IMG/VR virus record: IMGVR_UViG_3300027969_000043
Coordinates: 32,001-96,000 of that record
DNA length: 64,000 bases
DNA from: a virus
Direction: 5' to 3' (one strand)
Below are positions 1 to 64,000 of the stretch, one piece after another. Within the stretch, counting starts at the first letter, position 1; each line of letters starts with the position of its first letter. The position numbers and the translations under genes are program-made. The notes beneath the pieces were generated by a model that searched no databases, was not told the origin of the DNA, and saw only the letters and a list, made by a program, of their open reading frames with translations.

Positions 1-3000
1 GGTAAATCTTACCAGTTAATTGATTTCTATCGATATCTTCTGGGTCGTTACTTAAAACAACTCTGAAATCTACTAAACCTCTTTCGGTTCTAATGCTATC
101 CAATATTGGATTAACAAGTGACAAGAATTGATTTCTTACGATAGTATCATTTTGTTCGAACAACAATCTAATAGCCACAGCAGAGATAAGTTTTCTAGCT
201 TGTAAAAGAAGTCTTCTAACATTGATTCTGTCAAGAGCACTTTCTTTAACTTGTAGTGTTTTATTACCCCAAATCTTAATACCATCAGATGTAAATGTTG
301 CGATTGGGTTGATTCTATTTTCGTAAAGAACATCTCTTTCACTTAAAGTTAACTTCTTACGAGCTTTAAGAGCGTCAACGTCACCTCTTTGAATACCTGC
401 TACTGCGAACCAAGGGAATGCTATGTTATCAGTCAAAGCGATGTTTCTCACAACGTCTCTTGTTGGTGGAACGTAAACATACACATTGTTCTCAGCATCA
501 AGGATTTGAATCCAAGGCCAGTATGTTGCTGTGTAGCTACTATCATACATATCTGATAATTGGTCTGTTACGTCACCAACTGTTAATACTGTTCCTGCAG
601 AATCGGTATCAGGCGTTGTTACAACATATAAAGAGTCAGCTCTGTCTTGCTCAATCATTTCGATACTAGCTTCAACAAGATTTGTGTTATCAAACGTATC
701 AATACCAGGCGTAGCAAACACATTAACATTTACAGCCTCTGGGTTTTTAAATGTCCAGATACCCTCTAAGTAAGCGTAGTAATCAGATGTAATACCTAAA
801 TCACCGTTAGTTAGAGTTTTGTTTGCAAACGTACCTACTGCTAAACCAGCAGCACCCTTGGTACCATTGATAGTAAAGCTATCTAAGTTAGTTCTTCTTG
901 TTCTGTAAGGGTCGAAACCGTCGAATCCGCCATAAGGTGCAAAAGTAAATTTACGAGCGTACACTTTCTCATATGGGCCGTTAGCTAAACCAGCGTCAGT
1001 TCTAAACTGCCAGTCACCAGTATCAAATAAGAATATTGGACTATATGTGTTACCTGAGTTATCAATAACAACTTTAACATTGTCAATTGTAGCACCTGTA
1101 GCGTCGATATCCATGTGGAAACCTTTGGTTAAACCAGTCCACATATCATAATCTTGTCCAACAGGTATACCTTTGTAATCAAAGAAATCAGCGTCTATAC
1201 CTATTGTATTAGATAAACCTAAATAGTATTTACGTTTGTTTTCAAAAGCGCCATATTTTTGCTTATACATTATGCTTGGTGTTTGAACATCAGGGTTAGA
1301 GTTAATTTCATAATCTCTAACTGGGAATCCAACAAAACCAGCTGGGAATGCATCACTTGTATCAGAACTTTCATCAAGTTCAAGTAAAATGTGAGCAGAT
1401 TTTGATGCATATACACCATCTAATGTACCGATTCTTCTAGCAACAAAGTTGTTTGAAGTTGGGTCCATTGTACAACGTGTGTAAGCTTCGATGATATTAG
1501 GTGCCGCATCTGTATCATAAAAACCTCTTACCAATACATCAAACTCTCTTGTATCTGGTTTAATGTTAGCAATTGAAATTTTATATTGTTCGTTTGCTGC
1601 GTTACCGTCAGATATTGTCCAAATTCTAAATAATCTTAACAATTTATTACCTCTTAATTCTGATACAACATAAGGTGTAACAGCTGGTTGGTATTCTTGT
1701 AAGTAGTCAGAGTATTGACCAGCGTAGTCGATAATATCTAAATTGATACCTCTAACTTTACCATCATTAACATACTCAACAAACATTTTATCAAAGAATT
1801 CTTCAACGTATACTGCAGTTTCACCATCTAAAGCAGTTCTACCAAGAACTTTTGTTATGTAATTTCTTTGTGTTCTATCGAAAGAGCAATCATAAGAGAA
1901 TGCACCCTGTGTATTTGATGTACCAATTAAAGCGAATGAACCGTAAGGGTTTTGTTCTGCTGTGGTAATGCTTGAATTAAAATTCAATCCTGTTGTTGCA
2001 CTAACTTGGAATACTGGTAATTGAGTTTGAGCATTAACTTTACCTCTAGAACGAAGCAAAGTAATTAATTTATCCTCAACATCTGCGTATCCTTTACCAA
2101 CAGTATATGTTGTAAAACCAGATGTTGTACCTGTTTTATACATTGATATTGAAGTACCTGAGTAATAGTTTACAACTGCTGATGTTGTACCAGTATTATA
2201 AAACAAACCAGTACCTGAATATACACCTGTAAAACCAGATGTTGTACCTGTTCTATAAACTGTTAATGGGTCACCAGAGAAGTAGAATACATTACCAATA
2301 GTTGTACCTGTTTTATAGTTAATACCAGAACCAGAATAGAATGTTGTAACACCTGAGGCTTGGCCTGATATGTATGCTGCTGTTTGAGCGCCACTATACT
2401 GTATTGTAAATCCAGATGTTGTACCTGAGATAAGTCTAGTGTTTGAAGCACCAGTATAATATTGAATATACCCACTTGTCAAACCAGTATAAATATTTGG
2501 TGTTGATGTTGAACCTGTACTTAAAATAATTGCAACACCATAAACACCAACATAAGTTGTTGCATTTATTGCGGTATAAGAACTAGGAACACCTTGTACA
2601 CTATATAGTAATCCAACACCAGTTCCAGGTGAATTTTTTAAACCAAAATAATTACCTTGCAATATTCCAGCGGTTTCCATTGTATTATATGGTTCACTAG
2701 TTGTTAAATAAGTAACATTTACAGTGCTAGATGTTGTAGCGGCAGTAAATCGTATAAATGAACTAATAAGTGGTGTTGCTCCGCTAAAACCTACCGAACT
2801 TTGATTTAAACTTTGTGGTGTTACACCAGAAGTTGCTGCAGAGAATACCGCAGAAGCACCAACATAAGATGAACCGCTTTGTACAAAACTAAGAGGTACA
2901 CTAAACGATGTACCAACTGGTGCACCACTAAACAATGTGGCTAAACTAAAGTTATTAGCAACATACATTGCATTAAGAACATTGTTATTAATAACATAAC

Positions 3001-4831
3001 TTGTGCTGTTTGTTATTGGGTTTGTTTGATAAGTAATTAACGGATTAGCATTTATAGGGGTGGCAACACCACCTGTAGCACCAGTAGTTGTTGTATTAAT
3101 TGCTGCTGGAACAGTTACTTTACTTACAATAATATAACTTGAAGAAGCACCAGTATAAACCGCACCAGAACCTGTCATAACAAAAGGAATTACACCTCTA
3201 ACACCAGAATTTAACCCAGGTAATGAAGCTAAACTAAATAAAGAAGCGCCATAAAATGCACTTGTTAATGGGTCTGAAATTACAGTATTTGTTAATGAAC
3301 CACTAGTTGTTGCTGTATATCTAATTAATGGGTTATAGTTTGCTGTTGTTGAAACACCAGTACTAGATGCATTGAAATAGTATGGTGTAATACCTGTTTG
3401 TGATACAGTATATGTTGAACTAGCACCAGTAAAAATTGAACCGTTATAAATAAATGATAAAGGTATTGTACTAGTTGTACCAGTTGCTGTTGCGGGTAAT
3501 CCGCTAAGACTAATATTACCAGCTTGGTATAAACTATTAGTTAATGGGTCTGCAATAGTTGCGGTAATTAATGTATTACCAGTTGTTGCTGTATAATTTA
3601 TAAATGGTACAAAACTACCACTAGTTGTAGCCGCAGTTGTTGTTGTATTAATACCACTTTGCGTTAAGCCAGTGGCAATTACAACGTAGTTAGATTCATT
3701 ACCAGTAAAACTAGTACCTACGTTTACATAGTTTCTAGCTATTGAACCAGTCGCACCAACTGCCAAGCTAGATAACCCAGTTAAACTAAAATTTGAGTTA
3801 TTATAACCAGCATTTGTATTTGGCTCGTTGATTTGAACAGCAGAAAGAACACCACCAGTTGTTGATGTATAAACAATAAATGGATTTGTATTTGCGCTAC
3901 TAATTAAAGCAACACTAGCAGCACTTAAAGTCATTGTTGTTGTACCAGCAGAAATAAGTGTATAAACTGCACCAGCACCACTATAATTTGAACCACCAAC
4001 ATTTATAAATGAATTAGAAATAACATCAGATTGACTTATTGTTAGACTAGGCAATGTACTAAGACTAAAATTACCGTTGTTATAAAGGCTTGATAATAGA
4101 GTATCATTTATAGTTACTGTTACCAAATTATTTGAGGCGTCTGCTGTAAATGATGCAAATGGGAGGATACTTACATTTGTTAGTGTTGCACCTGTAGTTG
4201 TTGGGTCTAACACATTTGGTGTTGAACCAGCGTTAACAACCAACAATTGACTGCTAGCACCTGTAAATAAACCACCAACTTTTTCTAGCGAAACACTCAA
4301 CGATAATATTTGACCATTTGTTAATGTTGGTAACAAAGCTAAACTAACACTACCATTGTTAACTAAATAACTTAATAATGGGTCACTAATAGTTGTACCT
4401 ATTAATACGTTAGAGTTTGTTGCAGTATATACAATACTAGGATTATACGAGCTTGTTGTTGCTGTTATTGTTGAATTATCCAAAGCAGCATCCATCGTTA
4501 TACCCCAAGCTTTACCTGCATCATAACCAGAAAAACCAAGAATTCTTGTTACAAATAATTGGTTTGATTGTGATAGATATGATTTTGCGATATATGGTAA
4601 TTCATACAAAGGTGCGCCGTTTCCGTCTGGACCGTTTACCAATGTATTATTTAAACCACCGAAAAACGATTGAAACTCGCCGTAGTTACTTACGAAAATA
4701 GGTTGAAATGCTGGTCCTTTGGTTGTTTCACCCACCAAACCCAATGTCGTAACACCTACTTGACGTGTTACAAATGTTAAGTCTTTTTCTGAGGTGTAGA
4801 CACCTGGACTAACGAATACTTTTTCTGCCAT
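1..4831 (-). CDS. Contractile tail sheath protein (T4 gp18-like), >1610 aa; 3' end lies beyond the left edge of the window; absent from the ORF track
   Basis: Manual translation from ATG at 4831 gives MAEKVFVSPGVYTSEKDLTFVTRQVGVTTLGLVGETTKGPAFQPIFVSNYGEFQSFFGG... In the same frame near the left edge: ...PWFAVAGIQRG...ERDVLYENRINPIATFTSDGIKIWGNKTLQVKESALDRINVRRLLLQARKLISAVAIRLLFEQND...RGLVDFRVV. These are typical sheath N- and C-terminal motifs. Confidence 0.95.
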   Translation of the reverse strand, partial: MAEKVFVSPGVYTSEKDLTFVTRQVGVTTLGLVGETTKGPAFQPIFVSNYGEFQSFFGGLNNTLVNGPDGNGAPLYELPYIAKSYLSQSNQLFVTRILGFSGYDAGKAWGITMDAALDNSTITATTSSYNPSIVYTATNSNVLIGTTISDPLLSYLVNNGSVSLALLPTLTNGQILSLSVSLEKVGGLFTGASSQLLVVNAGSTPNVLDPTTTGATLTNVSILPFASFTADASNNLVTVTINDTLLSSLYNNGNFSLSTLPSLTISQSDVISNSFINVGGSNYSGAGAVYTLISAGTTTMTLSAASVALISSANTNPFIVYTSTTGGVLSAVQINEPNTNAGYNNSNFSLTGLSSLAVGATGSIARNYVNVGTSFTGNESNYVVIATGLTQSGINTTTTAATTSGSFVPFINYTATTGNTLITATIADPLTNSLYQAGNISLSGLPATATGTTSTIPLSFIYNGSIFTGASSTYTVSQTGITPYYFNASSTGVSTTANYNPLIRYTATTSGSLTNTVISDPLTSAFYGASLFSLASLPGLNSGVRGVIPFVMTGSGAVYTGASSSYIIVSKVTVPAAINTTTTGATGGVATPINANPLITYQTNPITNSTSYVINNNVLNAMYVANNFSLATLFSGAPVGTSFSVPLSFVQSGSSYVGASAVFSAATSGVTPQSLNQSSVGFSGATPLISSFIRFTAATTSSTVNVTYLTTSEPYNTMETAGILQGNYFGLKNSPGTGVGLLYSVQGVPSSYTAINATTYVGVYGVAIILSTGSTSTPNIYTGLTSGYIQYYTGASNTRLISGTTSGFTIQYSGAQTAAYISGQASGVTTFYSGSGINYKTGTTIGNVFYFSGDPLTVYRTGTTSGFTGVYSGTGLFYNTGTTSAVVNYYSGTSISMYKTGTTSGFTTYTVGKGYADVEDKLITLLRSRGKVNAQTQLPVFQVSATTGLNFNSSITTAEQNPYGSFALIGTSNTQGAFSYDCSFDRTQRNYITKVLGRTALDGETAVYVEEFFDKMFVEYVNDGKVRGINLDIIDYAGQYSDYLQEYQPAVTPYVVSELRGNKLLRLFRIWTISDGNAANEQYKISIANIKPDTREFDVLVRGFYDTDAAPNIIEAYTRCTMDPTSNNFVARRIGTLDGVYASKSAHILLELDESSDTSDAFPAGFVGFPVRDYEINSNPDVQTPSIMYKQKYGAFENKRKYYLGLSNTIGIDADFFDYKGIPVGQDYDMWTGLTKGFHMDIDATGATIDNVKVVIDNSGNTYSPIFLFDTGDWQFRTDAGLANGPYEKVYARKFTFAPYGGFDGFDPYRTRRTNLDSFTINGTKGAAGLAVGTFANKTLTNGDLGITSDYYAYLEGIWTFKNPEAVNVNVFATPGIDTFDNTNLVEASIEMIEQDRADSLYVVTTPDTDSAGTVLTVGDVTDQLSDMYDSSYTATYWPWIQILDAENNVYVYVPPTRDVVRNIALTDNIAFPWFAVAGIQRGDVDALKARKKLTLSERDVLYENRINPIATFTSDGIKIWGNKTLQVKESALDRINVRRLLLQARKLISAVAIRLLFEQNDTIVRNQFLSLVNPILDSIRTERGLVDFRVVLSNDPEDIDRNQLTGKIY
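2087..4483 (-). repeat. In-frame nested repeat insertion in the sheath: 7 units of about 92 aa followed by 7 units of about 19-20 aa
   Basis: Long units start near 4483, 4213, 3931, 3655, 3379, 3103 and 2812. Their consensus is P.I.YTAT..N.L....I.DPL...LY..GNFSL..LP.L..G....I..SF...G..FTGASS.Y.V...G.T. Short units span 2087-2494 with consensus Y.TGTTSG.T.YYSG. Confidence 0.85.
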
Positions 4832-4876
4832 GTTATTTTTTTTTTACTTTTTTTAAAAATTATTTCTTGTTACTAA

Positions 4877-4884
4877 ATAAATAT
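4877..4884 (-). promoter_or_regulatory. Putative phage late-promoter motif ATATTTAT upstream of the sheath gene
   Basis: The same 8-mer recurs, correctly oriented, in about 10 intergenic gaps ahead of mostly structural genes. A second copy is at 4916-4923. Confidence 0.55.
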
Positions 4885-4994
4885 TCAAGAAAAACCGAAA
4901 ATTAAATATATAAGGATAAATATTTGAAAATTACCATTCTAGGTTTTTTTATGAAAAAATATAAAAATAAAATAACATATTTTTTAACCAAATA

Positions 4995-5576
4995 TTACCA
5001 AGGTAATGGTAAATTAACTATTTGTGGGGATATTTTTTGGTTAATTATATTATCTAATTTTTCTTGTAATAAACTTACGTTTTCTGTACCCTCAATCCAA
5101 CTTATAACGGTATTTTCATTTAAACTACTATAATTAATATACTGTCCATTTAAATTATTAAAACTTGATTGACCTTCAATATTTGCTGTTAAACCAGAAT
5201 CAGATGTTGCATTATATCTCCAGCTTACACCTGTAACAAAATTTTCATACCCCTCAAAATTAGGGATAGTATTAAGACTGTATATAAACCATCTATATGT
5301 TCTTGGATAAACAATATTATATATTTTAATATTAATTTTATTCTGAAAATTACCAATATCATTAGAACTAATAACCATATTAATCAAATCATCTTGTATT
5401 ATTGACGTGTATAAAGATTCTTCAGTATAATAATTTGTACCATCTTCATATGATGTTATATTATTTTCATTTGTACCACGATACCTCCAATCAATTCTTG
5501 ATATATATGTAACATTATTTTCAGAATCTATCGATTCAACATAATTAAGTATTTCAAAAGCATATACTATATTCAT
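4995..5576 (-). CDS. Small tail-fibre-associated protein made of two tandem copies of one domain
   Basis: The two halves align: ISRIDWRYRGTNENNITSYEDG versus VTGVSWRYNATSDSGLTANIEG. It ends in LPW and lies at the end of the fibre/adhesin operon. Confidence 0.55.
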   Translation of the reverse strand: MNIVYAFEILNYVESIDSENNVTYISRIDWRYRGTNENNITSYEDGTNYYTEESLYTSIIQDDLINMVISSNDIGNFQNKINIKIYNIVYPRTYRWFIYSLNTIPNFEGYENFVTGVSWRYNATSDSGLTANIEGQSSFNNLNGQYINYSSLNENTVISWIEGTENVSLLQEKLDNIINQKISPQIVNLPLPW

Positions 5577-5600
5577 TTTATTATTTTTTATAATTTATTA

Positions 5601-6611
5601 TTACCATGTATAAACCCTTACTTCACCACGACCACCAGTACCACCAGCACCACTATTTCCAGTGTTGGTAGCATTACCACCACCACCACCTCCACCACCA
5701 CATGCACCACCATTTCCTCCTGCTTCACCGTTAATATTACCAGAAGCAGCCGCAGCACCCCCACCACCACCACCACCATTACCACATTTTATGGAATTTC
5801 CGCTAGCACCTGTACTACCAGATGTTGGCGCTGTTGAACTATTAGCCCCAGGTGCAGAACCACCACCTGAAATATATGACCCCGAAGTGCCACCAGAAGT
5901 CGGAGCAACACCAACATTACCACTACCAGTACTACCACCAACACCACCGCCACCAGCACCAAATATCGAACTACCCCCATCTTTAGGGATAAGGTTAGTA
6001 ACACCTCTAGAACCGCCAGAGCCACCACCATATTCAGCGTTTCCACTACCTAAACCAGCTGTACTAGAACCTAGTCCAGACGCTCCTTGACCACCTATAG
6101 CTATTAAAGATGCTACTCCAGGTACCCCACCACCGTATGTTGCAGTTGTAGTAATACCACTTAAACCAGCACCACCATTACCACCACCACCACCACCAAC
6201 CTGAGCTGTCGTTGCTGACAAACCACCAATACCACCACCACCAGCATAACCAATTAATTGTGTTGCTCCAGAACTAAAAAAAGAGTTTTCACCATTACCA
6301 CCACCTCTTCCAATACCAGAAATAGTTACACTAGCCCCACCAATACCGCCAGAACCAACAAATATTGGTTCTGTACTAGACAACGTACTTGCTAAATAAA
6401 ATTTTTCAGCATATGCGCCACCACCACCACCAGTCCCACCCGTTCTATTATTACCGTTGTTTGCTTTTGCGCCACTACCACCTCCACCCCCAGCACCAAT
6501 ACATACAACATATACGAATTTTGCACCTGTCGGTTTTACCCAAGTCGAATTACCAACAGTTGTAAACACCTGTAAATCTGGTACTTCGTTTATATTATTA
6601 TTTATTGCCAT
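5601..6611 (-). CDS. Glycine-rich (polyglycine-II bundle type) virion adhesin, paralog 3
   Basis: Repeated GGGGG tracts separated by variable loops. Conserved ends QVFTTVGNSTWVKPTGAKFVYVVCIGAGGGGG and GGRGEVRVYTW. Confidence 0.75.
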   Translation of the reverse strand: MAINNNINEVPDLQVFTTVGNSTWVKPTGAKFVYVVCIGAGGGGGSGAKANNGNNRTGGTGGGGGAYAEKFYLASTLSSTEPIFVGSGGIGGASVTISGIGRGGGNGENSFFSSGATQLIGYAGGGGIGGLSATTAQVGGGGGGNGGAGLSGITTTATYGGGVPGVASLIAIGGQGASGLGSSTAGLGSGNAEYGGGSGGSRGVTNLIPKDGGSSIFGAGGGGVGGSTGSGNVGVAPTSGGTSGSYISGGGSAPGANSSTAPTSGSTGASGNSIKCGNGGGGGGGAAAASGNINGEAGGNGGACGGGGGGGGNATNTGNSGAGGTGGRGEVRVYTW

Positions 6612-6623
6612 AATTATTTTTTT

Positions 6624-7610
6624 TTAAAAAGTATACACTCTTACTTCACCACGACCACCAGCACCACCATTACCAGCACCAATATCCGCACCACAACCAC
6701 CTCCACCACCTCCACCGCCTGCACCGCCTACACCACCATTACCACCTATTGTGTTTGGTGTTATTGTTCCACCACCACCACCACCACCAACACCATATGA
6801 AGTACCTGTACCACCTGATGTTGGTGATGCACCATTTGTACCGCCTGAAGCACCACCACCAACAACATAAGAACGACTAGTACCGCCTGAGGTTGAATTT
6901 ACAAGTATAGTACCAAGATAATTTGAGGTTCCACCAGCACCACCACCGCCACCACCAAATAATGATGAACCTCCAGGACCAATTGCTGGTGTAAGACTAC
7001 CATCATGACCACAACCACCTCCACCACCATATTCAGTTAAACCTCCATTAGTTGGGTTACTACCACCACTTGCCCCCGTACCACCAATACAAGTTTGAGC
7101 CACTACAGGGCTTACTGCGGCATAACCTGGTTGCCCTCCAATAGCAACCAATGAATCACCAACACTACCAGCCCCACCAGTACCACCACCACCACCACCA
7201 CCAGCACCTATATCAATACCACCTCTAGCACCACCACCACCACCATAACTAACCAAATATGTTGTTGCACCTGTACCAAAAAAAGAACTACCACCAATTC
7301 CACCAGATGTTGTTGACCCTGAAAGTCCACTGGTACCACCAGTACCACCAGCACCTACAACAATAGGCACCGTGTTAGCTAAATCACTTGCACTAAATAC
7401 TTTATAAGCAAAAGCACCACCACCACCACCAGCACCACCCCATTTAGGTGCTGTTCCTAAAGAGTATGAAGCACCACCACCACCTCCACCAGCACCAATA
7501 CACACAACATATACGAATTTTGCACCAGTCGGTTTTATCCATGTCGAACTACCAACAGTTGTAAACACCTGTATGTTTCTTGCAGAATTTATACTATTAT
7601 TTATTGCCAT
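6624..7610 (-). CDS. Glycine-rich virion adhesin, paralog 2
   Basis: Same architecture and conserved termini as its neighbours. Confidence 0.75.
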   Translation of the reverse strand: MAINNSINSARNIQVFTTVGSSTWIKPTGAKFVYVVCIGAGGGGGGASYSLGTAPKWGGAGGGGGAFAYKVFSASDLANTVPIVVGAGGTGGTSGLSGSTTSGGIGGSSFFGTGATTYLVSYGGGGGARGGIDIGAGGGGGGGTGGAGSVGDSLVAIGGQPGYAAVSPVVAQTCIGGTGASGGSNPTNGGLTEYGGGGGCGHDGSLTPAIGPGGSSLFGGGGGGAGGTSNYLGTILVNSTSGGTSRSYVVGGGASGGTNGASPTSGGTGTSYGVGGGGGGGTITPNTIGGNGGVGGAGGGGGGGGCGADIGAGNGGAGGRGEVRVYTF

Positions 7611-7623
7611 TTTTAATTTATTA

Positions 7624-8616
7624 TTACCACGAATAAACCCTTATTTCACCGCGACCACCAGCACCGCCAGTGCCACCACTGCTAGCACGTGTACCGCCCC
7701 CACCACCTCCACCACCGCCACCAGGCGCACCACCAACACCACCATTAGTACCTGCTGTATTTAAAGTTGCGGTTCCACCGCCACCTCCACCTCCATCGCC
7801 AGAACCATTACCTTTATTTGTACCTGTTCCACCCGAAGTTGGTGATATACCACTTGTTCCAAAAGCACCACCCGTAATACCAGTATAAGTACCTGAACTT
7901 CCGCCTGGTTTTGCGTCATAAACAGTCGGTACGCTATTTGCACCTCCACCAGCACCGCCTCCGCCACCACCATATAATGAACATCCGCCTGAAAAATTAA
8001 TACCAGTCGTCGAAGTTCCACCACCCCCAGCACCACCATATTGAGCAGCACCACCCGACGGAGCAGCAATTGTTCCAGCGCCACCAGTGCCACCAAAAGC
8101 TAAAGTGGTTGTACTTGCTCCTGCTGGATTACCACCTGCAACAGCGGCACCAGCACCAGCAGCACCAACACTAACAGTACCACCTCCACCACCACCTGAA
8201 TTAGAAACTGCCGTAACTCTACCCCCAGCACCAGAACCACCTCCATAGGCTGTTAATATTGTTAAACCTGAACTAAATATTGAATTACCACCTGTAGAAC
8301 CAATAACACCTACGTTAGAGGCATTACCAGCACCACCCGCACCACCAGTCCCACCCGAGGCAACTGTAATTGGTTCTGATAACGATAACTCCGAGGCTAA
8401 GTAAAGTTTTGAAACAAAAGAAGCCCCTCCACCGCCACCACCACCCATTCTATATGTTGCTCCAGATGCTGAACCTCCGCCACCTCCGCCACCTCCGCCA
8501 CCAATACATTCAACATACACGAATTTAACCCCAACGGGTTTTATCCAAGTATTAGAACCTACGGACGTAAATATTTGAACGTTTGAAACTTCATTTATAC
8601 TATTATTTACTGCCAT
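7624..8616 (-). CDS. Glycine-rich virion adhesin, paralog 1
   Basis: Same architecture: MAVNNSINEV...GGRGEIRVYSW. Confidence 0.75.
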   Translation of the reverse strand: MAVNNSINEVSNVQIFTSVGSNTWIKPVGVKFVYVECIGGGGGGGGGGSASGATYRMGGGGGGGASFVSKLYLASELSLSEPITVASGGTGGAGGAGNASNVGVIGSTGGNSIFSSGLTILTAYGGGSGAGGRVTAVSNSGGGGGGTVSVGAAGAGAAVAGGNPAGASTTTLAFGGTGGAGTIAAPSGGAAQYGGAGGGGTSTTGINFSGGCSLYGGGGGGAGGGANSVPTVYDAKPGGSSGTYTGITGGAFGTSGISPTSGGTGTNKGNGSGDGGGGGGGTATLNTAGTNGGVGGAPGGGGGGGGGGTRASSGGTGGAGGRGEIRVYSW

Positions 8617-8623
8617 AAAACAA

Positions 8624-9745
8624 TTAATTTAATGTTATCGTACCTACCGCAGATACCACAGTAAATACCGTATTTGCACTAGTACAAACTAATCTAATAG
8701 AATCACCATTATTTTGTGAAACTAATGTACCTGATGTTTGTGTTGTCGTTATAATACCAAATCTTATAAATTGATTTACGTTTTGTGTTATTGTAAATAA
8801 ACTATCTGACGCTGAAACAACTTCAATAACACTACCCAAGCTTGCGGATACTGGCAAATTAATTAATGTTGTGCCTGTTGTTATATATCCATTATTAGTT
8901 GATGCTGTTATTGGAGACGTTGCAAATTGCCATGTTAATCCACCACTACCAGTACTAAAACCTGTTATTGTGTTTCCATTAACATTTCCCGTTCCACTTA
9001 ATGTGATTGTTCCGTTAGAATATGTTCCACCTGTAACAGCATTAACATTTTGATATGTTGTTGCTGATATTGTATTTGCTGTTAACCCACTAATAAATGA
9101 TGTTGCACCACTAACTGTACCACCTGTAAAAGATGTTGCTGTATTTGTACTAAAACCTGTAATTTGTATTCCGTTAACACCACCACTACCACTAAGCGTA
9201 AGCGTTCCGTTTAAATAAGAACCACCTGTAACAGCACTAATGGTGTAAGTAACTGCCGCACTACTATTTGATGTAACACTCAATACATTACCTGATAGTG
9301 TAGTTGCACTAATATAAGTAGGTAAATTAAGATACGTTGTTGCACTTATTGTATTTGCCGTTAATCCTGATAATAAAGTATTACCTGTAACATTTAATGT
9401 GTTTGCGGTTAATCCCGATTGGAATATTGTATTTCCCGTTACCGTACCCCCACTTAATGGGAGATACGCTCCCGACGTAGATGAACTACCCGTATATGCG
9501 GACAGGCTTATTGTAAATGCAGAATACTGTCCTGTTATATTTTGCCTTAAAGTTATTGTATTACTAGATAACGTAAACCCCGTAACAAACGTATCAGTTG
9601 TAACTGGTAAGTTAAGATATGTTGTTGCAGATAACGTATTTGCTGTCAGACCACTAACAATTATATTGTCAAAATTACCACTAGCGTTTAACTGCGGATA
9701 CCCATATGGCTGATTAGCCCTATCTAATGTTATTATTGTCTTCAT
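8624..9745 (-). CDS. Short tail fibre/adaptor with shared S/T/G modules and a C-terminal gp9/gp10-like beta-sandwich
   Basis: Contains GLTANTISATTY and DTFVTGFTLSSNTITL modules. The C-terminus is LTWQ...NNGY...INLP.SASLGSVIEVV...GDSIRLVC...FTVVSAVGTIT. Confidence 0.65.
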   Translation of the reverse strand: MKTIITLDRANQPYGYPQLNASGNFDNIIVSGLTANTLSATTYLNLPVTTDTFVTGFTLSSNTITLRQNITGQYSAFTISLSAYTGSSSTSGAYLPLSGGTVTGNTIFQSGLTANTLNVTGNTLLSGLTANTISATTYLNLPTYISATTLSGNVLSVTSNSSAAVTYTISAVTGGSYLNGTLTLSGSGGVNGIQITGFSTNTATSFTGGTVSGATSFISGLTANTISATTYQNVNAVTGGTYSNGTITLSGTGNVNGNTITGFSTGSGGLTWQFATSPITASTNNGYITTGTTLINLPVSASLGSVIEVVSASDSLFTITQNVNQFIRFGIITTTQTSGTLVSQNNGDSIRLVCTSANTVFTVVSAVGTITLN

Positions 9746-9752
9746 ATATTAA

Positions 9753-10199
9753 TTATGAGAATTTACCACCTCTCCATTTATCTTTTATTGCAACAAATTG
9801 ATATTGGTCTGTTGAACCAATTGAAGTAATTTGTGAGTTACTACCTTTATCATATGGTTGAAAACCATTATTATTTATAGTAATACTGTTACTACCATCA
9901 CTATTTATGACCGTAATTGTTTGACCCGTTAAAGTTGTTGGGTTTGGAAAAAACAATTCATTACCACCCGATGCGGTAATAATTTCATAAACACCTCCAC
10001 CCGATATAGTGTAATTACCACTAGATAAATCAATATCTGGATAGGTTGGTGACGCTGTTGTAAATGTTGGAAACGAAGAATTTCCAGTACTATTGGTTAC
10101 CACCAATTGACCTAATGAGTTTAATGAAAGTATTAATTTGCTTACATCTGATGAAGCTGGGACACTTGCGTTTTTATCTAATTCTATGTAACTTGGCAT
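9753..10199 (-). CDS. Small virion/fibre protein, possible gp9/gp10-like beta-sandwich
   Basis: Pattern LFFPNPTTLTGQTITVIN...YQFVAIKDKW; sits in the tail operon. Confidence 0.5.
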   Translation of the reverse strand: MPSYIELDKNASVPASSDVSKLILSLNSLGQLVVTNSTGNSSFPTFTTASPTYPDIDLSSGNYTISGGGVYEIITASGGNELFFPNPTTLTGQTITVINSDGSNSITINNNGFQPYDKGSNSQITSIGSTDQYQFVAIKDKWRGGKFS

Positions 10200-10217
10200 A
10201 TATTTTAATTTTTGTTT

Positions 10218-11153
10218 TTATTCTATTATTCCTGAACCTGTTATAGTACCTCTATTATAAATAACCCCACCAACCTTTAAAGTTCCGTCAACAACAATAT
10301 CACCATAATTATATAAATCACCCAATATATAGTAGTCGGCGTTAGTATCAACTATAAATACACTTGTACTTAATACCGTTAAGTCAGAAGGATTAAAAAT
10401 TGATTGATTTATTGTTATTGTATCTGTCGCACCTGAATTTGTCTCGTTTCTTAAAAATGCACCACCAACTGAAGATGATGATACTTTATGTATAACACCA
10501 CTTCCATCTATTGTTAATAATTCAGTGTCGGTACCTGTTTGTACCCCTTCTACTTTAATTGGGTCGGTTGCTGCAAATACATGTAATTTATTTGATGGTG
10601 ATACTGTTCCAATACCAACATTACCACCACTCTGTGCATTTAATACTAAAGGGTCGCCTTCTACATCTAAACGCCTCCAAGTTGAACCATTTTGAATTGA
10701 ATATATTTGCCCAATATTTGGACCAGTAACTGGATGTCCAAATGAAAAGTGTAATCCATTTACAGTACTACTTGTATTCCATTGACCTGTTATGGTTGTA
10801 AGTCCACTAACTTGTAATTTTGATTCTGGTGTTCTTGTTCCAATACCAACATTTGTACCACTAATAACAAACGTATTGGTATTTGCGGAACCACCAATAA
10901 TAGAACTATTTGAATTTACTTGAAATATTGAATTACCAATATTATTATTTACTGTTAATAACGAACCAGTTAATGTATCCGTTACCGACATCAATTGACC
11001 ACTAGTACCTCTAACATCAATAAGTGTTGAGCCGCTTGTAATACCAGTAAACGTCGTTGTACCAGCTGTTGAAACAATAACCCTGTTTGTGCTATTTGTT
11101 GATAGCTTTAACCCTTGTGTTTGACTATAGAATGCTCCGTTATTTACTGCCAT
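10218..11153 (-). CDS. Tail fibre-like protein
   Basis: Fibre repeats NVGIGTRTPESKLQV and GNVGIGTVSPSNKLHV. The N-terminus is MAVNN. Confidence 0.7.
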   Translation of the reverse strand: MAVNNGAFYSQTQGLKLSTNSTNRVIVSTAGTTTFTGITSGSTLIDVRGTSGQLMSVTDTLTGSLLTVNNNIGNSIFQVNSNSSIIGGSANTNTFVISGTNVGIGTRTPESKLQVSGLTTITGQWNTSSTVNGLHFSFGHPVTGPNIGQIYSIQNGSTWRRLDVEGDPLVLNAQSGGNVGIGTVSPSNKLHVFAATDPIKVEGVQTGTDTELLTIDGSGVIHKVSSSSVGGAFLRNETNSGATDTITINQSIFNPSDLTVLSTSVFIVDTNADYYILGDLYNYGDIVVDGTLKVGGVIYNRGTITGSGIIE

Positions 11154-11171
11154 TTAATATATTTGTTATTT

Positions 11172-11179
11172 ATAAATAT
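11172..11179 (-). promoter_or_regulatory. Putative late-promoter motif ATATTTAT
   Basis: Recurrent oriented motif, 18 nt upstream of ATG 11153. Confidence 0.55.
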
Positions 11180-11191
11180 TAGAGTTTATTA

Positions 11192-12364
11192 TTAGTTTCC
11201 ATTAAGCCTAATTAAACAATTAGCAGTTACACCATCATAAGTTGTAAAATTTCCACAAACTAGTATTTTTCCATCTGATTGAATTGTACCTGAGCGAGTC
11301 GAATCATTAAATCCAACACCAGTAATAAATGAATTATCTTTACTACCATCAGAATTTAATCTAATTATACGGTTTGATGTGCCTCCATTATATAGTGTAT
11401 ACGAACCCATAAAAATTATTTTTCCACTACCATCTATTATATTACGAAACAATGAATTGCTATTAGCAAACCCAGTACCATAAACGAATAAATTATCTTT
11501 GCTACCATCTGAATTTAATCTAATAATACCATTTGCTGATATACCACTGTATGTTGAAAAAGTACCACCAACCAATATTTTTCCATCAGTTTGCAAACTC
11601 AAACCTTGAACAGTACTATCAAACCCAGCACCTATATTAAATGATGAATCTTTGGTACCATCAGAATTTAACCTAATAATACGATTTGCTGATATACCAC
11701 TGTATGTTGTAAAAGTACCACCAGCCAATATTTTTCCGTCACTTTGAATTGCTAAAGCGAAAAGAAAGTTTGTATTGAACCCAGTACCATAAACAAACGA
11801 ATTATCCTTGCTACCGTCAGAATTTAATCTAATAATATTATTTGCTGATATACCACTAAATGTTGAAAAAGCACCACATACTAGTATTTTATTATCAGAC
11901 TGAATTTTAATATCCCAAATTTGTACACCAATAATATCTTTACTAAATCCAGTACCTATATTAAATGATGAATCTTTACTACCATCTGAATTCAATCTGA
12001 TTAATCCATTTGCTGATATACCACTGTATGTTGAAAAAGCACCACCAACCAATATTTTTCCATCTGTTTGTAAACTTAAACTTAGAACAAGGCCATCAAA
12101 CCCAGCACCTGTATTAAATGATGAATCTTTACTACCATCTGAATTTAATCTAATAATACCATTTGCTGATATACCACTGTATGTTGTAAAATTACCAACA
12201 ACAAGAATTTTATTATCTGTCTGAACTGATACCGAATGCACTAAGGCATTAAACCCATCACCGATGTTAAATGATGGGTCGGCAAGACCTGGGATAGTGT
12301 TTGGATTTGGTCCAAATATTGCATTTCCTTTTATAATAGTATTTCCTAGTATATTAACGCCCAT
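11192..12364 (-). CDS. Delta-60 (DUF5122-type) repeat beta-propeller protein
   Basis: About 7 repeats of roughly 52-56 aa: QSDGKILVGGxFTTYSGISANxIIRLNSDGSKDxSF. Confidence 0.9.
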   Translation of the reverse strand: MGVNILGNTIIKGNAIFGPNPNTIPGLADPSFNIGDGFNALVHSVSVQTDNKILVVGNFTTYSGISANGIIRLNSDGSKDSSFNTGAGFDGLVLSLSLQTDGKILVGGAFSTYSGISANGLIRLNSDGSKDSSFNIGTGFSKDIIGVQIWDIKIQSDNKILVCGAFSTFSGISANNIIRLNSDGSKDNSFVYGTGFNTNFLFALAIQSDGKILAGGTFTTYSGISANRIIRLNSDGTKDSSFNIGAGFDSTVQGLSLQTDGKILVGGTFSTYSGISANGIIRLNSDGSKDNLFVYGTGFANSNSLFRNIIDGSGKIIFMGSYTLYNGGTSNRIIRLNSDGSKDNSFITGVGFNDSTRSGTIQSDGKILVCGNFTTYDGVTANCLIRLNGN

Positions 12365-12367
12365 ATA

Positions 12368-15307
12368 TTACATTATTTGAACCCAACCAAATGATTTATA
12401 TAAAAAATAACCCTCATCGGCATCGGTTTGATAAACAATTAAACCAGCTGTTGCAGTTATTGCCAATCTTTGTGCTTCAGTCATTCTTGGACCTAAAAAC
12501 CCTTTGGTTGTTGAAGAAATTTCAAACAAGGCTGAAGCAGAAGGTGTTGCTGTTCCAATACCCACACTACCACCACTTAGTACAAGATTATTTGCTGACG
12601 TAGATGAACTAAAATTTAATGTCCTTCCACTTAAATCAACTATCCTATTACTATTTAAAACACCATTACCCGTATACAACGTGTTAGGTAAATTTTGATA
12701 TGTTGTTGCTGATACCGTATTTGCTGTTAAACCACTAATAAATGATGTTGCACCACTTACAGTACCACCACTTAATGGTAAAAATGCCCCACTTACAGAT
12801 GTTGAGCTACCAGTATATGCAGACAGGCTTATTGTAAATGCAGAATACTGTCCTGTTCTATTCTGTGTTAGTGTTATTGTATTTGACGATAATGTAAACC
12901 CTGTGACAAAAGTGTCGGCAGTTACAGGTAAATTTTGATATGTAGTTGCAGATATTGTACTTGCTGTTAAACCAGCTAAAAGTGTATTACCAGTTATAGT
13001 TAATGTATTTGCTGTTAAACCAGCTAAAAGTGTATTACCAGTTATAGTTAATGTATTTGCTGTTAAACCAGCTAATCTAGTATTTCCAGTTACAGTTAAC
13101 GTATCAGCAGTTACAGCGGCTAATCTAGTACTGCCAGTTACATTTAATGTATTTGCGGTTATAGCAGCTAATCTAGTACTGCCAGTTACGGTTAATGTAT
13201 TTGCAGTTATATTACTTAAATTTGTATTACCAGTTACATTTAATGTATTTGCTGTTAAACCACCAGTAAATACCGTATTACCTGTTACCGTACCACCACT
13301 TAATGGAAGATAAGCACCTGATGCAGATGAACTACCTGTATACGCCGATAAACTAATTGTAAACGCTGAGTATTGGTCGGCTCTATTTTGTGTAAGTGTT
13401 ATTGTATTTGACGATAATGTAAACCCTGTGACAAAAGTGTCGGCAGTTACAGGTAAATTTTGATATGTAGTTGCAGATATTGTATTTGCCGTTAGCCCAC
13501 TTAAGAAATTTGTTGCACCACTAACTGTACCACCAGTAAATGTAGTACTAGAAGTAATACCACTAACATTAAATGTACCGCCTGTGTTATTTGTAAATAT
13601 AAGTGTACTAGCAGCAGCGCTATATGTACCACCAGTTACAAATACATCTTTAGGTAAATTTTCATACGTTGTTGCTGATATTGTATTTGCTGTTAACCCG
13701 CTTTGGAATACTGTTGGACCACTTACTGTTCCACCAGTAAAAGTAACCGCATTAGAAATAACTTGCGTACTTAGTTTACCTGTACTATCAGCAACAACCA
13801 TTCTTGTAGTACTACCTGATAGATTACCAAATATTATATCACCTGTTTTATTTTCAAATGCAATATGTGTTGTACCCGTTAGTGCAGAAAGAGTTGGATT
13901 ATAATATATACCCCTGACTTTAGTACCTGTTTGTCCTGTAATATTAATTACTGGGTCTATTAGTAATGTTGCTGCTTCAAAGTTAATATCATTAGGGGTT
14001 TGCCACCCATAATTAATGTCAACTATAGATGAATTAGTTTGATTCCATTCTCTAGTTTGCCCATAACTAAATCTTGATATAAATGCCCATTTATCTTTAG
14101 CACCACCTTGTTCATCTTCCATGAAATATGTAGATGCACCATTTATCTTTCTTCTCCATATACCTACATATCCACTTGGGATACTTGTAGATGTGGTATC
14201 TATTTGAAAATAATTATTTATATATAAATTTGTGTCAACATATAATTCATTAGTAAATCTACCATTCCCAAATACATCTAATTTATAAGTAGGTGTATCT
14301 GTTCCAATACCTATTTTACTATCGTTACTTAATACTAATAGATTAGTATTCCATGTACTTGCTGAACTACTTGTTGTTTCTAATATCAATTTAGCACCTG
14401 TAGTGGTTAATCCACTAGGATTTGTAGAAAGTACACGAGCCCCAGGCGTATACGCCACATTTACATTTGAATGACCAAATTCTAATACATTTCTATTTAG
14501 AGGTGCGCTACCTTTATCCCATAATCTTAACGCAACATTTTCAAATGTGCTAGCTCCGCCTATGATTGATACTCCTGGACCTGCACCAATACCATAATCA
14601 ACTTCTAATTTAGCTGTTGGCGTTGTTGTCCCTATACCGACATTACCACCACTCATAACAAGCGTGTCAGGATTTGTTACTGAACTAAAATTTAATGTTT
14701 TTCCACTTAAATCAACTATTCTATTACCACTTAAAACACCATTACCCGTATACAACGTGTTAGGTAAATTTTGATATGTTGTTGCCGATATTGTATTTGC
14801 AGTTAATCCACTAGTAAATACTGTTGCACCATTAACAGTACCACCTGTAAATTGAGCACTAGCGATTATTCCCGTTAATTTAGAGCCATCCCCATAAAAC
14901 GTATCACCACTTATTGTTGTTGCTGATATCGTACTAGCTGTCAAACCACTTTGGAATATTGTATTACCAGTAACAGTACCACCACTTAACGGTAAATAGT
15001 TACCAGACGCTGTTGATGTTGAACCTGTTGTAAAACCTGTAACTTGAAATGTACCGCCTGTTGAATTAACAAATGTTGCAGTACCTGTAGTATTATTATA
15101 TGTACCACCAGTCACATACACATTTAATGATGAACCAGTAAGTCCTGATAATGTTATAGTAAAAGCTGAATATTGGTCAATTCTATTTTGTGTTAGGGTA
15201 ATATTGTTTGATGACAAGGTAAACCCAGTCACAAAGGTATCATCAAGCACCAACGGCTCAATTATAAATGTTTCATTAATATCCCCAAAGTTATTTATAC
15301 AGCTCAT
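12368..15307 (-). CDS. Long tail fibre protein, 979 aa, built from repeated S/T/G modules
   Basis: Contains VTGGTY knobs, GLTANTISATTY repeats, 16-aa tandem repeats (GLTANTLTITGNTLLA) and VGIGTTTP repeats. The C-terminus is STTKGFLGPRMTEAQRLAITATAGLIVYQTD. Confidence 0.8.
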   Translation of the reverse strand: MSCINNFGDINETFIIEPLVLDDTFVTGFTLSSNNITLTQNRIDQYSAFTITLSGLTGSSLNVYVTGGTYNNTTGTATFVNSTGGTFQVTGFTTGSTSTASGNYLPLSGGTVTGNTIFQSGLTASTISATTISGDTFYGDGSKLTGIIASAQFTGGTVNGATVFTSGLTANTISATTYQNLPNTLYTGNGVLSGNRIVDLSGKTLNFSSVTNPDTLVMSGGNVGIGTTTPTAKLEVDYGIGAGPGVSIIGGASTFENVALRLWDKGSAPLNRNVLEFGHSNVNVAYTPGARVLSTNPSGLTTTGAKLILETTSSSASTWNTNLLVLSNDSKIGIGTDTPTYKLDVFGNGRFTNELYVDTNLYINNYFQIDTTSTSIPSGYVGIWRRKINGASTYFMEDEQGGAKDKWAFISRFSYGQTREWNQTNSSIVDINYGWQTPNDINFEAATLLIDPVINITGQTGTKVRGIYYNPTLSALTGTTHIAFENKTGDIIFGNLSGSTTRMVVADSTGKLSTQVISNAVTFTGGTVSGPTVFQSGLTANTISATTYENLPKDVFVTGGTYSAAASTLIFTNNTGGTFNVSGITSSTTFTGGTVSGATNFLSGLTANTISATTYQNLPVTADTFVTGFTLSSNTITLTQNRADQYSAFTISLSAYTGSSSASGAYLPLSGGTVTGNTVFTGGLTANTLNVTGNTNLSNITANTLTVTGSTRLAAITANTLNVTGSTRLAAVTADTLTVTGNTRLAGLTANTLTITGNTLLAGLTANTLTITGNTLLAGLTASTISATTYQNLPVTADTFVTGFTLSSNTITLTQNRTGQYSAFTISLSAYTGSSTSVSGAFLPLSGGTVSGATSFISGLTANTVSATTYQNLPNTLYTGNGVLNSNRIVDLSGRTLNFSSSTSANNLVLSGGSVGIGTATPSASALFEISSTTKGFLGPRMTEAQRLAITATAGLIVYQTDADEGYFLYKSFGWVQIM
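12870..13484. repeat. Exact 90-bp direct repeat (12870-12959 and 13395-13484) flanking a 48-bp tandem array
   Basis: agtgttattgtatttgacgataatgtaaaccctgtgacaaaagtgtcggcagttacaggtaaattttgatatgtagttgcagatattgta occurs twice. Confidence 0.9.
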
Positions 15308-16356
15308 ATTGTATTACCGATTAATTGAAATTTACCTGTTGCTAAATTTGATTTATATACTCTTATACTAACAGTGCTATTGGCACTTATTGCTATTGGT
15401 GACGTTAATGTCAATCCATCAAACACACCAACACCATTAACTGATATTACAATCCTGCTAATATCCTCAACATTTATTAGTTGGTTAAAACTAATAGCAT
15501 ATTGCGCATTAAATGAAAACCTAGGTTCAGACCTTGGTTTAAATACAAACGTATACGTCGCGGTATTCCCCTTTACAATAGGGTCAAATATAACATTATG
15601 AAATGTTTTATTTTCATCCAACTCAATTAGTGTATACACCCTATTAATAGTTGGGATAACCTCAAAATCATTTTCGTCTAAAATATATCCAAGTAATGTC
15701 ATATCAAATAATTGAACATAAAATCTTGCATTTTCAAAATCATCAATATCACTCTCGTCACTAATACCCTCTAAATGAACGGGCATTGGATGCCCTTTAA
15801 CATTAATGTATGCTTGTCTAGATTGAAATGTTCTTTGAACCAACGAATTTAATTTATTTAAATCCTTCATTCTATTTGTAAAAATCCTAATCTCGTAACT
15901 AATATCAACAGATGTCGGTTGCGGTACCTTATATACATCAACACCCTTTCTAGCTCCATCCCAAGTTGGAACTTTCATGTATGTGTAGGTTCTATTTCCT
16001 GGAATATTGTAATTACCTGCTTGGTTTTGACCTACTTGAGCATCTGGTTTTCTAACAATTGTAATAAAAGGTAATTGTATATCGTTATACTTATCACTAA
16101 ATTGCCATGTTTTTGTAAATTCAGACCATCTTTGTATTGTTAAAAATAATACAGGCACCTTTCCATCATCAACAGTAATACCTAATTCATTTTTAACAAA
16201 ATCAACAAATGTTTCATCCATATCTTCTTCAGAAACACCTCTTGGTAAAAAAGTACCGTGGTCTGCAATATCGTCAAGAATTTCTTGTCTTCTTTCTGGG
16301 CCAATCTTACCTGGATTAATATTTATGTTATTTCTAAAGCCTTTTGGAACTGCCAT
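15304..16356 (-). CDS. Tail terminator / sheath stabiliser (T4 gp15-like)
   Basis: Motif pattern VPVLFLTIQRW...QLPFITIVR...PQPTSVDISYEIRIFTNRMKDLNKL; adjacent to the neck gene. Confidence 0.6.
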   Translation of the reverse strand: MAVPKGFRNNININPGKIGPERRQEILDDIADHGTFLPRGVSEEDMDETFVDFVKNELGITVDDGKVPVLFLTIQRWSEFTKTWQFSDKYNDIQLPFITIVRKPDAQVGQNQAGNYNIPGNRTYTYMKVPTWDGARKGVDVYKVPQPTSVDISYEIRIFTNRMKDLNKLNSLVQRTFQSRQAYINVKGHPMPVHLEGISDESDIDDFENARFYVQLFDMTLLGYILDENDFEVIPTINRVYTLIELDENKTFHNVIFDPIVKGNTATYTFVFKPRSEPRFSFNAQYAISFNQLINVEDISRIVISVNGVGVFDGLTLTSPIAISANSTVSIRVYKSNLATGKFQLIGNTI

Positions 16357-16381
16357 TTTTTTATTTTTAATTTAATTTTTA

Positions 16382-16903
16382 TTACAAAGCGCGAAACTCT
16401 GAAGAATCCACAGGTGCACAAAGAATTGTTCTAAATGCACCCTTCCACCCCATTATTGTATGCGCGTTATCAAAATTCTTTTTTCCATCATTTGATACAC
16501 TAAAATATATTATACTTGTTTCAGTTACTGGATATCCGATATAATCACCATAAAGAATATCAATTTTTTGTTCGGTAAGCTGAGCATCATAAATACCGAA
16601 TGTTAATGGTCCATCTAGTAAATATCTAGCCGAACCATTTGGGTTATAGGTTCTATTTTCTGGTTCCGCCATTATTGGTATTACCTTAAGCTCAATTGGT
16701 GGTAAAAATCTAATACCATCTTTGGTTGCTTCGGTATACAAATCATCATACTGAGTCATCTCTCTATCAACTCTATAAAGAATAACGGTAAAATTACCAT
16801 CACCTTCAATAGCTTCTCTACTCATACTAACTTCTAGTTCAAAATCTTCACCAGAAAAAAACTTGTTTATTCGCGTTATTGGTGTTATTTTAGAGTTTAC
16901 CAT
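16382..16903 (-). CDS. Head-closure / neck protein (T4 gp14-like)
   Basis: Motifs VILYRVD...DDLYTEA...RFLPPIEL...GDYIGY; size and gene context fit. Confidence 0.55.
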   Translation of the reverse strand: MVNSKITPITRINKFFSGEDFELEVSMSREAIEGDGNFTVILYRVDREMTQYDDLYTEATKDGIRFLPPIELKVIPIMAEPENRTYNPNGSARYLLDGPLTFGIYDAQLTEQKIDILYGDYIGYPVTETSIIYFSVSNDGKKNFDNAHTIMGWKGAFRTILCAPVDSSEFRAL

Positions 16904-16914
16904 ATCTTTTATTC

Positions 16915-16995
16915 ATAAATATTTAGATTAGGTTAAATATTCTTAAGTACTTGATTTTATTTGATATTTTATTATATTAGTAATATAATATTTAT
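16915..16995. promoter_or_regulatory. Divergent pair of ATATTTAT motifs (16915-16922 minus; 16988-16995 plus)
   Basis: Each motif points toward its adjacent gene. Confidence 0.5.
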
Positions 16996-17012
16996 ATTAA
17001 AATACAGTCAAA

Positions 17013-18860
17013 TTGATTAATTTAGACGATATCAAGGGTCATTCAGCACTTAACTTATTGGAAGAATATTCTGGTATAAATCCGTATATTCGCAAAATGA
17101 AAAAGGAATATTTAAAAAATAAAAAAATTACATTAACGGAAACGCAAATAAAATACATTATTGACAACCATCAAAAGGAACCTATACCGATAAATAAAGT
17201 TGTAAATATCACACCTTTCTTAGGTGAAGAACTACAAAAAAAAGAAGAACTATCTTTTTTACCTGAAAGAGTATTGATTGAATATATTTTAGCAGAAAAC
17301 GAAAAAACATTTCACATATATGGTAAGCTAAAAAGAAACCAAACAGAATCAAAAATGTATTGGTTACCAAAAACACAAGTTTTAGACGACCCATATTATG
17401 AAAAAATAGATATAGATGTAAATTTTGATAAATATAATGACGTTTTAAAGAAAACAGGAAAACAATTATACAAACATCAAGAAGAAGGTATAAAATTTTT
17501 ATTATCTAGAAACGGTAGTATCCTAGCTGACGATATGGGATTGGGCAAGTCAATACAATCAATCATTGCAGCGCTAGAAAGCGGTGCTAAAAACATACTT
17601 GTTGTTTGCCCCTCAGCTGTTAAAATAAATTGGAAACGAGAAATAAATGTATTTTGTGACGACGTCGCTATCGTTGAGGGTAGAAAATGGCAAAACGCAA
17701 AATTTACTATCATTAATTATGACATCCTTAAAAACTTTCATACACTAGGTGACGGTAAAAAGAAAAAAGATACCGACCCAGTATTAGAATATAATAGACA
17801 CATAGTAAATGCAAAGTTTGACCTTGTTATTGTAGATGAAGCACATTACTTAAAAAACAATAAAAGCATTCGTGGTGAAATAATGGTCGACTTGGTTGTT
17901 AACCATAATATTGAAAGAGTTTGGTTATTAACAGGAACACCTGTGGCCAATAGACCAATGGACTTCTTTAACTTATTAAAGATAATTAAATCACCAATAG
18001 CGGATAATTGGCAATATTTTGCAACCAGATATTGCGATGCAAGAAAATTCTTTAGAACATTAAAAAACGGACAAAGAAAACAAATATGGTTAACAGACGG
18101 AGCATCAAACCTAGACGAATTAGCAGCAAAAACAAAAAATTTAATACTTAGAAGATTGAAAGAGAATGTGTTAGATATGCCAGATAAAGTTATTACACCT
18201 ATGTACCATCAATTATCCGATAAAGGTTGGGACGAGTACGATAGACTTTGGGAAGATTATTTAGATAAAAGAAAAGCTGAAAAGAAAAAAGGTTCAATAC
18301 AAAGAGATTTGGTTGAACTAATTCTTTTAAGAAAGTTTATTGCTATTGAAGCCATCCCACAAACTATCGAGATGGTTGAAAACATATTAGAAACAGGTAA
18401 AAAAGTTATTATATTTACTAGTTTTACCGACGAACTAAATGAACTGGCTGAACATTTTGGTAAATTATGCGTAACACATAATGGGCCCATGAATGATAAA
18501 CAAAAACAACGTTCGGTTGATGATTTTCAAAACAATGATAAAATTAAAGTATTTATTGGTAATATAAAATCGGCTGGTGTTGGTATCACATTAACAAAAG
18601 CTAATTTTGTTGTCTTTAATTCATTTGATTGGGTGCCAGGCAGCAACGAACAAGCCGAAGACAGAGCATATAGAATTGGACAAAATAATAACGTAAATGT
18701 TTACTATCAATTATTTGAAGATACAATATCAACTAGAATGTGGGAAACACTTAGAACAAAAAAAGATATCATATCTACAATCATAGGTGATAATCAATTA
18801 TCTGAAGAAGAAATAATTGAAATAATGACAAATAAATTAATCGATGAAGACAATGGTTAG
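17013..18860 (+). CDS. SNF2-family (HepA/SMARCAL1-like) helicase/ATPase, TTG start
   Basis: LADDMGLGKS (Walker A), IVDEAH, LLTGTP, SAGVGITLT and QAEDRAYRIGQ. Confidence 0.93.
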   Translation: MINLDDIKGHSALNLLEEYSGINPYIRKMKKEYLKNKKITLTETQIKYIIDNHQKEPIPINKVVNITPFLGEELQKKEELSFLPERVLIEYILAENEKTFHIYGKLKRNQTESKMYWLPKTQVLDDPYYEKIDIDVNFDKYNDVLKKTGKQLYKHQEEGIKFLLSRNGSILADDMGLGKSIQSIIAALESGAKNILVVCPSAVKINWKREINVFCDDVAIVEGRKWQNAKFTIINYDILKNFHTLGDGKKKKDTDPVLEYNRHIVNAKFDLVIVDEAHYLKNNKSIRGEIMVDLVVNHNIERVWLLTGTPVANRPMDFFNLLKIIKSPIADNWQYFATRYCDARKFFRTLKNGQRKQIWLTDGASNLDELAAKTKNLILRRLKENVLDMPDKVITPMYHQLSDKGWDEYDRLWEDYLDKRKAEKKKGSIQRDLVELILLRKFIAIEAIPQTIEMVENILETGKKVIIFTSFTDELNELAEHFGKLCVTHNGPMNDKQKQRSVDDFQNNDKIKVFIGNIKSAGVGITLTKANFVVFNSFDWVPGSNEQAEDRAYRIGQNNNVNVYYQLFEDTISTRMWETLRTKKDIISTIIGDNQLSEEEIIEIMTNKLIDEDNG

Positions 18861-19107
18861 ATTATATACTGTTGAAAACTGCCCATATTGTGCAGAACTA
18901 AAAGAAATTTTTATAAATGAAGGTGTTGAATTTGTTGAGGTTGATGTTAACAAACCAGAAAACGAACCTGAATTTAATAAGCTATATGAAGTAGCAAAAT
19001 GTGATGATGTACCAATGGTTAAAATTGGTCCACAAATTCTTATCCCACATACTAGTTTCAGGTCAATTCGAGAAGCTGCCGATTTAACTAAGAAGTTTTT
19101 AGTTTAA
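18844..19107 (+). CDS. Glutaredoxin / NrdH-like redoxin
   Basis: CPYC active site and VP cis-proline motif; 87 aa. An alternative start is at 18853. Confidence 0.85.
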   Translation: MKTMVRLYTVENCPYCAELKEIFINEGVEFVEVDVNKPENEPEFNKLYEVAKCDDVPMVKIGPQILIPHTSFRSIREAADLTKKFLV

Positions 19108-19121
19108 TTCGTTATTTTCAA

Positions 19122-19129
19122 ATATTTAT
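19122..19129 (+). promoter_or_regulatory. Putative late-promoter motif ATATTTAT
   Basis: 15 nt upstream of the neck gene ATG. Confidence 0.55.
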
Positions 19130-19144
19130 AAGAAAATAACAAAT

Positions 19145-20293
19145 ATGTCAGTTAGCTCAGAAGACCGTGAAAGATTATTCACACAATTTAGACATTCAGT
19201 TGGCGCACCTATTCGTCAAATAGAAATGACAGACGACCAACTGTGTACCTTATTGGACATAGCCGTAGAGGATTATGCCCAATATGTTCAAGAATGGCTC
19301 GTAGAACATCAATGGTTATCAATACTTGGTAAAAACATCGATACAATCGATATGGCATTTGCTCTTAGCGTTAGGTCATTTGATTTTGTAACACAATATA
19401 CATACGCGTACTCAAAACAAGTTGGACTACAAGCAGCTGGTCCATGGGAATTAAAAAAGGATTATGTTGAACTTGAAGAAGGTAGACAAGTATATCAAAT
19501 TCCTGCAAACAGAGAAATAAACGAAGTTCTTTGGTTAACACCAACAGCCATTAGCCAAGCACTATTAGCAAACTATGGTGGTATTGACTACGGTTTTGGT
19601 GGTGGTTTTGCACAAATGGGTGGAGGATACGGCACAGCTGGTACAGGTACTGGTGGCGGTAGAAGCGGATACTATATATCCCCAGCTTTTGATATATTAT
19701 TAACAGCTTCGGATATGAATCTTAAAAATAGAATTGTAAGAAGCGAATTAGTATATAAAATAACCGCTGGCCCTAATGGTACAAAATTATTACATCTCCT
19801 AAGTACACCTGGCTCAAGACTATCATTTGGTCAAGGTATTGGTGGTGTCGGAAACTCAATTAACTTATCTGGTTGTCAAGTATGGTATCACTATTATGAT
19901 ACAGATGGCGCAAACGTAGACGAATGCAGAAGAGACAATCCAGATATCATTAAATTACCAAACGAAGTACCACTTTCAAAATTAGATTATTCAACATTTA
20001 ACGAACCAACTAAAACTCTTATCAGACAATTATTTATTGCTGAAGCAAAGAGAGCGCTAGGTAGAGTAAGAGGTAAGTTTGGCGGTATTGTAGGTCCACC
20101 AGAGGCAGAAAGAACAATGGACTATGAAACACTTATTAGTGAAGGTAACGACGAAAGAAAGGCTGTTTTAGAAAGGCTGGACGCAAGACTTGATAGACTT
20201 TCATCTACAAAACAACTTGAAAGAGCTGCAAATGAGTCAGAGTTTTTAAATAAACAATTAAAATATAGACCACTAGGTTTCTGGGTGTATTAA
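19145..20293 (+). CDS. Neck / head-tail adaptor protein (T4 gp13-like)
   Basis: N-terminal VGAPIRQIEMTDDQL. C-terminal AEAKRALGRVRGKFGG...LISEGNDERKAVLERL...PLGFWV. Confidence 0.75.
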   Translation: MSVSSEDRERLFTQFRHSVGAPIRQIEMTDDQLCTLLDIAVEDYAQYVQEWLVEHQWLSILGKNIDTIDMAFALSVRSFDFVTQYTYAYSKQVGLQAAGPWELKKDYVELEEGRQVYQIPANREINEVLWLTPTAISQALLANYGGIDYGFGGGFAQMGGGYGTAGTGTGGGRSGYYISPAFDILLTASDMNLKNRIVRSELVYKITAGPNGTKLLHLLSTPGSRLSFGQGIGGVGNSINLSGCQVWYHYYDTDGANVDECRRDNPDIIKLPNEVPLSKLDYSTFNEPTKTLIRQLFIAEAKRALGRVRGKFGGIVGPPEAERTMDYETLISEGNDERKAVLERLDARLDRLSSTKQLERAANESEFLNKQLKYRPLGFWVY

Positions 20294-20299
20294 AATATT

Positions 20300-20327
20300 A
20301 ATGGGAGGCAATGCCTCCCATTTTTTA
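20300..20327. terminator. Intrinsic terminator between the convergent neck and polB genes
   Basis: Hairpin atgggaggc-aat-gcctcccat followed by a T tract on the plus strand. Confidence 0.8.
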
Positions 20328-23300
20328 TTAAAAGTTCCATTCATCATCTTCTATTTCATCTCTTTCTGTTTTTAGGCTTTCCATCAGCACTTTAACATAA
20401 TCAACCTCAGCAGCTGGCTCGGTATCAGGTGTAAAACTTTTCGTTTCGATTTCAAAATGAATCCTTTCAAGTTCTGGAATAAATTCATCTGTAACATCTA
20501 ATTCTTCGGTATCGTCTTCTTCGTCTTCTTCGTCACCATCATCATCCTCTTCAGTTTCTTTCTTTTGTTTAACGGGTTTTAATTTTAACTGTGTTTCAAT
20601 CGGTGCTATATTTTCTTTTAATGAAAGGATATCTTCACTAGACAATTGTTCGCCACCCAAACCTATTTCTATCGATTGCTCCGATTTGTATTCCAACCAT
20701 AATTCGTATCTATTATCAGAATGTTTGTTGGTGTTTTTATACCAATAACTTCTTTCAATCGCCTCATTCTCATATTTAAACATTTCATTAACATGGTATA
20801 ATTGAGCACCCCATTTTCTAGAAATAAAATATCCACCCTCATTAACCGTTGCGATGATTAATATCTCTTTTGGTAGAATTAACTTTTCGGAAACATCATC
20901 TAATTCATTAATTTCCATTTGTTTAAAGATACTATCTAATCTATCTAATTCAAACTTAATACCATTTTCTCTTTCAATAATCATTCTTTGACGATAGTCA
21001 TCTCTAGTTGCGTACCAATCATTTTCATCCATATTATTTGGTACTTTATTAACAGAATCCCAGAATCTTATTTCTTTATCTTCCATTGTCATAAGTTCTT
21101 CGTAGGTATCTTGGTCTGTTGGTTTATTTGGCATACCTGATACAAGCGTACATTGCTCTTCCGTGAATATATTTTTATCTGTTAACTTTTCAAGTTTAGT
21201 TTTCTTATCCTTTTTAATTGTCAATAATATCCTATCTCTAATATCAGAATGAAAACAAACTAATAGTGGTTTAACTTTTTTATTAAATGATTCCAAATAT
21301 TTTGCAACATTATAATCATCAGTTAACAATCCAGATTCAATCTGTTCAATTTGTGAATTGATTTCGTTTATTTTATCTTCATCAGCAACACCTACCAATA
21401 ACTTTTTAAGTGTTTCAATCTCTTTAATCATTTCTAGGTTTGAATCAACAACTAATGTGTCAATTAATTGACAATTGATTTGTATTTCCGTTTCAAACTT
21501 AGGGTAATGACCATTAGCATTAAAATACGTTTCCAATTCTTTTTTTGTCATCTTAGACTTATTCAAAGTCTTTATATCACCCTGCGTTTTACCCTTACCT
21601 GTATTAACATAATAAATTGTATCACCAAGATTAACATTTAAATCATGTTTAAGTGCCAATTCCATGTGCGCCTGTTTAGGCATTGGATTGCCAGCTTTAT
21701 TTTTCTTATTCGCTTTAGCCTTATATTCAGAAATAGAACATTTAACTTTTGATTTAGATGCAATTTTAACTAGCGGTATGTTGAAGTTATAAATCTTATC
21801 TACATAGTCATGATAATGGGTGATGAATTCCTTACCCTTACCATCAAGCAATAACCTAATCGCCTTATCTAAAAAATCTTCGATATATACAGGCATCTTT
21901 TTAGACTTGATAGAGTTACCAACAAACTTAATTTTACCACCTATATCATTTGCGTAGTTCTTTCTAGAAAAGTTAATCGTTGAATTACAAATATCATCAA
22001 TATCTAAACCCATCCTACCAATCATATAATTTTCATTAAACTCGGCCAACACTGCCTCTAACCCAACTAATTCAACACCAGCATTTTTTTCTGTTTTCCA
22101 ATGTGAGCCCCTAGCTAAATATTTAATATCATTAATATTATCAGGGAACGAAAAGTTGAAACCATCCGTATCACCAACAAGCGCTTTAAAACCATATTTC
22201 TCACTAAAATGCCTAACCATCAATCTAAGATACTGACGACCACGACAAGTAGTTTCTTCTGCACAGTTTGTATCACCCCAGTTAAAAATATACGGGGCAC
22301 CATAAGCACCGAACCAAGAGTTAGCTAATATCTTTAACGGCAATTGTTTTTTGTCATAAAGACCAGCCAAAGCTTTGTGTTTTTTGATTTCTTTTGTATG
22401 GTTTTCCAAACCATCACCGAGAGTGTTTTCAATAAGTTTTCGAAGCCCTTTAACAATATCTTTTTCTTCTGACGTAAGAAATTTAAACTTATCACGGGTA
22501 TCAACAATGTATGTTAACAACCCTTCCATAACACCACTAATATCTAAATCTGGAAAAATACCCCATGTTATCTCTGTTTTAGGATAAAGAGCAGCATAAT
22601 CAAGTTTAACAACATTCCTAGCATAACCCACTTCAAGCAACCTAGAAAGACCACCAGTAAATTCTCTTTTTGGTTCAGTCTCTGGAATTGCCAATTCATT
22701 TTCATATGACCAAGCGGCCATGATTAATTTCCACTGACTAGCGGTACCCATAGTAGAACTTCTACTATATGTTGTTGGTAACAGTTTAGAAATCAAAAAT
22801 GCGGCCTGATTAAATATATTATCAATCTGCTCCGTTTCCCAAAGGTCATCTAATAGATATCTCTTAACAATATAATCACCACCAACCTCTTCATACCCTT
22901 CTTTTAACGGCATTCTATCTGATATCTTGTAATAATCTCCGTTGGTATCGTTTAATGCGTATTTGCTTTCTTTGTCAGACCATGTTGAATGTATTTTATC
23001 ACCAGCGACGTATACCCGATTTGGTTTTGCAACATCAGAATATTTTGTGATGTACTTTAACCCCCAACTTTTAATATCTGAATTAATAGCCTGTGCTCTA
23101 CGAACAGAGTGAGCAATATCGATGATATTATAACCCCACATGTACGTTTGTTCAAAAGTCTCTTGCTCATTACCTAGCTTAAGCATTGCAGGTTTTCTTT
23201 TCAGTGGGGTTTCCCCGTCCAGCGTTATCGCAATATCATTTGCCGATATATACAATCTTTTGCAGGTATCAATAATAAATTTCCAGTCAAAAGACTCTGA

Positions 23301-24020
23301 GTTATAACCACTAATGATGTCGGGTTTAAGATGATTAATAACTTTAAAAAAAGTTTTTAAATTTTTTCTTTCTGAATCTCTTCTTTCTTTATGTGTATCA
23401 CCAGTTGTTTCTAACACGTATTCAAAACCCCTATTGTCTTTCATTCCTATTTGGAATATTGCATTTTTAGAACCCAACAACCCCTCTGTCTCCAAGTCAA
23501 ATTGAAAACGATGTAGGTCATTATAATCTTCCATACCCTTAAACAACCTAATACCTGATTGAATCATAAATTGTTCAACAGGTGAGAACATGAAAAATAG
23601 TTTTGAATATTTTTTATCAAAAACATCAATACCACCCTCCTTAAAAAATTGTATTAAATTATTATAAGACCCCTTACATTGAGCAATGTATTTATATCCG
23701 TTTTCTAATCTTTGGGGTACATCACCATTATCGTGGTGTGTTCTAAGGGCTTTTATCTTGATATTGTGCTTTTCTCTAGCCGCGATAATTTTACTTCTCT
23801 TGCCCTCATACATTATTTCCGTAACATCATGTTTAAACCATAAAAACGGTTGGAACTTATGTTTCTCTATTTTTTTACCCTCATCAGGGTCGTTTATAAT
23901 AAGGTGTACAAATGGCTGATTGTAACTAGCTTCGATACTTACAACGTATTTTTTAGGGTTACTACCATGTAAAAAATTCTCAATAACTTCAGGGTCTACC
24001 TTCTTTTTATTATCACTCAT
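20328..24020 (-). CDS. polB: Family B DNA polymerase with 3'-5' exonuclease, 1230 aa
   Basis: ExoI FDLETEG, ExoII GYNSESFDW, ExoIII YLLDD. Polymerase motif A KLDYAALYP, motif B KILANSWFG, motif C GDTDG. Confidence 0.93.
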   Translation of the reverse strand: MSDNKKKVDPEVIENFLHGSNPKKYVVSIEASYNQPFVHLIINDPDEGKKIEKHKFQPFLWFKHDVTEIMYEGKRSKIIAAREKHNIKIKALRTHHDNGDVPQRLENGYKYIAQCKGSYNNLIQFFKEGGIDVFDKKYSKLFFMFSPVEQFMIQSGIRLFKGMEDYNDLHRFQFDLETEGLLGSKNAIFQIGMKDNRGFEYVLETTGDTHKERRDSERKNLKTFFKVINHLKPDIISGYNSESFDWKFIIDTCKRLYISANDIAITLDGETPLKRKPAMLKLGNEQETFEQTYMWGYNIIDIAHSVRRAQAINSDIKSWGLKYITKYSDVAKPNRVYVAGDKIHSTWSDKESKYALNDTNGDYYKISDRMPLKEGYEEVGGDYIVKRYLLDDLWETEQIDNIFNQAAFLISKLLPTTYSRSSTMGTASQWKLIMAAWSYENELAIPETEPKREFTGGLSRLLEVGYARNVVKLDYAALYPKTEITWGIFPDLDISGVMEGLLTYIVDTRDKFKFLTSEEKDIVKGLRKLIENTLGDGLENHTKEIKKHKALAGLYDKKQLPLKILANSWFGAYGAPYIFNWGDTNCAEETTCRGRQYLRLMVRHFSEKYGFKALVGDTDGFNFSFPDNINDIKYLARGSHWKTEKNAGVELVGLEAVLAEFNENYMIGRMGLDIDDICNSTINFSRKNYANDIGGKIKFVGNSIKSKKMPVYIEDFLDKAIRLLLDGKGKEFITHYHDYVDKIYNFNIPLVKIASKSKVKCSISEYKAKANKKNKAGNPMPKQAHMELALKHDLNVNLGDTIYYVNTGKGKTQGDIKTLNKSKMTKKELETYFNANGHYPKFETEIQINCQLIDTLVVDSNLEMIKEIETLKKLLVGVADEDKINEINSQIEQIESGLLTDDYNVAKYLESFNKKVKPLLVCFHSDIRDRILLTIKKDKKTKLEKLTDKNIFTEEQCTLVSGMPNKPTDQDTYEELMTMEDKEIRFWDSVNKVPNNMDENDWYATRDDYRQRMIIERENGIKFELDRLDSIFKQMEINELDDVSEKLILPKEILIIATVNEGGYFISRKWGAQLYHVNEMFKYENEAIERSYWYKNTNKHSDNRYELWLEYKSEQSIEIGLGGEQLSSEDILSLKENIAPIETQLKLKPVKQKKETEEDDDGDEEDEEDDTEELDVTDEFIPELERIHFEIETKSFTPDTEPAAEVDYVKVLMESLKTERDEIEDDEWNF

Positions 24021-24035
24021 TATAAAATATTTTTA

Positions 24036-24067
24036 CAAATATACAAAGGATATTACACCAAAACAAA
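24036..24067 (-). promoter_or_regulatory. Bacteroidota-type housekeeping promoter for polB (-33 TTTG, N20, -7 TATATTTG)
   Basis: The minus strand reads tttg-ttttggtgtaatatcctttg-tatatttg, an exact match to TTTG-N19-21-TAnnTTTG. Confidence 0.75.
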
Positions 24068-24077
24068 TTATTTGGGA

Positions 24078-24109
24078 TAAAAAAATTTGAGCCCTTATGT
24101 AGGGCTCAA
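24078..24109 (-). terminator. Intrinsic terminator after the ArdC-like gene
   Basis: 9-bp stem ttgagccct-acata-agggctcaa followed by a U tract on the minus strand. Confidence 0.8.
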
Positions 24110-24141
24110 CAAATATACGAAATATTTTTTAAAGATACAAA
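24110..24141 (-). promoter_or_regulatory. Second Bacteroidota-type promoter upstream of polB, abutting the terminator
   Basis: The minus strand reads tttg-tatctttaaaaaatatttcg-tatatttg (20-nt spacer). Confidence 0.65.
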
Positions 24142-25370
24142 TCAAATCCCTCGTCAACATCATTTTTTTCGGATGAATTTTGTGCGGCAACTTTATCAAT
24201 TTCATCGATGATAAATTTAGCAACATCAGAAATAACTTTTATGTTTGCTAAAATTTTTTCTTTATTAGCTTTCCATAACGCTAGGTATGTTGTTTGATGA
24301 GTAACTGGCAATCCATAATGTTTCATTACAATATATGCAACACTTTCTGCTTGTAATTCTTTAATTGCACTATCATATTTAACCTCATCACCTTGATAGT
24401 ATATTGATGATTTTTTCCAATGCATTAATTCGTGTGCTAATTCATGTATAAGTGTTGACACTTCACCAGCACCCTCAACTTCAGATGACATATTAATATG
24501 ATTACCAGCGGAATAACCTTTCTCACCAGCTTTTGCATCACCCTTAGTTAATTTAACCCCCATAACATCAAGAATTTCTGATAAGTATTTATATAATTCT
24601 TTTGTTCTTTCGGTTGGTTCACTATCTTGAAACCATTTTGGTGTTTCAGGAACATCACCTCTTTCGTCAATTGCCTCTGTATCAGAAATATCAAATACGT
24701 ATACAGGCATAAACCTAACTGGCATACCCTTTTTAACTTCGTTATCTAATTGTGTATCATTAACTTGGGTATCATCTTTTGCTGTTTTTGACATAACAGG
24801 TGCAAATATCATAATTCCTTTTGCACCTTTTTTAACCCTTCTAAATTTCTTTTCCCATTGTCTAAAACCAGCAACTTTTTTTGCGTCTGGTTTTTGAATC
24901 CATATAAGTAATGTGTTATAAAAACTATGACCTCTAAACCCAGCAAAAAATGTAAGATATCTTTTAATCTCAGCGGTCATTGCTTTTTCATCGGTGGCAT
25001 TTGCTAAATCTTGAACATACATGTTGATTTTATCCATAAGATTTCCCTTACCTTTAAAATCTTCTGAATTAGAAACAAATTCTTCTAAGTTTTCAAGTTT
25101 ATCAATAAATTCACCTGACTTATTAATATCAGACAAAACTTTTTTAGCGTTTTCAAAATTATCCATATCTGTCACCCAAACTGGTGCGGGATAATTAGCA
25201 CTTGGGCCCCATTTAAAACCAGAAGCTTTAAGTGTTTCTTTATTTCTAAATGTTTCTTGTGATGCTTTTTTTGCGTCAACCTCATTTGATTGAACAACCA
25301 GCATATTTTTATCTTTATCAGCCTTAAGTATCAATGCTTCATCAAGCATTTTTTTTATTAAATCTATCAT
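24129..25370 (-). CDS. ArdC-like protein: N-terminal ssDNA-binding domain plus zincin-like metallopeptidase domain
   Basis: ArdC-N: SFYNTLLIWIQKPDAKKVAGFRQWEKKFRRVKKGAKGIMIFAP...VFDISDT. Metallopeptidase: TLIHELAHELMH...ELQAESVAY (HExxH plus downstream E). Confidence 0.85.
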   Translation of the reverse strand: MIDLIKKMLDEALILKADKDKNMLVVQSNEVDAKKASQETFRNKETLKASGFKWGPSANYPAPVWVTDMDNFENAKKVLSDINKSGEFIDKLENLEEFVSNSEDFKGKGNLMDKINMYVQDLANATDEKAMTAEIKRYLTFFAGFRGHSFYNTLLIWIQKPDAKKVAGFRQWEKKFRRVKKGAKGIMIFAPVMSKTAKDDTQVNDTQLDNEVKKGMPVRFMPVYVFDISDTEAIDERGDVPETPKWFQDSEPTERTKELYKYLSEILDVMGVKLTKGDAKAGEKGYSAGNHINMSSEVEGAGEVSTLIHELAHELMHWKKSSIYYQGDEVKYDSAIKELQAESVAYIVMKHYGLPVTHQTTYLALWKANKEKILANIKVISDVAKFIIDEIDKVAAQNSSEKNDVDEGFDLYL

Positions 25371-25387
25371 TTTTTATTTCTTTAATA

Positions 25388-25395
25388 ATAAATAT
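25388..25395 (-). promoter_or_regulatory. Putative late-promoter motif ATATTTAT upstream of the ArdC-like gene
   Basis: Recurrent oriented motif. Confidence 0.5.
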
Positions 25396-25399
25396 ATTA

Positions 25400-28036
25400 T
25401 TATGGGCAAACAACAACGCTGCTACCCTTAATTGTAACATTAATTGATGAAACCAATCCTTTTGAATCTTTAATAGTACATACATACGTTCCAGCTTTTA
25501 ACCCTGTATAGCTTGTTGTTGTTGTAAATGCTGAAGTACCAACTTTATACGTATAAGGCGCTGTTCCACCAGAACCACTTAAAGTTATTGTCCCATCATT
25601 TCTAGTTTTACATGTTGTGTTTGTTGATGATACCAATACAACATTTGGTGTTGCTGAATATTTGTATAATCCAATATCCATCGTACTAGTTAAAGGTGCA
25701 CCAGCAAAATCTTTATTAATTCCACTAATCAATGAACCATTACCAATACCATAACTCCCAGGCACCAAAGTAAAATCCCAATTTTCAGGATTTGGTGACG
25801 TTGTATTTTTAAATATTTGTTGTGAACCAGTATAAAGCACTTCTCCTGAATTTAAACTTGCGCCATCTCCGAGTCTAGAAACATTATTAAAACTTGTTCC
25901 TTGTCCTGTAGGGAATGTATGTGAAAACCCACCATTCACATAATAGATATTGTTTTTTCTTTTTATTCTTGTTCCATTAGAATTTGTGACTCTACTATCA
26001 GGATAAATTAATTGTAGTCCAGTCGTACCCCAAATAATATTATTTCTCATGTCGATAAGTGTATCGTAATCATTACCATAACATGCTGGACCTGAAAAGA
26101 ACGCAAACAATCTATCATTATCTGCATTGTTATCAAAACCACCATAGTAACCACTTGACGATGGATTGTTTGGTTGACTCCACCTAATACCCTTGGTAGA
26201 TAATGGCGGGAAAGCCAAAAATTCTACATCAACTCCTGTTCTTTGCGGCGCTTTGTCTAGTGTTATTGAATTTACACCTAAAGATGTTACTGTTGCATAA
26301 TCTCTATCCCCACCAGCAAAATATGGTGGGACCGCTTTTTCAGGTCCGTACACTGTTGACCCCACTTGAATACCATCCATTCTTGATAAGGATGTTATTT
26401 GGTTTGAACCTGATGTAAAGGTACCTGTCGGGTCAATATTTCCAGTTGTTAAAAAATTCGCACCCCAAAACCACCATTTAAAATCTTGGCCATCACCATA
26501 CACATCACCACCAAATCCATTACCTGAAAATCTACTTTTGTCGTTTTCTACAACTATATTATTCCAAATTCTTATATTATATTGCGCTGCGGCAAAAACA
26601 TCACCACAAGGTAAATGTAAACTAATAACATCCAACGAATTTATTATTAAGTTAAATGCAATTGTATCGTTATTCATACCTGAAGTAATATCATCATTGT
26701 CTATGCTTCCTGCTTCAATAAAACTACTACAGTCGATTACTTTATTATATACTATTTTTGAATTTTGTAAATTAAACACGTCTAAAGTTATACCACCCAT
26801 TCCTTGTGTTGATGAATTTCTACCTGATTTGGCCCAAGCACCTTTAAAATAATTATAACTAATTTCCAGATTTTTACCATTTAAAGCTTCTATTGCGCCA
26901 GCTAATACATCATTAATCCCAAACGTATCAACCGTACTTTTAAAGTTGGTGAATACATTTTTAGTAATCTTACTATTAAAAGCACTTACTGAACCAATAC
27001 CGAATGACATATTACTAAAATAACAGTTTTGAACTGTAAAATTAAATACACTACCTTTTCTATCACCATAATCTCTGTTAGTGCCCCAAATTGTATCGGT
27101 ACCATTAACTTTAGTGTCTTGGTATTCACCCATTAACATTCCACCGTAACTATACGCAGGATTTTGTTTATCGGCAACAGGAAAACGGGTATCATTAAAT
27201 TGTAACCCATCTATTATTATATTGCTAACACCACCAAATTGTGCAACCCAGTGAGTGGGACCATCTTTATATGGGGATTCAGCCGTTGGAAAAACAAAAT
27301 TAGGTAATGGCAAAGACTTGTCACCATAACTTGAAAACACAATCGGTTTTTCAGGTGTTCCACTAGGTGCGGTAAAATCGTCATACGGCCTATCAATATA
27401 TGAAAAACTCACAAAATTAAAATAACCAAGGGTACCATCATATCCGTTTGCAAACATGTCACCTCTTTTAAACAGTATTGAATCACCAGGCAAGAAAGTA
27501 ACATTTGGACTTGATGTCATATTTTGAAGAGCAATCAACGTTTTTTTAGGTGTACTTGGTGATAAACCATCATTATCATCGTTACCTGAAGTACTAAAAT
27601 AGTATTTTTTATTTGGGCCAGCAGCAAGTGTTGTAAATGTAAGTTCATTACCATACGAAGTATCAACAGCATTTATAGCAAACGCTCTGATATAATAAGT
27701 TGTTGATGGTAATAATGGCATAATTCCACCACCACCATCTGGATAATTCGGTGGTATAACGGCAACAAAATGATTAACATAAGGACCAGTACCTGTAGAA
27801 GGATAACCTAGTCTATAGTATTTAACATAAGGGCTTAATTTTGGATTTGGAGAAGTACTCCAAACAACACCTCTTTTTGTTACTGGAGAACCCCCATCAC
27901 TTGTTACATTACCACCACTTTCTGCTCTAAGTGCCTCAATACGACTTATCGCATTAGTTGTAACCGTTGGCGCTGTTTGACTAAAACCAAAAATCGTTAA
28001 TAAACTTAACGTTAATACTAGTAATACTTTTTTCAT
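25400..28036 (-). CDS. Secreted protein: signal peptide, FN3-like domain, pectin-lyase-like beta-helix, SprB repeat
   Basis: Signal peptide MKKVLLVLTLSLLTIFGFS|Q. FN3-like SGGNVTSDGGSPVTKRGVVWSTSPNP...TTYYIRAFAINAVDTSYGNELTFTT. Beta-helix start YYFSTSGNDDNDGLSPSTPKKTL...PGDSILFKRGD. SprB-like TCKTRNDGTITLSGSGGTAPYTY...GLKAGTYVCTIKDSKG. Confidence 0.8.
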   Translation of the reverse strand: MKKVLLVLTLSLLTIFGFSQTAPTVTTNAISRIEALRAESGGNVTSDGGSPVTKRGVVWSTSPNPKLSPYVKYYRLGYPSTGTGPYVNHFVAVIPPNYPDGGGGIMPLLPSTTYYIRAFAINAVDTSYGNELTFTTLAAGPNKKYYFSTSGNDDNDGLSPSTPKKTLIALQNMTSSPNVTFLPGDSILFKRGDMFANGYDGTLGYFNFVSFSYIDRPYDDFTAPSGTPEKPIVFSSYGDKSLPLPNFVFPTAESPYKDGPTHWVAQFGGVSNIIIDGLQFNDTRFPVADKQNPAYSYGGMLMGEYQDTKVNGTDTIWGTNRDYGDRKGSVFNFTVQNCYFSNMSFGIGSVSAFNSKITKNVFTNFKSTVDTFGINDVLAGAIEALNGKNLEISYNYFKGAWAKSGRNSSTQGMGGITLDVFNLQNSKIVYNKVIDCSSFIEAGSIDNDDITSGMNNDTIAFNLIINSLDVISLHLPCGDVFAAAQYNIRIWNNIVVENDKSRFSGNGFGGDVYGDGQDFKWWFWGANFLTTGNIDPTGTFTSGSNQITSLSRMDGIQVGSTVYGPEKAVPPYFAGGDRDYATVTSLGVNSITLDKAPQRTGVDVEFLAFPPLSTKGIRWSQPNNPSSSGYYGGFDNNADNDRLFAFFSGPACYGNDYDTLIDMRNNIIWGTTGLQLIYPDSRVTNSNGTRIKRKNNIYYVNGGFSHTFPTGQGTSFNNVSRLGDGASLNSGEVLYTGSQQIFKNTTSPNPENWDFTLVPGSYGIGNGSLISGINKDFAGAPLTSTMDIGLYKYSATPNVVLVSSTNTTCKTRNDGTITLSGSGGTAPYTYKVGTSAFTTTTSYTGLKAGTYVCTIKDSKGLVSSINVTIKGSSVVVCP

Positions 28037-28061
28037 TTTTTTTATTTTTTTAATTTTTTAT

Positions 28062-29036
28062 TTAACAATTAGTTACATCTATAGTCCATCCACTTGAAAC
28101 CAGACTTGTATATGCGCTATATCCTAATGTATTGGCAGATAAACAACCATTACCAGTTTGATTAAATAATGTTATTGTATTTGGATTTTGCCAATACGTA
28201 GTTGCACTCAATTTAATTAATGTGTTAGTTATACCACTATTAGGCAACGAATTATCGTTCAAATATATATACGAAATAAAATTAGGGAATGGATTACCTA
28301 ACGACCATGGATTAAATGTTGATATTGAATTATAACTTAAATCTAACACCTGCAATCTGCTAGGTAATGGTTGATACGGTGTAAAATTAGTTATTGAATT
28401 ATAGCTTAAATTTAATGTTTGAATACTTGGTATTGGTAATGATGGGTCATAATTTGTGATTAAATTATTATTCAAATAAAGATTTGAAATACCCAAAGGA
28501 AAAGGAACTGTTGGGGTGAACCCTGTCAATAAATTATTATTTAAATATAAATCAGTCAGCCCTTGTGGTAAACTAGTCGGTGTAAATGCTGTTACACTAT
28601 TATACGATAAATCCAACGTTTGAACCGAACTAGGTAATGTTGAAATTCTACTATCAAAGTTATTGATTAAGTTACCACTTAAATTTAAATACGTTAAACC
28701 ACTTAAATTCTCTAAACCTATTATATCCCTTAATCTATTATTACCATACCCTGAAGATATGTCCAAATTGTTAATTAATATTGGGTTGTTAATAGCTGTT
28801 GATGCGGTATAGTTACCGTTAATTGAATATGTGTGTGATGGTGTATAGTTATCAGAACTTAAATATGTATTTTGAGAGCCATCACCCCAATTTACTGTCA
28901 TTGTGAAATTAGAGGAGCCCTGAACAAAAAAGTTTAACGAATTACCTGTTGAATTAAAAACAAATTTTAATTGTCCTTCCGTAGATGCAGATGTTTTATA
29001 TGATGAGGCTGTTAAACCAATATAAAATAATTTCAT
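28062..29036 (-). CDS. PKD-like domain plus leucine-rich repeat protein
   Basis: PKD-like TVNWGDGS...SHTY; repeated LxxLDLSYNxIT / LxxLYLNNNLLT. Confidence 0.85.
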   Translation of the reverse strand: MKLFYIGLTASSYKTSASTEGQLKFVFNSTGNSLNFFVQGSSNFTMTVNWGDGSQNTYLSSDNYTPSHTYSINGNYTASTAINNPILINNLDISSGYGNNRLRDIIGLENLSGLTYLNLSGNLINNFDSRISTLPSSVQTLDLSYNSVTAFTPTSLPQGLTDLYLNNNLLTGFTPTVPFPLGISNLYLNNNLITNYDPSLPIPSIQTLNLSYNSITNFTPYQPLPSRLQVLDLSYNSISTFNPWSLGNPFPNFISYIYLNDNSLPNSGITNTLIKLSATTYWQNPNTITLFNQTGNGCLSANTLGYSAYTSLVSSGWTIDVTNC

Positions 29037-29039
29037 ATT

Positions 29040-29411
29040 TTATTTTTTTATGCTCCCTTCTAAGACATTTATAAATAATTCTTCTCTAATTGGAACAACC
29101 AACGTTCCACTACCATCTAAAAATTCTATCGTAAAAGTACCAACATATCTTCCAGCCTTTTCAGTATCCCTTTCAGAAAATTGATAAACTAGATAATATT
29201 CCTCACCAACACAATCAACAGGTATTACAAGTTGGGTACCAGCAATTTTTCTACCGATTCTTTTAACGCCTGTTGTTACATCAGACATACTAAAATATAT
29301 TGTTGCATTTTGAATTTGTTCAAAAAATCTTCTGAAATCATTTCTACCATCTTGAATTAGCTCAAGCTTTAGGATAGGTAATGTTGCGCCTTTATTTATA
29401 AAAAATTCCAT
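29040..29411 (-). CDS. Small baseplate/fibre-attachment protein (BppU N-terminal-like)
   Basis: Pattern FFINKGATLPILKLEL...YQFSERDTEKAGRYVGTFTIEF...LVVP. Confidence 0.55.
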   Translation of the reverse strand: MEFFINKGATLPILKLELIQDGRNDFRRFFEQIQNATIYFSMSDVTTGVKRIGRKIAGTQLVIPVDCVGEEYYLVYQFSERDTEKAGRYVGTFTIEFLDGSGTLVVPIREELFINVLEGSIKK

Positions 29412-29425
29412 ATATTATTTTAATA

Positions 29426-32400
29426 TTAATCATAAACTCTTATTTCTATCACAGTATAATAGGTATCGCCAAATACCCTATCTGAGGTTGCCTTAGCTAC
29501 TTGTATTTTACTTGAATCTACAAAATTGGTAAACATAAAACCATAAGTAGCTACTGTTATATCACCCCCACCCTTAGATACACCACATGTAGCAAAAATT
29601 GCCGTTTTATCAGTAGTAAATGGTGTACCAGTAGATGCGCTAATTGTTATTACTTTTACACTCCTATCGTAAACTACACCAATTGTTGTGTTAAGTTCAT
29701 TTTCTAAAACAATAGGATAACCAGCAGTCATATTATTTCCAGAATCTATATCAACCGCCGCAACATATCTTTTATAAGGGTTTATTGTTCTCCACATAGT
29801 ACCATCATACAACTGGAGACCAGCATATCTCCTTGTAGGAGTACTTCCAGAGGCATCTGAATGAACAATAAGTCCTTTTGCTGGACTACTTGGCAAATCT
29901 CCACTACCTACTCTTGGTGGTAAAAAACCTTTAGATGTTGATGTTAAATCTAATATCGCACTAGAATTTGGTTTATTAATGCCAATACTTACAGCACTAC
30001 CAGTAATTGCGGTAAATATTGAACTTGAAACATCGTTTGAATTACATCCAGTCCCAAATAAAACACCACCTATATTAAACGAATTTACTGTACCCGAACT
30101 TAATGTTATATTAGTACCAATAATAATATTATTGTTACCAAATCCACCACTAGAAGCAGCTTTACTACCTATTATGATACTTGAGTTAGATGTTGTTCCG
30201 CTACCAGCACTAGGGCCAATAATTATTGTGGATGCGGCTGTTTTTACATTCAACCCCGCATTAACACCAATTGCTATCATGTTATCACTAGTACCAACAC
30301 CAGACCCAGCTAAATTTCCAATAAAAATACCATTAGTTGTACCTGTTACACCTTCACCAGAATTACTACCAATAAAAATACCCCTGTCAGCACCTGTTGA
30401 ATTCTTACCAGCATCAGCACCAATCATAACTGCATTTGGGGCGATATCACCAGCATTACCAGCATTACTTCCAATCATAACTGCGGTACTAGAACCATTT
30501 GCTCCGACACCAGCATTAGTACCAATAAAAACAGAACCACTAGAAGTATGAGCTAATTCACCAGCACTAGTACCAATATACACCCCATTTAGGCTTGTAC
30601 TACCCGTAATACCCCTAGCTGTTCCATTACCTATGATTACAGATGATGTTGAATTTACCGAGCTTTGACCTGCTTGGTATCCTATATATACACCCTTATC
30701 GTTATTTGAGGATGATTTAAGAGCCTCATACCCAATAGCAATACTATATTCTGATTTACCCGTTAAATTGGTGGAATTATCACCAGCACTTCGACCAATA
30801 AATGTTGAACCACTAGCACTTGTTGCATTTTTACCAGCGTCCTCACCAATAAATAGTGAGTAGCTAGCGTTAGTTGCACCACTACCAGCATTTTTACCTA
30901 TAAAAGCCGAACTAGTAACAGAGCTAGCACTCCAACCAGCACCAGAACCAGCAAAGAATGAATAAGTTGCACCAGTAGCACCTTTACCAGCGCTAACGCC
31001 AAAAAATTGAGAATTATTAGCAGATGTTGCACCATAACCCGCCTGACTACCAATCATTATTGAGTTATTTGCGCTAGTACCACCTAATCCACTTTGTGTA
31101 CCAATAAATGTTGAATTACTAGCGCTACTAGCATTAGAACCAGCACCAACACCAATAAATGTTGAATTATTAGCGTTACTGGATTGATAACCAGCTTGGT
31201 CACCGATAAATAAAGAATTATCGGCAAAAGTTGCACCAAAACCACTTCTATCACCAATAAATGTTGAACCACTAGCGTTAGTGGCTGATGTACCAGCGCT
31301 TAAACCAAATACAAACATACTGCTAGCTAAAGCTTTAGCTCCATTACCAAAAGCTATAGAACCAGTACCTGTAGCTACTGGAATAACAGCAGGTGGTGTA
31401 TTATTTTCATCGTACCAATAAAGTGTTGCACCAATATTACCAAGAACATTACCACCAGTTATATCAGTAATGCTCTTAAACGAAACACTTCCGTTAGATT
31501 CTCTTGTTAATAACTGAGGAGCTGTAGTACCACTAGAAATACCAGATAATGTTAATGTATTTGCAGTTAAACCACTAGTAAATACCGTACCACCACTTAC
31601 TGTTCCACCACTTAATGGAAGATAAGCACCTGAAGCAGACGACGAACCTGTATACGCAGATAGGCTTATTGTAAATGCTGAATATCCGTCTGTTCTATTT
31701 TGAGTTAAGGTTATTGTATTTGATGATAACGTAAACCCTGTTACAAAAGTATCTGCAGTAAGATTACCACCACCTATATCATTAATGTTTTTAAATGAAA
31801 CATTTCCGTTAGATTCTCTTGTTAATACCTGAGTAGCAGTAGCAGCACTAGAAATACTAGACAATGTTACATCACCACCAAAATATGTTGTACCTGTTTG
31901 AACCTTTAACGCATATGTATCACCTGATACATTAGACCCCTTTATTGGTGCACCAGCAATGTATACGTTACTTAAAGCACTATACGTAACACCAGATGTA
32001 ACACCAGTATAATATGTTGTAGAACCTGTTGTTATACCTGTAAAAAACCCAGGGTCGGTTAAACCTGTTTGAGCAACAATTTGCGAATACGAAACGCCCC
32101 TATATCCTGTACTAGTTGCGCTTAATATTTCCCCTAATGACGATGCGGTTCCAGCACTTGATGTGCTCAAACTAGGTAATGCAAACAAACTAGCATTATA
32201 AAAATTACTAAGTAAAGAATCGTTTATTGTTATTGATAGAACAGTACCACCAGTAGTAGCAGCTGAATAATACATCAAATAACTTGATAATGTTGTATAA
32301 TTTTGGGTGCTTGTAATTAATGTTGTATTAGCACTAAATGTTGGAATATTAAAACTATTAGCCACTATCTCACTACGTGTTGCTGGTGTAGCAGTACTAT

Positions 32401-34174
32401 TTGCCTCAGTATATACAGCGCTTTTAATATTAAGAGCGGAACCAGCTGTACCCCAAAAACTCCTTATTGGGTTTGGCGGTCCAACAGTACTAGTTTCATT
32501 TATAACCACCTGCCCACCAAAAGCGGCAACTGGTGCGGAAAATGTAAGAACACCGTTACTATTTAAAAACTTAGAATTTGGTCTATCAAGATGCGACATT
32601 ACCAAATCGTTGTTATATGGTTTATTTCTAAATACAAACATTTTGGAAGGGTCTGGATATTGATTACTAAGACCACCACCACCTGCATTATATGACGTTT
32701 CAAAATATAGTCCTAATGGGGCAGCTGGAGAGTAAATAACAGCCCTAGAAGTACCAAAATTTATCGCTGGGAATGAAGAAGGTAAAAATAAAGTACCCGT
32801 ACCCGAAGCACCTTGTGAATATGTAAAATCAGCGTTAGTTGTAATTTGATTAGAACTAAAAAATGGTATCCTACCAGTTGTAGCAGAAAATGCACGTAAT
32901 ACACCATTTGTATCAACACTCGTAAGATACGTATCAGCTGATATACCCGCTAATCCTTGAAATCTAACTGGGTTTGTTGTTGCGGTTACATGTAGTGTAT
33001 TGGTTCCCGATAAAACACCAATACCAACAGTTCCACCAGTACTAACCGTTAAAGCATTTGGTATTGTCGAAGAACTAAAGTTTAATGTTTTTTGATTTAA
33101 ATCAACAACCCTATTACCGTTTAAAGCACCGTCACTAGTATATAAGGTATTAATGCTTGAAGCGACTGTTGAAGTAAGTGAAGCAACAGAAATTGAATGT
33201 ACCACACCAACATTGTCAATTGTTAAAACATTTGAATCAGAAGAACCTCCTATACCCTCAATTCTAATTGGGTCAGTAGCTGCCGAAATATGTAATTTTG
33301 TACTAGCCGATAAAACACCAATACCAACTGTACCACCAGTACTAATTGTTAAACTGTTTGGCGCTGTTGATGAACTAAAATTTAATGTTTTTTGGTTTAA
33401 GTCAACACGCCTATCTGATTTTATTGAATCATCTTTACCATACAGTGTTGTTATACCTGTAATACTTAAATTTTTACTTGGGTCAGTAAAATCTAGCGCA
33501 ATTGAAGCACCTGTTTGATTATATGTTGCAGCTGTTGTATATATGTTTGTATAACCTGCAGTAAATCCAGTAACAATAAATACACCACGAGAACTAATTG
33601 GCCTCCAATTAGCTGTATCCCCACTAGGTGGTGTTGGGTTTGCACTAACATTTGCGATTGAGTAGTAATCTAAATTATTAACAGTATATGTAACAACAGT
33701 ACTAGCTGTGTATGCAGAAGATGCGTTCCAGTTACCAGCATAAAATAAACCAGTACGGGTATTTGTTGTGCTTGATGAAAACGTAACAATACCGTTTAAA
33801 GAATTATAAGTACCACCTGTAACGGTCACGTCTGAAGCCAACGAGCTAAGATTTTTTGTTATCCCACCACCAAATGTGTTTAATGTCAAATCATAACTCC
33901 CAAGGTCCCAAGTTAATCCTGTAACCATTTGTATTTGACTCCATGTTGTGTTACCACTATTTAATACGTAATAATCATTAAATGCGCCATTTTTAACACC
34001 AACAATCATTCCCGCTCTTCTTCTTTCAGAAGGTATTTCATTCCTAGCAGTAATATCATTAACATTTCTTAAACTATCAACACCATAAACTGGGTCAATA
34101 ACCGCATAAGTATCTTGGGTATCTGTTGGTGATATAAATCCAGTTATGCGTACTCCGCCATCTATAGTTGCCAT
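29426..34174 (-). CDS. Long tail fibre, 1582 aa, with YadA-head-like (xSxFIGxxAG) repeats and a CBM5/12-like insert
   Basis: More than 25 repeats of about 14 aa (NSTFIGxxAG), shared fibre modules, and C-terminal STSKGFLPPRV. Confidence 0.8.
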   Translation of the reverse strand: MATIDGGVRITGFISPTDTQDTYAVIDPVYGVDSLRNVNDITARNEIPSERRRAGMIVGVKNGAFNDYYVLNSGNTTWSQIQMVTGLTWDLGSYDLTLNTFGGGITKNLSSLASDVTVTGGTYNSLNGIVTFSSSTTNTRTGLFYAGNWNASSAYTASTVVTYTVNNLDYYSIANVSANPTPPSGDTANWRPISSRGVFIVTGFTAGYTNIYTTAATYNQTGASIALDFTDPSKNLSITGITTLYGKDDSIKSDRRVDLNQKTLNFSSSTAPNSLTISTGGTVGIGVLSASTKLHISAATDPIRIEGIGGSSDSNVLTIDNVGVVHSISVASLTSTVASSINTLYTSDGALNGNRVVDLNQKTLNFSSSTIPNALTVSTGGTVGIGVLSGTNTLHVTATTNPVRFQGLAGISADTYLTSVDTNGVLRAFSATTGRIPFFSSNQITTNADFTYSQGASGTGTLFLPSSFPAINFGTSRAVIYSPAAPLGLYFETSYNAGGGGLSNQYPDPSKMFVFRNKPYNNDLVMSHLDRPNSKFLNSNGVLTFSAPVAAFGGQVVINETSTVGPPNPIRSFWGTAGSALNIKSAVYTEANSTATPATRSEIVANSFNIPTFSANTTLITSTQNYTTLSSYLMYYSAATTGGTVLSITINDSLLSNFYNASLFALPSLSTSSAGTASSLGEILSATSTGYRGVSYSQIVAQTGLTDPGFFTGITTGSTTYYTGVTSGVTYSALSNVYIAGAPIKGSNVSGDTYALKVQTGTTYFGGDVTLSSISSAATATQVLTRESNGNVSFKNINDIGGGNLTADTFVTGFTLSSNTITLTQNRTDGYSAFTISLSAYTGSSSASGAYLPLSGGTVSGGTVFTSGLTANTLTLSGISSGTTAPQLLTRESNGSVSFKSITDITGGNVLGNIGATLYWYDENNTPPAVIPVATGTGSIAFGNGAKALASSMFVFGLSAGTSATNASGSTFIGDRSGFGATFADNSLFIGDQAGYQSSNANNSTFIGVGAGSNASSASNSTFIGTQSGLGGTSANNSIMIGSQAGYGATSANNSQFFGVSAGKGATGATYSFFAGSGAGWSASSVTSSAFIGKNAGSGATNASYSLFIGEDAGKNATSASGSTFIGRSAGDNSTNLTGKSEYSIAIGYEALKSSSNNDKGVYIGYQAGQSSVNSTSSVIIGNGTARGITGSTSLNGVYIGTSAGELAHTSSGSVFIGTNAGVGANGSSTAVMIGSNAGNAGDIAPNAVMIGADAGKNSTGADRGIFIGSNSGEGVTGTTNGIFIGNLAGSGVGTSDNMIAIGVNAGLNVKTAASTIIIGPSAGSGTTSNSSIIIGSKAASSGGFGNNNIIIGTNITLSSGTVNSFNIGGVLFGTGCNSNDVSSSIFTAITGSAVSIGINKPNSSAILDLTSTSKGFLPPRVGSGDLPSSPAKGLIVHSDASGSTPTRRYAGLQLYDGTMWRTINPYKRYVAAVDIDSGNNMTAGYPIVLENELNTTIGVVYDRSVKVITISASTGTPFTTDKTAIFATCGVSKGGGDITVATYGFMFTNFVDSSKIQVAKATSDRVFGDTYYTVIEIRVYD

Positions 34175-34200
34175 ATATTTCTTTTTTTATTTTTTATTTT

Positions 34201-35460
34201 TTAAGAGCACAACCACGCATTTAATGAACCTGCAAAAGCGTTTGTCGTTCTGTATACATTATATGTTGTTGATATACCATATATATTACCAAATGATAAT
34301 GTTCCAACTACAGAGTACGGTATATTACCTATACCACTACAACCAGCTGTAGAATCTTTTAAATTAGTTGGTTGTGATAAACTTTGTGGTATAACTAAAT
34401 AACCATATTCAGGGCTTGCTGTTGACGGCCAAGTAATATAATTATTTGTAACATTAGCAACCAAAGCAGTATTAGTAAGACCACTTGCTTGTGCTGCAGT
34501 TATGCTAGTATTAGGTGACTTGCCATAATACCACCTATTTCTCCAAAAAGCTGTTATATTTCTTGTAAATGTTGTACCTTGACTATTAGTTGCTGTGATT
34601 TTATACAAATCAAGTGCTGTAACAGTAGCCGTTGAACTTGAAATATTAATTGATAATGTTACAGGTTGCGTTCCGTCATTTGCCGAACCACTAACCAATG
34701 TTGTTGTACTTGGTGATAACTGCTCTATAGTTATCGTGTTCGCACTTACATTTGTTGAATTTGATGTGGCCCAAGTAAATGTTTGAGAACCAATTGAAAT
34801 TGGTTGCCCAACTTCATAAACTGTTGTTAAGTTAGTTCTAGCGAATGATGTAAATGCTGGTACTTGATATGGGTATAATAACGCATCAAACATCTGTTGC
34901 ATTGTTTGGTTTAAAAATGTAGTCGATTGCGGTATCCCACCCAACCCTGCTGTTGTGGGTGTAGAATTTGTGTAAGTGGGTGTACTACCAGTAGAAAAAC
35001 CATTTATTATGATTGATGAACCATCACTATTATTTAAAGTTAGTGTACCTAATGTACTATCAGCCGAACCACCCGTTATGAACCCATCAACATTAATAGA
35101 TGAACCATTGGTATTATCCAACGTTAAAATACCTGTAACACTAGAATATGTTGCAGCTGTAACAGAACCAGCACCATCAGCTCCAGCAGCACCAGCAGGA
35201 CCAGCAGCACCAGCAGGACCTGTAGCACCAGCTTCACCTTCGGGACCCGCAGGACCTCTAAAATCATCTAAGTTAATAGACAATGTATCACCATTAAGTC
35301 TATTTAATTGTAGTGTTGTTCCGTTTAAATTGACGTTATCTATATCTAAACCTTTTAGAAATATAAAATTATTGTCAAGTTCGGCTTGACTTAAGACACT
35401 ACCCTTTGTTTCGTCACCGTATGGACTTGTTTGAGTCCTTAATATTAAATTATTTGACAT
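34201..35460 (-). CDS. Virion fibre adaptor with a short collagen-like segment
   Basis: N-terminal TKGSVLSQAELDNNF and (Gxx)10 GPAGPEGEAGATGPAG. The C-terminal domain is paralogous to 45482-47248. Confidence 0.65.
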   Translation of the reverse strand: MSNNLILRTQTSPYGDETKGSVLSQAELDNNFIFLKGLDIDNVNLNGTTLQLNRLNGDTLSINLDDFRGPAGPEGEAGATGPAGAAGPAGAAGADGAGSVTAATYSSVTGILTLDNTNGSSINVDGFITGGSADSTLGTLTLNNSDGSSIIINGFSTGSTPTYTNSTPTTAGLGGIPQSTTFLNQTMQQMFDALLYPYQVPAFTSFARTNLTTVYEVGQPISIGSQTFTWATSNSTNVSANTITIEQLSPSTTTLVSGSANDGTQPVTLSINISSSTATVTALDLYKITATNSQGTTFTRNITAFWRNRWYYGKSPNTSITAAQASGLTNTALVANVTNNYITWPSTASPEYGYLVIPQSLSQPTNLKDSTAGCSGIGNIPYSVVGTLSFGNIYGISTTYNVYRTTNAFAGSLNAWLCS

Positions 35461-35484
35461 ATTTGTTGATTAGATACTATATTA

Positions 35485-35548
35485 ATAAAAAATACCCAAA
35501 TATAAATATTCACCAAAATTGTTTTGACAAATAAAATATTTGGGTATT
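35485..35548 (-). terminator. Long hairpin with U tract after the secreted beta-helix gene, overlapping an ATATTTAT motif (35502-35509)
   Basis: 13-bp inverted repeat aatacccaaatat (35491-35503) / atatttgggtatt (35536-35548) with an inner caaaa/ttttg stem. Confidence 0.55.
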
Positions 35549-35567
35549 CTTATAATAAACTAAAACA

Positions 35568-38500
35568 CTATTGTTTTACAAATAATATTGATTGATTATA
35601 TGTAATAGCAACATAACTACCTGAAGTTAAGTTTCTCACACTAACCCAATCACCACCAGACGAATAACTAGAAGTTTTAACTGTAACCCCTAATATATTT
35701 TTAATCACCATAGTTCCAGACGTGTTAGAATTTATATATATTGACCTTCTATCTGAATTATAAAAAAACCTTCTAATATTAACTGAAGAACAAGACCTAC
35801 TTAAACTATCCGTTGACGGAAGACCAATGCAACCTATAGGTTCACTAGTATATGTTCTAGATTGTAAACCATTAATACATGTACTCCATTGACTATAAGT
35901 AAATACACATGGTGTTGGAGAAACACATGCTCTTTGAACACTATCCGCAGGAGGAACCCCTGTACAACCTACTGGTGTGGATGTATATGTTCTTGTTTGA
36001 GTTCCATTAGCACATGTTGTCCAAATTCCATATGTAAAATTACAAGGTACTATTGGTGATGTACAACTTCTTTGAATACTATCAGTTGGCGGAAATCCCA
36101 CACATCCAGTTGGAGATGTTACATATGGTCTTGTTTGAACCCCATTATTACACGTTGTCCAAGTTCCGTATGTAAAAATACAAGGTGTTGGAGCAACTGA
36201 ATTATACTGATATATTCCTATTGAAGGTGTTGCACCAACAATATTTCCTTCAAAATCTCTATTAAGACCTACATTTGTACCATTATTTATGGCATAAGAC
36301 GTATCACTAGCAATGTGCATATCCCAATTTTGTGGGTATATGCTAGAACTATCAACAATTAATTTACCATTGATAATTCTTTCGCCTATCGCTAATGTGG
36401 TATTAGGCCCTAAAGACGTAGGTGTAAATGAACCAACCGCTCCCTGATAACCACTAACTAAGTGATAGATATTATTTCTATAAAACGCTTTAGGTCTTTC
36501 AGATTGTGTGTATTTAGCATAAAACCCATTATTAATCCAAAATACATTATTACGAATATCAAATACAGTATCTGCTGCTTGAACACTATGGTCACCTGAC
36601 GCTATCGGCCTCCAAGCGTTTTGGAAGTTTTCTGATGATGGATAACGAGTTGATTTATTAATAGGGTATGGTGGCCAATAAATGAATCCTGTGTTTGCAT
36701 ATGTTTGACCATCACCCATAGCATCACCACCAGCATTGTTACCACTAAAACGTGACATAGAACCTTCTACAAAAAAGTTATTCCAAAAATGTAAATTTTT
36801 AACCTGTGTTGCATATGTTCCTGTAGTATTAACATACGCAATGTTGCTACAATTGATAAATTTATTATAGCAAATTGTATCGTCATCTGGGCCTTGTATA
36901 CCGCCTGGTAAATTTGTGCCAAACTCCATACCACCGCTACAATCAATGAATGTATTATAGGCAATGAATGAACTATCAAAATTATTAATAGTTTCAACAG
37001 CTCCACCTAATAAACCTGAACTAGATGAATTAAAAGGATTGGCATAAGCCCACGAACCTGTAATTCTATTATTTGTTATTCTATATTTACTTCCCGATAA
37101 TAACATTGGGTCAGCACCTATATCAGCTTGACTTGCAGTATCTGTTATCCAACCTGTAGATTTAAAATTACTAAATGTATTATTTTCAATCTTAAAATCT
37201 CTAACAAAGGCAACAATACCATATGCTGTATTACTAAAGTTACAGTTTTTTACCGTGATGTTACTACATTTACAACCATCACTTCCACTACAGTATCCAC
37301 TATCCCCAAACCAAAGTCCTAGCGTTGTAAAAGCACCCGAACGTTTGTCATTGACAGGGAATCTTGTATCATTAAACTGTATACCGTCTATCACAATGTA
37401 ACTTACATTAGCAAACGCCAATACACCTTTTTCGTTTGACCTAACTGAACTTGGATAAGGATATAGTAAGTTTGGGCTTTCTAAATTAATATCACCATAA
37501 TATGTGAATACAATTGGATTAGTAGCAGTACCTGAAGGGAAGCTTAATCCTTCATATCCACCACCATACCATTTTACAGAAGCTACTGTGCTGAACTCGG
37601 TACCATTAGCAAATATTTCACCTCTTTTAAAAGCAAATGTATCACCAGCAGTTGCAATACTACTTAAAGTATTTAATTTTGCTAGTGTTTTCCAAGGGGT
37701 CAATGGATTCTGTGCTTGTGTAACACTATACGAATCATTACCAATTGAACTAAAATAAAATTTTCTACCTCTTGTTGTTGGGGATGCACATGTTCTTGTT
37801 AAACTGTCTGCTGGAGGAACTCCCGTACAATTAGTTGGGGAACTCGTAAACGGTCTTGTTTGTATTCCATTACTACATGTTGTCCAAGTTCCGTATGTGA
37901 AAGTGCACGGTACTATCGGTGTTGTACAACTTCTTTGAATACTATCAGTTGGTGGAACCCCAATACAACCTGTCGGTGTAGGTGTATATGGTCTTGTTTG
38001 TGTTCCGTTAGAACATGTTGTCCAACTACCATATGTAAAAGTACATGGTGTTGGAGTAACCGAACCACCGTATTGGTATATACCCATCGAAGGTATAGCA
38101 CCAACACTATTACCAACAAAATCGCTTGTAAGACCTACATTAACTCCAGAATTTATGGCTGGTGATGTACTTGTTAATGTATAATCCCAATTTAAAGGGT
38201 TAGAGTTTGTTGTATTTGTCCAAATAATTCCAGATGTGGAAATCTCAGTACCGTCTAATGTGAAATTAGTAACACTACCATTAGATAATTTATATATGTT
38301 GTTAGTGTGACTTAAGTTAGCACCATTTAACTGTCCATTTCTTGTTAATGATAAACCATTAGATACCTGAATTATATTATTTTTAAGGATTATAATCCCA
38401 GCTGTAGCCTCTGATGTTGACATAGAAAACATAATACCGCTACTACCCCCTGGATTTGTATTAGGAACGGTTTGTAACATTACATTATTATAAAATTGTA

Positions 38501-39407
38501 AGTTTCTTACCGCAGTTTTATACTGTCCACTATTACTAATATAAACTACTGTGTTGTTATTAATAATCTTGTTGTAATATATTTTATTATTTTGAATTAA
38601 ATTATTAGCAACACCATCATTATTGCTACCAAATTCAAAAATACCATTACAGTCATAAAATGTATTGTAAGCAATCACGTTATTTTCAATAACAGAACCC
38701 TCTTCAAAAAATTCTACACCACCACCATCAAATGTATAATCATAACTAGCGGCATAACAATCGTGAAAGTAGTTGTTAGTAACAATATTATTTGAACTAG
38801 ATAGTTGAACAGGCACCCCACCATAATCGTCATCTGGATTAACAGATGTTGGTGTGTTTCTAATCATCCTTAAATTTCCAATATCACAAGAATCCACGGT
38901 GTTATTATTATTGCCTGGTGGAAAATACACGCCATAACCAGTTCTGTCCATCGTACACTTCCTAATAACTATTCCTGTACATCCTTGATACGTAGCAAAT
39001 ACATTTTGTATCTTAGCTTGAATATATCTATCAGTAGCTGATATTGTTGTATCGCTAATCTTCCAACCATAGAAAGTTAGGTTTGTACAACCATTCAATG
39101 TAATTAAAACACTTACTGTAGAGTTTGTCCCCCAGAATAATGGGTCGGCTCCTGTTCCATACACACCAAAATAAATGTTAGATTTATTTGATAATGTTAA
39201 TGTTCCCGAGAATTTAGAATCTTTTGCAAACAATACAGAATCACCATTAGCAACATTGCTTTGTACTTTAGATAATGTTTGCCAAGGCGTTAATGGATTT
39301 TGCGCTTGTGTTGTTGTGTAACTATCACTACCCGCTGAACTAACGTAAAATTTTCTAGCGCTAGCAAATAATGGAATAAATAAAAGAATTGTTAAAAACT
39401 TTTTCAT
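35568..39407 (-). CDS. Secreted protein: signal peptide, 2 pectin-lyase-like beta-helices, 5 TSP1-like repeats, T9SS C-terminal sorting-like domain
   Basis: Signal peptide MKKFLTILLFIPLFASA|R. Two RKFYxSSxGxDS...NPLTPWxTL beta-helix domains. CxFTYGxWTTCxNGxQTR repeats. C-terminus IYINSNTSGTMVIKNILGVTVKT...VSVRNLTSGSYVAITYNQSILFVKQ. Confidence 0.8.
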   Translation of the reverse strand: MKKFLTILLFIPLFASARKFYVSSAGSDSYTTTQAQNPLTPWQTLSKVQSNVANGDSVLFAKDSKFSGTLTLSNKSNIYFGVYGTGADPLFWGTNSTVSVLITLNGCTNLTFYGWKISDTTISATDRYIQAKIQNVFATYQGCTGIVIRKCTMDRTGYGVYFPPGNNNNTVDSCDIGNLRMIRNTPTSVNPDDDYGGVPVQLSSSNNIVTNNYFHDCYAASYDYTFDGGGVEFFEEGSVIENNVIAYNTFYDCNGIFEFGSNNDGVANNLIQNNKIYYNKIINNNTVVYISNSGQYKTAVRNLQFYNNVMLQTVPNTNPGGSSGIMFSMSTSEATAGIIILKNNIIQVSNGLSLTRNGQLNGANLSHTNNIYKLSNGSVTNFTLDGTEISTSGIIWTNTTNSNPLNWDYTLTSTSPAINSGVNVGLTSDFVGNSVGAIPSMGIYQYGGSVTPTPCTFTYGSWTTCSNGTQTRPYTPTPTGCIGVPPTDSIQRSCTTPIVPCTFTYGTWTTCSNGIQTRPFTSSPTNCTGVPPADSLTRTCASPTTRGRKFYFSSIGNDSYSVTQAQNPLTPWKTLAKLNTLSSIATAGDTFAFKRGEIFANGTEFSTVASVKWYGGGYEGLSFPSGTATNPIVFTYYGDINLESPNLLYPYPSSVRSNEKGVLAFANVSYIVIDGIQFNDTRFPVNDKRSGAFTTLGLWFGDSGYCSGSDGCKCSNITVKNCNFSNTAYGIVAFVRDFKIENNTFSNFKSTGWITDTASQADIGADPMLLSGSKYRITNNRITGSWAYANPFNSSSSGLLGGAVETINNFDSSFIAYNTFIDCSGGMEFGTNLPGGIQGPDDDTICYNKFINCSNIAYVNTTGTYATQVKNLHFWNNFFVEGSMSRFSGNNAGGDAMGDGQTYANTGFIYWPPYPINKSTRYPSSENFQNAWRPIASGDHSVQAADTVFDIRNNVFWINNGFYAKYTQSERPKAFYRNNIYHLVSGYQGAVGSFTPTSLGPNTTLAIGERIINGKLIVDSSSIYPQNWDMHIASDTSYAINNGTNVGLNRDFEGNIVGATPSIGIYQYNSVAPTPCIFTYGTWTTCNNGVQTRPYVTSPTGCVGFPPTDSIQRSCTSPIVPCNFTYGIWTTCANGTQTRTYTSTPVGCTGVPPADSVQRACVSPTPCVFTYSQWSTCINGLQSRTYTSEPIGCIGLPSTDSLSRSCSSVNIRRFFYNSDRRSIYINSNTSGTMVIKNILGVTVKTSSYSSGGDWVSVRNLTSGSYVAITYNQSILFVKQ

Positions 39408-39485
39408 TTTAAATTTTTTTTAAAAAATTGTTATATTATAAGTACAATAATATAATAATTAATATATTAATTATATATTAATTAT

Positions 39486-42400
39486 TTATACCGATATATC
39501 ACCCGATAAATACCAAACGTCCCCAGACTTCTTTATTAATGTTGCAAAACTATACTGGCTTCTCAACTTTAATGCACCTCCAGAGCTTAATATAGTTACA
39601 CCAGTACCACCACTGATAGATGTTTGACCAGTACCATTTTGAACAATACCAATTTGAACACCAGTGCTAAAATTGGTTGTAGCACTAGGTGGTATGGATA
39701 CAACATTAGCCGTAGAACTAGTCATTTCAATAATGGTATTATTATTAGCCGCTGAAAGCTGTAAAGTATATGCCGTTCCAATAATAGCACCAAATGACAC
39801 ATTACTACTTGCTGATGTAATTCCTGTGATGGTATTTCCATTTACAGAACCTGTACCTGAAAGAGTGATTGTACCTGTTGCAGAATTATATGTACCACCA
39901 GTTACAGCATTTATTGTATATGTAAGTGCTGTACTACCACCTGAAGTAACACTCAACACATTACCTGACAATGTTGTTGCGCTTATATATGTTGGTAAAT
40001 TAAAATAGGTTGTTGCTGATATTGTTGTTGCTGTTAACCCAGATACAATTGTATTACCAGTTACTGTTAATGTATTTGCTGTCAGGCCAGCTAATCTAGC
40101 ATTACCAGTCACGTTTAACGTATTTGCAGTTAATCCACTAGTAAATATTGTTGCACCATTTACCGTTCCACCAGAAAATGTAGATGAACTAGCAGTAAAC
40201 GGGTCAACTTGAACAATTTTTGTAACCCCACTCAATCTAATTCTTAAATCATTATTTTGAATCCATATATCACCATCGTTTGGTGATGTCGGCGCTGTTG
40301 AACCAGTAATGAGCCTTAATGAAGCTTGAGTTGCAGTTGCGGCTGGAAGTGTTAATCTAGCAGTAGGTGTTTCTACACCAATACCAATCATACCTGTCGC
40401 TGTTGCACCTGTTGATGGATTACCAGTTGTTGTTGCATATGTATTTGAACCAAAAATAACACCACCAATATTAATTCGATTTGATGGTGTTCCAGACAAA
40501 CCTATATTTGTACCTACGATAATATTATTTGAACCTAAGTTACCACGCCAACCCGTTTGATATCCTAACAATATTGATTGGCTACCACCAGTCATAAAAT
40601 AGCCAGCTCTATAACCAATAGCCACTAAATCCGATGGTCCGCCAACAATTGACCTACCTGATTCAGAACCCATGATTATTGATGTTGTAACACCTGTCGA
40701 GCTAATACCAGCACTTTGACCAACAATTATTGAAGTTGATGACCCCGAAGCGTCCAGCCCAGCATTATTACCAACAAAAACAGAATTTAACGCAGTTGTT
40801 GCACCATTACCAGCAGAACTACCAATAAAAATAACGTTTGAAGTTACAAAACCACTAATTGATGAATCAGCACCAGCAGCATTACCAATATAAATTGAGG
40901 ATGAAGGTGTATAATTTCTAGCACCTGCCGACAATCCAATACCGACAGAGCTACTTAACGTAACACCATTAATACCCGCATTAGAACCAATGTACACTGA
41001 CGCAGAAGCACCATTTGTATTTAAACCAGCACTATTACCAATAAAAACAGAATTTGTTGAAGTACCTGACAAATCTTTGCCAGCTTGAAAACCAATAACT
41101 ACTGTATTTGCAAATGTGCTAGCTGTATCAGCAGTATATTGTCTAGATTGAAAACCAGCTTGATTACCAATAATAACCGCACTAGTTGCTTGACCCTTAT
41201 TAGTTTTATACGCTGATGTCCCAATAACAACACTACTCGATAACCTACTAGATGCACGAGCGGCTTCAGTACCAATAACGACCGTATTTTGCGAATTACC
41301 CGAAACAAATGCCCCCGCTAAATTACCTATAAAGGTTGAATTAGCAATTGTACCTGCATTTGTCGAACCAGTTGCTGGAAAATAAGGATTTGTCGCAGCA
41401 TTTGTTCCAATTGCAATAACATTAGCCGCATTATTTGCTGTTGCCGCACTCAAAAGACCGTTAAAACCTATAACAACACCATATGTTAAACCAGTAGACC
41501 TAGAACCAGCATCAGTACCAACTAAAACACTACCATATGACAAATAATTATTAAGACCAGCCCTGTAACCAATATAGTCAGAATAATCATTACCCGTAGC
41601 ACCACTACCAGCTTGATAACCAATGAAATTAAAAAATTTAGTATTAGTTGTACCACTACCAGCTTCATAGCCAATTATATTACCATATTGTATATTACTA
41701 GATAATTGACCAGCTGAAGCACCAATAAGTGTTGTACCTGTTATAGCTGACGCTTGATAACCAGCTTGGTTACCAATAAAATTTAAATCACTATTTACGG
41801 TTACATCTGAAAAAAGAACACCCAAACCCGCATTGTAACCAATAAAATTTGAGAAAGTTATACCAGTTGATGATTCACCAGCACTAGTACCAATAAAATT
41901 TGAAGCTGATGTGTTTCTAGCACCATCACCAGCAGCAGAACCAATAAAAGATGACCCCCCTATATTCCTAGCACCATTACCAGCACCATACCCCATAAAA
42001 TTTGAATAACTTGACTCACTTGCACCACCACCAGCATCACTACCAAATAAATTTGAATTAGTAATATCCGTTGCCTCCTTACCAGCATCCTTACCAATAA
42101 AATTTGAATTGGTAATACCAGAAGCAGAACTCCCAGCATTTGAACCAATAAAATTTGAAGAGGCTAAATCAGAACCGTTCGATGCTGCATTGTAACCAAT
42201 AGCATTTATTTTTAATATATTACCAAACCCATCAGTATTATTAATACCATAACCAGCAGTATCACCAATAAAATTTGAACTAGTAACACCCGTTGTAAGT
42301 CTACCAGCATTATAACCAATGAAATTTGAACGGCTTGTCGCACTTGCCCCATCACCAACATTACTACCAATAAAATTTGAATATATTGAATCGTTAGCGC

Positions 42401-45400
42401 TAATTCCAGCAGAATTACCAATAAAATTTGAATATGTTACACCAGTTGCATTTTGACCAGCATCTGAACCAATAAAATTAGAGTCATCTGAGTTAATTGC
42501 TTGATACCCAGCACCACCACCAATAAAGTTTGAATTACTAGAACTAGACGCATAAATACCAGCATTTTGACCGATAAAATTTGAACCAGTAACACCAGTT
42601 AGTTCAGAACCAGCATAATTGCCAATAAAATTTGAGCTTTGAACATTACTTGCCAAATTACCAGCTCCGATTACAGCAAAAAATGAATTAGTTATACCAC
42701 TCGAAGAAGCACCAGCTTCGGTACCAATAAAACTAGATTGATATATATCAAATGTGTTAGTACCAGCGTTATCACCAAAAAAATCTGCCAATTGGGAATC
42801 AATATTATTTGCCCCAGCATTTTTACCAATAAAGTTCGAGCGAGTAGTGCCCGTACTATTACTACCAGCACCTTGCCCAACAACAAACATATCGTTACCC
42901 AAAGCCTCAGCACCAGAACCGATGGCTATTGAATCGCTAGCTGAAACAACTGGTGGTGTTGTTGGATTTGTTGATGGTTCAGCGTAGTATTTTAAAGAAA
43001 CCGTTGACGCACTGCCTGTTAATCCAGAAACTGGATAAGCATGTAGAACACCATCAGTATCAATACTAACAACAAATGTATCAGCTGTTGTTGCTGTTAA
43101 TCCTTGAAATCTAACAGGGTTTGTTGCTGCTGATATGTGTAATGTGTTGGTTGCAGCTGTTGTACCAAAACCAGTGTTTCCTGATGCATCAACATATAAT
43201 CTAATTGTACCAGCACCGTTAGCGATAACGATGCTATTGGTTAAACCACTTGTAAGTTGTGGTATGTTATTACCAATAACAAGGTTATTGCTTCCTGTTA
43301 TAATACCCTTACCAGCATAATTACCAATATAAATATTATTATCACCACTTGTTTGTCCAGAGCCAGCTAGTAAACCAATTAAAATAGTATTGTTTAAATT
43401 AGCAATACCTGTATAACCACTATTTAATACCCCCGTAGCCCACCCAATACTAGTATTACCTGAACCCGTTTGATTATGATACAATGCTCCTTGACCAACA
43501 CCCGTGTTATTAATACCTGTTGTATTATTATATAACGCGGCGTAACCAATACCTGTATTATAGTTACCTGTTGTGTTAAATCTAAGAGCAACGCTACCAG
43601 TACTAGTATTTCCAGTACCAATAGTACTAGTAGCTAATGACGCATAACCAATTGCTGTGTTTGAGTTACCTGTAGTGTTTACAAGTAGAGCACTAGACCC
43701 AACAGCTGTATTAAAACTACTACCAGTTGTGTCTCTTAATGTACCATTACCAACACCTGTATTACTACCACCAACAGCAAGTTTACTCAACGAACCGTAA
43801 CCAATCGCAAAATTTAAATTACCTGTTGTATTTGCAGCTAAAGCACCAGAGCCAATTGCTAAATTTCTAATTCCCGTAGTATTTAATGATAAACTACCCG
43901 CACCAATAGCAGTATTTTCATAACCAGTAGTATTGTTAGTTAACGCACTAGTACCAATTGCGTTATTAGTATATCCAATTGTATTTTTTGCTAAAGCTTG
44001 ATAACCGATTGCAGTATTGCTATAACCACTTGTAACCCCTGATAATGAACCAGCACCAATACCCACATTACCACCAAAATTAACACCAGAATCAATTGTT
44101 GTAAAATTACCAGCACTATTACCTAAAAATAAGTTATTGGTACCATATGAATGAATAAATCTATTTGAATTCTGATTAATAACACCAGAACTTGATGATG
44201 TGGTACTAGGTATACCAACAGTTGTTGCCGATAAATCACCGTTTACCGTAAACCCACTAACTGTATTAAAGTTTGTTGTAAATGTTCGACCACTAGAATC
44301 ATTTATTGTAAATGTATTTGCTGAAGATATATATCCAAAACTAGTAATAACCGTATCAGTATATCCACTTGTAAATCCTGAAACATCAAACACACCACGA
44401 CCACTCAATGCCAACCAATTAAGTGTATCACCTGTTGGTGGTGTAGCACTAGGCCCAGCATTAGCAGATATTACAAAATAATCTTTATTATTACCACTAT
44501 ATGTAACAACCGTATCTGCTGTATATGCAGACACCGCCCTCCAATTACCAGCATAATACAAACCAGTACGGCTATTGCTAACATTTGAATAAAACGTAAC
44601 AACACCACTGTTTTTATTATAGGTACCACCAGTTACAGTCATATCTGTAGCCAATATACTTAGGCTTACTGTTAATGGTGAGTTATTGTTTTGATTAATG
44701 GTTAAATCATAATCACCCTGACTAAATGTAAAACCAGTCACATAAACATCTTGTGGTAACCCATTATATTGTGTTGCCGATATCGTTGTTGCTGAAAAAG
44801 TATTTGCTGTTAAACCACTAGTAAATATTGTCGCACCACCAACAGAACCACCAGTAAAAGTATCTACTGGTAAATTAAGATATGTTGTTGCTGATATTGT
44901 ATTAGCAGATAATCCACCAGTGAATAAAGTAGCCCCATTAACGGTACCACCAGTAAAGTTACCAACTGGCAGATTAAGGTATGTTGTTGCCGATATTGTA
45001 TTACCACTAAGTCCGTTGGTGAATAAAGTAGCCCCGTTAACGGTACCACCAGTAAAATTACCAACTGGTAAGTTAAGATATGTTGTGGCGCTAATTGTAT
45101 TTGCGGTTAAACCACTAGTAAATATTGTCGCACCACCAACTGAACCACCAGTAAAGTTACCAACTGGTAGGTTAAGATATGTTGTTGCTGATATTGTATT
45201 ACCACTAAGTCCGTTGGTAAATAAAGTAGCTCCGCTAACAGTACCACCATCAAAAGGGTCAATGGTTTTTAATACTAAATCATTATCTGCAATACCATTA
45301 TTATACCAGTATTCAATCACACCAGAACCAGAAAAAATACCAACGGTCAACCCCTTTGTTCTTTGTAATGATAGTATATTAGTATTAGCGTCTGTAACAC

Positions 45401-45476
45401 CACTCCATGGACCGTAACGGTTGTCCAATACTTTTGGTGAGTTACTATTTATATTGTCACTAAGATTTATTCCCAT
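39486..45476 (-). CDS. Very long tail fibre, 1996 aa, with two YadA-like repeat regions and a C-terminal beta-sandwich
   Basis: NTAIGxxALxxNTTG and SNFIGxxAG arrays; N-terminal tandem 35-aa repeats; C-terminal AYTLQLS...IPP...FSTGVQIGIVQNGTGQTSI...QYSFATLIKKSGDVWYLSGD. Confidence 0.82.
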   Translation of the reverse strand: MGINLSDNINSNSPKVLDNRYGPWSGVTDANTNILSLQRTKGLTVGIFSGSGVIEYWYNNGIADNDLVLKTIDPFDGGTVSGATLFTNGLSGNTISATTYLNLPVGNFTGGSVGGATIFTSGLTANTISATTYLNLPVGNFTGGTVNGATLFTNGLSGNTISATTYLNLPVGNFTGGTVNGATLFTGGLSANTISATTYLNLPVDTFTGGSVGGATIFTSGLTANTFSATTISATQYNGLPQDVYVTGFTFSQGDYDLTINQNNNSPLTVSLSILATDMTVTGGTYNKNSGVVTFYSNVSNSRTGLYYAGNWRAVSAYTADTVVTYSGNNKDYFVISANAGPSATPPTGDTLNWLALSGRGVFDVSGFTSGYTDTVITSFGYISSANTFTINDSSGRTFTTNFNTVSGFTVNGDLSATTVGIPSTTSSSSGVINQNSNRFIHSYGTNNLFLGNSAGNFTTIDSGVNFGGNVGIGAGSLSGVTSGYSNTAIGYQALAKNTIGYTNNAIGTSALTNNTTGYENTAIGAGSLSLNTTGIRNLAIGSGALAANTTGNLNFAIGYGSLSKLAVGGSNTGVGNGTLRDTTGSSFNTAVGSSALLVNTTGNSNTAIGYASLATSTIGTGNTSTGSVALRFNTTGNYNTGIGYAALYNNTTGINNTGVGQGALYHNQTGSGNTSIGWATGVLNSGYTGIANLNNTILIGLLAGSGQTSGDNNIYIGNYAGKGIITGSNNLVIGNNIPQLTSGLTNSIVIANGAGTIRLYVDASGNTGFGTTAATNTLHISAATNPVRFQGLTATTADTFVVSIDTDGVLHAYPVSGLTGSASTVSLKYYAEPSTNPTTPPVVSASDSIAIGSGAEALGNDMFVVGQGAGSNSTGTTRSNFIGKNAGANNIDSQLADFFGDNAGTNTFDIYQSSFIGTEAGASSSGITNSFFAVIGAGNLASNVQSSNFIGNYAGSELTGVTGSNFIGQNAGIYASSSSNSNFIGGGAGYQAINSDDSNFIGSDAGQNATGVTYSNFIGNSAGISANDSIYSNFIGSNVGDGASATSRSNFIGYNAGRLTTGVTSSNFIGDTAGYGINNTDGFGNILKINAIGYNAASNGSDLASSNFIGSNAGSSASGITNSNFIGKDAGKEATDITNSNLFGSDAGGGASESSYSNFMGYGAGNGARNIGGSSFIGSAAGDGARNTSASNFIGTSAGESSTGITFSNFIGYNAGLGVLFSDVTVNSDLNFIGNQAGYQASAITGTTLIGASAGQLSSNIQYGNIIGYEAGSGTTNTKFFNFIGYQAGSGATGNDYSDYIGYRAGLNNYLSYGSVLVGTDAGSRSTGLTYGVVIGFNGLLSAATANNAANVIAIGTNAATNPYFPATGSTNAGTIANSTFIGNLAGAFVSGNSQNTVVIGTEAARASSRLSSSVVIGTSAYKTNKGQATSAVIIGNQAGFQSRQYTADTASTFANTVVIGFQAGKDLSGTSTNSVFIGNSAGLNTNGASASVYIGSNAGINGVTLSSSVGIGLSAGARNYTPSSSIYIGNAAGADSSISGFVTSNVIFIGSSAGNGATTALNSVFVGNNAGLDASGSSTSIIVGQSAGISSTGVTTSIIMGSESGRSIVGGPSDLVAIGYRAGYFMTGGSQSILLGYQTGWRGNLGSNNIIVGTNIGLSGTPSNRINIGGVIFGSNTYATTTGNPSTGATATGMIGIGVETPTARLTLPAATATQASLRLITGSTAPTSPNDGDIWIQNNDLRIRLSGVTKIVQVDPFTASSSTFSGGTVNGATIFTSGLTANTLNVTGNARLAGLTANTLTVTGNTIVSGLTATTISATTYFNLPTYISATTLSGNVLSVTSGGSTALTYTINAVTGGTYNSATGTITLSGTGSVNGNTITGITSASSNVSFGAIIGTAYTLQLSAANNNTIIEMTSSTANVVSIPPSATTNFSTGVQIGIVQNGTGQTSISGGTGVTILSSGGALKLRSQYSFATLIKKSGDVWYLSGDISV
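44815..45255 (-). repeat. Tandem repeats of about 105 bp (35 aa) in the fibre
   Basis: FTGGxVxGATxFTxGLxxNTISATTYLNLPVGN, 4-5 copies. Confidence 0.85.
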
Positions 45477-45481
45477 ATTAT

Positions 45482-47248
45482 TTAATTATTTCTAAATTCT
45501 AATGTTTGTTGCACAGTAGGATAAACACTCCAATGCATTTTATAGTTAATTCCAGACCAATAAGATTCTGGACTTTTAACGGGTTGTAAAACGGCTGTTG
45601 TAATAAAACTATTATCAATATTACCAAAATTAAAACCAGTCTCCCACCATAATGTTTTTGTTGTATATCCAGAATAATAAGCAACCCAAATAAATTCACC
45701 AGTATTTAGTGTATTATATGGTATTGATATCGTACCAGATGCTGATGATAAAACTTTATTTGCTGTACCAGCAGATATAGTATCCGCAATATCCTGAGCC
45801 GTTGGCAATGTATTTGATTTACCCCAGAAATATGGGTATATACCTGTTATAGTAAATGTTGTTGAAGAAAAATTACTACTAGCTGCTTGTGGTGCGTTAA
45901 CAGAACGCACAGCTGGTGTTCTTGTATCAACAACTCCTTTGTTATTATTTTTAGAAGACCCAGAGGCATAATTACCGTCACCGTTATAAATTGTTGTTGA
46001 TGAATTACCCACCACAGGTGCTGGTATAACATACGATTCGGAATACGACGGTGTCATTGTGTACCTAAAATTAGGGTTATTAGGATTCGGATAGGTAAAT
46101 TGATTTGGAACAGCTGTTGTTGAAGATACCGCAAACGTCGTATCGGTAAATAATGAAGAACCATCCCTTAATACCCTTAGCTGTGAAAAAGCACCTGCGT
46201 CATTTTTAACACCAAACACACTAATAGTTGGTGAATATGTTACACCAATCTCTAATGTTTGTGTTGATGGACCAGTCATTGTTATTGTTGGTATTGTGTA
46301 TGTTGGATTAGCAACAGGAAATAAAATATCATCAAACAACTGAACCAATGTTCTACCTGTTAATAATGAAACAGTTGTTCCAGCTGATAACCCACCAATA
46401 CCCCTATCCATTGCTAACCCTCCATCTAAAGCAGTATTATAAAGAGAATATAACGAATTACCGTTCCTACCTAAACCAGTATTTGCTGATACCGTAATCC
46501 CAACGTTTGAAAGATTTGAACCATCACCATAATATGTTGATGCACTAACAGTCGTAGCTGATATGGTACCCATATTAGCAGTTGTTGCTGAAATCAGTCC
46601 AGAACTAATAGATACAGCATTTAACGTATTAAATGTTGCAGCACTATTAACGGTTAAATTACCACTAATAGTTAAACCTGTCATACTATTTACCCTCTGC
46701 GTAAATGTTGCACCGCTAGAATCAAAAATACTAAATGTATTATTTTGATATGTAAAACCAGTAACACGTATATCCGTATACCCACTTGCAAATCCAACAA
46801 CAGGAAATGTACCACCACTATTATTAATAAACGTAACAACACCGTTATTTTTGTCATAAGTACCACCAGTTACCCTCATATCTGTAGCTAGTATCGATAA
46901 AGATTCCGTTGTTGACCAAGTGTCGTTTCTACTTATGGTTAAGTTATAGTTAGCAACATCAAAAGTTAAACCAGTCACATAAACATCGTCAGATGGTTTA
47001 AAAAATCCAGTCACGTCAAACGTTCCACCACTAATATTAGTAAAAGTGATAATACCTGTAGTATCATTATAAGTACCGCCAGTTATTACAGCTTCAACAT
47101 TCAATCCATCGGTTATAAAATTAGCTAAAGTACTTAATGCAACTTTTTTTGTTTGGTTACCATTAACAATAGGCATTACATCATTATTGGTTAATGATGT
47201 GGCAAATGTTAATTGACTAATTTTTTTATTTTCGTTTTGTGCTGGCAT
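45482..47248 (-). CDS. Virion fibre adaptor protein
   Basis: N-terminal KKISQLTFATSLTNNDVMPIV..TKKV, VTGGTY knobs, and a C-terminal domain paralogous to 34201-35460. Confidence 0.65.
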   Translation of the reverse strand: MPAQNENKKISQLTFATSLTNNDVMPIVNGNQTKKVALSTLANFITDGLNVEAVITGGTYNDTTGIITFTNISGGTFDVTGFFKPSDDVYVTGLTFDVANYNLTISRNDTWSTTESLSILATDMRVTGGTYDKNNGVVTFINNSGGTFPVVGFASGYTDIRVTGFTYQNNTFSIFDSSGATFTQRVNSMTGLTISGNLTVNSAATFNTLNAVSISSGLISATTANMGTISATTVSASTYYGDGSNLSNVGITVSANTGLGRNGNSLYSLYNTALDGGLAMDRGIGGLSAGTTVSLLTGRTLVQLFDDILFPVANPTYTIPTITMTGPSTQTLEIGVTYSPTISVFGVKNDAGAFSQLRVLRDGSSLFTDTTFAVSSTTAVPNQFTYPNPNNPNFRYTMTPSYSESYVIPAPVVGNSSTTIYNGDGNYASGSSKNNNKGVVDTRTPAVRSVNAPQAASSNFSSTTFTITGIYPYFWGKSNTLPTAQDIADTISAGTANKVLSSASGTISIPYNTLNTGEFIWVAYYSGYTTKTLWWETGFNFGNIDNSFITTAVLQPVKSPESYWSGINYKMHWSVYPTVQQTLEFRNN

Positions 47249-47258
47249 CTTTTTTAAT

Positions 47259-49070
47259 TTATTCTTGTTCTATTGCAAAAGAATCTTCCTGTAAAATCCA
47301 ATAATAATTCTCCAAAAGAATTAGGTTTGCGTTTGATGGATAATACCTAGATACTTCGCTTATATAAATATTCTGTATATCTGTAAAATATAAATCACAG
47401 ATATTAAATTTAAATTGAGATATACCCCCAATAAACGTTCCAGCAAAATTTTCTTGTATTGGTAAACCTAAATCATTTTGGTCTCTACCATCAAATGTTT
47501 GCGTTTCAATTAATCCCTGCGAACCGCCACCTAAACTAATGTTAAACGGAACACCAACTTGCTTTTCCATATGCTCTTCAAGCCTTCTTGCGATAAATTC
47601 ACTAAAATTATTTACAGTAAATTTAAGCCTACCATTAATATAAAACATCAACCTACCAGTTCTTGGTTTTTTATATTTAAAATCACAATCATCATAGTAT
47701 TCATCCATTGTATATCGAATAACAACATTTGTCCATGCGTCATTCTGAACCATTCCGCTTGAAGAATAACCCTCTTGTATTGTTATTCCACTAACATAAG
47801 TTGTTCCAGAACATTGACCAGTCACACTTAAAAGCCTGTATCCAATACTACCATCATCTTTAATTCTAAACCCTAATGCGTTATCTAGGATATCTAATTT
47901 GTAATCTAAATTATCAAATTCAATTGATTCACTAAAACCAGAAAAACTACAAACAGTTTGATTACCAAATCCACTAGGATTAGAATTACCGCATGAATGA
48001 CATCTTGTTGAACCACTACCAGCCCTACCATATATTAAAAACGGATTTTCTGTGTTAGTTATTACTGTTTTTGGTGTTGTAATAACTAATGGCCCACCAG
48101 AATAAGTACAAACAGTTTTGCTACCTAGACCGCTATGATTTACAGCACCGCACGAATGACATCTACTTGGACGCATTCCAGCTCTACCATAGATTAAAAA
48201 TGGATTTGTAATATATTCGGTATTTACACTATCTGGATATAAAGATATCAACTCACCACTCGCACCAGTAATAAAAATTTCTGGTTCTTTAGGTATTGTA
48301 CACCAATCACTTAGTGTATCGGTACAACCAGCTGGGACGGTACAACCACTGGTACAACCAGTATCAGCACCCTCAAACAAATTCCAAAATTTATTTTCAG
48401 CACGCGTACCCATATAAAAGAAAAATCCTTTATTGTTCGGGTATGTGTCATTTAATATTGTATCTGTATAACCAGAACACTGGTCTTCTTGTTTTTTTAA
48501 CCAAAATTGTGCGGCCCAAGCCTTATTTACTCTATTTGGTAAAACATCATATGTTGAACCATCTATCTTATAATATCCCTGATAAAAACCACCACACATT
48601 TGAGCATAATCGCCACTATCGTCATTTAATATATCTATTGGGTATATATAATCACCTGTTGTACCTGTGACCCTATTAAGATGCAATCTGCTATCACCAG
48701 ATGGGATAATCAGAGTTGTACCCGTTAATGCAGATAAAATAGCTTGATTTGTTGGGTCTGATGGATTTTTTTCAAAGGTTACCAATCCATTATCAATACC
48801 TGTAATACCTATCGTACTAAAAGTATATCCAGTATTTGTTGCACCAGTCCAATAATATAGACTTGAAATCGTATTTGCGGATGTTGAACCTGAAGAATAT
48901 ATTGCTGGTTCATTAAAATCAAACCAAACAACAGCACATTCACCAGTTATGGGAATATTGGGTATCAACGATTGATTATCATCGTCATTTGCTAGATAAA
49001 AATCCCAATAATCGCTATTAGATAATCTTAAATCCAGCTTTTTATACTTATAGTTTTTTATGTTTCCCAT
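47259..49070 (-). CDS. Virion structural protein with a concanavalin-A/LamG-like fold and Cys-rich inserts
   Basis: WAAQFWLK...GFFFYMG...WTNVVIR...LMFYING...ISLGGG...FIGGISQFKF; two NPFLIYGRAG..RCHSCG repeats. Confidence 0.55.
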   Translation of the reverse strand: MGNIKNYKYKKLDLRLSNSDYWDFYLANDDDNQSLIPNIPITGECAVVWFDFNEPAIYSSGSTSANTISSLYYWTGATNTGYTFSTIGITGIDNGLVTFEKNPSDPTNQAILSALTGTTLIIPSGDSRLHLNRVTGTTGDYIYPIDILNDDSGDYAQMCGGFYQGYYKIDGSTYDVLPNRVNKAWAAQFWLKKQEDQCSGYTDTILNDTYPNNKGFFFYMGTRAENKFWNLFEGADTGCTSGCTVPAGCTDTLSDWCTIPKEPEIFITGASGELISLYPDSVNTEYITNPFLIYGRAGMRPSRCHSCGAVNHSGLGSKTVCTYSGGPLVITTPKTVITNTENPFLIYGRAGSGSTRCHSCGNSNPSGFGNQTVCSFSGFSESIEFDNLDYKLDILDNALGFRIKDDGSIGYRLLSVTGQCSGTTYVSGITIQEGYSSSGMVQNDAWTNVVIRYTMDEYYDDCDFKYKKPRTGRLMFYINGRLKFTVNNFSEFIARRLEEHMEKQVGVPFNISLGGGSQGLIETQTFDGRDQNDLGLPIQENFAGTFIGGISQFKFNICDLYFTDIQNIYISEVSRYYPSNANLILLENYYWILQEDSFAIEQE

Positions 49071-49078
49071 TATAATAT

Positions 49079-49086
49079 ATAAATAT
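49079..49086 (-). promoter_or_regulatory. Putative late-promoter motif ATATTTAT
   Basis: Recurrent oriented motif. Confidence 0.45.
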
Positions 49087-49093
49087 CAATTTT

Positions 49094-50797
49094 TTATCTA
49101 GCCTTCAATTCTTTTATTTTTATTTCCAAGTCATTAATTTTAATTAATGCCTCTTGAAGAGATTTTACCGTTAATGCTAAAATACCATCATAATCTAAAC
49201 CATAAACACCATCCTTTTTTTCACCATCACCCAAAACCAACTCTGGCGTGGTTTCTAAAACGTCTTGTGCTATAAATCCATGTCTTTTAATACCAACATA
49301 TTTGTTAAATTCAAATTTTGCTGGTTTTAATTGTAAAATAATTGATGAGCTATCACCTGAAATGTATTCAATATTATTTTTTAATCTTTTGTCTGAGGTT
49401 CCACCACCTGGTGTACTTAATACGCCAGCATCCGTTAATGAAAAAATAAGACTTTTATACCCATCATCAATGATTTCTATGTCACCAGCAAGATTAAGTC
49501 TAAATGTTTTTGATGCCTTTGCCGCACCAAGTGCCGTGTTTGTAACACTTATAAAATCAACATAATCGGTACCACCAATTGTATTACTACCGCTGATATC
49601 AATAAATGCGTTTGCAGGACTACCATTAGTTATTACACTACCTTTACCTGATAATATAGTACTAGCAATACCACTAAAACCACCGCTAACAGTATTATTC
49701 ACATAAGCATCACCTTTTACGACCAATTTAGAGCCGTCCCATGTTAAATTAGCACTAGTTGCTGTTTTGCTAGGTGTAATTTGATAAAGTATTCTATTGT
49801 CCGTACCACTTTCACTTACTATGTTAGTTGCTAACGAAGCAGTTCCGTCTAAAGAACCTATCACTGTTGTGGCACTTATTGTATTTGCTGTTAAACCACC
49901 AGTAAATATTGTTCGACCACTTACAGTACCCCCACTTAATGGTAGATAAGCACCTGATGCAGATGAACTACCTGTATACGCAGACAGGCTTATTGTAAAC
50001 GCTGAATATCCATCAGCCCTATTTTGTCTTAACGTTATTGTATTTGAACTTAACGTAAACCCTGTTACAAAAGTATCTGCTGTTACAGGTAAATTAAGAT
50101 ATGTTGTTGCGGATATACTTGCAGCCGTTAAACCACTAACTATTCTTGTATCACCACTAACATCTAGTGTGAACTGAGGTGAAGTGGTTAATATACCCAA
50201 CCTACCACCACTAGTATTGGTAAACCTAGCTATTGCCGTAGTATGACCCCATATATCCACAAAATTTTGATTGCCACCACCAATCCTTAAAGTACTACTA
50301 TCAATCGATTTAAGAACAACCATTTGTGCATAGTCTGTTGGCCTTAAAAAAGATATGCCACCAGAATCAGAATTAATTGTTAATCCATCAGGTATATTAC
50401 CGCCACTATATGAACCAACGGTTGGCGTTGTTCCAATTAATACTCTACCACCAGAACTATTTGCTAATCTAGTTGTTCCAGAAGAAGTTAATTGACCACT
50501 AACAGTTAATCCACTCATACTGTTAATAGTTGCTGAGAATGTAACACCACTCTCAACTATTGAAAATGTATTATTTGTTGTCGTATAACTAAAAGAAGTT
50601 ATTGAACCACCACCTCCACTAGTACTTCCAGAACTAGATACATTACTCCAAAGATTACTACCATTTTTATTGATATATATTGTACCAGTACTTTTATCTG
50701 TAAACAAAGTTCCTATTGGCGCTAAATGCGTCGGTACACCAAGTCCACTTTGTATTGAACCTGAATTTAAACCATCCTCTCTTATTTCTATTGCCAT
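49094..50797 (-). CDS. Tail fibre with C-terminal intramolecular chaperone (peptidase S74)
   Basis: TSDKRLKNNI...HGFIAQDV...PELV...LDYDGILALTVKSLQE followed by a coiled coil. Confidence 0.88.
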   Translation of the reverse strand: MAIEIREDGLNSGSIQSGLGVPTHLAPIGTLFTDKSTGTIYINKNGSNLWSNVSSSGSTSGGGGSITSFSYTTTNNTFSIVESGVTFSATINSMSGLTVSGQLTSSGTTRLANSSGGRVLIGTTPTVGSYSGGNIPDGLTINSDSGGISFLRPTDYAQMVVLKSIDSSTLRIGGGNQNFVDIWGHTTAIARFTNTSGGRLGILTTSPQFTLDVSGDTRIVSGLTAASISATTYLNLPVTADTFVTGFTLSSNTITLRQNRADGYSAFTISLSAYTGSSSASGAYLPLSGGTVSGRTIFTGGLTANTISATTVIGSLDGTASLATNIVSESGTDNRILYQITPSKTATSANLTWDGSKLVVKGDAYVNNTVSGGFSGIASTILSGKGSVITNGSPANAFIDISGSNTIGGTDYVDFISVTNTALGAAKASKTFRLNLAGDIEIIDDGYKSLIFSLTDAGVLSTPGGGTSDKRLKNNIEYISGDSSSIILQLKPAKFEFNKYVGIKRHGFIAQDVLETTPELVLGDGEKKDGVYGLDYDGILALTVKSLQEALIKINDLEIKIKELKAR

Positions 50798-50803
50798 TAT
50801 ATA

Positions 50804-52003
50804 TTAAAATGATTCTAAATTTATTCTTTTCCAGCCATTTTCTGTTTTTAAATACAGATAATTCTCATCTCTTGTAAGGTTACCTAAATCACCCGATAAA
50901 TCTTGTGATGATATTGGTGTAAATGCTGGGATGATTAAACCGTTTGGTTTTAAATTTGTATTTGTTGTCCAATCACCGTTTTCATCTGTTTCTAAAAATG
51001 CGTTTTGGTTATCAGCAATTGCATGTAAAACAATAATACCACCACCAATCGATGTTTGATGATTACCATTATAGTTTAATTCAATATTATTATCTTCAGC
51101 AACAACGGTTTGTGTGTTTAAACTCTCTCTATTTACATTTATTGTAACATCACCATTTACCAATTCTTTTATTGCTTCAACCAATAATGCTGTAACATCT
51201 TTATAATGAACGCTCATATATTTACCATCGTTATGCGTTAACTCTGGAACAACCTCATTTACCTCCTGCGCAATAAAACCTATTTTTGTTGCGTTTCCAC
51301 CGCTATTTCTATCTTTCCAATTAAATGTTACACCCCTAAGGTTTAACACTTTATTTAATGCATCATCAATATTGTTGATATTTTCTTTTAGACTAACATC
51401 TGATGCATTATTCACCAAGAAACCATTTGCATCAATACCAACGTCAATTGTGCCTGGGCCCGAACCTAGATTTGTTATTACCATTCTTTCAGTTCTAGTG
51501 ATGCCAGAGACATCAACCCAAATTGTCCTACCAGTATAATCTAGTGTACCAGCACTTAAATAAGTCAAAAGTGACGTTGTTACGGTACCTGTAAAAACAC
51601 CAGCTGACGGACTAACACAAATTTGTGGTGTGATATCAAAACTAACACCTGAATAGTTTAAGTAATATCTATTTCCATCGGTAGTCCCACTTGTATTACC
51701 CGTATATACTTGACCAGTATTTTGTGTTAAACCACTATTTGTACTTGTTATTGCTGATATACGCGAGTTAGCAATATTCATTTTTGTATCATACCAAGTA
51801 AAAACTGTAACGCCAGTATTACCTGAAAAAGTGCTAAGAACACCAGATACAGTTGAAGTAGCAGCCGTTGTTATTAAATCTGGGCCTGTAGTTAAAGAGC
51901 TAAAAGTAACACCAAATGCGGTTCCACCAGATAAAACACTAAATGTTTCTGGTTGTTGTTTTACCTGTCTTGTTGAAAAATCTAATTTTGTTCTAAATTC
52001 CAT
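50804..52003 (-). CDS. Fibre-like protein with an internal peptidase S74 chaperone domain
   Basis: ASDVSLKENI...IGFIAQEV...VHYKDVTALLVEAIKEL, followed by about 120 further residues. Confidence 0.8.
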   Translation of the reverse strand: MEFRTKLDFSTRQVKQQPETFSVLSGGTAFGVTFSSLTTGPDLITTAATSTVSGVLSTFSGNTGVTVFTWYDTKMNIANSRISAITSTNSGLTQNTGQVYTGNTSGTTDGNRYYLNYSGVSFDITPQICVSPSAGVFTGTVTTSLLTYLSAGTLDYTGRTIWVDVSGITRTERMVITNLGSGPGTIDVGIDANGFLVNNASDVSLKENINNIDDALNKVLNLRGVTFNWKDRNSGGNATKIGFIAQEVNEVVPELTHNDGKYMSVHYKDVTALLVEAIKELVNGDVTINVNRESLNTQTVVAEDNNIELNYNGNHQTSIGGGIIVLHAIADNQNAFLETDENGDWTTNTNLKPNGLIIPAFTPISSQDLSGDLGNLTRDENYLYLKTENGWKRINLESF

Positions 52004-52019
52004 TTTTATTGGTTTTATA

Positions 52020-52049
52020 ATAAATATTCTACGTTTCTAATATATTTAT
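52020..52049. promoter_or_regulatory. Divergent pair of ATATTTAT motifs (52020-52027 minus; 52042-52049 plus)
   Basis: Back-to-back motifs at the strand switch, each 16 nt from its ATG. Confidence 0.6.
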
Positions 52050-52065
52050 TATAAAAGAATTATTT

Positions 52066-52536
52066 ATGCCTATTATTAAAAAACATGAATTAGAAGAACT
52101 TGTTGGCGGCGATGGCGAGGTTATTGGTGGTGATAGAAATGTTACTAGCAATTCAGAAATTGAGACAGGTCCAGTACAAAAACCATGGAACGACAATTCC
52201 GATTACGAAAAAGGGATGTCAACGACTACCGATAGAGCTACAAGATATAGACAAAATATCCCATGGTTTGCCGTTTATAGCTATCGCAGCTCAAGTGGTC
52301 GTGGATTACCAATAAACGAAACAAATAAAAAAGTCAAAAAAAAGAGTCAAATAGAAGAAGAAATCATGGAAGATTTAGTTAAAAAGTCAAAAAAAGACCA
52401 TGATATGATAGAAAAAAACTTTGACGCTAAAGTTGAAAAAATGGTTGATACAATAGAAGATATTGATTTAAGCAAGGAACAGTTAAATAAAATAAAAACT
52501 GCAATCATTAATAAAATAAAAAATAAAGATGCCTAA
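52066..52536 (+). CDS. Hypothetical phage protein
   Basis: ORF with plausible composition, downstream of the motif. Confidence 0.7.
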   Translation: MPIIKKHELEELVGGDGEVIGGDRNVTSNSEIETGPVQKPWNDNSDYEKGMSTTTDRATRYRQNIPWFAVYSYRSSSGRGLPINETNKKVKKKSQIEEEIMEDLVKKSKKDHDMIEKNFDAKVEKMVDTIEDIDLSKEQLNKIKTAIINKIKNKDA

Positions 52537-52984
52537 TTCCGATTTAAAAGATAAAATATATAATGTACCTGCCCAACATCAAAATTTTTTGGGACAGACA
52601 ATATCATATCATAATCTTAAAATGACAAAAACTAGGCTAAACCAAGCAAAGAAAGATAAAAACCAACAAGAATTTAATAGAAAGGGTGGTGAAAACGTAT
52701 TACAGTGGGTAAACAATACATTAAAAACTGACCGAGACGCTATTTATAATAAGAAAAAAACTGGTATGGATGCTGGAAGAGAAAACGAGTTTATAAAAGA
52801 CCACGAAAAAGATAAAAGCGCTAACGCAACAAAAGTTGGTGGTGTACCAAAAATAACAAAAGGTAGCGTGTTTAGAAAAATAATGACTAACAAAGAAGTA
52901 TATAATGAATCCGTTAATAAAGAAATCAAGGATATTTTATATTTAATGGAGTACATGAATAACAATAAAAAAGAAAATTTATAA
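52529..52984 (+). CDS. Hypothetical basic phage protein
   Basis: Start overlaps the previous gene's stop region. Confidence 0.7.
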   Translation: MPNSDLKDKIYNVPAQHQNFLGQTISYHNLKMTKTRLNQAKKDKNQQEFNRKGGENVLQWVNNTLKTDRDAIYNKKKTGMDAGRENEFIKDHEKDKSANATKVGGVPKITKGSVFRKIMTNKEVYNESVNKEIKDILYLMEYMNNNKKENL

Positions 52985-52987
52985 ATT

Positions 52988-53401
52988 ATGCCAAGTAATT
53001 ACATTCCAAGACCCGTTCCTGGACAAAATGTCGGAGGTCAATCTGATATGGAATACGCAGCTATTCTTCAAAGAAATACCTTGATTCCTATTAATACTTA
53101 TAATAGTTATGCTTCCGCAAACCAATACGGTCTTACACACACTAGAGCTATAACTGATAACCAAACACCAAACGCTGGTAGAGGTACTGGCGTTTTTTTA
53201 GATATCAATAATTATGGTGCTGGTTTAGATTGGGACAAATTAGGTAACCCACAACCAGGAAGTATCGTAGGTGCTGGTGCTGGCAGATTGCCGTCATTAA
53301 CATACAATAACGCAACTTGGGGTATGGGACCAGTCGCAATAGGGATGACAAACTATGCACCACCAAATACGGCACTAAACATTGGTCAAGTAATAATATA
53401 A
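52988..53401 (+). CDS. Hypothetical protein, possibly structural
   Basis: N/G/P-rich composition; tightly coupled to its neighbours. Confidence 0.65.
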   Translation: MPSNYIPRPVPGQNVGGQSDMEYAAILQRNTLIPINTYNSYASANQYGLTHTRAITDNQTPNAGRGTGVFLDINNYGAGLDWDKLGNPQPGSIVGAGAGRLPSLTYNNATWGMGPVAIGMTNYAPPNTALNIGQVII

Positions 53402-53402
53402 T

Positions 53403-53831
53403 ATGAAACTTTACAATTTATTTGAAGAGATTATATTAGAAGAGAAAAGGTTATTAGCTGAAAATGTTAGTGACCAAGAAATAAATGATGCAATTAAAGG
53501 AAAATACAACATAAATATACTTTATGATGATTATCCAGATGTTGTACCATCAGTCGCACCTAGCAAAAGATATATACAAGTATATAATCTTGCTGAAACA
53601 AAAGCTGGTAACAAAGCAATAAGAGCATTTCAAATTTTTGGTGGTTCAAAAACAACACCAAAACAGGGTGCGTGGAAAATATTTAGATTAGACAGAATAC
53701 GCGGTTGGTTTCCGACAAAAATGAAATTTTATAACCCAGTTTCTGATTTAGACGCAAATATTCCTACGTACAATAAAAATGGTGACAGAGCAATGTCACG
53801 CGTTATAAATAAAGTAGAATTTAATAGATAA
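53403..53831 (+). CDS. Stand-alone WYL-like domain protein
   Basis: INILYDD...KRYIQVYNL...AIRAFQ...WKIFRLDRI matches the WYL pattern. Confidence 0.65.
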   Translation: MKLYNLFEEIILEEKRLLAENVSDQEINDAIKGKYNINILYDDYPDVVPSVAPSKRYIQVYNLAETKAGNKAIRAFQIFGGSKTTPKQGAWKIFRLDRIRGWFPTKMKFYNPVSDLDANIPTYNKNGDRAMSRVINKVEFNR

Positions 53832-53836
53832 TTTTT

Positions 53837-54409
53837 ATGGATGCACCACAACCAGTAGATTTAAATAAATTAAAAAACATTCTTGGAAATGCCAAGGCTG
53901 TAATGAATAAGGTTGAAAACAATAGTTTTAAAACGGGGAATATTAATGGGCGAGCGTTAACAGAAGAAGGCGTAGCTGAATTACAGTCAGAAGGGGTTAG
54001 GCCAGTATCTACATCGCCCATGACATATAATGAGGAAATGATTAAGAATTCTAAATTACCAGCAGCAATTAAAAAGGCGATGCTAGAAAACCCAATTCCA
54101 CAATTATCTGGACCAAGCCATACATTTAATATAAACGACGTATCTGACTTGATTGACGAAAAACCAATGCCATATCCTAAAGCACCTAAAACAAAAGTTG
54201 TCAACGAAACATATAGCAATAATAAGTCAGATACAATTACTATAAGCAAATCTGATTTAAAAGAGATGGTTAATGATTTGGTTAATGAAAAATTATTAGA
54301 GTTTTTTGTTAAAAACCACAATAAATCAGTTACTGAAGACGCTGTTAAAAGAACAATTACAACCCTGATAAAAGAAGGTAAAATACAACAAAAGAAAAGA
54401 ACACTATAA
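53837..54409 (+). CDS. Hypothetical phage protein
   Basis: Co-oriented ORF followed by a terminator. Confidence 0.7.
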   Translation: MDAPQPVDLNKLKNILGNAKAVMNKVENNSFKTGNINGRALTEEGVAELQSEGVRPVSTSPMTYNEEMIKNSKLPAAIKKAMLENPIPQLSGPSHTFNINDVSDLIDEKPMPYPKAPKTKVVNETYSNNKSDTITISKSDLKEMVNDLVNEKLLEFFVKNHNKSVTEDAVKRTITTLIKEGKIQQKKRTL

Positions 54410-54429
54410 CAATAAAAAAATATTTTATT

Positions 54430-54457
54430 AAAAGGGGATTAATTTCCCCTTTTTTTA
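54430..54457 (+). terminator. Intrinsic terminator
   Basis: aaagggga-ttaatt-tccccttt plus a T tract. Confidence 0.75.
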
Positions 54458-54514
54458 TTGACTAATATTACATATTCATTATTATTAACTCATAATTACA
54501 TTTAAAAAATTAAT

Positions 54515-55780
54515 ATGAGTAAAATTAAAGTTTTAGTAGTACCCTCTGACCGTACTGGTGTCGGATACTTTAGAAGCACAAAACCACACATTGCATTAGA
54601 AGAAAAATACCCCGACGAATTTCATGTCGATATCGAGTATGAACCAGAGTTAAACAATGACGAATGGTTAAAACAATACGATGTTATACATTATCATAGA
54701 ACCCTAGGTGCTTACGAACAACAAGAAGCCCTATTAAATAAATTGGATAATTTAGGTATTGCAACAATAATGGATTTAGATGATTATTGGTCACCTGGCC
54801 AACATCATCCAGCTTTTTTATTGATTAAAAATAGCGGTTTAGATAAAATGATTTTGAATAATATTAGAATTGCTAAAAATGTAACAACAACAACTAGTAT
54901 ATTTGCTGAAGAAATTGCAAAATATAACAAAAATGTTTATGTTTTACCAAATGCAATTGACCCGAATGAAAAACAATATACCCCAACGCCAGAAAAAAGC
55001 GATAGATTAAGAATTGGATGGCTTGGTGGTAGTAGCCATTTAAAAGATTTAGAAATATTAAAAGGAGTTGTTGGTAGATTGCACAATGACGGATTGTTAG
55101 ATAAAGTTCAATTTGTTTTGTGTGGTTATGATTTAAGAGGAACAATGACCATTATTGATGAGCAAACTGGTCAACAAACACAAAGACCAATTAAACCAAC
55201 AGAAAGTGTTTGGTATCATTACGAAAGAATTTTTACAGAAGACTACACAACGGTCAGCCCAGAATATAAAGAATTTTTATTAAAATTCAAAAATGAGGAA
55301 TATCCTAATGTTGCAAATGAACCATACAGAAGAGTTTGGACAAAACCGATTAGTAGCTACGCCTCAAATTATAATTTATTCGATATATCATTAGCACCAA
55401 TTGAAGAAAATATTTTTAATAAAGTTAAAAGCCAACTTAAAGTTATCGAAGCTGGGTTTCATAAGAAAGCTTTAATCGCACAAGATTTTGGTCCGTATCA
55501 GATAGACGTTAAAAGCGCACATCAATTTGGTGGTGGTTGGGACAAAAATGGCAACGGTATACTGATTGAAACAAATAAAAATCATAAAGATTGGTACAAG
55601 TTTATTAAAAAATTAATACTAGAACCAGAATTAGTTCAACAACTAAGTGAAAACCTGCACAATACAATTAAAGATTTATATTCTGTTGGAGCGGTTAGCG
55701 ATAGCAGACGTGATTTATATAAAAAACTGAAATCACAAATGGATGAAAAACAATCAGCTAAAAAAATGGTTTTAAATTAG
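54515..55780 (+). CDS. GT-B fold glycosyltransferase (GT4-like)
   Basis: GVGYFRS..PH, DLDDYW, VLPNAID, RIGWLGGSSH, DISLAPIEENIFNKVKSQLKVIEAG. Confidence 0.85.
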   Translation: MSKIKVLVVPSDRTGVGYFRSTKPHIALEEKYPDEFHVDIEYEPELNNDEWLKQYDVIHYHRTLGAYEQQEALLNKLDNLGIATIMDLDDYWSPGQHHPAFLLIKNSGLDKMILNNIRIAKNVTTTTSIFAEEIAKYNKNVYVLPNAIDPNEKQYTPTPEKSDRLRIGWLGGSSHLKDLEILKGVVGRLHNDGLLDKVQFVLCGYDLRGTMTIIDEQTGQQTQRPIKPTESVWYHYERIFTEDYTTVSPEYKEFLLKFKNEEYPNVANEPYRRVWTKPISSYASNYNLFDISLAPIEENIFNKVKSQLKVIEAGFHKKALIAQDFGPYQIDVKSAHQFGGGWDKNGNGILIETNKNHKDWYKFIKKLILEPELVQQLSENLHNTIKDLYSVGAVSDSRRDLYKKLKSQMDEKQSAKKMVLN

Positions 55781-55808
55781 ACTTTTTAATTTGTTTTTGG
55801 TATATTTG
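55777..55808 (+). promoter_or_regulatory. Bacteroidota-type promoter (TTAG-N20-TATATTTG)
   Basis: TATATTTG at 55801-55808, with a near-consensus -33 element 20 nt upstream. Confidence 0.55.
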
Positions 55809-55816
55809 TAAAAAAT

Positions 55817-56392
55817 ATGAATATGATTAAACAAGAACAAATTGTAAAAAACACTAAAAAGTATTTTCAAACAGCTCAAGAACAAGGATTTATGACTGAA
55901 GAGTTAATGTCTTTTTTAGGTGAAAATTTTATAAAAGCTCCAGCATCAACAATGTTGGATTTACATAATGCGTTTGAAGGTGGTCTAATTGACCATCTTT
56001 TGCGTGTTACAAAATATGCTGTTTCAATCAATGAAACAATTCTACCCGAAAATCTAAAACTACAGAAGAAAGACATCATTAAAGTTTGCTTTTTACATCA
56101 AATAGGTAAAGCACATCTTTATACCCCATGCACTTCTGATTGGCATGTTAAAAATCAAGGAAAAATGTACGACTTTAATGATAACCTAACTTCAATGCGT
56201 GTTGGTGAGCGTTCAGCACATTACGCATTAAATAATGGGGTTACACTCACCGAAGAAGAATATCAAGCAATTATAAATTTTGATAAGGATGATAGCGATA
56301 AGCAAGCAAAATATCATAATTCTTTATTAGGTGACTTATTAAAGATGGCTAATCAATTGGCGATAACAGAAGAAAAAAATCAAAAAAATTAA
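55817..56392 (+). CDS. HD-domain-like protein with degenerate metal ligands
   Basis: APAS...HNAFEGGLIDH...FLHQIGK (HQ instead of HD). Confidence 0.7.
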   Translation: MNMIKQEQIVKNTKKYFQTAQEQGFMTEELMSFLGENFIKAPASTMLDLHNAFEGGLIDHLLRVTKYAVSINETILPENLKLQKKDIIKVCFLHQIGKAHLYTPCTSDWHVKNQGKMYDFNDNLTSMRVGERSAHYALNNGVTLTEEEYQAIINFDKDDSDKQAKYHNSLLGDLLKMANQLAITEEKNQKN

Positions 56393-56393
56393 T

Positions 56394-56966
56394 ATGGACA
56401 TAGCAGAAAAAATGAGAAAAAAAATTTTTGATATAATTGACCCAAATGTAAATTATACACAAGAAGATTTTGAAAAAGAATTTAGTCGTATTGACTATAC
56501 TAACACTACTGATTACAAATTAAGTATTCGTTTTGTAAACGAATCAACAAACCCAAACCCAGAATATGCAACCGAAGGTTCATCTGGTTTTGATTTAAGA
56601 GCAAACTTACAAAACCCTATTGAAATACCTAGTGGCGGCATTCAAATTATACCAACAGGATTATATTTTGAAATTCCACAGGGTTTAGAAATTCAAGTTA
56701 GACCTAGAAGTGGATTAGCTGCAAAAAATGGTGTTACGGTGTTAAACACACCTGGTACGGTTGATTCGGATTATCGTGGTGAGGTTAAGGTTATACTTAT
56801 TAACCATGGAAAAGAAATTTTTACCATTAACCACGGTGATAGAATAGCGCAGGCTGTCATTGCATCTGTAATGGCTAACAATCTCATCGAGCTAAACAAA
56901 GTTTCAAAAATTTCAAATGACACTATTAGGTCATCTAATGGTTTTGGTAGTACAGGTTTACAATAA
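56394..56966 (+). CDS. dut: Trimeric dUTPase
   Basis: All five motifs: GFDLRA, RPRSGLA, GTVDSDYRGE, GDRIAQ, R..GFGSTG. Confidence 0.95.
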   Translation: MDIAEKMRKKIFDIIDPNVNYTQEDFEKEFSRIDYTNTTDYKLSIRFVNESTNPNPEYATEGSSGFDLRANLQNPIEIPSGGIQIIPTGLYFEIPQGLEIQVRPRSGLAAKNGVTVLNTPGTVDSDYRGEVKVILINHGKEIFTINHGDRIAQAVIASVMANNLIELNKVSKISNDTIRSSNGFGSTGLQ

Positions 56967-56976
56967 AAAAAATAAA

Positions 56977-57969
56977 ATGAAATTAGATTTTAACGATTTG
57001 TTAATCGTACCAAAAGAAATAACAAATATAAATAGTCGAACTGAAATTAATCCGTACATTTTTGCGATGCTACCATTAATTACCGCACCTATGGACACTG
57101 TTGTATCCAAAGAAAATGCGGGGTTATATATTATTAATAATATAAATGTATGCCTACCTAGAAACGTAGACTGTGATTTAGGATTTAAAGCATATTCAAT
57201 ATCTCAGATGAATGATTTATTAAATTCTAATAGAGGTATTTTAGAAAATGGGTATTATTTAATTGATGTTGCTAATGGGCATATGGACTCGGTAATAAAC
57301 ATCACAAAAAAAATAAAACAAAAAAATAAGAAAGTTAAATTAATGGTTGGCAATATCGCTAACCCAGAAACATATCGATTACTGTCTGACGCAGGTGCCG
57401 ACTATATTAGAGTTGGCATTGGAAATGGTGGTGGATGCCTAACAACGCAAAATACAGGTGTTGGATATCCAATGGCGTCATTGATTAAAGAATGTTATGA
57501 TATATCTGCTACGTTAGACAACCCCGCATATATAGTTGCCGACGGTGGAATGCAAACATACAGTGACATAATTAAAGCTCTTGCATTAGGTGCTGATTAT
57601 GTTATGCTTGGTAGCGTTTTAAATAAATCACTTGAATCTGCTGGTGATAATTACCTTTGGAAAAAAATAAAAGTATCACAAACAATGGCTAAGAAAGCGT
57701 ATAAACTAGGTATACCCGTTTATAAAATGTTTAGAGGTATGAGCACCAAAGAAGTTCAAAAAAAATGGGGTGCCAAAGTCATTAAAACTTCTGAGGGTGT
57801 TGTAAGATATCGAAGAGTAGAATACACACTATCTCAATGGTCTGAGAACTTTGAACATTACTTACGTTCAGCAATGAGCTATACAGGCTCACATAAACTA
57901 AGCGAATTTATCGGTAAAGCAAATTTAATACAAATAACAAATAACGCATATAAAAGATTTAACAAATGA
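56977..57969 (+). CDS. GMP reductase / IMP dehydrogenase family protein (no CBS domains); likely start at ATG 56977
   Basis: LDFNDLLIVP, TAPMDTV, IDVANGH, VGIGNGGGCLTT (catalytic Cys), VADGG, FRGMS, SEG, LRSAMSYTG. Confidence 0.88.
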   Translation: MKLDFNDLLIVPKEITNINSRTEINPYIFAMLPLITAPMDTVVSKENAGLYIINNINVCLPRNVDCDLGFKAYSISQMNDLLNSNRGILENGYYLIDVANGHMDSVINITKKIKQKNKKVKLMVGNIANPETYRLLSDAGADYIRVGIGNGGGCLTTQNTGVGYPMASLIKECYDISATLDNPAYIVADGGMQTYSDIIKALALGADYVMLGSVLNKSLESAGDNYLWKKIKVSQTMAKKAYKLGIPVYKMFRGMSTKEVQKKWGAKVIKTSEGVVRYRRVEYTLSQWSENFEHYLRSAMSYTGSHKLSEFIGKANLIQITNNAYKRFNK

Positions 57970-59429
57970 TAACAGTAGTATATTGTACTAGAGAATCAAA
58001 TCCTAAACACACAGAACACATTATTAAAATGTCTGGTTTAGGTAAACACATTGAAGTGATTGAAATTATAAATAATGGAGAATCATTAACAAAATGTTAT
58101 AACCGTGGATTAAAAGCTGCGAAAAACGATATTGTTGTGTTTATGCACGACGATGTAATAATTGAAACTTCTGCTTGGGGTAGCAAAGTTATCAAACATT
58201 TTGAAAGCAACCCAGAATTTGGAATACTTGGTGTTGCTGGAACAACAGATATGCCATTAAGTGGCAGATGGTGGGACGACAGAACAAAAATGGTCGGTAT
58301 TGTTAACCACGAAAATGAAGGTAAAAAATGGGAGTCAAAATACTCTAAGAATTGGGCTAATGATATTGTAGAAGTACTTTCTGTTGATGGATTGTTTTTT
58401 GCGGTTAATAAAAATAGGGTTAAAAATAATTTTGATGAGAATGTAGAAGGGTTCCACTTTTATGAAATTGATTTTGTATTTTCTAATTATTTAGCAGGTG
58501 TTAAAGTTGGTGTTCTTTTTAATGTACGATTAACTCACAAATCAATTGGTATGACAAATGAACAGTGGGAAGAAAATAGACTTAACTTTGTTAAAAAGTT
58601 TAATGATGACTTACCAGAAAAATTAGTACCTGAAATGTATCAACCAAAAGAATCTGGTAATAAAAACACCAAGGTTAATATTAAAGTTGTGATACAATCA
58701 CATGGAGATGTTGCCGTTTTCGAAACAATATACAATAAGATTAAATCATTTAATTATCCTAACTTAACAATTTCATTAATAACAAATGAAAATTCATACG
58801 ATAAATTTAAAGATTTAAATTATGAAGGTGTTAAAATCTATGAAGGGTTTTACGATACGCTACCAAAAAATTTATCAATATTAAAATTTGAAGATGATTT
58901 TGTTACCAATAATGACGATTTAATCTTTTTTATGAATGACAAGATTGAAATCGTGAATAATATATTTTTAAGTTTTTCTAAAATATATACAATAAATAAA
59001 AATACTTTTGGTTGTGGATTCCCATTATCGTACAATGATAATAAAACAGTATTTAGCTCTAGTTTAGAAATCTTTGCAAATAAAGAAGGCAAGGTCGCAA
59101 TCAATATGAGAGATAGTAATACGTATTATAATGTTTATTACGGTACCATTTTAAATAGTTTTGGAAATCTTGCTGATTGTTTTGTAACAACATATACAAA
59201 CTTAAAATCTTTAGATTGGTTTAAATTAAATTATGAAACACCACTGTACTTTAATGAATTTTCGCTTAGATTATCATTGAAAAATAAATTAACATACAAT
59301 GATACTAATTCATTAACTGTGCAGAAATCTTTTATGGGCGAATCAAATATCCAACAAGATTTTCAAAACCTTATTAATTTTATTAGTACTGATGAAAAAT
59401 TAAAAACACTAGTTAAAAATATCGAATGA
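57966..59429 (+). CDS. GT-A (GT2-like) glycosyltransferase with a second divergent GT-A-like domain
   Basis: SLTKCYNRGL...VFMHDDV...GILGVAG...VDGLFFA...GFHFYEID. Confidence 0.8.
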   Translation: MITVVYCTRESNPKHTEHIIKMSGLGKHIEVIEIINNGESLTKCYNRGLKAAKNDIVVFMHDDVIIETSAWGSKVIKHFESNPEFGILGVAGTTDMPLSGRWWDDRTKMVGIVNHENEGKKWESKYSKNWANDIVEVLSVDGLFFAVNKNRVKNNFDENVEGFHFYEIDFVFSNYLAGVKVGVLFNVRLTHKSIGMTNEQWEENRLNFVKKFNDDLPEKLVPEMYQPKESGNKNTKVNIKVVIQSHGDVAVFETIYNKIKSFNYPNLTISLITNENSYDKFKDLNYEGVKIYEGFYDTLPKNLSILKFEDDFVTNNDDLIFFMNDKIEIVNNIFLSFSKIYTINKNTFGCGFPLSYNDNKTVFSSSLEIFANKEGKVAINMRDSNTYYNVYYGTILNSFGNLADCFVTTYTNLKSLDWFKLNYETPLYFNEFSLRLSLKNKLTYNDTNSLTVQKSFMGESNIQQDFQNLINFISTDEKLKTLVKNIE

Positions 59430-60208
59430 TAAAGATAGCTTCTGGTTATACAAATAAAGGCGGGTCAACGATTGCATTTATTAACTTAACAAATGCATTA
59501 AATGATGCTGGTTATGATTGTACATTTTATGGTCCACATGAGTGGCACCTAGATAAATGTAAATCTGGGTTATTAAATCAACTATCTTTTGATAAAGAGG
59601 ATAGTGTTATATCACATTATTTAAATTTAGAACAAAGGCCAGACGTAAAAAAAATTGTTTTATCGTGCCATGAAAAATGGTGGTTTAGTTTTAGTAAAAC
59701 TAATAAATACTTTGATACTGCAGTATTTTTACATGAAGCGCACAGAAATTTTCACTCAGATTATTACGGCGATTATACCATAATACCAAATCTAAAAGAA
59801 AATTTAATACCAAAAGAAAAATCAGAATTAGATTTAGTTGCTGGTATAATTGGCTCTATTGAAGATAGAAAACAAACTCATGTTTCTATACAAAGAGCTA
59901 TGAAAGATAAATGTAAAAAAATATATTTATTTGGTTCAATAAATGAAGAAGAATATTTCAACAACTACGTTAAACCACTTTTAAACCCAAAAATAGAAAC
60001 GCTTGGGCATTCAACAAATAAACAAGAAATGTATGATATGATTGGAAGAGTGTATCATTCATCAAAAGGTGAGGTGGCTTGTTTAGTTAAAGACGAATGC
60101 TATCTAACAAATACAAAATTTTTTGGTAATGAAGAAACAGAGAATGAAGTTTCAACGTTAACAAATGAAGAGATAATATTATTATGGAAAAAAACACTTA
60201 ATTTATGA
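59426..60208 (+). CDS. GT-B-like glycosyltransferase
   Basis: GGSTIAFINLTNAL...IIPN...GIIGSIEDRKQ...VYHSSKGEVACLV..E. Confidence 0.7.
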   Translation: MIKIASGYTNKGGSTIAFINLTNALNDAGYDCTFYGPHEWHLDKCKSGLLNQLSFDKEDSVISHYLNLEQRPDVKKIVLSCHEKWWFSFSKTNKYFDTAVFLHEAHRNFHSDYYGDYTIIPNLKENLIPKEKSELDLVAGIIGSIEDRKQTHVSIQRAMKDKCKKIYLFGSINEEEYFNNYVKPLLNPKIETLGHSTNKQEMYDMIGRVYHSSKGEVACLVKDECYLTNTKFFGNEETENEVSTLTNEEIILLWKKTLNL

Positions 60209-60924
60209 TTATACACGCACACATATTAGCTTGGAATGAAGAAAAAATTCTGCCATTTACGTTAGATTATTATTCACAATTTTGTGAAAAAATTTTTATT
60301 CATGACAACATGTCTACTGACGGTTCTGATGAAATATATTCTAGATACCCAAACGTAACTGTTTTAAAATGGAGCAGTAATAATGAAATCAATGAAATTA
60401 ATTACGTTAAAATAAAGTCAGAAGCCTATAGAAAATATAGCCGAGAATCCGATTGGGTTATCGTATGCGATTGTGATGAAATTTTATATCATCCTAGATT
60501 ACTTGAAAAATTAGAATATTATAAAGCTAACGGCATTACCGTACCGAAAGTTAATGGTCATGATATGGTAAGTGATAAATTTCCAGAGTATGATGGTGAA
60601 CTAATAACAAAAAAAGTAAAAACTGGTTCACCAGAGGTCAGCATACCGTTTTCAAAAAATATAATTTTTAACCCAAAAATAGATGTTACTTTTGGTATCG
60701 GCGCACATTCGTTTAGTTCAAATAAAACAATTTATTCAAATTCACCAGAATTGAAATTATTACATTATAAATTTTTGGGTGTTGAATATGTTGAAAATCT
60801 CTACAAAAGCAGAGTTGAGAGACTTAGTGATTTTAATAAAACAAACAAGCTTGGTGAACATTATTTCAATGTGCCATACGACCACATTAATAGAATACTA
60901 AATGAAAAAATTGAAATAATATGA
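60205..60924 (+). CDS. GT2-like glycosyltransferase
   Basis: AWNEEKILP...HDNMSTDGS...WVIVCDCDE (DxD)...LLHYK. Confidence 0.85.
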   Translation: MIIHAHILAWNEEKILPFTLDYYSQFCEKIFIHDNMSTDGSDEIYSRYPNVTVLKWSSNNEINEINYVKIKSEAYRKYSRESDWVIVCDCDEILYHPRLLEKLEYYKANGITVPKVNGHDMVSDKFPEYDGELITKKVKTGSPEVSIPFSKNIIFNPKIDVTFGIGAHSFSSNKTIYSNSPELKLLHYKFLGVEYVENLYKSRVERLSDFNKTNKLGEHYFNVPYDHINRILNEKIEII

Positions 60925-61631
60925 AAAAAATTGGAATCATAATTGTAACATACAACGTATCTGATTTACTAGATAGTCAAATTTTAAGCATACGTAAAAA
61001 TTGTACCGATAAAGATTATAAAATTATAATTATTGACAATAGTACTAATCCAGTACATATAGATAATATAGAAAAATATTGTGCTAAAAATAATATTATT
61101 AGAGCTAAAGTTGATTATAATGTATTTGACCCAAGCACAAATCATGCAATGGCATTAAATTTTGCGTACTACGCTTTCTCCAAAAAGTTTGATTATTTAT
61201 TTTTTCTAGACCATGACTTATTTCCAATTAAAAAATTTAATGTTAGCGATATAATGGACGGCAAACTAATGGCTGGTAGAGAAGTTAAATTATCAAACAC
61301 ATATCTTTGGCCTGGATGCTTAATGATGGCGAAATTAGAGGAAAAGGTTGACTTTATACCTATAAATGATTTAGACACTGGTGGCCGACTTCATACGGTT
61401 GTTTCTAAAGACCCAAATAGTATCGTTGTTTTTGATTTAAAAAATCAGTCATTTGGCGATGATGTAAAATTCAATAATTATTTCATGCATGAATATTATG
61501 AATTAATTTTTAATGAAACTTTCATGCATTTTATTAAGGCTAGTAACTGGTGCAATGTAACACCTGAAATTTTTAAAGCTAGACAAGATTTACTCATTAA
61601 AACATTAAACGATTATAATAGTGAAAAATAA
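60921..61631 (+). CDS. GT2-like glycosyltransferase
   Basis: IIIVTYN...IIIDNS...HAMALN...FFLDHDLF...DTGG. Confidence 0.8.
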   Translation: MKKIGIIIVTYNVSDLLDSQILSIRKNCTDKDYKIIIIDNSTNPVHIDNIEKYCAKNNIIRAKVDYNVFDPSTNHAMALNFAYYAFSKKFDYLFFLDHDLFPIKKFNVSDIMDGKLMAGREVKLSNTYLWPGCLMMAKLEEKVDFIPINDLDTGGRLHTVVSKDPNSIVVFDLKNQSFGDDVKFNNYFMHEYYELIFNETFMHFIKASNWCNVTPEIFKARQDLLIKTLNDYNSEK

Positions 61632-62454
61632 TAAAAAAATATTGATATCCGATTTTACAACTAAAGAAGCGCCACATGGTGGTTCAGAGTGGGTTAATGA
61701 AGTCCTAATTAAAAAATTTAATTTAGATTTTGAATATTCCTCACAGCTACAATCGTGGGACCCTGAAAATTTTTATATTATATCAAATATTTCATTGATG
61801 AATCCAACATTGGTTAGAGAAATACCAAAATTAAATTATATTATCATTGAAAACGATTACAAGATATGCGAAAGTAGACACCCTTGGCGTTATCCAAATT
61901 CAATCGTCCCAAAAAACCAAAGAATAAACTACGATATTTACAAAAATGCTAAAGCTGTATTTGTTCAAACAACAGACCATTTTAATGTCTATAAATCAAA
62001 TCAGGTTGATGGTAATTTTATAAACCTAAATTGTTCTATATGGTCTGATGAAGATTTAGAAATGTTAAACAATTTTTTAATTAACAAACCAATAAAAAAT
62101 GGCAAAACAGCCGTATATTACACCAACAATTGGATAAAAAATAGTGAAGGTGCTATTAATTATTGTAATGATAACGGGTTAACACCTGAACTTATTGAAA
62201 ACAACCCAAACAGAAAAGATTTTTTAGATAAATTATCTAATTGTTCACAATTAGTTTTTTTACCAATTGCTAGAGAAACCTTTTGTCGTTTAGTTGTTGA
62301 GGCTAGATGTATGGGGTTAGAAGTAATAACAACTAAAAATTATGGTGCTTCTTTAGAGAATTGGTTTGATATGAAAGGTGCTGACATGTTAAAGTTTTTA
62401 AAGTTTAAAACCGATAAGAATTTAAAAATAATAGAAAACTATATAAATAACTAA
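61621..62454 (+). CDS. GT-B-like glycosyltransferase, GTG start
   Basis: GGSEW..E...VFLPIARETFCRLVVEARCMG (Ex7E motif). Confidence 0.72.
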   Translation: MKNNKKILISDFTTKEAPHGGSEWVNEVLIKKFNLDFEYSSQLQSWDPENFYIISNISLMNPTLVREIPKLNYIIIENDYKICESRHPWRYPNSIVPKNQRINYDIYKNAKAVFVQTTDHFNVYKSNQVDGNFINLNCSIWSDEDLEMLNNFLINKPIKNGKTAVYYTNNWIKNSEGAINYCNDNGLTPELIENNPNRKDFLDKLSNCSQLVFLPIARETFCRLVVEARCMGLEVITTKNYGASLENWFDMKGADMLKFLKFKTDKNLKIIENYINN

Positions 62455-62455
62455 A

Positions 62456-63349
62456 ATGTTTTTAAAAAAATGGATTAAGAAAAATATAGCTGCGCTATCA
62501 ATTGCGTTTTCAAATGTTGAAAAAAATGTTTTTGGTCAAAAAGGTGATGACATGACATTAGATACGGAAAAACAACAAAGACATACGCAAGGCATGTTAG
62601 CTGATTCTTTATTAAATGGTAAAATTACCGAAGAAGTTAAAAGATTAAGGTGGAGAACATATAAGGTGTTAAAAGCTGCTTATGGCAATACAGTAATTCT
62701 TGAAGGTTATGACGAAAATGATAATCCAATATATAAGTTAACTAATAAAAATGATAAAACGCTTTTAAAAAAAATAAATATTGATACTTCTGATGATTTT
62801 GATTTAGAAATGGTTTTTGAAAATAAAGCTATTGAGAATGGTATTAATGATACTATTAGTGTATTAGACGACGAAAATAGTATTAATTTAATCGAATATT
62901 TAATTAAAAATAAAGTCGAAAAACCCTTACTTATAGACAGGAAAGACTACCCAAGGTTTTACATTGAAAATTATACAAAAAAAATAAATATTCGTCGAAT
63001 AACGGATGATGAAAAAATGCTAGAGTTTTATATTAGCGAGTACCCCGATGAGTACAATAAAAATAGTGTGATTTTTTTAAACCAAATTAAAAAATTAATT
63101 AATTCGGAATTAAAAAATACTAAATTTTTAGATTTTGATGAAGTTTCATTTATAACAAACAACACACTCGGAGCTCAAGATTTTTTACTTTTTAGTTACG
63201 GTGAAATTAAATTTGACAAAATAATTGAATTTGATGGTAACTATGTAATTAAATTTAAATCCAAGATAATAAAAAACGGGGAAGATATATTAATCAACTA
63301 TATCGATTCAGAATTAGAAAAAAAATATAATAATAAAGAAAAAAAATAA
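62456..63349 (+). CDS. Hypothetical phage protein
   Basis: 297-aa co-oriented ORF with no recognised motif. Confidence 0.7.
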   Translation: MFLKKWIKKNIAALSIAFSNVEKNVFGQKGDDMTLDTEKQQRHTQGMLADSLLNGKITEEVKRLRWRTYKVLKAAYGNTVILEGYDENDNPIYKLTNKNDKTLLKKINIDTSDDFDLEMVFENKAIENGINDTISVLDDENSINLIEYLIKNKVEKPLLIDRKDYPRFYIENYTKKINIRRITDDEKMLEFYISEYPDEYNKNSVIFLNQIKKLINSELKNTKFLDFDEVSFITNNTLGAQDFLLFSYGEIKFDKIIEFDGNYVIKFKSKIIKNGEDILINYIDSELEKKYNNKEKK

Positions 63350-63355
63350 TTTTTT

Positions 63356-64000
63356 ATGATTACAGCGATATTAAACGGATATAAAAGACCACAATTTTTA
63401 AAAGAACAAATCGATGCAATTAAAAATCAAACAATACCACCTGAAGAAATAATGTTGTGGCAAAACCACACTGAAGGGTTTGATGCTGAGCTAACTAGCC
63501 AACTAACAACTGCATCTTGTAATAAAAATATGGGTGTGTGGGCTAGATTTGCATTTGCATTAAACGCTAAAACAGAGTATATTTGCATATTTGATGACGA
63601 TACAATACCAGGCTCAATGTGGTTTGAAAATTGTATTAGTACTATGAAAACACATGAAGGCCTACTTGGAACTGTAGGACTAATTTATGAAACTCCAAAT
63701 TCGTATCGCCCAAATACTAGATACGGTTGGACAGAAATAAATAATCCCAAGACGATTAGGGTTGATATCGTAGGGCATGCGTGGTTTTTTAAACGTGAAT
63801 GGCTATCAGCATTCTGGAGAGAATTACCACCACCAGATTTAACAACTGTTGGGGAAGATATGCACTTCTCATATATGTTGCAAAAATATTTAGGTTTAAA
63901 TACATATGTCCCACCACACCCAGAACATTTTAAAGAAATGTGGGGAAGCACTAAAGGTTGGGAAATGGGGACCGAGAAAAATGCGCTATCCTTCAATGAA
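63356..64000 (+). CDS. GT-A glycosyltransferase, partial (runs off the right edge; not in the ORF track)
   Basis: Manual translation: MITAILNGYKRPQFLKEQIDAIKNQTIPPEEIMLWQN...NMGVWARF...YICIFDDDTIPGSMWFENC...VDIVGHAWFF...GEDMHFSY. Confidence 0.82.
   Translation, partial: MITAILNGYKRPQFLKEQIDAIKNQTIPPEEIMLWQNHTEGFDAELTSQLTTASCNKNMGVWARFAFALNAKTEYICIFDDDTIPGSMWFENCISTMKTHEGLLGTVGLIYETPNSYRPNTRYGWTEINNPKTIRVDIVGHAWFFKREWLSAFWRELPPPDLTTVGEDMHFSYMLQKYLGLNTYVPPHPEHFKEMWGSTKGWEMGTEKNALSFNE

Follow-up and report, generated by a model that had tools for sequence, protein, structure and literature searches.

The analysed window, i.e., the whole stretch of 64,000 nt (positions 32,001 to 96,000) of the IMG/VR record IMGVR_UViG_3300027969_000043, derived from an uncultivated jumbo phage, starts within a minus-strand gene that encodes a giant tail-sheath protein (Table 1).

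The tail-sheath gene and its repeated units

The ORF has been found at window 2..4831 and is open at the window edge, and the full gene, taken from the parent record, encodes 1636 aa (P0002). The absence of this gene from the ORF track, which the first-pass annotation had remarked on, is explained by the ORF running off the window start, as open-ended ORFs are not listed by default. The identity as a contractile-tail sheath protein (gp18-like) is based on phrog_23 (E 3.6e-48) and phrog_10581 (E 5.7e-30), as well as on PF04984, which scores 28.2 bits on the window-truncated protein, just under the 31.4 cut-off, but is precomputed as present on the full-length protein. A relative carrying a single copy of the repeated domain (P0013) matches sheath proteins of solved T4-type tails at E 2e-33 to 2.4e-30 over its last ~310 aa, and P0001 gives tblastn hits to annotated sheaths of many myoviruses. 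The genomic context is that of a tail module, with a tail tube gene (phrog_4542, E 4.9e-26) and a baseplate hub gene (phrog_150) downstream and fibre-like genes upstream. The tail tube gene lies on the minus strand of the parent record at L003:2366-2854.

Table 1. Features of the sheath gene and of a further copy of its repeated domain within the window.
Feature	Window position	Strand	Residues (aa)	Remarks
Tail sheath gene	1..4831	-	1-1636 (full product)	ATG at 4831; last 26 codons and stop lie 80 nt beyond the window start
Sheath N-terminal core	4484..4831	-	1-116	Ends in the strand that enters the insert; conservation among the 11 orthologs 0.96
Long unit A1	4214..4483	-	117-206	Proposed outermost (basal) level
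Long unit A2	3932..4213	-	207-300	
Long unit A3	3656..3931	-	301-392	
Long unit A4	3380..3655	-	393-484	
Long unit A5	3104..3379	-	485-576	
Long unit A6	2813..3103	-	577-673	
Long unit A7	2507..2812	-	674-775	Proposed tip; most divergent unit, with indels among orthologs
Short unit b1	2447..2506	-	776-795	Contiguous with A7; least conserved short unit
Short units b2-b7	2093..2446	-	796-913	Period 19-20; proposed return strands closing A6...A1
Rest of the sheath	2..2092	-	914-1610 (within the window)	Further middle domains and the conserved C-terminal sheath domain
Single copy of the same A+B domain	31985..32302	-	~625-730	Inside a 1582-aa fibre-like protein (P0275, window 29429-34174)

About 800 residues, corresponding to 49% of the chain, are inserted between two strands of a sheath middle domain and consist of seven long units of ~92 aa (A1-A7), followed by seven short units of ~15 aa (b1-b7) at aa 780-912 with a spacing of 19-20. 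The long units are 20-43% identical pairwise, with A7 as the outlier at 20-27%, and an HMM built only from single-copy relatives finds A1-A6 at E 3e-6 to 1e-17. A loose motif for the short units occurs 6 times in their region and nowhere else in the protein, compared to 0.05 times on average (maximum 2) in 20,000 composition-preserving shuffles. The 7+7 layout has been found in all 11 orthologous clusters (54-93% identity, 1635-1653 aa). Thus, the two blocks of seven long and seven short units within the sheath, as described in the first-pass annotation, are confirmed, and the flanking and short-unit sequences given there are present at their places.

The insert is almost uncharged, with D+E of 1.8%, K+R of 1.5% and S+T of 31.5%, against 12.3%, 9.1% and 14.2% in the core. 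Among the orthologs, A7 (conservation 0.34) and b1 (0.48) are the least conserved units, whereas b2-b7 (0.74-0.78) are at least as conserved as A1-A6 (0.64-0.77). In comparison to the closest ortholog, A7 has accumulated 19 non-synonymous against 3 synonymous differences, corresponding to a dN/dS of about 2.1 against 0.03-0.17 elsewhere (Fisher p = 1.5e-5 against A1-A6). As this value rests on one pair and 22 differences, it is not by itself significantly above 1. Purifying selection acts on most of the gene.

Relatives with other copy numbers

About 110 related sheath clusters of 899-959 aa carry one A directly followed by one B. AlphaFold2 on 114 of these sequences has modelled the pair as one domain (pLDDT 91.7, pTM 0.80), in which the strands at local residues 92-108 and 111-127 form a hairpin with a 2-residue turn at the A|B junction, and B is a 17-residue strand of the sheet of the long unit itself, predicted at pLDDT 93-97. 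Couplings derived from the same alignment give the register of the hairpin (pairs 91-127, 106-116, 103-117 and 96-122) and further tie B to inner strands (pairs 36-117, 34-119, 29-119, 22-123 and 20-127). Sheaths lacking both A and B (0+0, ~800-820 aa) join the two neighbouring strands that flank the domain by a short loop, which indicates that B belongs to the insert and that the termini of the domain are adjacent, and a class of ~1060 aa with an enlarged variant domain keeps the same terminal hairpin. The hairpin tip accepts insertions, as in one relative (P0018) A (aa 114-194) and B (aa 392-408) are separated by about 185 unrelated residues exactly at this position.

The numbers of long and short units co-vary as 0+0, 1+1 (more than 100 clusters), 5+5 (one cluster, P0278, 1433 aa, with 5 full-length members) and 7+7 (eleven clusters), and no form with unequal counts has been recognised among the proteins and loci retrieved. 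A combined short-unit HMM misses many obvious B strands at its threshold, and the raw (1,0) or (6,6) counts obtained with it are therefore sensitivity artefacts and no real mismatches. A sample of 80 IMG/VR loci of this sheath family held only 0+0, 1+1 and the ~1060-aa variant class, a search of IMG/VR for relatives of the 5+5 insert found none, and one-to-one orthology between the 5+5 and 7+7 units could be seen only for the outermost pair. Forms with 2+2, 3+3, 4+4 or 6+6 units have not been found, and the growth path is accordingly unsampled. The jump from 1 copy to 5 and 7, with no intermediates in very large databases, is itself an unexplained evolutionary pattern.

Regarding the fold of the single-copy domain, Foldseek searches against PDB and BFVD and an ESM Atlas shape search gave no significant match, a profile search of PDB sequences was empty at E <= 10, and Pfam finds no family on the unit. 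Structure alignments to longin/roadblock/PAS-like folds span model residues 28-121, which includes B, but the best match (5a1u_F) reaches only Z 6.0 with an rmsd of 2.8 over 67 residues, and many similar rows have Z 3.5-6, which is below the level that separates relatives from a common arrangement. Known outer sheath domains, such as T4 domain I or the Milano sheath extension domain, are not listed by the Foldseek PDB, VIA-wide or VIA searches, although absence from these lists does not exclude a relationship. No Ig-like match is listed either, and the model has two helices and long strands.

Proposed pairing of long and short units in the seven-copy protein

Whether the short unit k closes the long unit 8-k, as proposed in the first-pass annotation, has been addressed by modelling and statistics, which have provided only weak indications. 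AlphaFold2 on the whole insert (aa 100-930, 11 orthologs) gave an unusable model (pLDDT 39, pTM 0.23), and a complex prediction with A3-A5 as one chain and b3-b5 as partner returned no answer (score 0.00, without controls), which counts neither for nor against. Energies from the single-copy couplings rank the mirrored assignment 174, 81, 52 and 59 of 5040, and 6-23 of 720 without the tip, whereas the parallel assignment is at chance. Co-substitution among the orthologs ranks the mirrored assignment 111-427 of 5040. These tests correspond to p values of about 0.01-0.1, are partly driven by the contiguous A7-b1 pair, and the best-scoring assignment in the coupling test is not the mirror. The coupling-based test on the 5+5 protein has shown no signal (rank 31-63 of 120). 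The A-A and b-b similarity matrices correlate under mirroring only at r = 0.49 (rank 581 of 5040), which is not significant and driven by the tip, and the similarity of the units to the single-copy profile is not mirrored beyond A7 and b1.

A proposed self-nested sheath arm

Taking these observations together, we consider it likely, though supported only indirectly, that one small domain is inserted into itself seven times. The building block is a ~112-residue alpha/beta domain, which is present once in most relatives and the chain of which runs outward through part A (first strand, two strands, helix, two long strands), turns in a tight hairpin, and returns as one long strand B that lies between the last A strand and an inner A strand. 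In this view, a further copy of the whole domain sits at the hairpin tip, and this is repeated until seven copies are stacked, so that the chain reads A1...A7 and then b1...b7, with b(8-k) closing the sheet of A(k). The analysis itself has established the repeats and their counts, the one-domain nature of A+B in single-copy relatives, the co-variation of counts and the hypervariable innermost unit, whereas the mirrored pairing within the 7+7 protein is inferred from topology and weak statistics. Inferences are also a fairly stiff, nearly uncharged, Ser/Thr-rich and two-stranded-connected arm projecting from the sheath surface of each subunit, folding from the tip (A7+b1) towards the base, and a ligand- or host-surface-binding function of the fast-evolving tip, which would make the whole tail adhesive. 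The nested interpretation of the first-pass annotation is thus supported: neither of the two conditions named beforehand as refuting it has been observed, as the short unit is no independent element in single-copy relatives and the counts are not unrelated, and the innermost unit, A7, is the most divergent one, as predicted. The rigid bristle and the bottle-brush tail that the annotation also predicted remain inferences.

Alternative arrangements appear unlikely. The seven A units may be self-sufficient tandem domains, with the short units folding together as an independent beta-meander or solenoid that merely brings the chain back to the sheath, which the uninformative whole-insert model does not exclude and which seven 15-residue strands with 4-5-residue linkers could form. 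However, B is an integral strand of the single-copy domain, coupled to two different A strands that A1-A6 keep, the b units keep the B motif and are as conserved as buried elements, and equal counts in the 1+1, 5+5 and 7+7 forms would be unexplained. Similarly improbable is a daisy chain by strand exchange, in which the first strand of A(k+1), which directly follows the last strand of A(k), fills the B slot of A(k), only A7 is closed by b1, and b2-b7 do something else. The first strand of each A unit resembles B in sequence, both segments are Thr/Gly-rich, and hmmalign places the start of A2 on the B columns of the single-copy profile, which keeps this alternative alive. Nevertheless, the single-copy domain has both a first strand and a B strand at different places in the sheet, and b2-b7 would have no role although they are well conserved and equal the A count in the forms recognised.

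A swap in which the b array of one subunit closes the A array of its neighbour, adding an outer mesh to the sheath like the N/C-terminal handshake, is conceivable, as sheath subunits exchange strands between neighbours (PMC10811340) and the present data do not discriminate intra- from inter-chain pairing. We regard it as improbable, since A7 and b1 are contiguous, making the intrachain zipper the simplest path, the single-copy form closes within one chain, and a swap over seven levels would need very long reaches. A misassembly, to which repeats in metagenomes are prone, or a decaying gene has been rejected and is very unlikely, as the units are only 20-43% identical at the protein level, the same layout recurs with intact frames in 11 clusters from separate contigs, and purifying selection acts on most of the gene.

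Growth of sheaths by domain insertion is already known. In T4 gp18-type sheaths, to which the protein belongs at its N- and C-termini, outer domains are insertions in loops of inner ones, so that the chain goes out and comes back, and the conserved part of the T4 sheath protein is stated to be interrupted by long insertions (Evseev et al., 2022, PMC9230969). The nested domains of T4 are, however, few and unrelated to each other, and no sequence match to T4 was found outside the termini. In the multi-domain ('type 3') sheaths of large phages, the extra outer domains face away from the tube, some are built from an N-proximal and a returning C-proximal region, and the domain number rises with genome size (PMC9230969). 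That survey reports 'five and more' domains, mostly Ig-like, whereas the module described here is alpha/beta in the model and the sheath has 1636 aa. Self-nesting of one module does not appear in the survey, the text of which holds neither 'repeat' nor 'inserted' and uses 'duplication' only for gene copies. The sheath extension domain of Agrobacterium phage Milano gp20 (residues 91-203, PMC10811340) is an external domain inserted in the sheath body domain at a comparable position and of similar size, but is a single copy. Outside of sheaths, bacterial flagellin (D0-D1-D2-D3) is a subunit of a helical polymer whose chain runs out through successive domains and back, with a hypervariable, surface-exposed outermost part, but its levels are different folds and not copies of one domain. 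The stalk of the streptococcal adhesin P1 (AgI/II), a bacterial surface protein unrelated in sequence, also runs out and back to project a head and is built from matched numbers of N-side and C-side repeats, but pairs helices with polyproline helices instead of closing a sheet by a returning strand.

Seven-deep insertion of one domain into itself is, as far as our literature searches go, not described for any sheath. In its furthest, tentative form, every one of the hundred-plus sheath subunits would carry a stiff, uncharged arm of seven self-nested domains, tens of nanometres long and ending in a diversifying tip that binds host surface material, so that the whole tail, and not only the baseplate, would be a multivalent adsorption organelle. 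The arm could then fold only from the tip inward to the base, because each domain waits for its closing strand, and recursive self-insertion at a hairpin tip would be a general, so far undescribed way in which phages build long rigid appendages from one small module. If the architecture holds, it gives a natural example of recursive domain nesting with a built-in count rule (n long plus n short units), poses a folding problem, because closure is possible only from the inside out, and offers a design principle for stiff protein rods of adjustable length. For phage biology, it predicts a strikingly thick or bristled tail and points to a role for the sheath surface in adsorption, since the tip unit evolves far faster than the rest of the gene.

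A tail-sheath gene with seven long and seven short repeat units

The repeats lie in one long minus-strand ORF that runs off the window start, within a 120-kb IMG/VR virus record rated about 34% complete. This open end explains why the ORF track had missed the gene, as the first-pass annotation remarked, and the full gene recovered from the record has been found to encode a protein of 1636 aa (P0002). The product is a contractile-tail sheath, as it matches phrog_23 at E 3.6e-48 and PF04984 at the C-terminus and gives tblastn hits to annotated sheaths of many myoviruses. Downstream lie a homing endonuclease, a tail tube gene and a baseplate hub gene, and glycine-rich fibre-like genes lie upstream. 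The 507-aa homing/HNH endonuclease (phrog_3339, E 6e-107) sits immediately after the sheath gene, between it and the tail tube gene, whereas in L004, the locus of an ortholog, a 135-aa and an 897-aa gene follow the sheath. A group of four adjacent paralogous ORFs of 336, 328, 330 and 373 aa has shown a GC content of 0.43-0.49 against about 0.33 around them, together with a strong GC skew, and the one that was translated is extremely glycine-rich. Three of the four match phrog_863 (tail fibre assembly) and two also match phrog_754 (minor tail protein), while the 373-aa ORF matches nothing.

All sequence strings quoted in the first-pass annotation are present where it had placed them, and its observation of the repeats is confirmed. 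The seven long units (A1-A7) align over about 92 residues at 20-43% identity, with A7 as the outlier, and a profile built only from single-copy relatives recognises A1-A6 at E 3e-6 to 1e-17. The seven short units (b1-b7) follow with a period of 19-20 residues, and a loose motif for them occurs six times in this stretch, nowhere else in the protein, and 0.05 times on average in shuffles. Eleven orthologous clusters (1635-1653 aa, 54-93% identical over the insert) have all been found to carry seven long and seven short units (7+7).

Locations of the features described (aa, protein residues; local, positions in the single-copy domain)
Feature	Location	Strand
Sheath ORF, open at the window edge	window 2..4831	minus
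Long units A1-A7, starts	aa 117, 207, 301, 393, 485, 577 and 674 of the sheath	minus
Short units b1-b7	aa 780-912 of the sheath	minus
Four adjacent paralogous ORFs	window 5601-9745	minus
1582-aa fibre-like protein (P0275)	window 29429-34174	minus
A+B domain in P0275	aa ~625-730 (window 31985-32302)	minus
Homing/HNH endonuclease	L003:6347-7870 (parent record, just downstream of the sheath gene)	minus
Last A strand in the single-copy model	local 92-108	
B strand in the single-copy model	local 111-127	
Co-varying Cys-Cys pair in single-copy relatives	local 91 and 127	
Ice_binding-like domain in the related sheath P0017	aa ~120-330	

The single-copy domain and its predicted fold

The key comparison is with more than a hundred related sheath clusters of 899-959 aa, which carry exactly one long unit (A) followed directly by one short unit (B) between the same two conserved sheath strands, whereas sheaths of about 800-820 aa lack both. 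A and B together are thus one inserted module. AlphaFold2 applied to 114 such sequences has given a confident model (pLDDT 91.7, pTM 0.80), in which the chain forms two long strands after a first strand, two short strands and a helix. The last A strand and the B unit, which has pLDDT 93-97, form a 17+17-residue hairpin with a two-residue turn at the A|B junction. Mean-field couplings from the same alignment have yielded one set of pairs that gives the hairpin register (91-127, 106-116, 103-117, 96-122) and another that links B to inner strands (36-117, 34-119, 29-119, 22-123, 20-127). The strongest coupling is a co-varying Cys-Cys pair across the base of the hairpin, which may be a disulfide, whereas the 7+7 insert has no cysteine at all. 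Structure alignments have found only a generic longin/roadblock/PAS-like arrangement (Z at most 6), yet these alignments run through B as the last sheet strand, lying between two others. B is therefore not a linker, and without it the A sheet is open.

The module has also been encountered beyond this arrangement. P0275, a fibre-like protein of the same phage that also has other internal repeats and a long Gly/Ala/Ser-rich repeat region, contains one copy of the same A+B domain (E 8.5e-13 to the single-copy profile), and one copy is likewise present in a 745-aa protein on an ortholog's contig (P0279). A common class of related sheaths of ~1060 aa (IMG/VR loci L054-L080) carries an enlarged, distantly related version of ~190 aa with the same terminal hairpin and closing strand motif.

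Nesting as the proposed architecture

The module has adjacent termini, because it is itself an insert in a hairpin of the sheath, and it has an exposed hairpin tip. In one relative, P0018, about 185 unrelated residues lie exactly between A and B, so the tip tolerates insertion. Placing a copy of the module at that tip, repeatedly, would give the order A1...An then bn...b1 with equal counts. This count rule has held wherever we could look, namely in 0+0 and 1+1 forms, in a 1433-aa sheath with five long and five short units (P0278, five full-length members) and in the eleven 7+7 clusters, and no form with unequal counts was recognised among the proteins and 80 IMG/VR loci examined. Copy numbers of 0, 1, 5 and 7 only were found in very large collections, and the lack of 2-4 and 6 is as yet unexplained, as is the way in which a nested (non-tandem) duplication arises at the DNA level. 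In both the 5+5 and the 7+7 forms the innermost long unit is the most divergent and the largest. Among the 7+7 orthologs, A7 (0.34) and its contiguous b1 (0.48) are the least conserved, while b2-b7 (0.74-0.78) are at least as conserved as A1-A6 (0.64-0.77), as expected for buried closing strands.

The AlphaFold model of the whole insert is poor (pLDDT 39), and the mirrored pairing of long and short units has been tested statistically in three ways. Interaction energies from the single-copy couplings rank the mirrored assignment 174, 81, 52 and 59 of 5040 for four preset cut-offs, and 6-23 of 720 without the tip; the parallel assignment is at chance, but the top-scoring assignment is not the mirror. 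Co-substitution among orthologs ranks the mirror 111-427 of 5040, largely through A7-b1, and the correlation of similarity matrices is not significant. The energy test gives no signal on the 5+5 protein. The mirrored pairing therefore rests mainly on topology and the count rule. A strand-swap alternative, in which the first strand of each A unit, which resembles B, fills the slot of the previous unit, cannot be excluded structurally, although it leaves b2-b7 and the count rule unexplained. Whereas the repeats, their counts and the unity of A and B in single-copy relatives are established by the analysis, the mirrored pairing within the 7+7 protein is inferred. We regard the nested interpretation proposed in the first-pass annotation as supported, with good but not full confidence, whereas the bottle-brush morphology that it predicted, as well as an adhesive role, remain hypotheses.

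Properties of the inferred arm and comparison with other sheaths

The insert makes up 49% of the protein and is almost free of charge, with D+E 1.8%, K+R 1.5%, S+T 31.5% and no Cys or His, as compared with 12.3%, 9.1% and 14.2% for the first three in the core. Against the closest ortholog, A7 has shown 19 non-synonymous and 3 synonymous differences (omega about 2.1), while other regions have omega 0.03-0.17 (Fisher p 1.5e-5 against A1-A6). As this is one pair and few sites, it shows strongly relaxed or diversifying evolution at the tip, not proven positive selection. We infer a surface-exposed, probably ligand-binding tip on a stiff arm, of which radial projection and rigidity are at present guesses.

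The principle of domains inserted in domains is established for T4-type sheaths. Large phages have sheaths with "five and more" domains, some of which are made of an outgoing and a returning segment (PMC9230969), and Milano gp20 has an external extension domain at a comparable position (PMC10811340). Flagellin and the streptococcal P1 stalk are functional analogies only. What differs here is the recursion of one homologous module to a depth of seven, and of five in a relative, for which we have found no description in the literature searched and which gives a countable n+n signature. A related sheath of 1144 aa (P0017) has an Ice_binding-like domain (PF11999, E 3e-15) inserted near the start of its single A unit, which is another use of the module as a scaffold for surface domains. 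Given its presence in P0275 and P0279, the module is therefore shared between the sheath and other virion proteins.

Follow-up and report, generated by a model that had tools for sequence, protein, structure and literature searches.

A candidate type IX secretion cargo encoded by an uncultured freshwater jumbo phage

Results

Architecture of a tandem beta-helix protein and its flanks

The window, a 64,000-nucleotide stretch of a 120-kb jumbo-phage fragment of uncultured freshwater origin, carries on its minus strand an ORF (35568..39407) whose 1279-aa product consists, from N to C terminus, of a Sec signal peptide, two paralogous beta-helices with 4-Cys repeats following each of them (2+3), and a terminal beta-sandwich. 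The leader, a predicted Sec (SPase I) signal peptide spanning residues 1-17 (39357..39407, minus strand), can be read directly as MKKFLTILLFIPLFASA followed by RKFY, with an MKK start, a basic n-region, an 11-residue hydrophobic core, and an A-x-A motif ahead of the predicted cut before R18 (ASA before R). A comparable leader followed by R-K-F-Y is present in every full-length homologue, and within the 120-kb record such leaders are restricted to two real genes, this ORF and a paralogue at 25400..28036, which argues against an accident of composition. Both the rule-based reading and the conservation of the A-x-A leader thus bear out the cleavable signal peptide noted in the earlier, sequence-only reading of this locus.

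The paralogue (25400..28036, minus strand) encodes an 878-aa protein with an extra N-terminal domain, a unit-B-type beta-helix, a single SprB repeat and a C-terminal end in ...VVVCP, without the terminal sorting domain (CTD) discussed below. It shares 42% identity with the family member P0087 and was not found in the syntenic relative L009.

The first beta-helix, unit A (residues 18-454; 38046..39356, minus strand), is modelled by AF2 as a right-handed beta-helix (pLDDT 82) that begins at mature residue 2. Foldseek places it close to a GH136 lacto-N-biosidase (3.9e-9), the VPS lyase RbmB (2.8e-7), PL6 lyases and tailspikes, including those of HK620 and Det7, and its likeness to PL6/GH136/RbmB-type enzymes is at the level of the fold only (E 3.9e-9 to 1e-4, 10-16% identity). 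The second helix, unit B (residues 546-1075; 36183..37772, minus strand), is a paralogue of unit A with 29% identity (E 8e-40), and its start, RKFYFSS, resembles a mature N-terminus. A recent tandem duplication was considered and rejected because the helices are only 29% identical; the two units look as though two diverged members of the family had been fused. The whole protein finds no sequence match in either PDB or Pfam, and the ORF product matches no PHROG family; from their fold, we propose units A and B as putative glycan-cutting or glycan-binding modules.

Two 46-aa 4-Cys repeats (residues 455-545; 37773..38045, minus strand) separate the helices and three more follow unit B (residues 1076-1209; 35781..36182, minus strand), as delimited by a regex map and an alignment of copies. 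They follow the pattern C-x-F-x-Y-x2-W-x2-C...R...C...P...S...C, with the C, F, Y, W, C, R, C, P, S and C positions invariant across 60 aligned copies, and the five repeats together contribute twenty regularly spaced cysteines. Neither a Pfam nor a PDB family corresponds to them, the comparison of a repeat profile with PDB having returned nothing meaningful, and on these comparisons the repeats appear to be novel. A TSR-like identity was not adopted, as the PTN_MK_C/TSP1 matches were faint (5/60 copies, E>=0.03). The sequence-only reading, whose outline of a signal peptide, two beta-helices and a terminal domain of about 70 aa is borne out by direct reading, AF2 modelling and paralogy, had included neither the five repeats of 43-46 aa nor the paralogue at 25400..28036, nor the prior literature.

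Directly 3' of the stop codon lies a terminator-like hairpin with a U-run (35488..35551, minus strand); the minus-strand fold of 35470-35570 has a dG of -24.7 kcal/mol (z -4.33), which none of 200 shuffles equalled. A sigma-70 promoter scan scored no higher than in shuffled sequence and is thus uninformative, and the late-type ATATTTAT motif, seen ahead of many structural genes, was not found upstream of the ORF. The GC content of the ORF is close to that of the neighbouring DNA.

The terminal domain resembles a diverged type A sorting domain

Residues 1210-1279 (35571..35780, minus strand), with the last letters FVKQ, are identified by profile comparisons, AF2 modelling and BLASTP as a predicted diverged type A CTD of a type IX secretion system (T9SS). 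Scored alone, this copy stays below the curated cut-offs of both relevant models, with 15-16 bits versus 23 for TIGR04183 and 13.6-14.4 bits versus 27 for PF18962, and nothing in the record was matched at E<=1 when its six frames were scanned with TIGR04183. Both models are nevertheless matched by 30 of 36 relatives, with best values of 1.9e-7 (TIGR04183) and 2e-6 (PF18962); the other families recurring among the relatives' matches are nearly all T9SS-linked, and the subtype member P0143 has an unmarked PF18962 match. Since the subtype escapes the curated models, surveys at the TIGR04183/PF18962 cut-offs undercount such genes.

Direct comparison with bacterial sorting domains points the same way. 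Comparing it by hhalign with canonical CTDs from its own protein family yields an E of 1.5e-4. Among 301 Chitinophagaceae genomes, 99 have canonical CTDs with YPNP, placed at the ends of ORFs, that the phage-CTD profile matches, and a gap-free BLASTP alignment pairs the domain with a canonical CTD encoded on a Chitinophagaceae chromosome at 30% identity (E 2e-9). In that alignment FFYNS faces LYPNP and FVKQ terminates both domains, which upholds the previously suggested register with FYNS in the place of YPNP. The (Y/F)PNP motif at the first strand has been lost, the subtype consensus at this site being FYYN; conserved CTD motifs have been described as setting the fold rather than the translocon contacts (PMC10994853). 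All 36 copies have a lysine or arginine as their final or penultimate residue, here K1278 of ...FVKQ, which fits the near-invariant lysine reported close to the end of type A CTDs (PMC10994853).

AF2 models the domain as a seven-strand beta-sandwich (pLDDT 92), the CTD-like fold that had been anticipated, although it is a fold shared with FN3 domains. VIA-align superposes the model on the FspA and NucA CTDs seen in translocon complexes (Z 7.5 and 6.9, rmsd 2.3 A, 20-23% identity), with the RgpB CTD also among the matches (Z 6.9-7.5 for the three), but the Z scores for CTDs are no higher than for FN3 domains, many of which surround them in the ranking, and fold alone thus cannot decide. Against PDB, Foldseek of the domain gave no match at E<=1e-3 and the CTD profile (A1) no significant sequence match. 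Co-modelling of the domain with a Chitinophagaceae PorV yields an ipSAE of 0.88 versus 0.02 for the best control, a contact agreement of at least 88% across runs and a partner pLDDT of at least 86, where the docking mark is attained by 58 of 80 solved complexes versus 2 of 110 mismatched pairs. Since PorV-CTD complexes have been solved for Flavobacterium johnsoniae FspA, NucA and RemZ on the SprA-PorV translocon (PDB 8GLJ, 8GLK; PMC10994853), this pass may reflect likeness to those complexes: the modelling with PorV suggested by the sequence-only reading clears its controls, and what it conveys is likeness rather than binding.

Phage context and separate histories of tag and cargo

The gene is truly phage-borne. 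Altogether 6 contigs, up to 169 kb long, encode the identical protein, and the 320-kb contig L009, whose core genes are 92-98% identical, keeps the gene in the same syntenic slot, which excludes the host-phage chimera previously raised as an objection. No integrase was found across the 120-kb record, which extends the absence of lysogeny genes noted from the window. The gene lies within a tail-fibre module and shares its strand with the fibre genes, and its flanking genes have tail-fibre/tailspike PHROG matches and Peptidase_S74 chaperone domains; in other phages it lies on the opposite strand, away from structural genes, or amid PKD, CHU_C and YkuD genes. In L009 a further family member, P0111, lies nearby; it lacks both signal peptide and CTD and looks like a virion form. 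The GenBank phage collection returned no match for the DNA, the whole protein or the C-terminal 150 aa, so no cultured relative is known.

Related loci were gathered with the beta-helix alignment; the CTD alignment is without a conserved stretch. This CTD subtype also terminates other proteins on phage-like contigs (an M43 peptidase, PKD proteins and one of RCC1/WD40-like type), and by this comparison the domain has the character of a tag that unrelated cargos carry at their very C-terminal end. It is not always terminal, as in some relatives the same beta-sandwich is internal and is followed by an SprB repeat. Pairwise identities suggest that tag and cargo have separate histories: relative to L006 the helices are 89-94% identical and the CTD just 40%, whereas relative to L009 the CTD is 76% identical and the helix just 42%. 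Overall dN/dS values of 0.07-0.25 are consistent with strong purifying selection on the helices (0.095 for unit A and 0.069 for unit B, versus L006) and with purifying selection on the CTD (0.25, versus L009). Furthermore, the subtype was found solely in phage-like contigs, and neither it nor the 4-Cys repeats were found in 301 sampled Chitinophagaceae genomes, so that the CTD subtype is apparently restricted to phages.

Bacterial homologues and a candidate host

Homologues in Chitinophagaceae MAGs combine a signal peptide with a canonical CTD, and SprA and PorV score above cut-off in 4 of 4 such MAGs. Gene homology, which is the only link to the host here, suggests that the phage probably infects a member of the Bacteroidota, a freshwater representative of the Chitinophagaceae. 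The type A T9SS cargo of these bacteria (P0067, P0096, L018-L022) resembles the phage protein in its signal peptide, beta-helix family and C-terminal sorting domain, with 46-49% identity to the phage helix for the CTD-bearing L018-L022 and 57-61% for contig-truncated bacterial copies. Whereas the bacterial copies have SprB-repeat linkers and a YPNP...KIIK CTD, the phage copies have 4-Cys repeats and an FYYN...F-x-R/K CTD, and the bacterial genes are neighboured by housekeeping and exopolysaccharide genes.

Discussion

A probable phage-encoded cargo of the host secretion machinery

The conserved leader, the CTD homology, the bacterial homologues with canonical CTDs and the synteny together favour the reading first put forward from sequence, namely that the ORF probably encodes a phage-borne cargo of the host's Sec pathway and T9SS. 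We infer an export route, timing, enzymatic activity and phage benefit along the following lines. The product would be made during infection of a Bacteroidota host and exported by Sec, with the leader cut after ASA17; it would then fold in the periplasm, in which disulfides could form among the five repeats' twenty cysteines, before the SprA/PorV translocon recognises the terminal 70-aa beta-sandwich and the protein crosses the outer membrane, to be released or fixed at the cell surface. There, judging from their fold, the two different beta-helix modules may bind or cut host surface or matrix polysaccharide, clearing infected cells and debris of receptor glycan, or else loosening capsule or biofilm and in this way letting progeny escape. 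Lyase activity, receptor stripping and superinfection exclusion would be conceivable roles of such a protein. In evolutionary terms, the gene family may derive from bacterial T9SS cargo and have gained its phage-specific CTD subtype and Cys-rich linkers in phages, among which cargo and tag modules would have been shuffled.

The genomic setting could also suggest a virion tailspike or depolymerase that assembles on the baseplate in the cytoplasm, leaves its hydrophobic N-terminus unused and employs the beta-sandwich as an Ig-like receptor-binding or spacer module. The same-strand neighbours with tail-fibre/tailspike PHROG matches and Peptidase_S74 domains, the HK620 and Det7 tailspikes among the fold matches, the internal beta-sandwiches of some relatives and the leaderless, CTD-less neighbour P0111 in L009 are all in keeping with such a protein. 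We nevertheless consider it unlikely: the A-x-A leader is kept family-wide, also by those bacterial members whose CTDs are canonical, the helix begins as early as mature residue 2 and leaves no N-terminal particle-binding domain, and twenty evenly spaced cysteines suit an oxidising compartment; moreover, the gene elsewhere stands apart from structural genes, on the opposite strand or amid PKD, CHU_C and YkuD genes, and the late-type ATATTTAT motif is missing upstream.

Comparably improbable is export by Sec alone, with the protein acting in the periplasm or reaching the surface by another route and its terminal domain being a nonfunctional CTD remnant or a carbohydrate-binding module. Against such decay stand the purifying selection on the CTD (dN/dS 0.25 versus L009), the basic terminal residue retained in 36 of 36 copies, the reuse of the domain at the extreme C-terminus of unrelated cargos, its end-to-end alignment with a canonical CTD and the PorV docking that passed its controls, a pass that may reflect likeness only; the sub-threshold CTD scores, the lost PNP, the internal domain copies and the presence of a leader without CTD in the paralogue at 25400..28036 and in many relatives pull in the opposite direction. 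Finally, the fact that the homologues are bacterial T9SS cargo could hint at a recent host-gene capture or a chimeric assembly, in either case serving no function in the phage, which we regard as very improbable given the 6 contigs, up to 169 kb long, with the identical protein, the shared syntenic slot in the 320-kb relative, the GC content matching the surroundings, the strong purifying selection on the helices, and a CTD subtype and Cys repeats that were not found in the 301 sampled Chitinophagaceae genomes.

Relation to known systems

To our knowledge, phage depolymerases are either virion parts or freed at lysis, and we know of none that is delivered via a host secretion system. HK620 and Det7 tailspikes and the secreted Vibrio cholerae matrix lyase RbmB share the right-handed beta-helix with the present protein, with 10-16% identity and thus at the level of the fold only, and would resemble it in the proposed role of clearing surface or matrix polysaccharide.

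The use of T9SS sorting domains by phages has been proposed before. Type A cargo genes have been reported in the 76-kb 'Cryophage' (Bellas et al. 2020, Nat Commun, PMC7468147), crAss-BACON phage contigs encode T9SS sorting-domain proteins (de Jonge et al. 2019, Viruses, PMC6949934), and some phage proteins in BFVD bear the name 'Secretion system C-terminal sorting domain'; in the light of these metagenomic reports and entries, the suggestion in the sequence-only reading that the locus represents an undescribed system does not hold, and our literature search found no experimentally characterised phage T9SS cargo. Cryophage (MT820023; compared by description) is likewise an uncultured Bacteroidota phage with variable genes for glycan-active or glycan-binding proteins that carry a type A sorting domain at their ends; the two cases also agree in that the cargo genes are hypervariable among near-identical phage genomes and the role is read from sequence. 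Its CTDs are annotated as type A, whereas the present phage is a jumbo phage with a diverged, sub-cut-off CTD and a cargo in which two helices are fused with novel 4-Cys repeats. The crAss-BACON contigs are similar in belonging to phages of Bacteroidota hosts with T9SS sorting-domain proteins near structural genes, but they represent gut phages with BACON-repeat cargo and no beta-helix, described without CTD analysis. As for the F. johnsoniae FspA, NucA and RemZ CTDs, they share with the phage domain a seven-strand beta-sandwich at the extreme C-terminus and a near-terminal basic residue, but differ from it to the extent that no PDB sequence is matched significantly by the A1 profile and the structural Z score is no higher than for FN3 domains.

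More tentatively, and with rather less confidence than we place in the cargo assignment itself, jumbo phages from fresh water with Chitinophagaceae-like hosts might possess a T9SS-exported 'secretome', in which a private, phage-only T9SS tag, always preceded by the novel disulfide-rich repeat, is attached to changing cargos (beta-helix glycanases, an M43 peptidase, PKD/RCC1-like binders), with secreted and virion-bound members of one depolymerase family existing side by side. If phages do export enzymes of their own through the T9SS, infected Bacteroidota cells would be remodelled from outside as well as inside, which would bear on receptor availability, on the integrity of capsule or biofilm and on how polysaccharides are turned over in lakes. 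Whether phages use the T9SS can be tested directly, since the tag has 80 residues and lends itself to fusion with a reporter, and the modular swapping of tag and cargo would provide a natural experiment on what the translocon recognises.

Architecture and context of the phage protein

The ORF at 35568..39407 (-) is a real gene, and its 1279-aa product carries, as the sequence-only reading had recognized, a signal peptide and two beta-helices. A classical Sec leader (residues 1-17; MKK, a hydrophobic core and ASA ahead of R) precedes unit A (residues 18-454), a predicted right-handed beta-helix (pLDDT 82) whose best structural matches include GH136 lacto-N-biosidases, the Vibrio matrix lyase RbmB, rhamnogalacturonan, alginate and chondroitin lyases, and the HK620 and Det7 tailspikes; no sequence-level family was found for it. 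Unit B (residues 546-1075), a second beta-helix, is only 29% identical to unit A (E 8e-40) and starts with RKFYFSS, the motif seen after the signal peptide family-wide, so that two diverged family members appear to have been joined in frame. Two repeats after unit A and three after unit B (window 37773-38045 and 35781-36182, (-)), each of 43-46 aa with four cysteines, belong to a type in which C, F, Y, W, C, R, C, P, S and C are invariant across 60 copies from relatives; these match no Pfam or PDB family, with only faint PTN_MK_C and TSP1 hints. The protein ends in a predicted seven-strand beta-sandwich (residues 1210-1279, pLDDT 92), and the stop codon is followed by a strong hairpin with a U-run (z -4.3).

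The window covers bases 34068-98067 of a 120,190-bp IMG/VR virus record, which is a jumbo phage fragment given its CheckV completeness of 34%. The same-strand neighbors of the gene are tail-fibre and tailspike genes (PHROG tail matches, Peptidase_S74 chaperone domains), with a family B DNA polymerase and a T4 gp13-like gene farther along. The earlier remark was that the window shows no lysogeny genes; in the whole 120,190-bp record no integrase was found. A host-phage assembly chimera, which the same reading had considered, is excluded because a 320-kb contig, L009, is syntenic with the window: core genes are 92-98% identical and the fibre region, including the slot of the 1279-aa gene, is variable.

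The terminal domain as a probable T9SS sorting domain

Scored alone against the curated models named in the sequence-only reading, this copy of the C-terminal sorting domain (CTD) falls below both cut-offs (TIGR04183, 15-16 bits against 23; PF18962, about 14 bits against 27), but the C-termini of 30 of 36 relatives match both (best 1.9e-7 for TIGR04183 and 2e-6 for PF18962), and the other families recurrently matched by the 36 are nearly all T9SS-linked. A six-frame TIGR04183 scan of the record gave no match. A profile built from phage-type CTDs can be aligned to the canonical CTDs that bacterial proteins of this family carry (hhalign E 1.5e-4). In 99 of 301 Chitinophagaceae genomes it also picks out canonical CTDs, of the YPNP kind, where ORFs end. 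Furthermore, an ungapped 66-residue alignment of the phage CTD with one of these canonical CTDs, from a Chitinophagaceae chromosome of 4.9 Mb (30% identity, E 2e-9), places FFYNS opposite LYPNP, bearing out the register first proposed, FYNS for YPNP, and the FVKQ end is common to both. According to Lauber et al. (PMC10994853), the conserved motifs of CTDs determine how the domain folds, and among translocon contacts only a lysine close to the C-terminus is nearly invariant; K or R occupies the last or second-last position in 36/36 copies. Despite the sub-cut-off score of this copy, the family evidence thus points to CTD identity.

The CTDs of FspA, NucA and RgpB appear among the structural matches (Z 6.9-7.5); since FN3 domains score alike, the predicted fold is consistent with a sorting domain rather than decisive. 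Modeling with PorV, also suggested earlier, used the protein of a Chitinophagaceae metagenome-assembled genome (MAG) and yielded an ipSAE of 0.88, where the highest of three controls reached 0.02 (benchmark mark reached by 58/80 solved complexes and 2/110 mismatched pairs), with at least 88% contact agreement between runs and a partner pLDDT of at least 86. Because PorV-CTD complexes are already solved, this predicted complex shows likeness, not binding.

Exchange of tag and cargo

The protein has 103 homologues, and in all full-length ones the signal peptide is followed by R-K-F-Y. Those in bacterial contexts, among housekeeping and exopolysaccharide genes and in Chitinophagaceae MAGs, have SprB repeats and canonical CTDs; SprA and PorV are both encoded in four of these MAGs. 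Homologues with the FYYN...F-x-R/K tag sit on phage-like contigs. One such contig, of 107 kb, also encodes ThyA and RNA ligase, and its homologue is opposite in strand to the neighboring genes; another is the 205-kb phage contig L011, with the homologue P0085, and a third is L009. Beside P0085 (L011, 6366-8992) are genes for PKD_6 and PKD_4 proteins, a YkuD L,D-transpeptidase and a 186-aa protein with CHU_C, a sorting domain of T9SS type B; the L011 phage therefore seems to combine genes with type A-like tags and genes with type B tags.

The CTD profile has only 83 matches in 1.84 billion representative proteins, and most full-length matches form the very C-terminal end of proteins that differ widely in size. 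No close member was found in the sample of 301 Chitinophagaceae genomes, where the best score was 37 bits versus 100-128 for true members. The phage-type CTD always has a 4-Cys repeat ahead of it, and its cargos also include an M43 peptidase, PKD proteins and an RCC1/WD40-like protein adjoining Tad6. The M43 peptidase fills the exact slot of the beta-helix gene in a sister phage, between a 118-aa (+) and a 351-aa (-) gene (loci compared: L032/contig XqR7lgzq and L006-L007). Both cargos have 4-Cys repeats and the same CTD subtype, a pattern that indicates cassette exchange at a fixed site. Compared with L006, the helices are 89-94% identical (dN/dS 0.07-0.10) and the CTD merely 40%; compared with L009, the CTD is 76% identical (dN/dS 0.25) and the helix merely 42%. 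Tag and cargo, judged by these identities, have separate histories, and the phage-type CTD behaves as a modular address. Seven relatives have internal copies followed by an SprB repeat, so the domain is not always terminal. The 80.8-kb phage-like contig L030 (2213-4226 and 13504-15495) encodes two phage-type-CTD proteins, one of 540 aa with PKD_6 and one of 663 aa with a clear PF18962 match, alongside an endolysin-like gene, ClpP, Prim-Pol, a PAS histidine kinase with response regulator and many small ORFs.

Phage-encoded T9SS cargo is not in itself the undescribed system for which it was first a candidate: Bellas et al. 2020 (PMC7468147) interpreted three variable genes of Cryophage, each with a type A sorting domain, as such cargo, T9SS sorting-domain proteins were noted in crAss-BACON phage contigs (de Jonge et al. 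2019, PMC6949934), and BFVD phage proteins named 'Secretion system C-terminal sorting domain' rank among the best structural matches. No experimental study of phage T9SS cargo was found in the literature. New here are a diverged, apparently phage-restricted CTD subtype missed by curated models, the link between this subtype and a 4-Cys repeat not described before, the shuffling of cargo and tag, and the two-helix fusion.

Possible virion attachment and tag-less relatives

The position of the gene among tail-fibre and tailspike genes makes a virion tailspike the main rival to a secreted cargo. Against it, the signal peptide is conserved and is found in only two real genes of the record, this one and one paralogue; the protein has cysteine-rich repeats and no N-terminal particle-binding domain, and gene contexts in other phages are non-structural. 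The gene also lacks the upstream ATATTTAT motif found 15-45 nt 5' of many structural-gene starts in the window (for example at 4877, 4916, 11172, 16915, 25388, 35502, 49079 and 52020 (-), and 16988, 19122 and 52042 (+)). Its total of 20 is no excess over shuffles (mean 18); placement alone is suggestive of a late promoter element.

Secreted-type and virion-type versions may coexist, since the syntenic L009 also has an adjacent beta-helix family member, P0111 (8400-9932 (+), 510 aa), that lacks both signal peptide and CTD. P0111 starts with MNLSSIGFTASALK, and a 324-aa leucine-rich-repeat protein of the window (28062-29036 (-)) with MKLFYIGLTASSYK; the two starts may represent a short N-terminal peptide, common to both proteins, that docks them on the virion. 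The second Sec-signal-peptide protein (25400-28036 (-), 878 aa) combines an additional domain of ~120 aa at its N-terminus with a beta-helix of the unit B type (42% identity to the family member P0087) and one SprB repeat, and ends in ...KGSSVVVCP without a CTD; L009 lacks both this gene and the adjacent 324-aa gene. Recurrent short tails after the SprB repeat, ...KSRLKF(K/I)N, ...RRRRNC or ...SSV(T)C(N/P), occur in CTD-less homologues (P0015, P0017, P0019, P0029, P0032, P0088, P0092, P0095, P0097, P0098 and P0102; also P0037, P0049, P0069, P0071 and P0075) and may constitute another, undescribed C-terminal signal or anchor.
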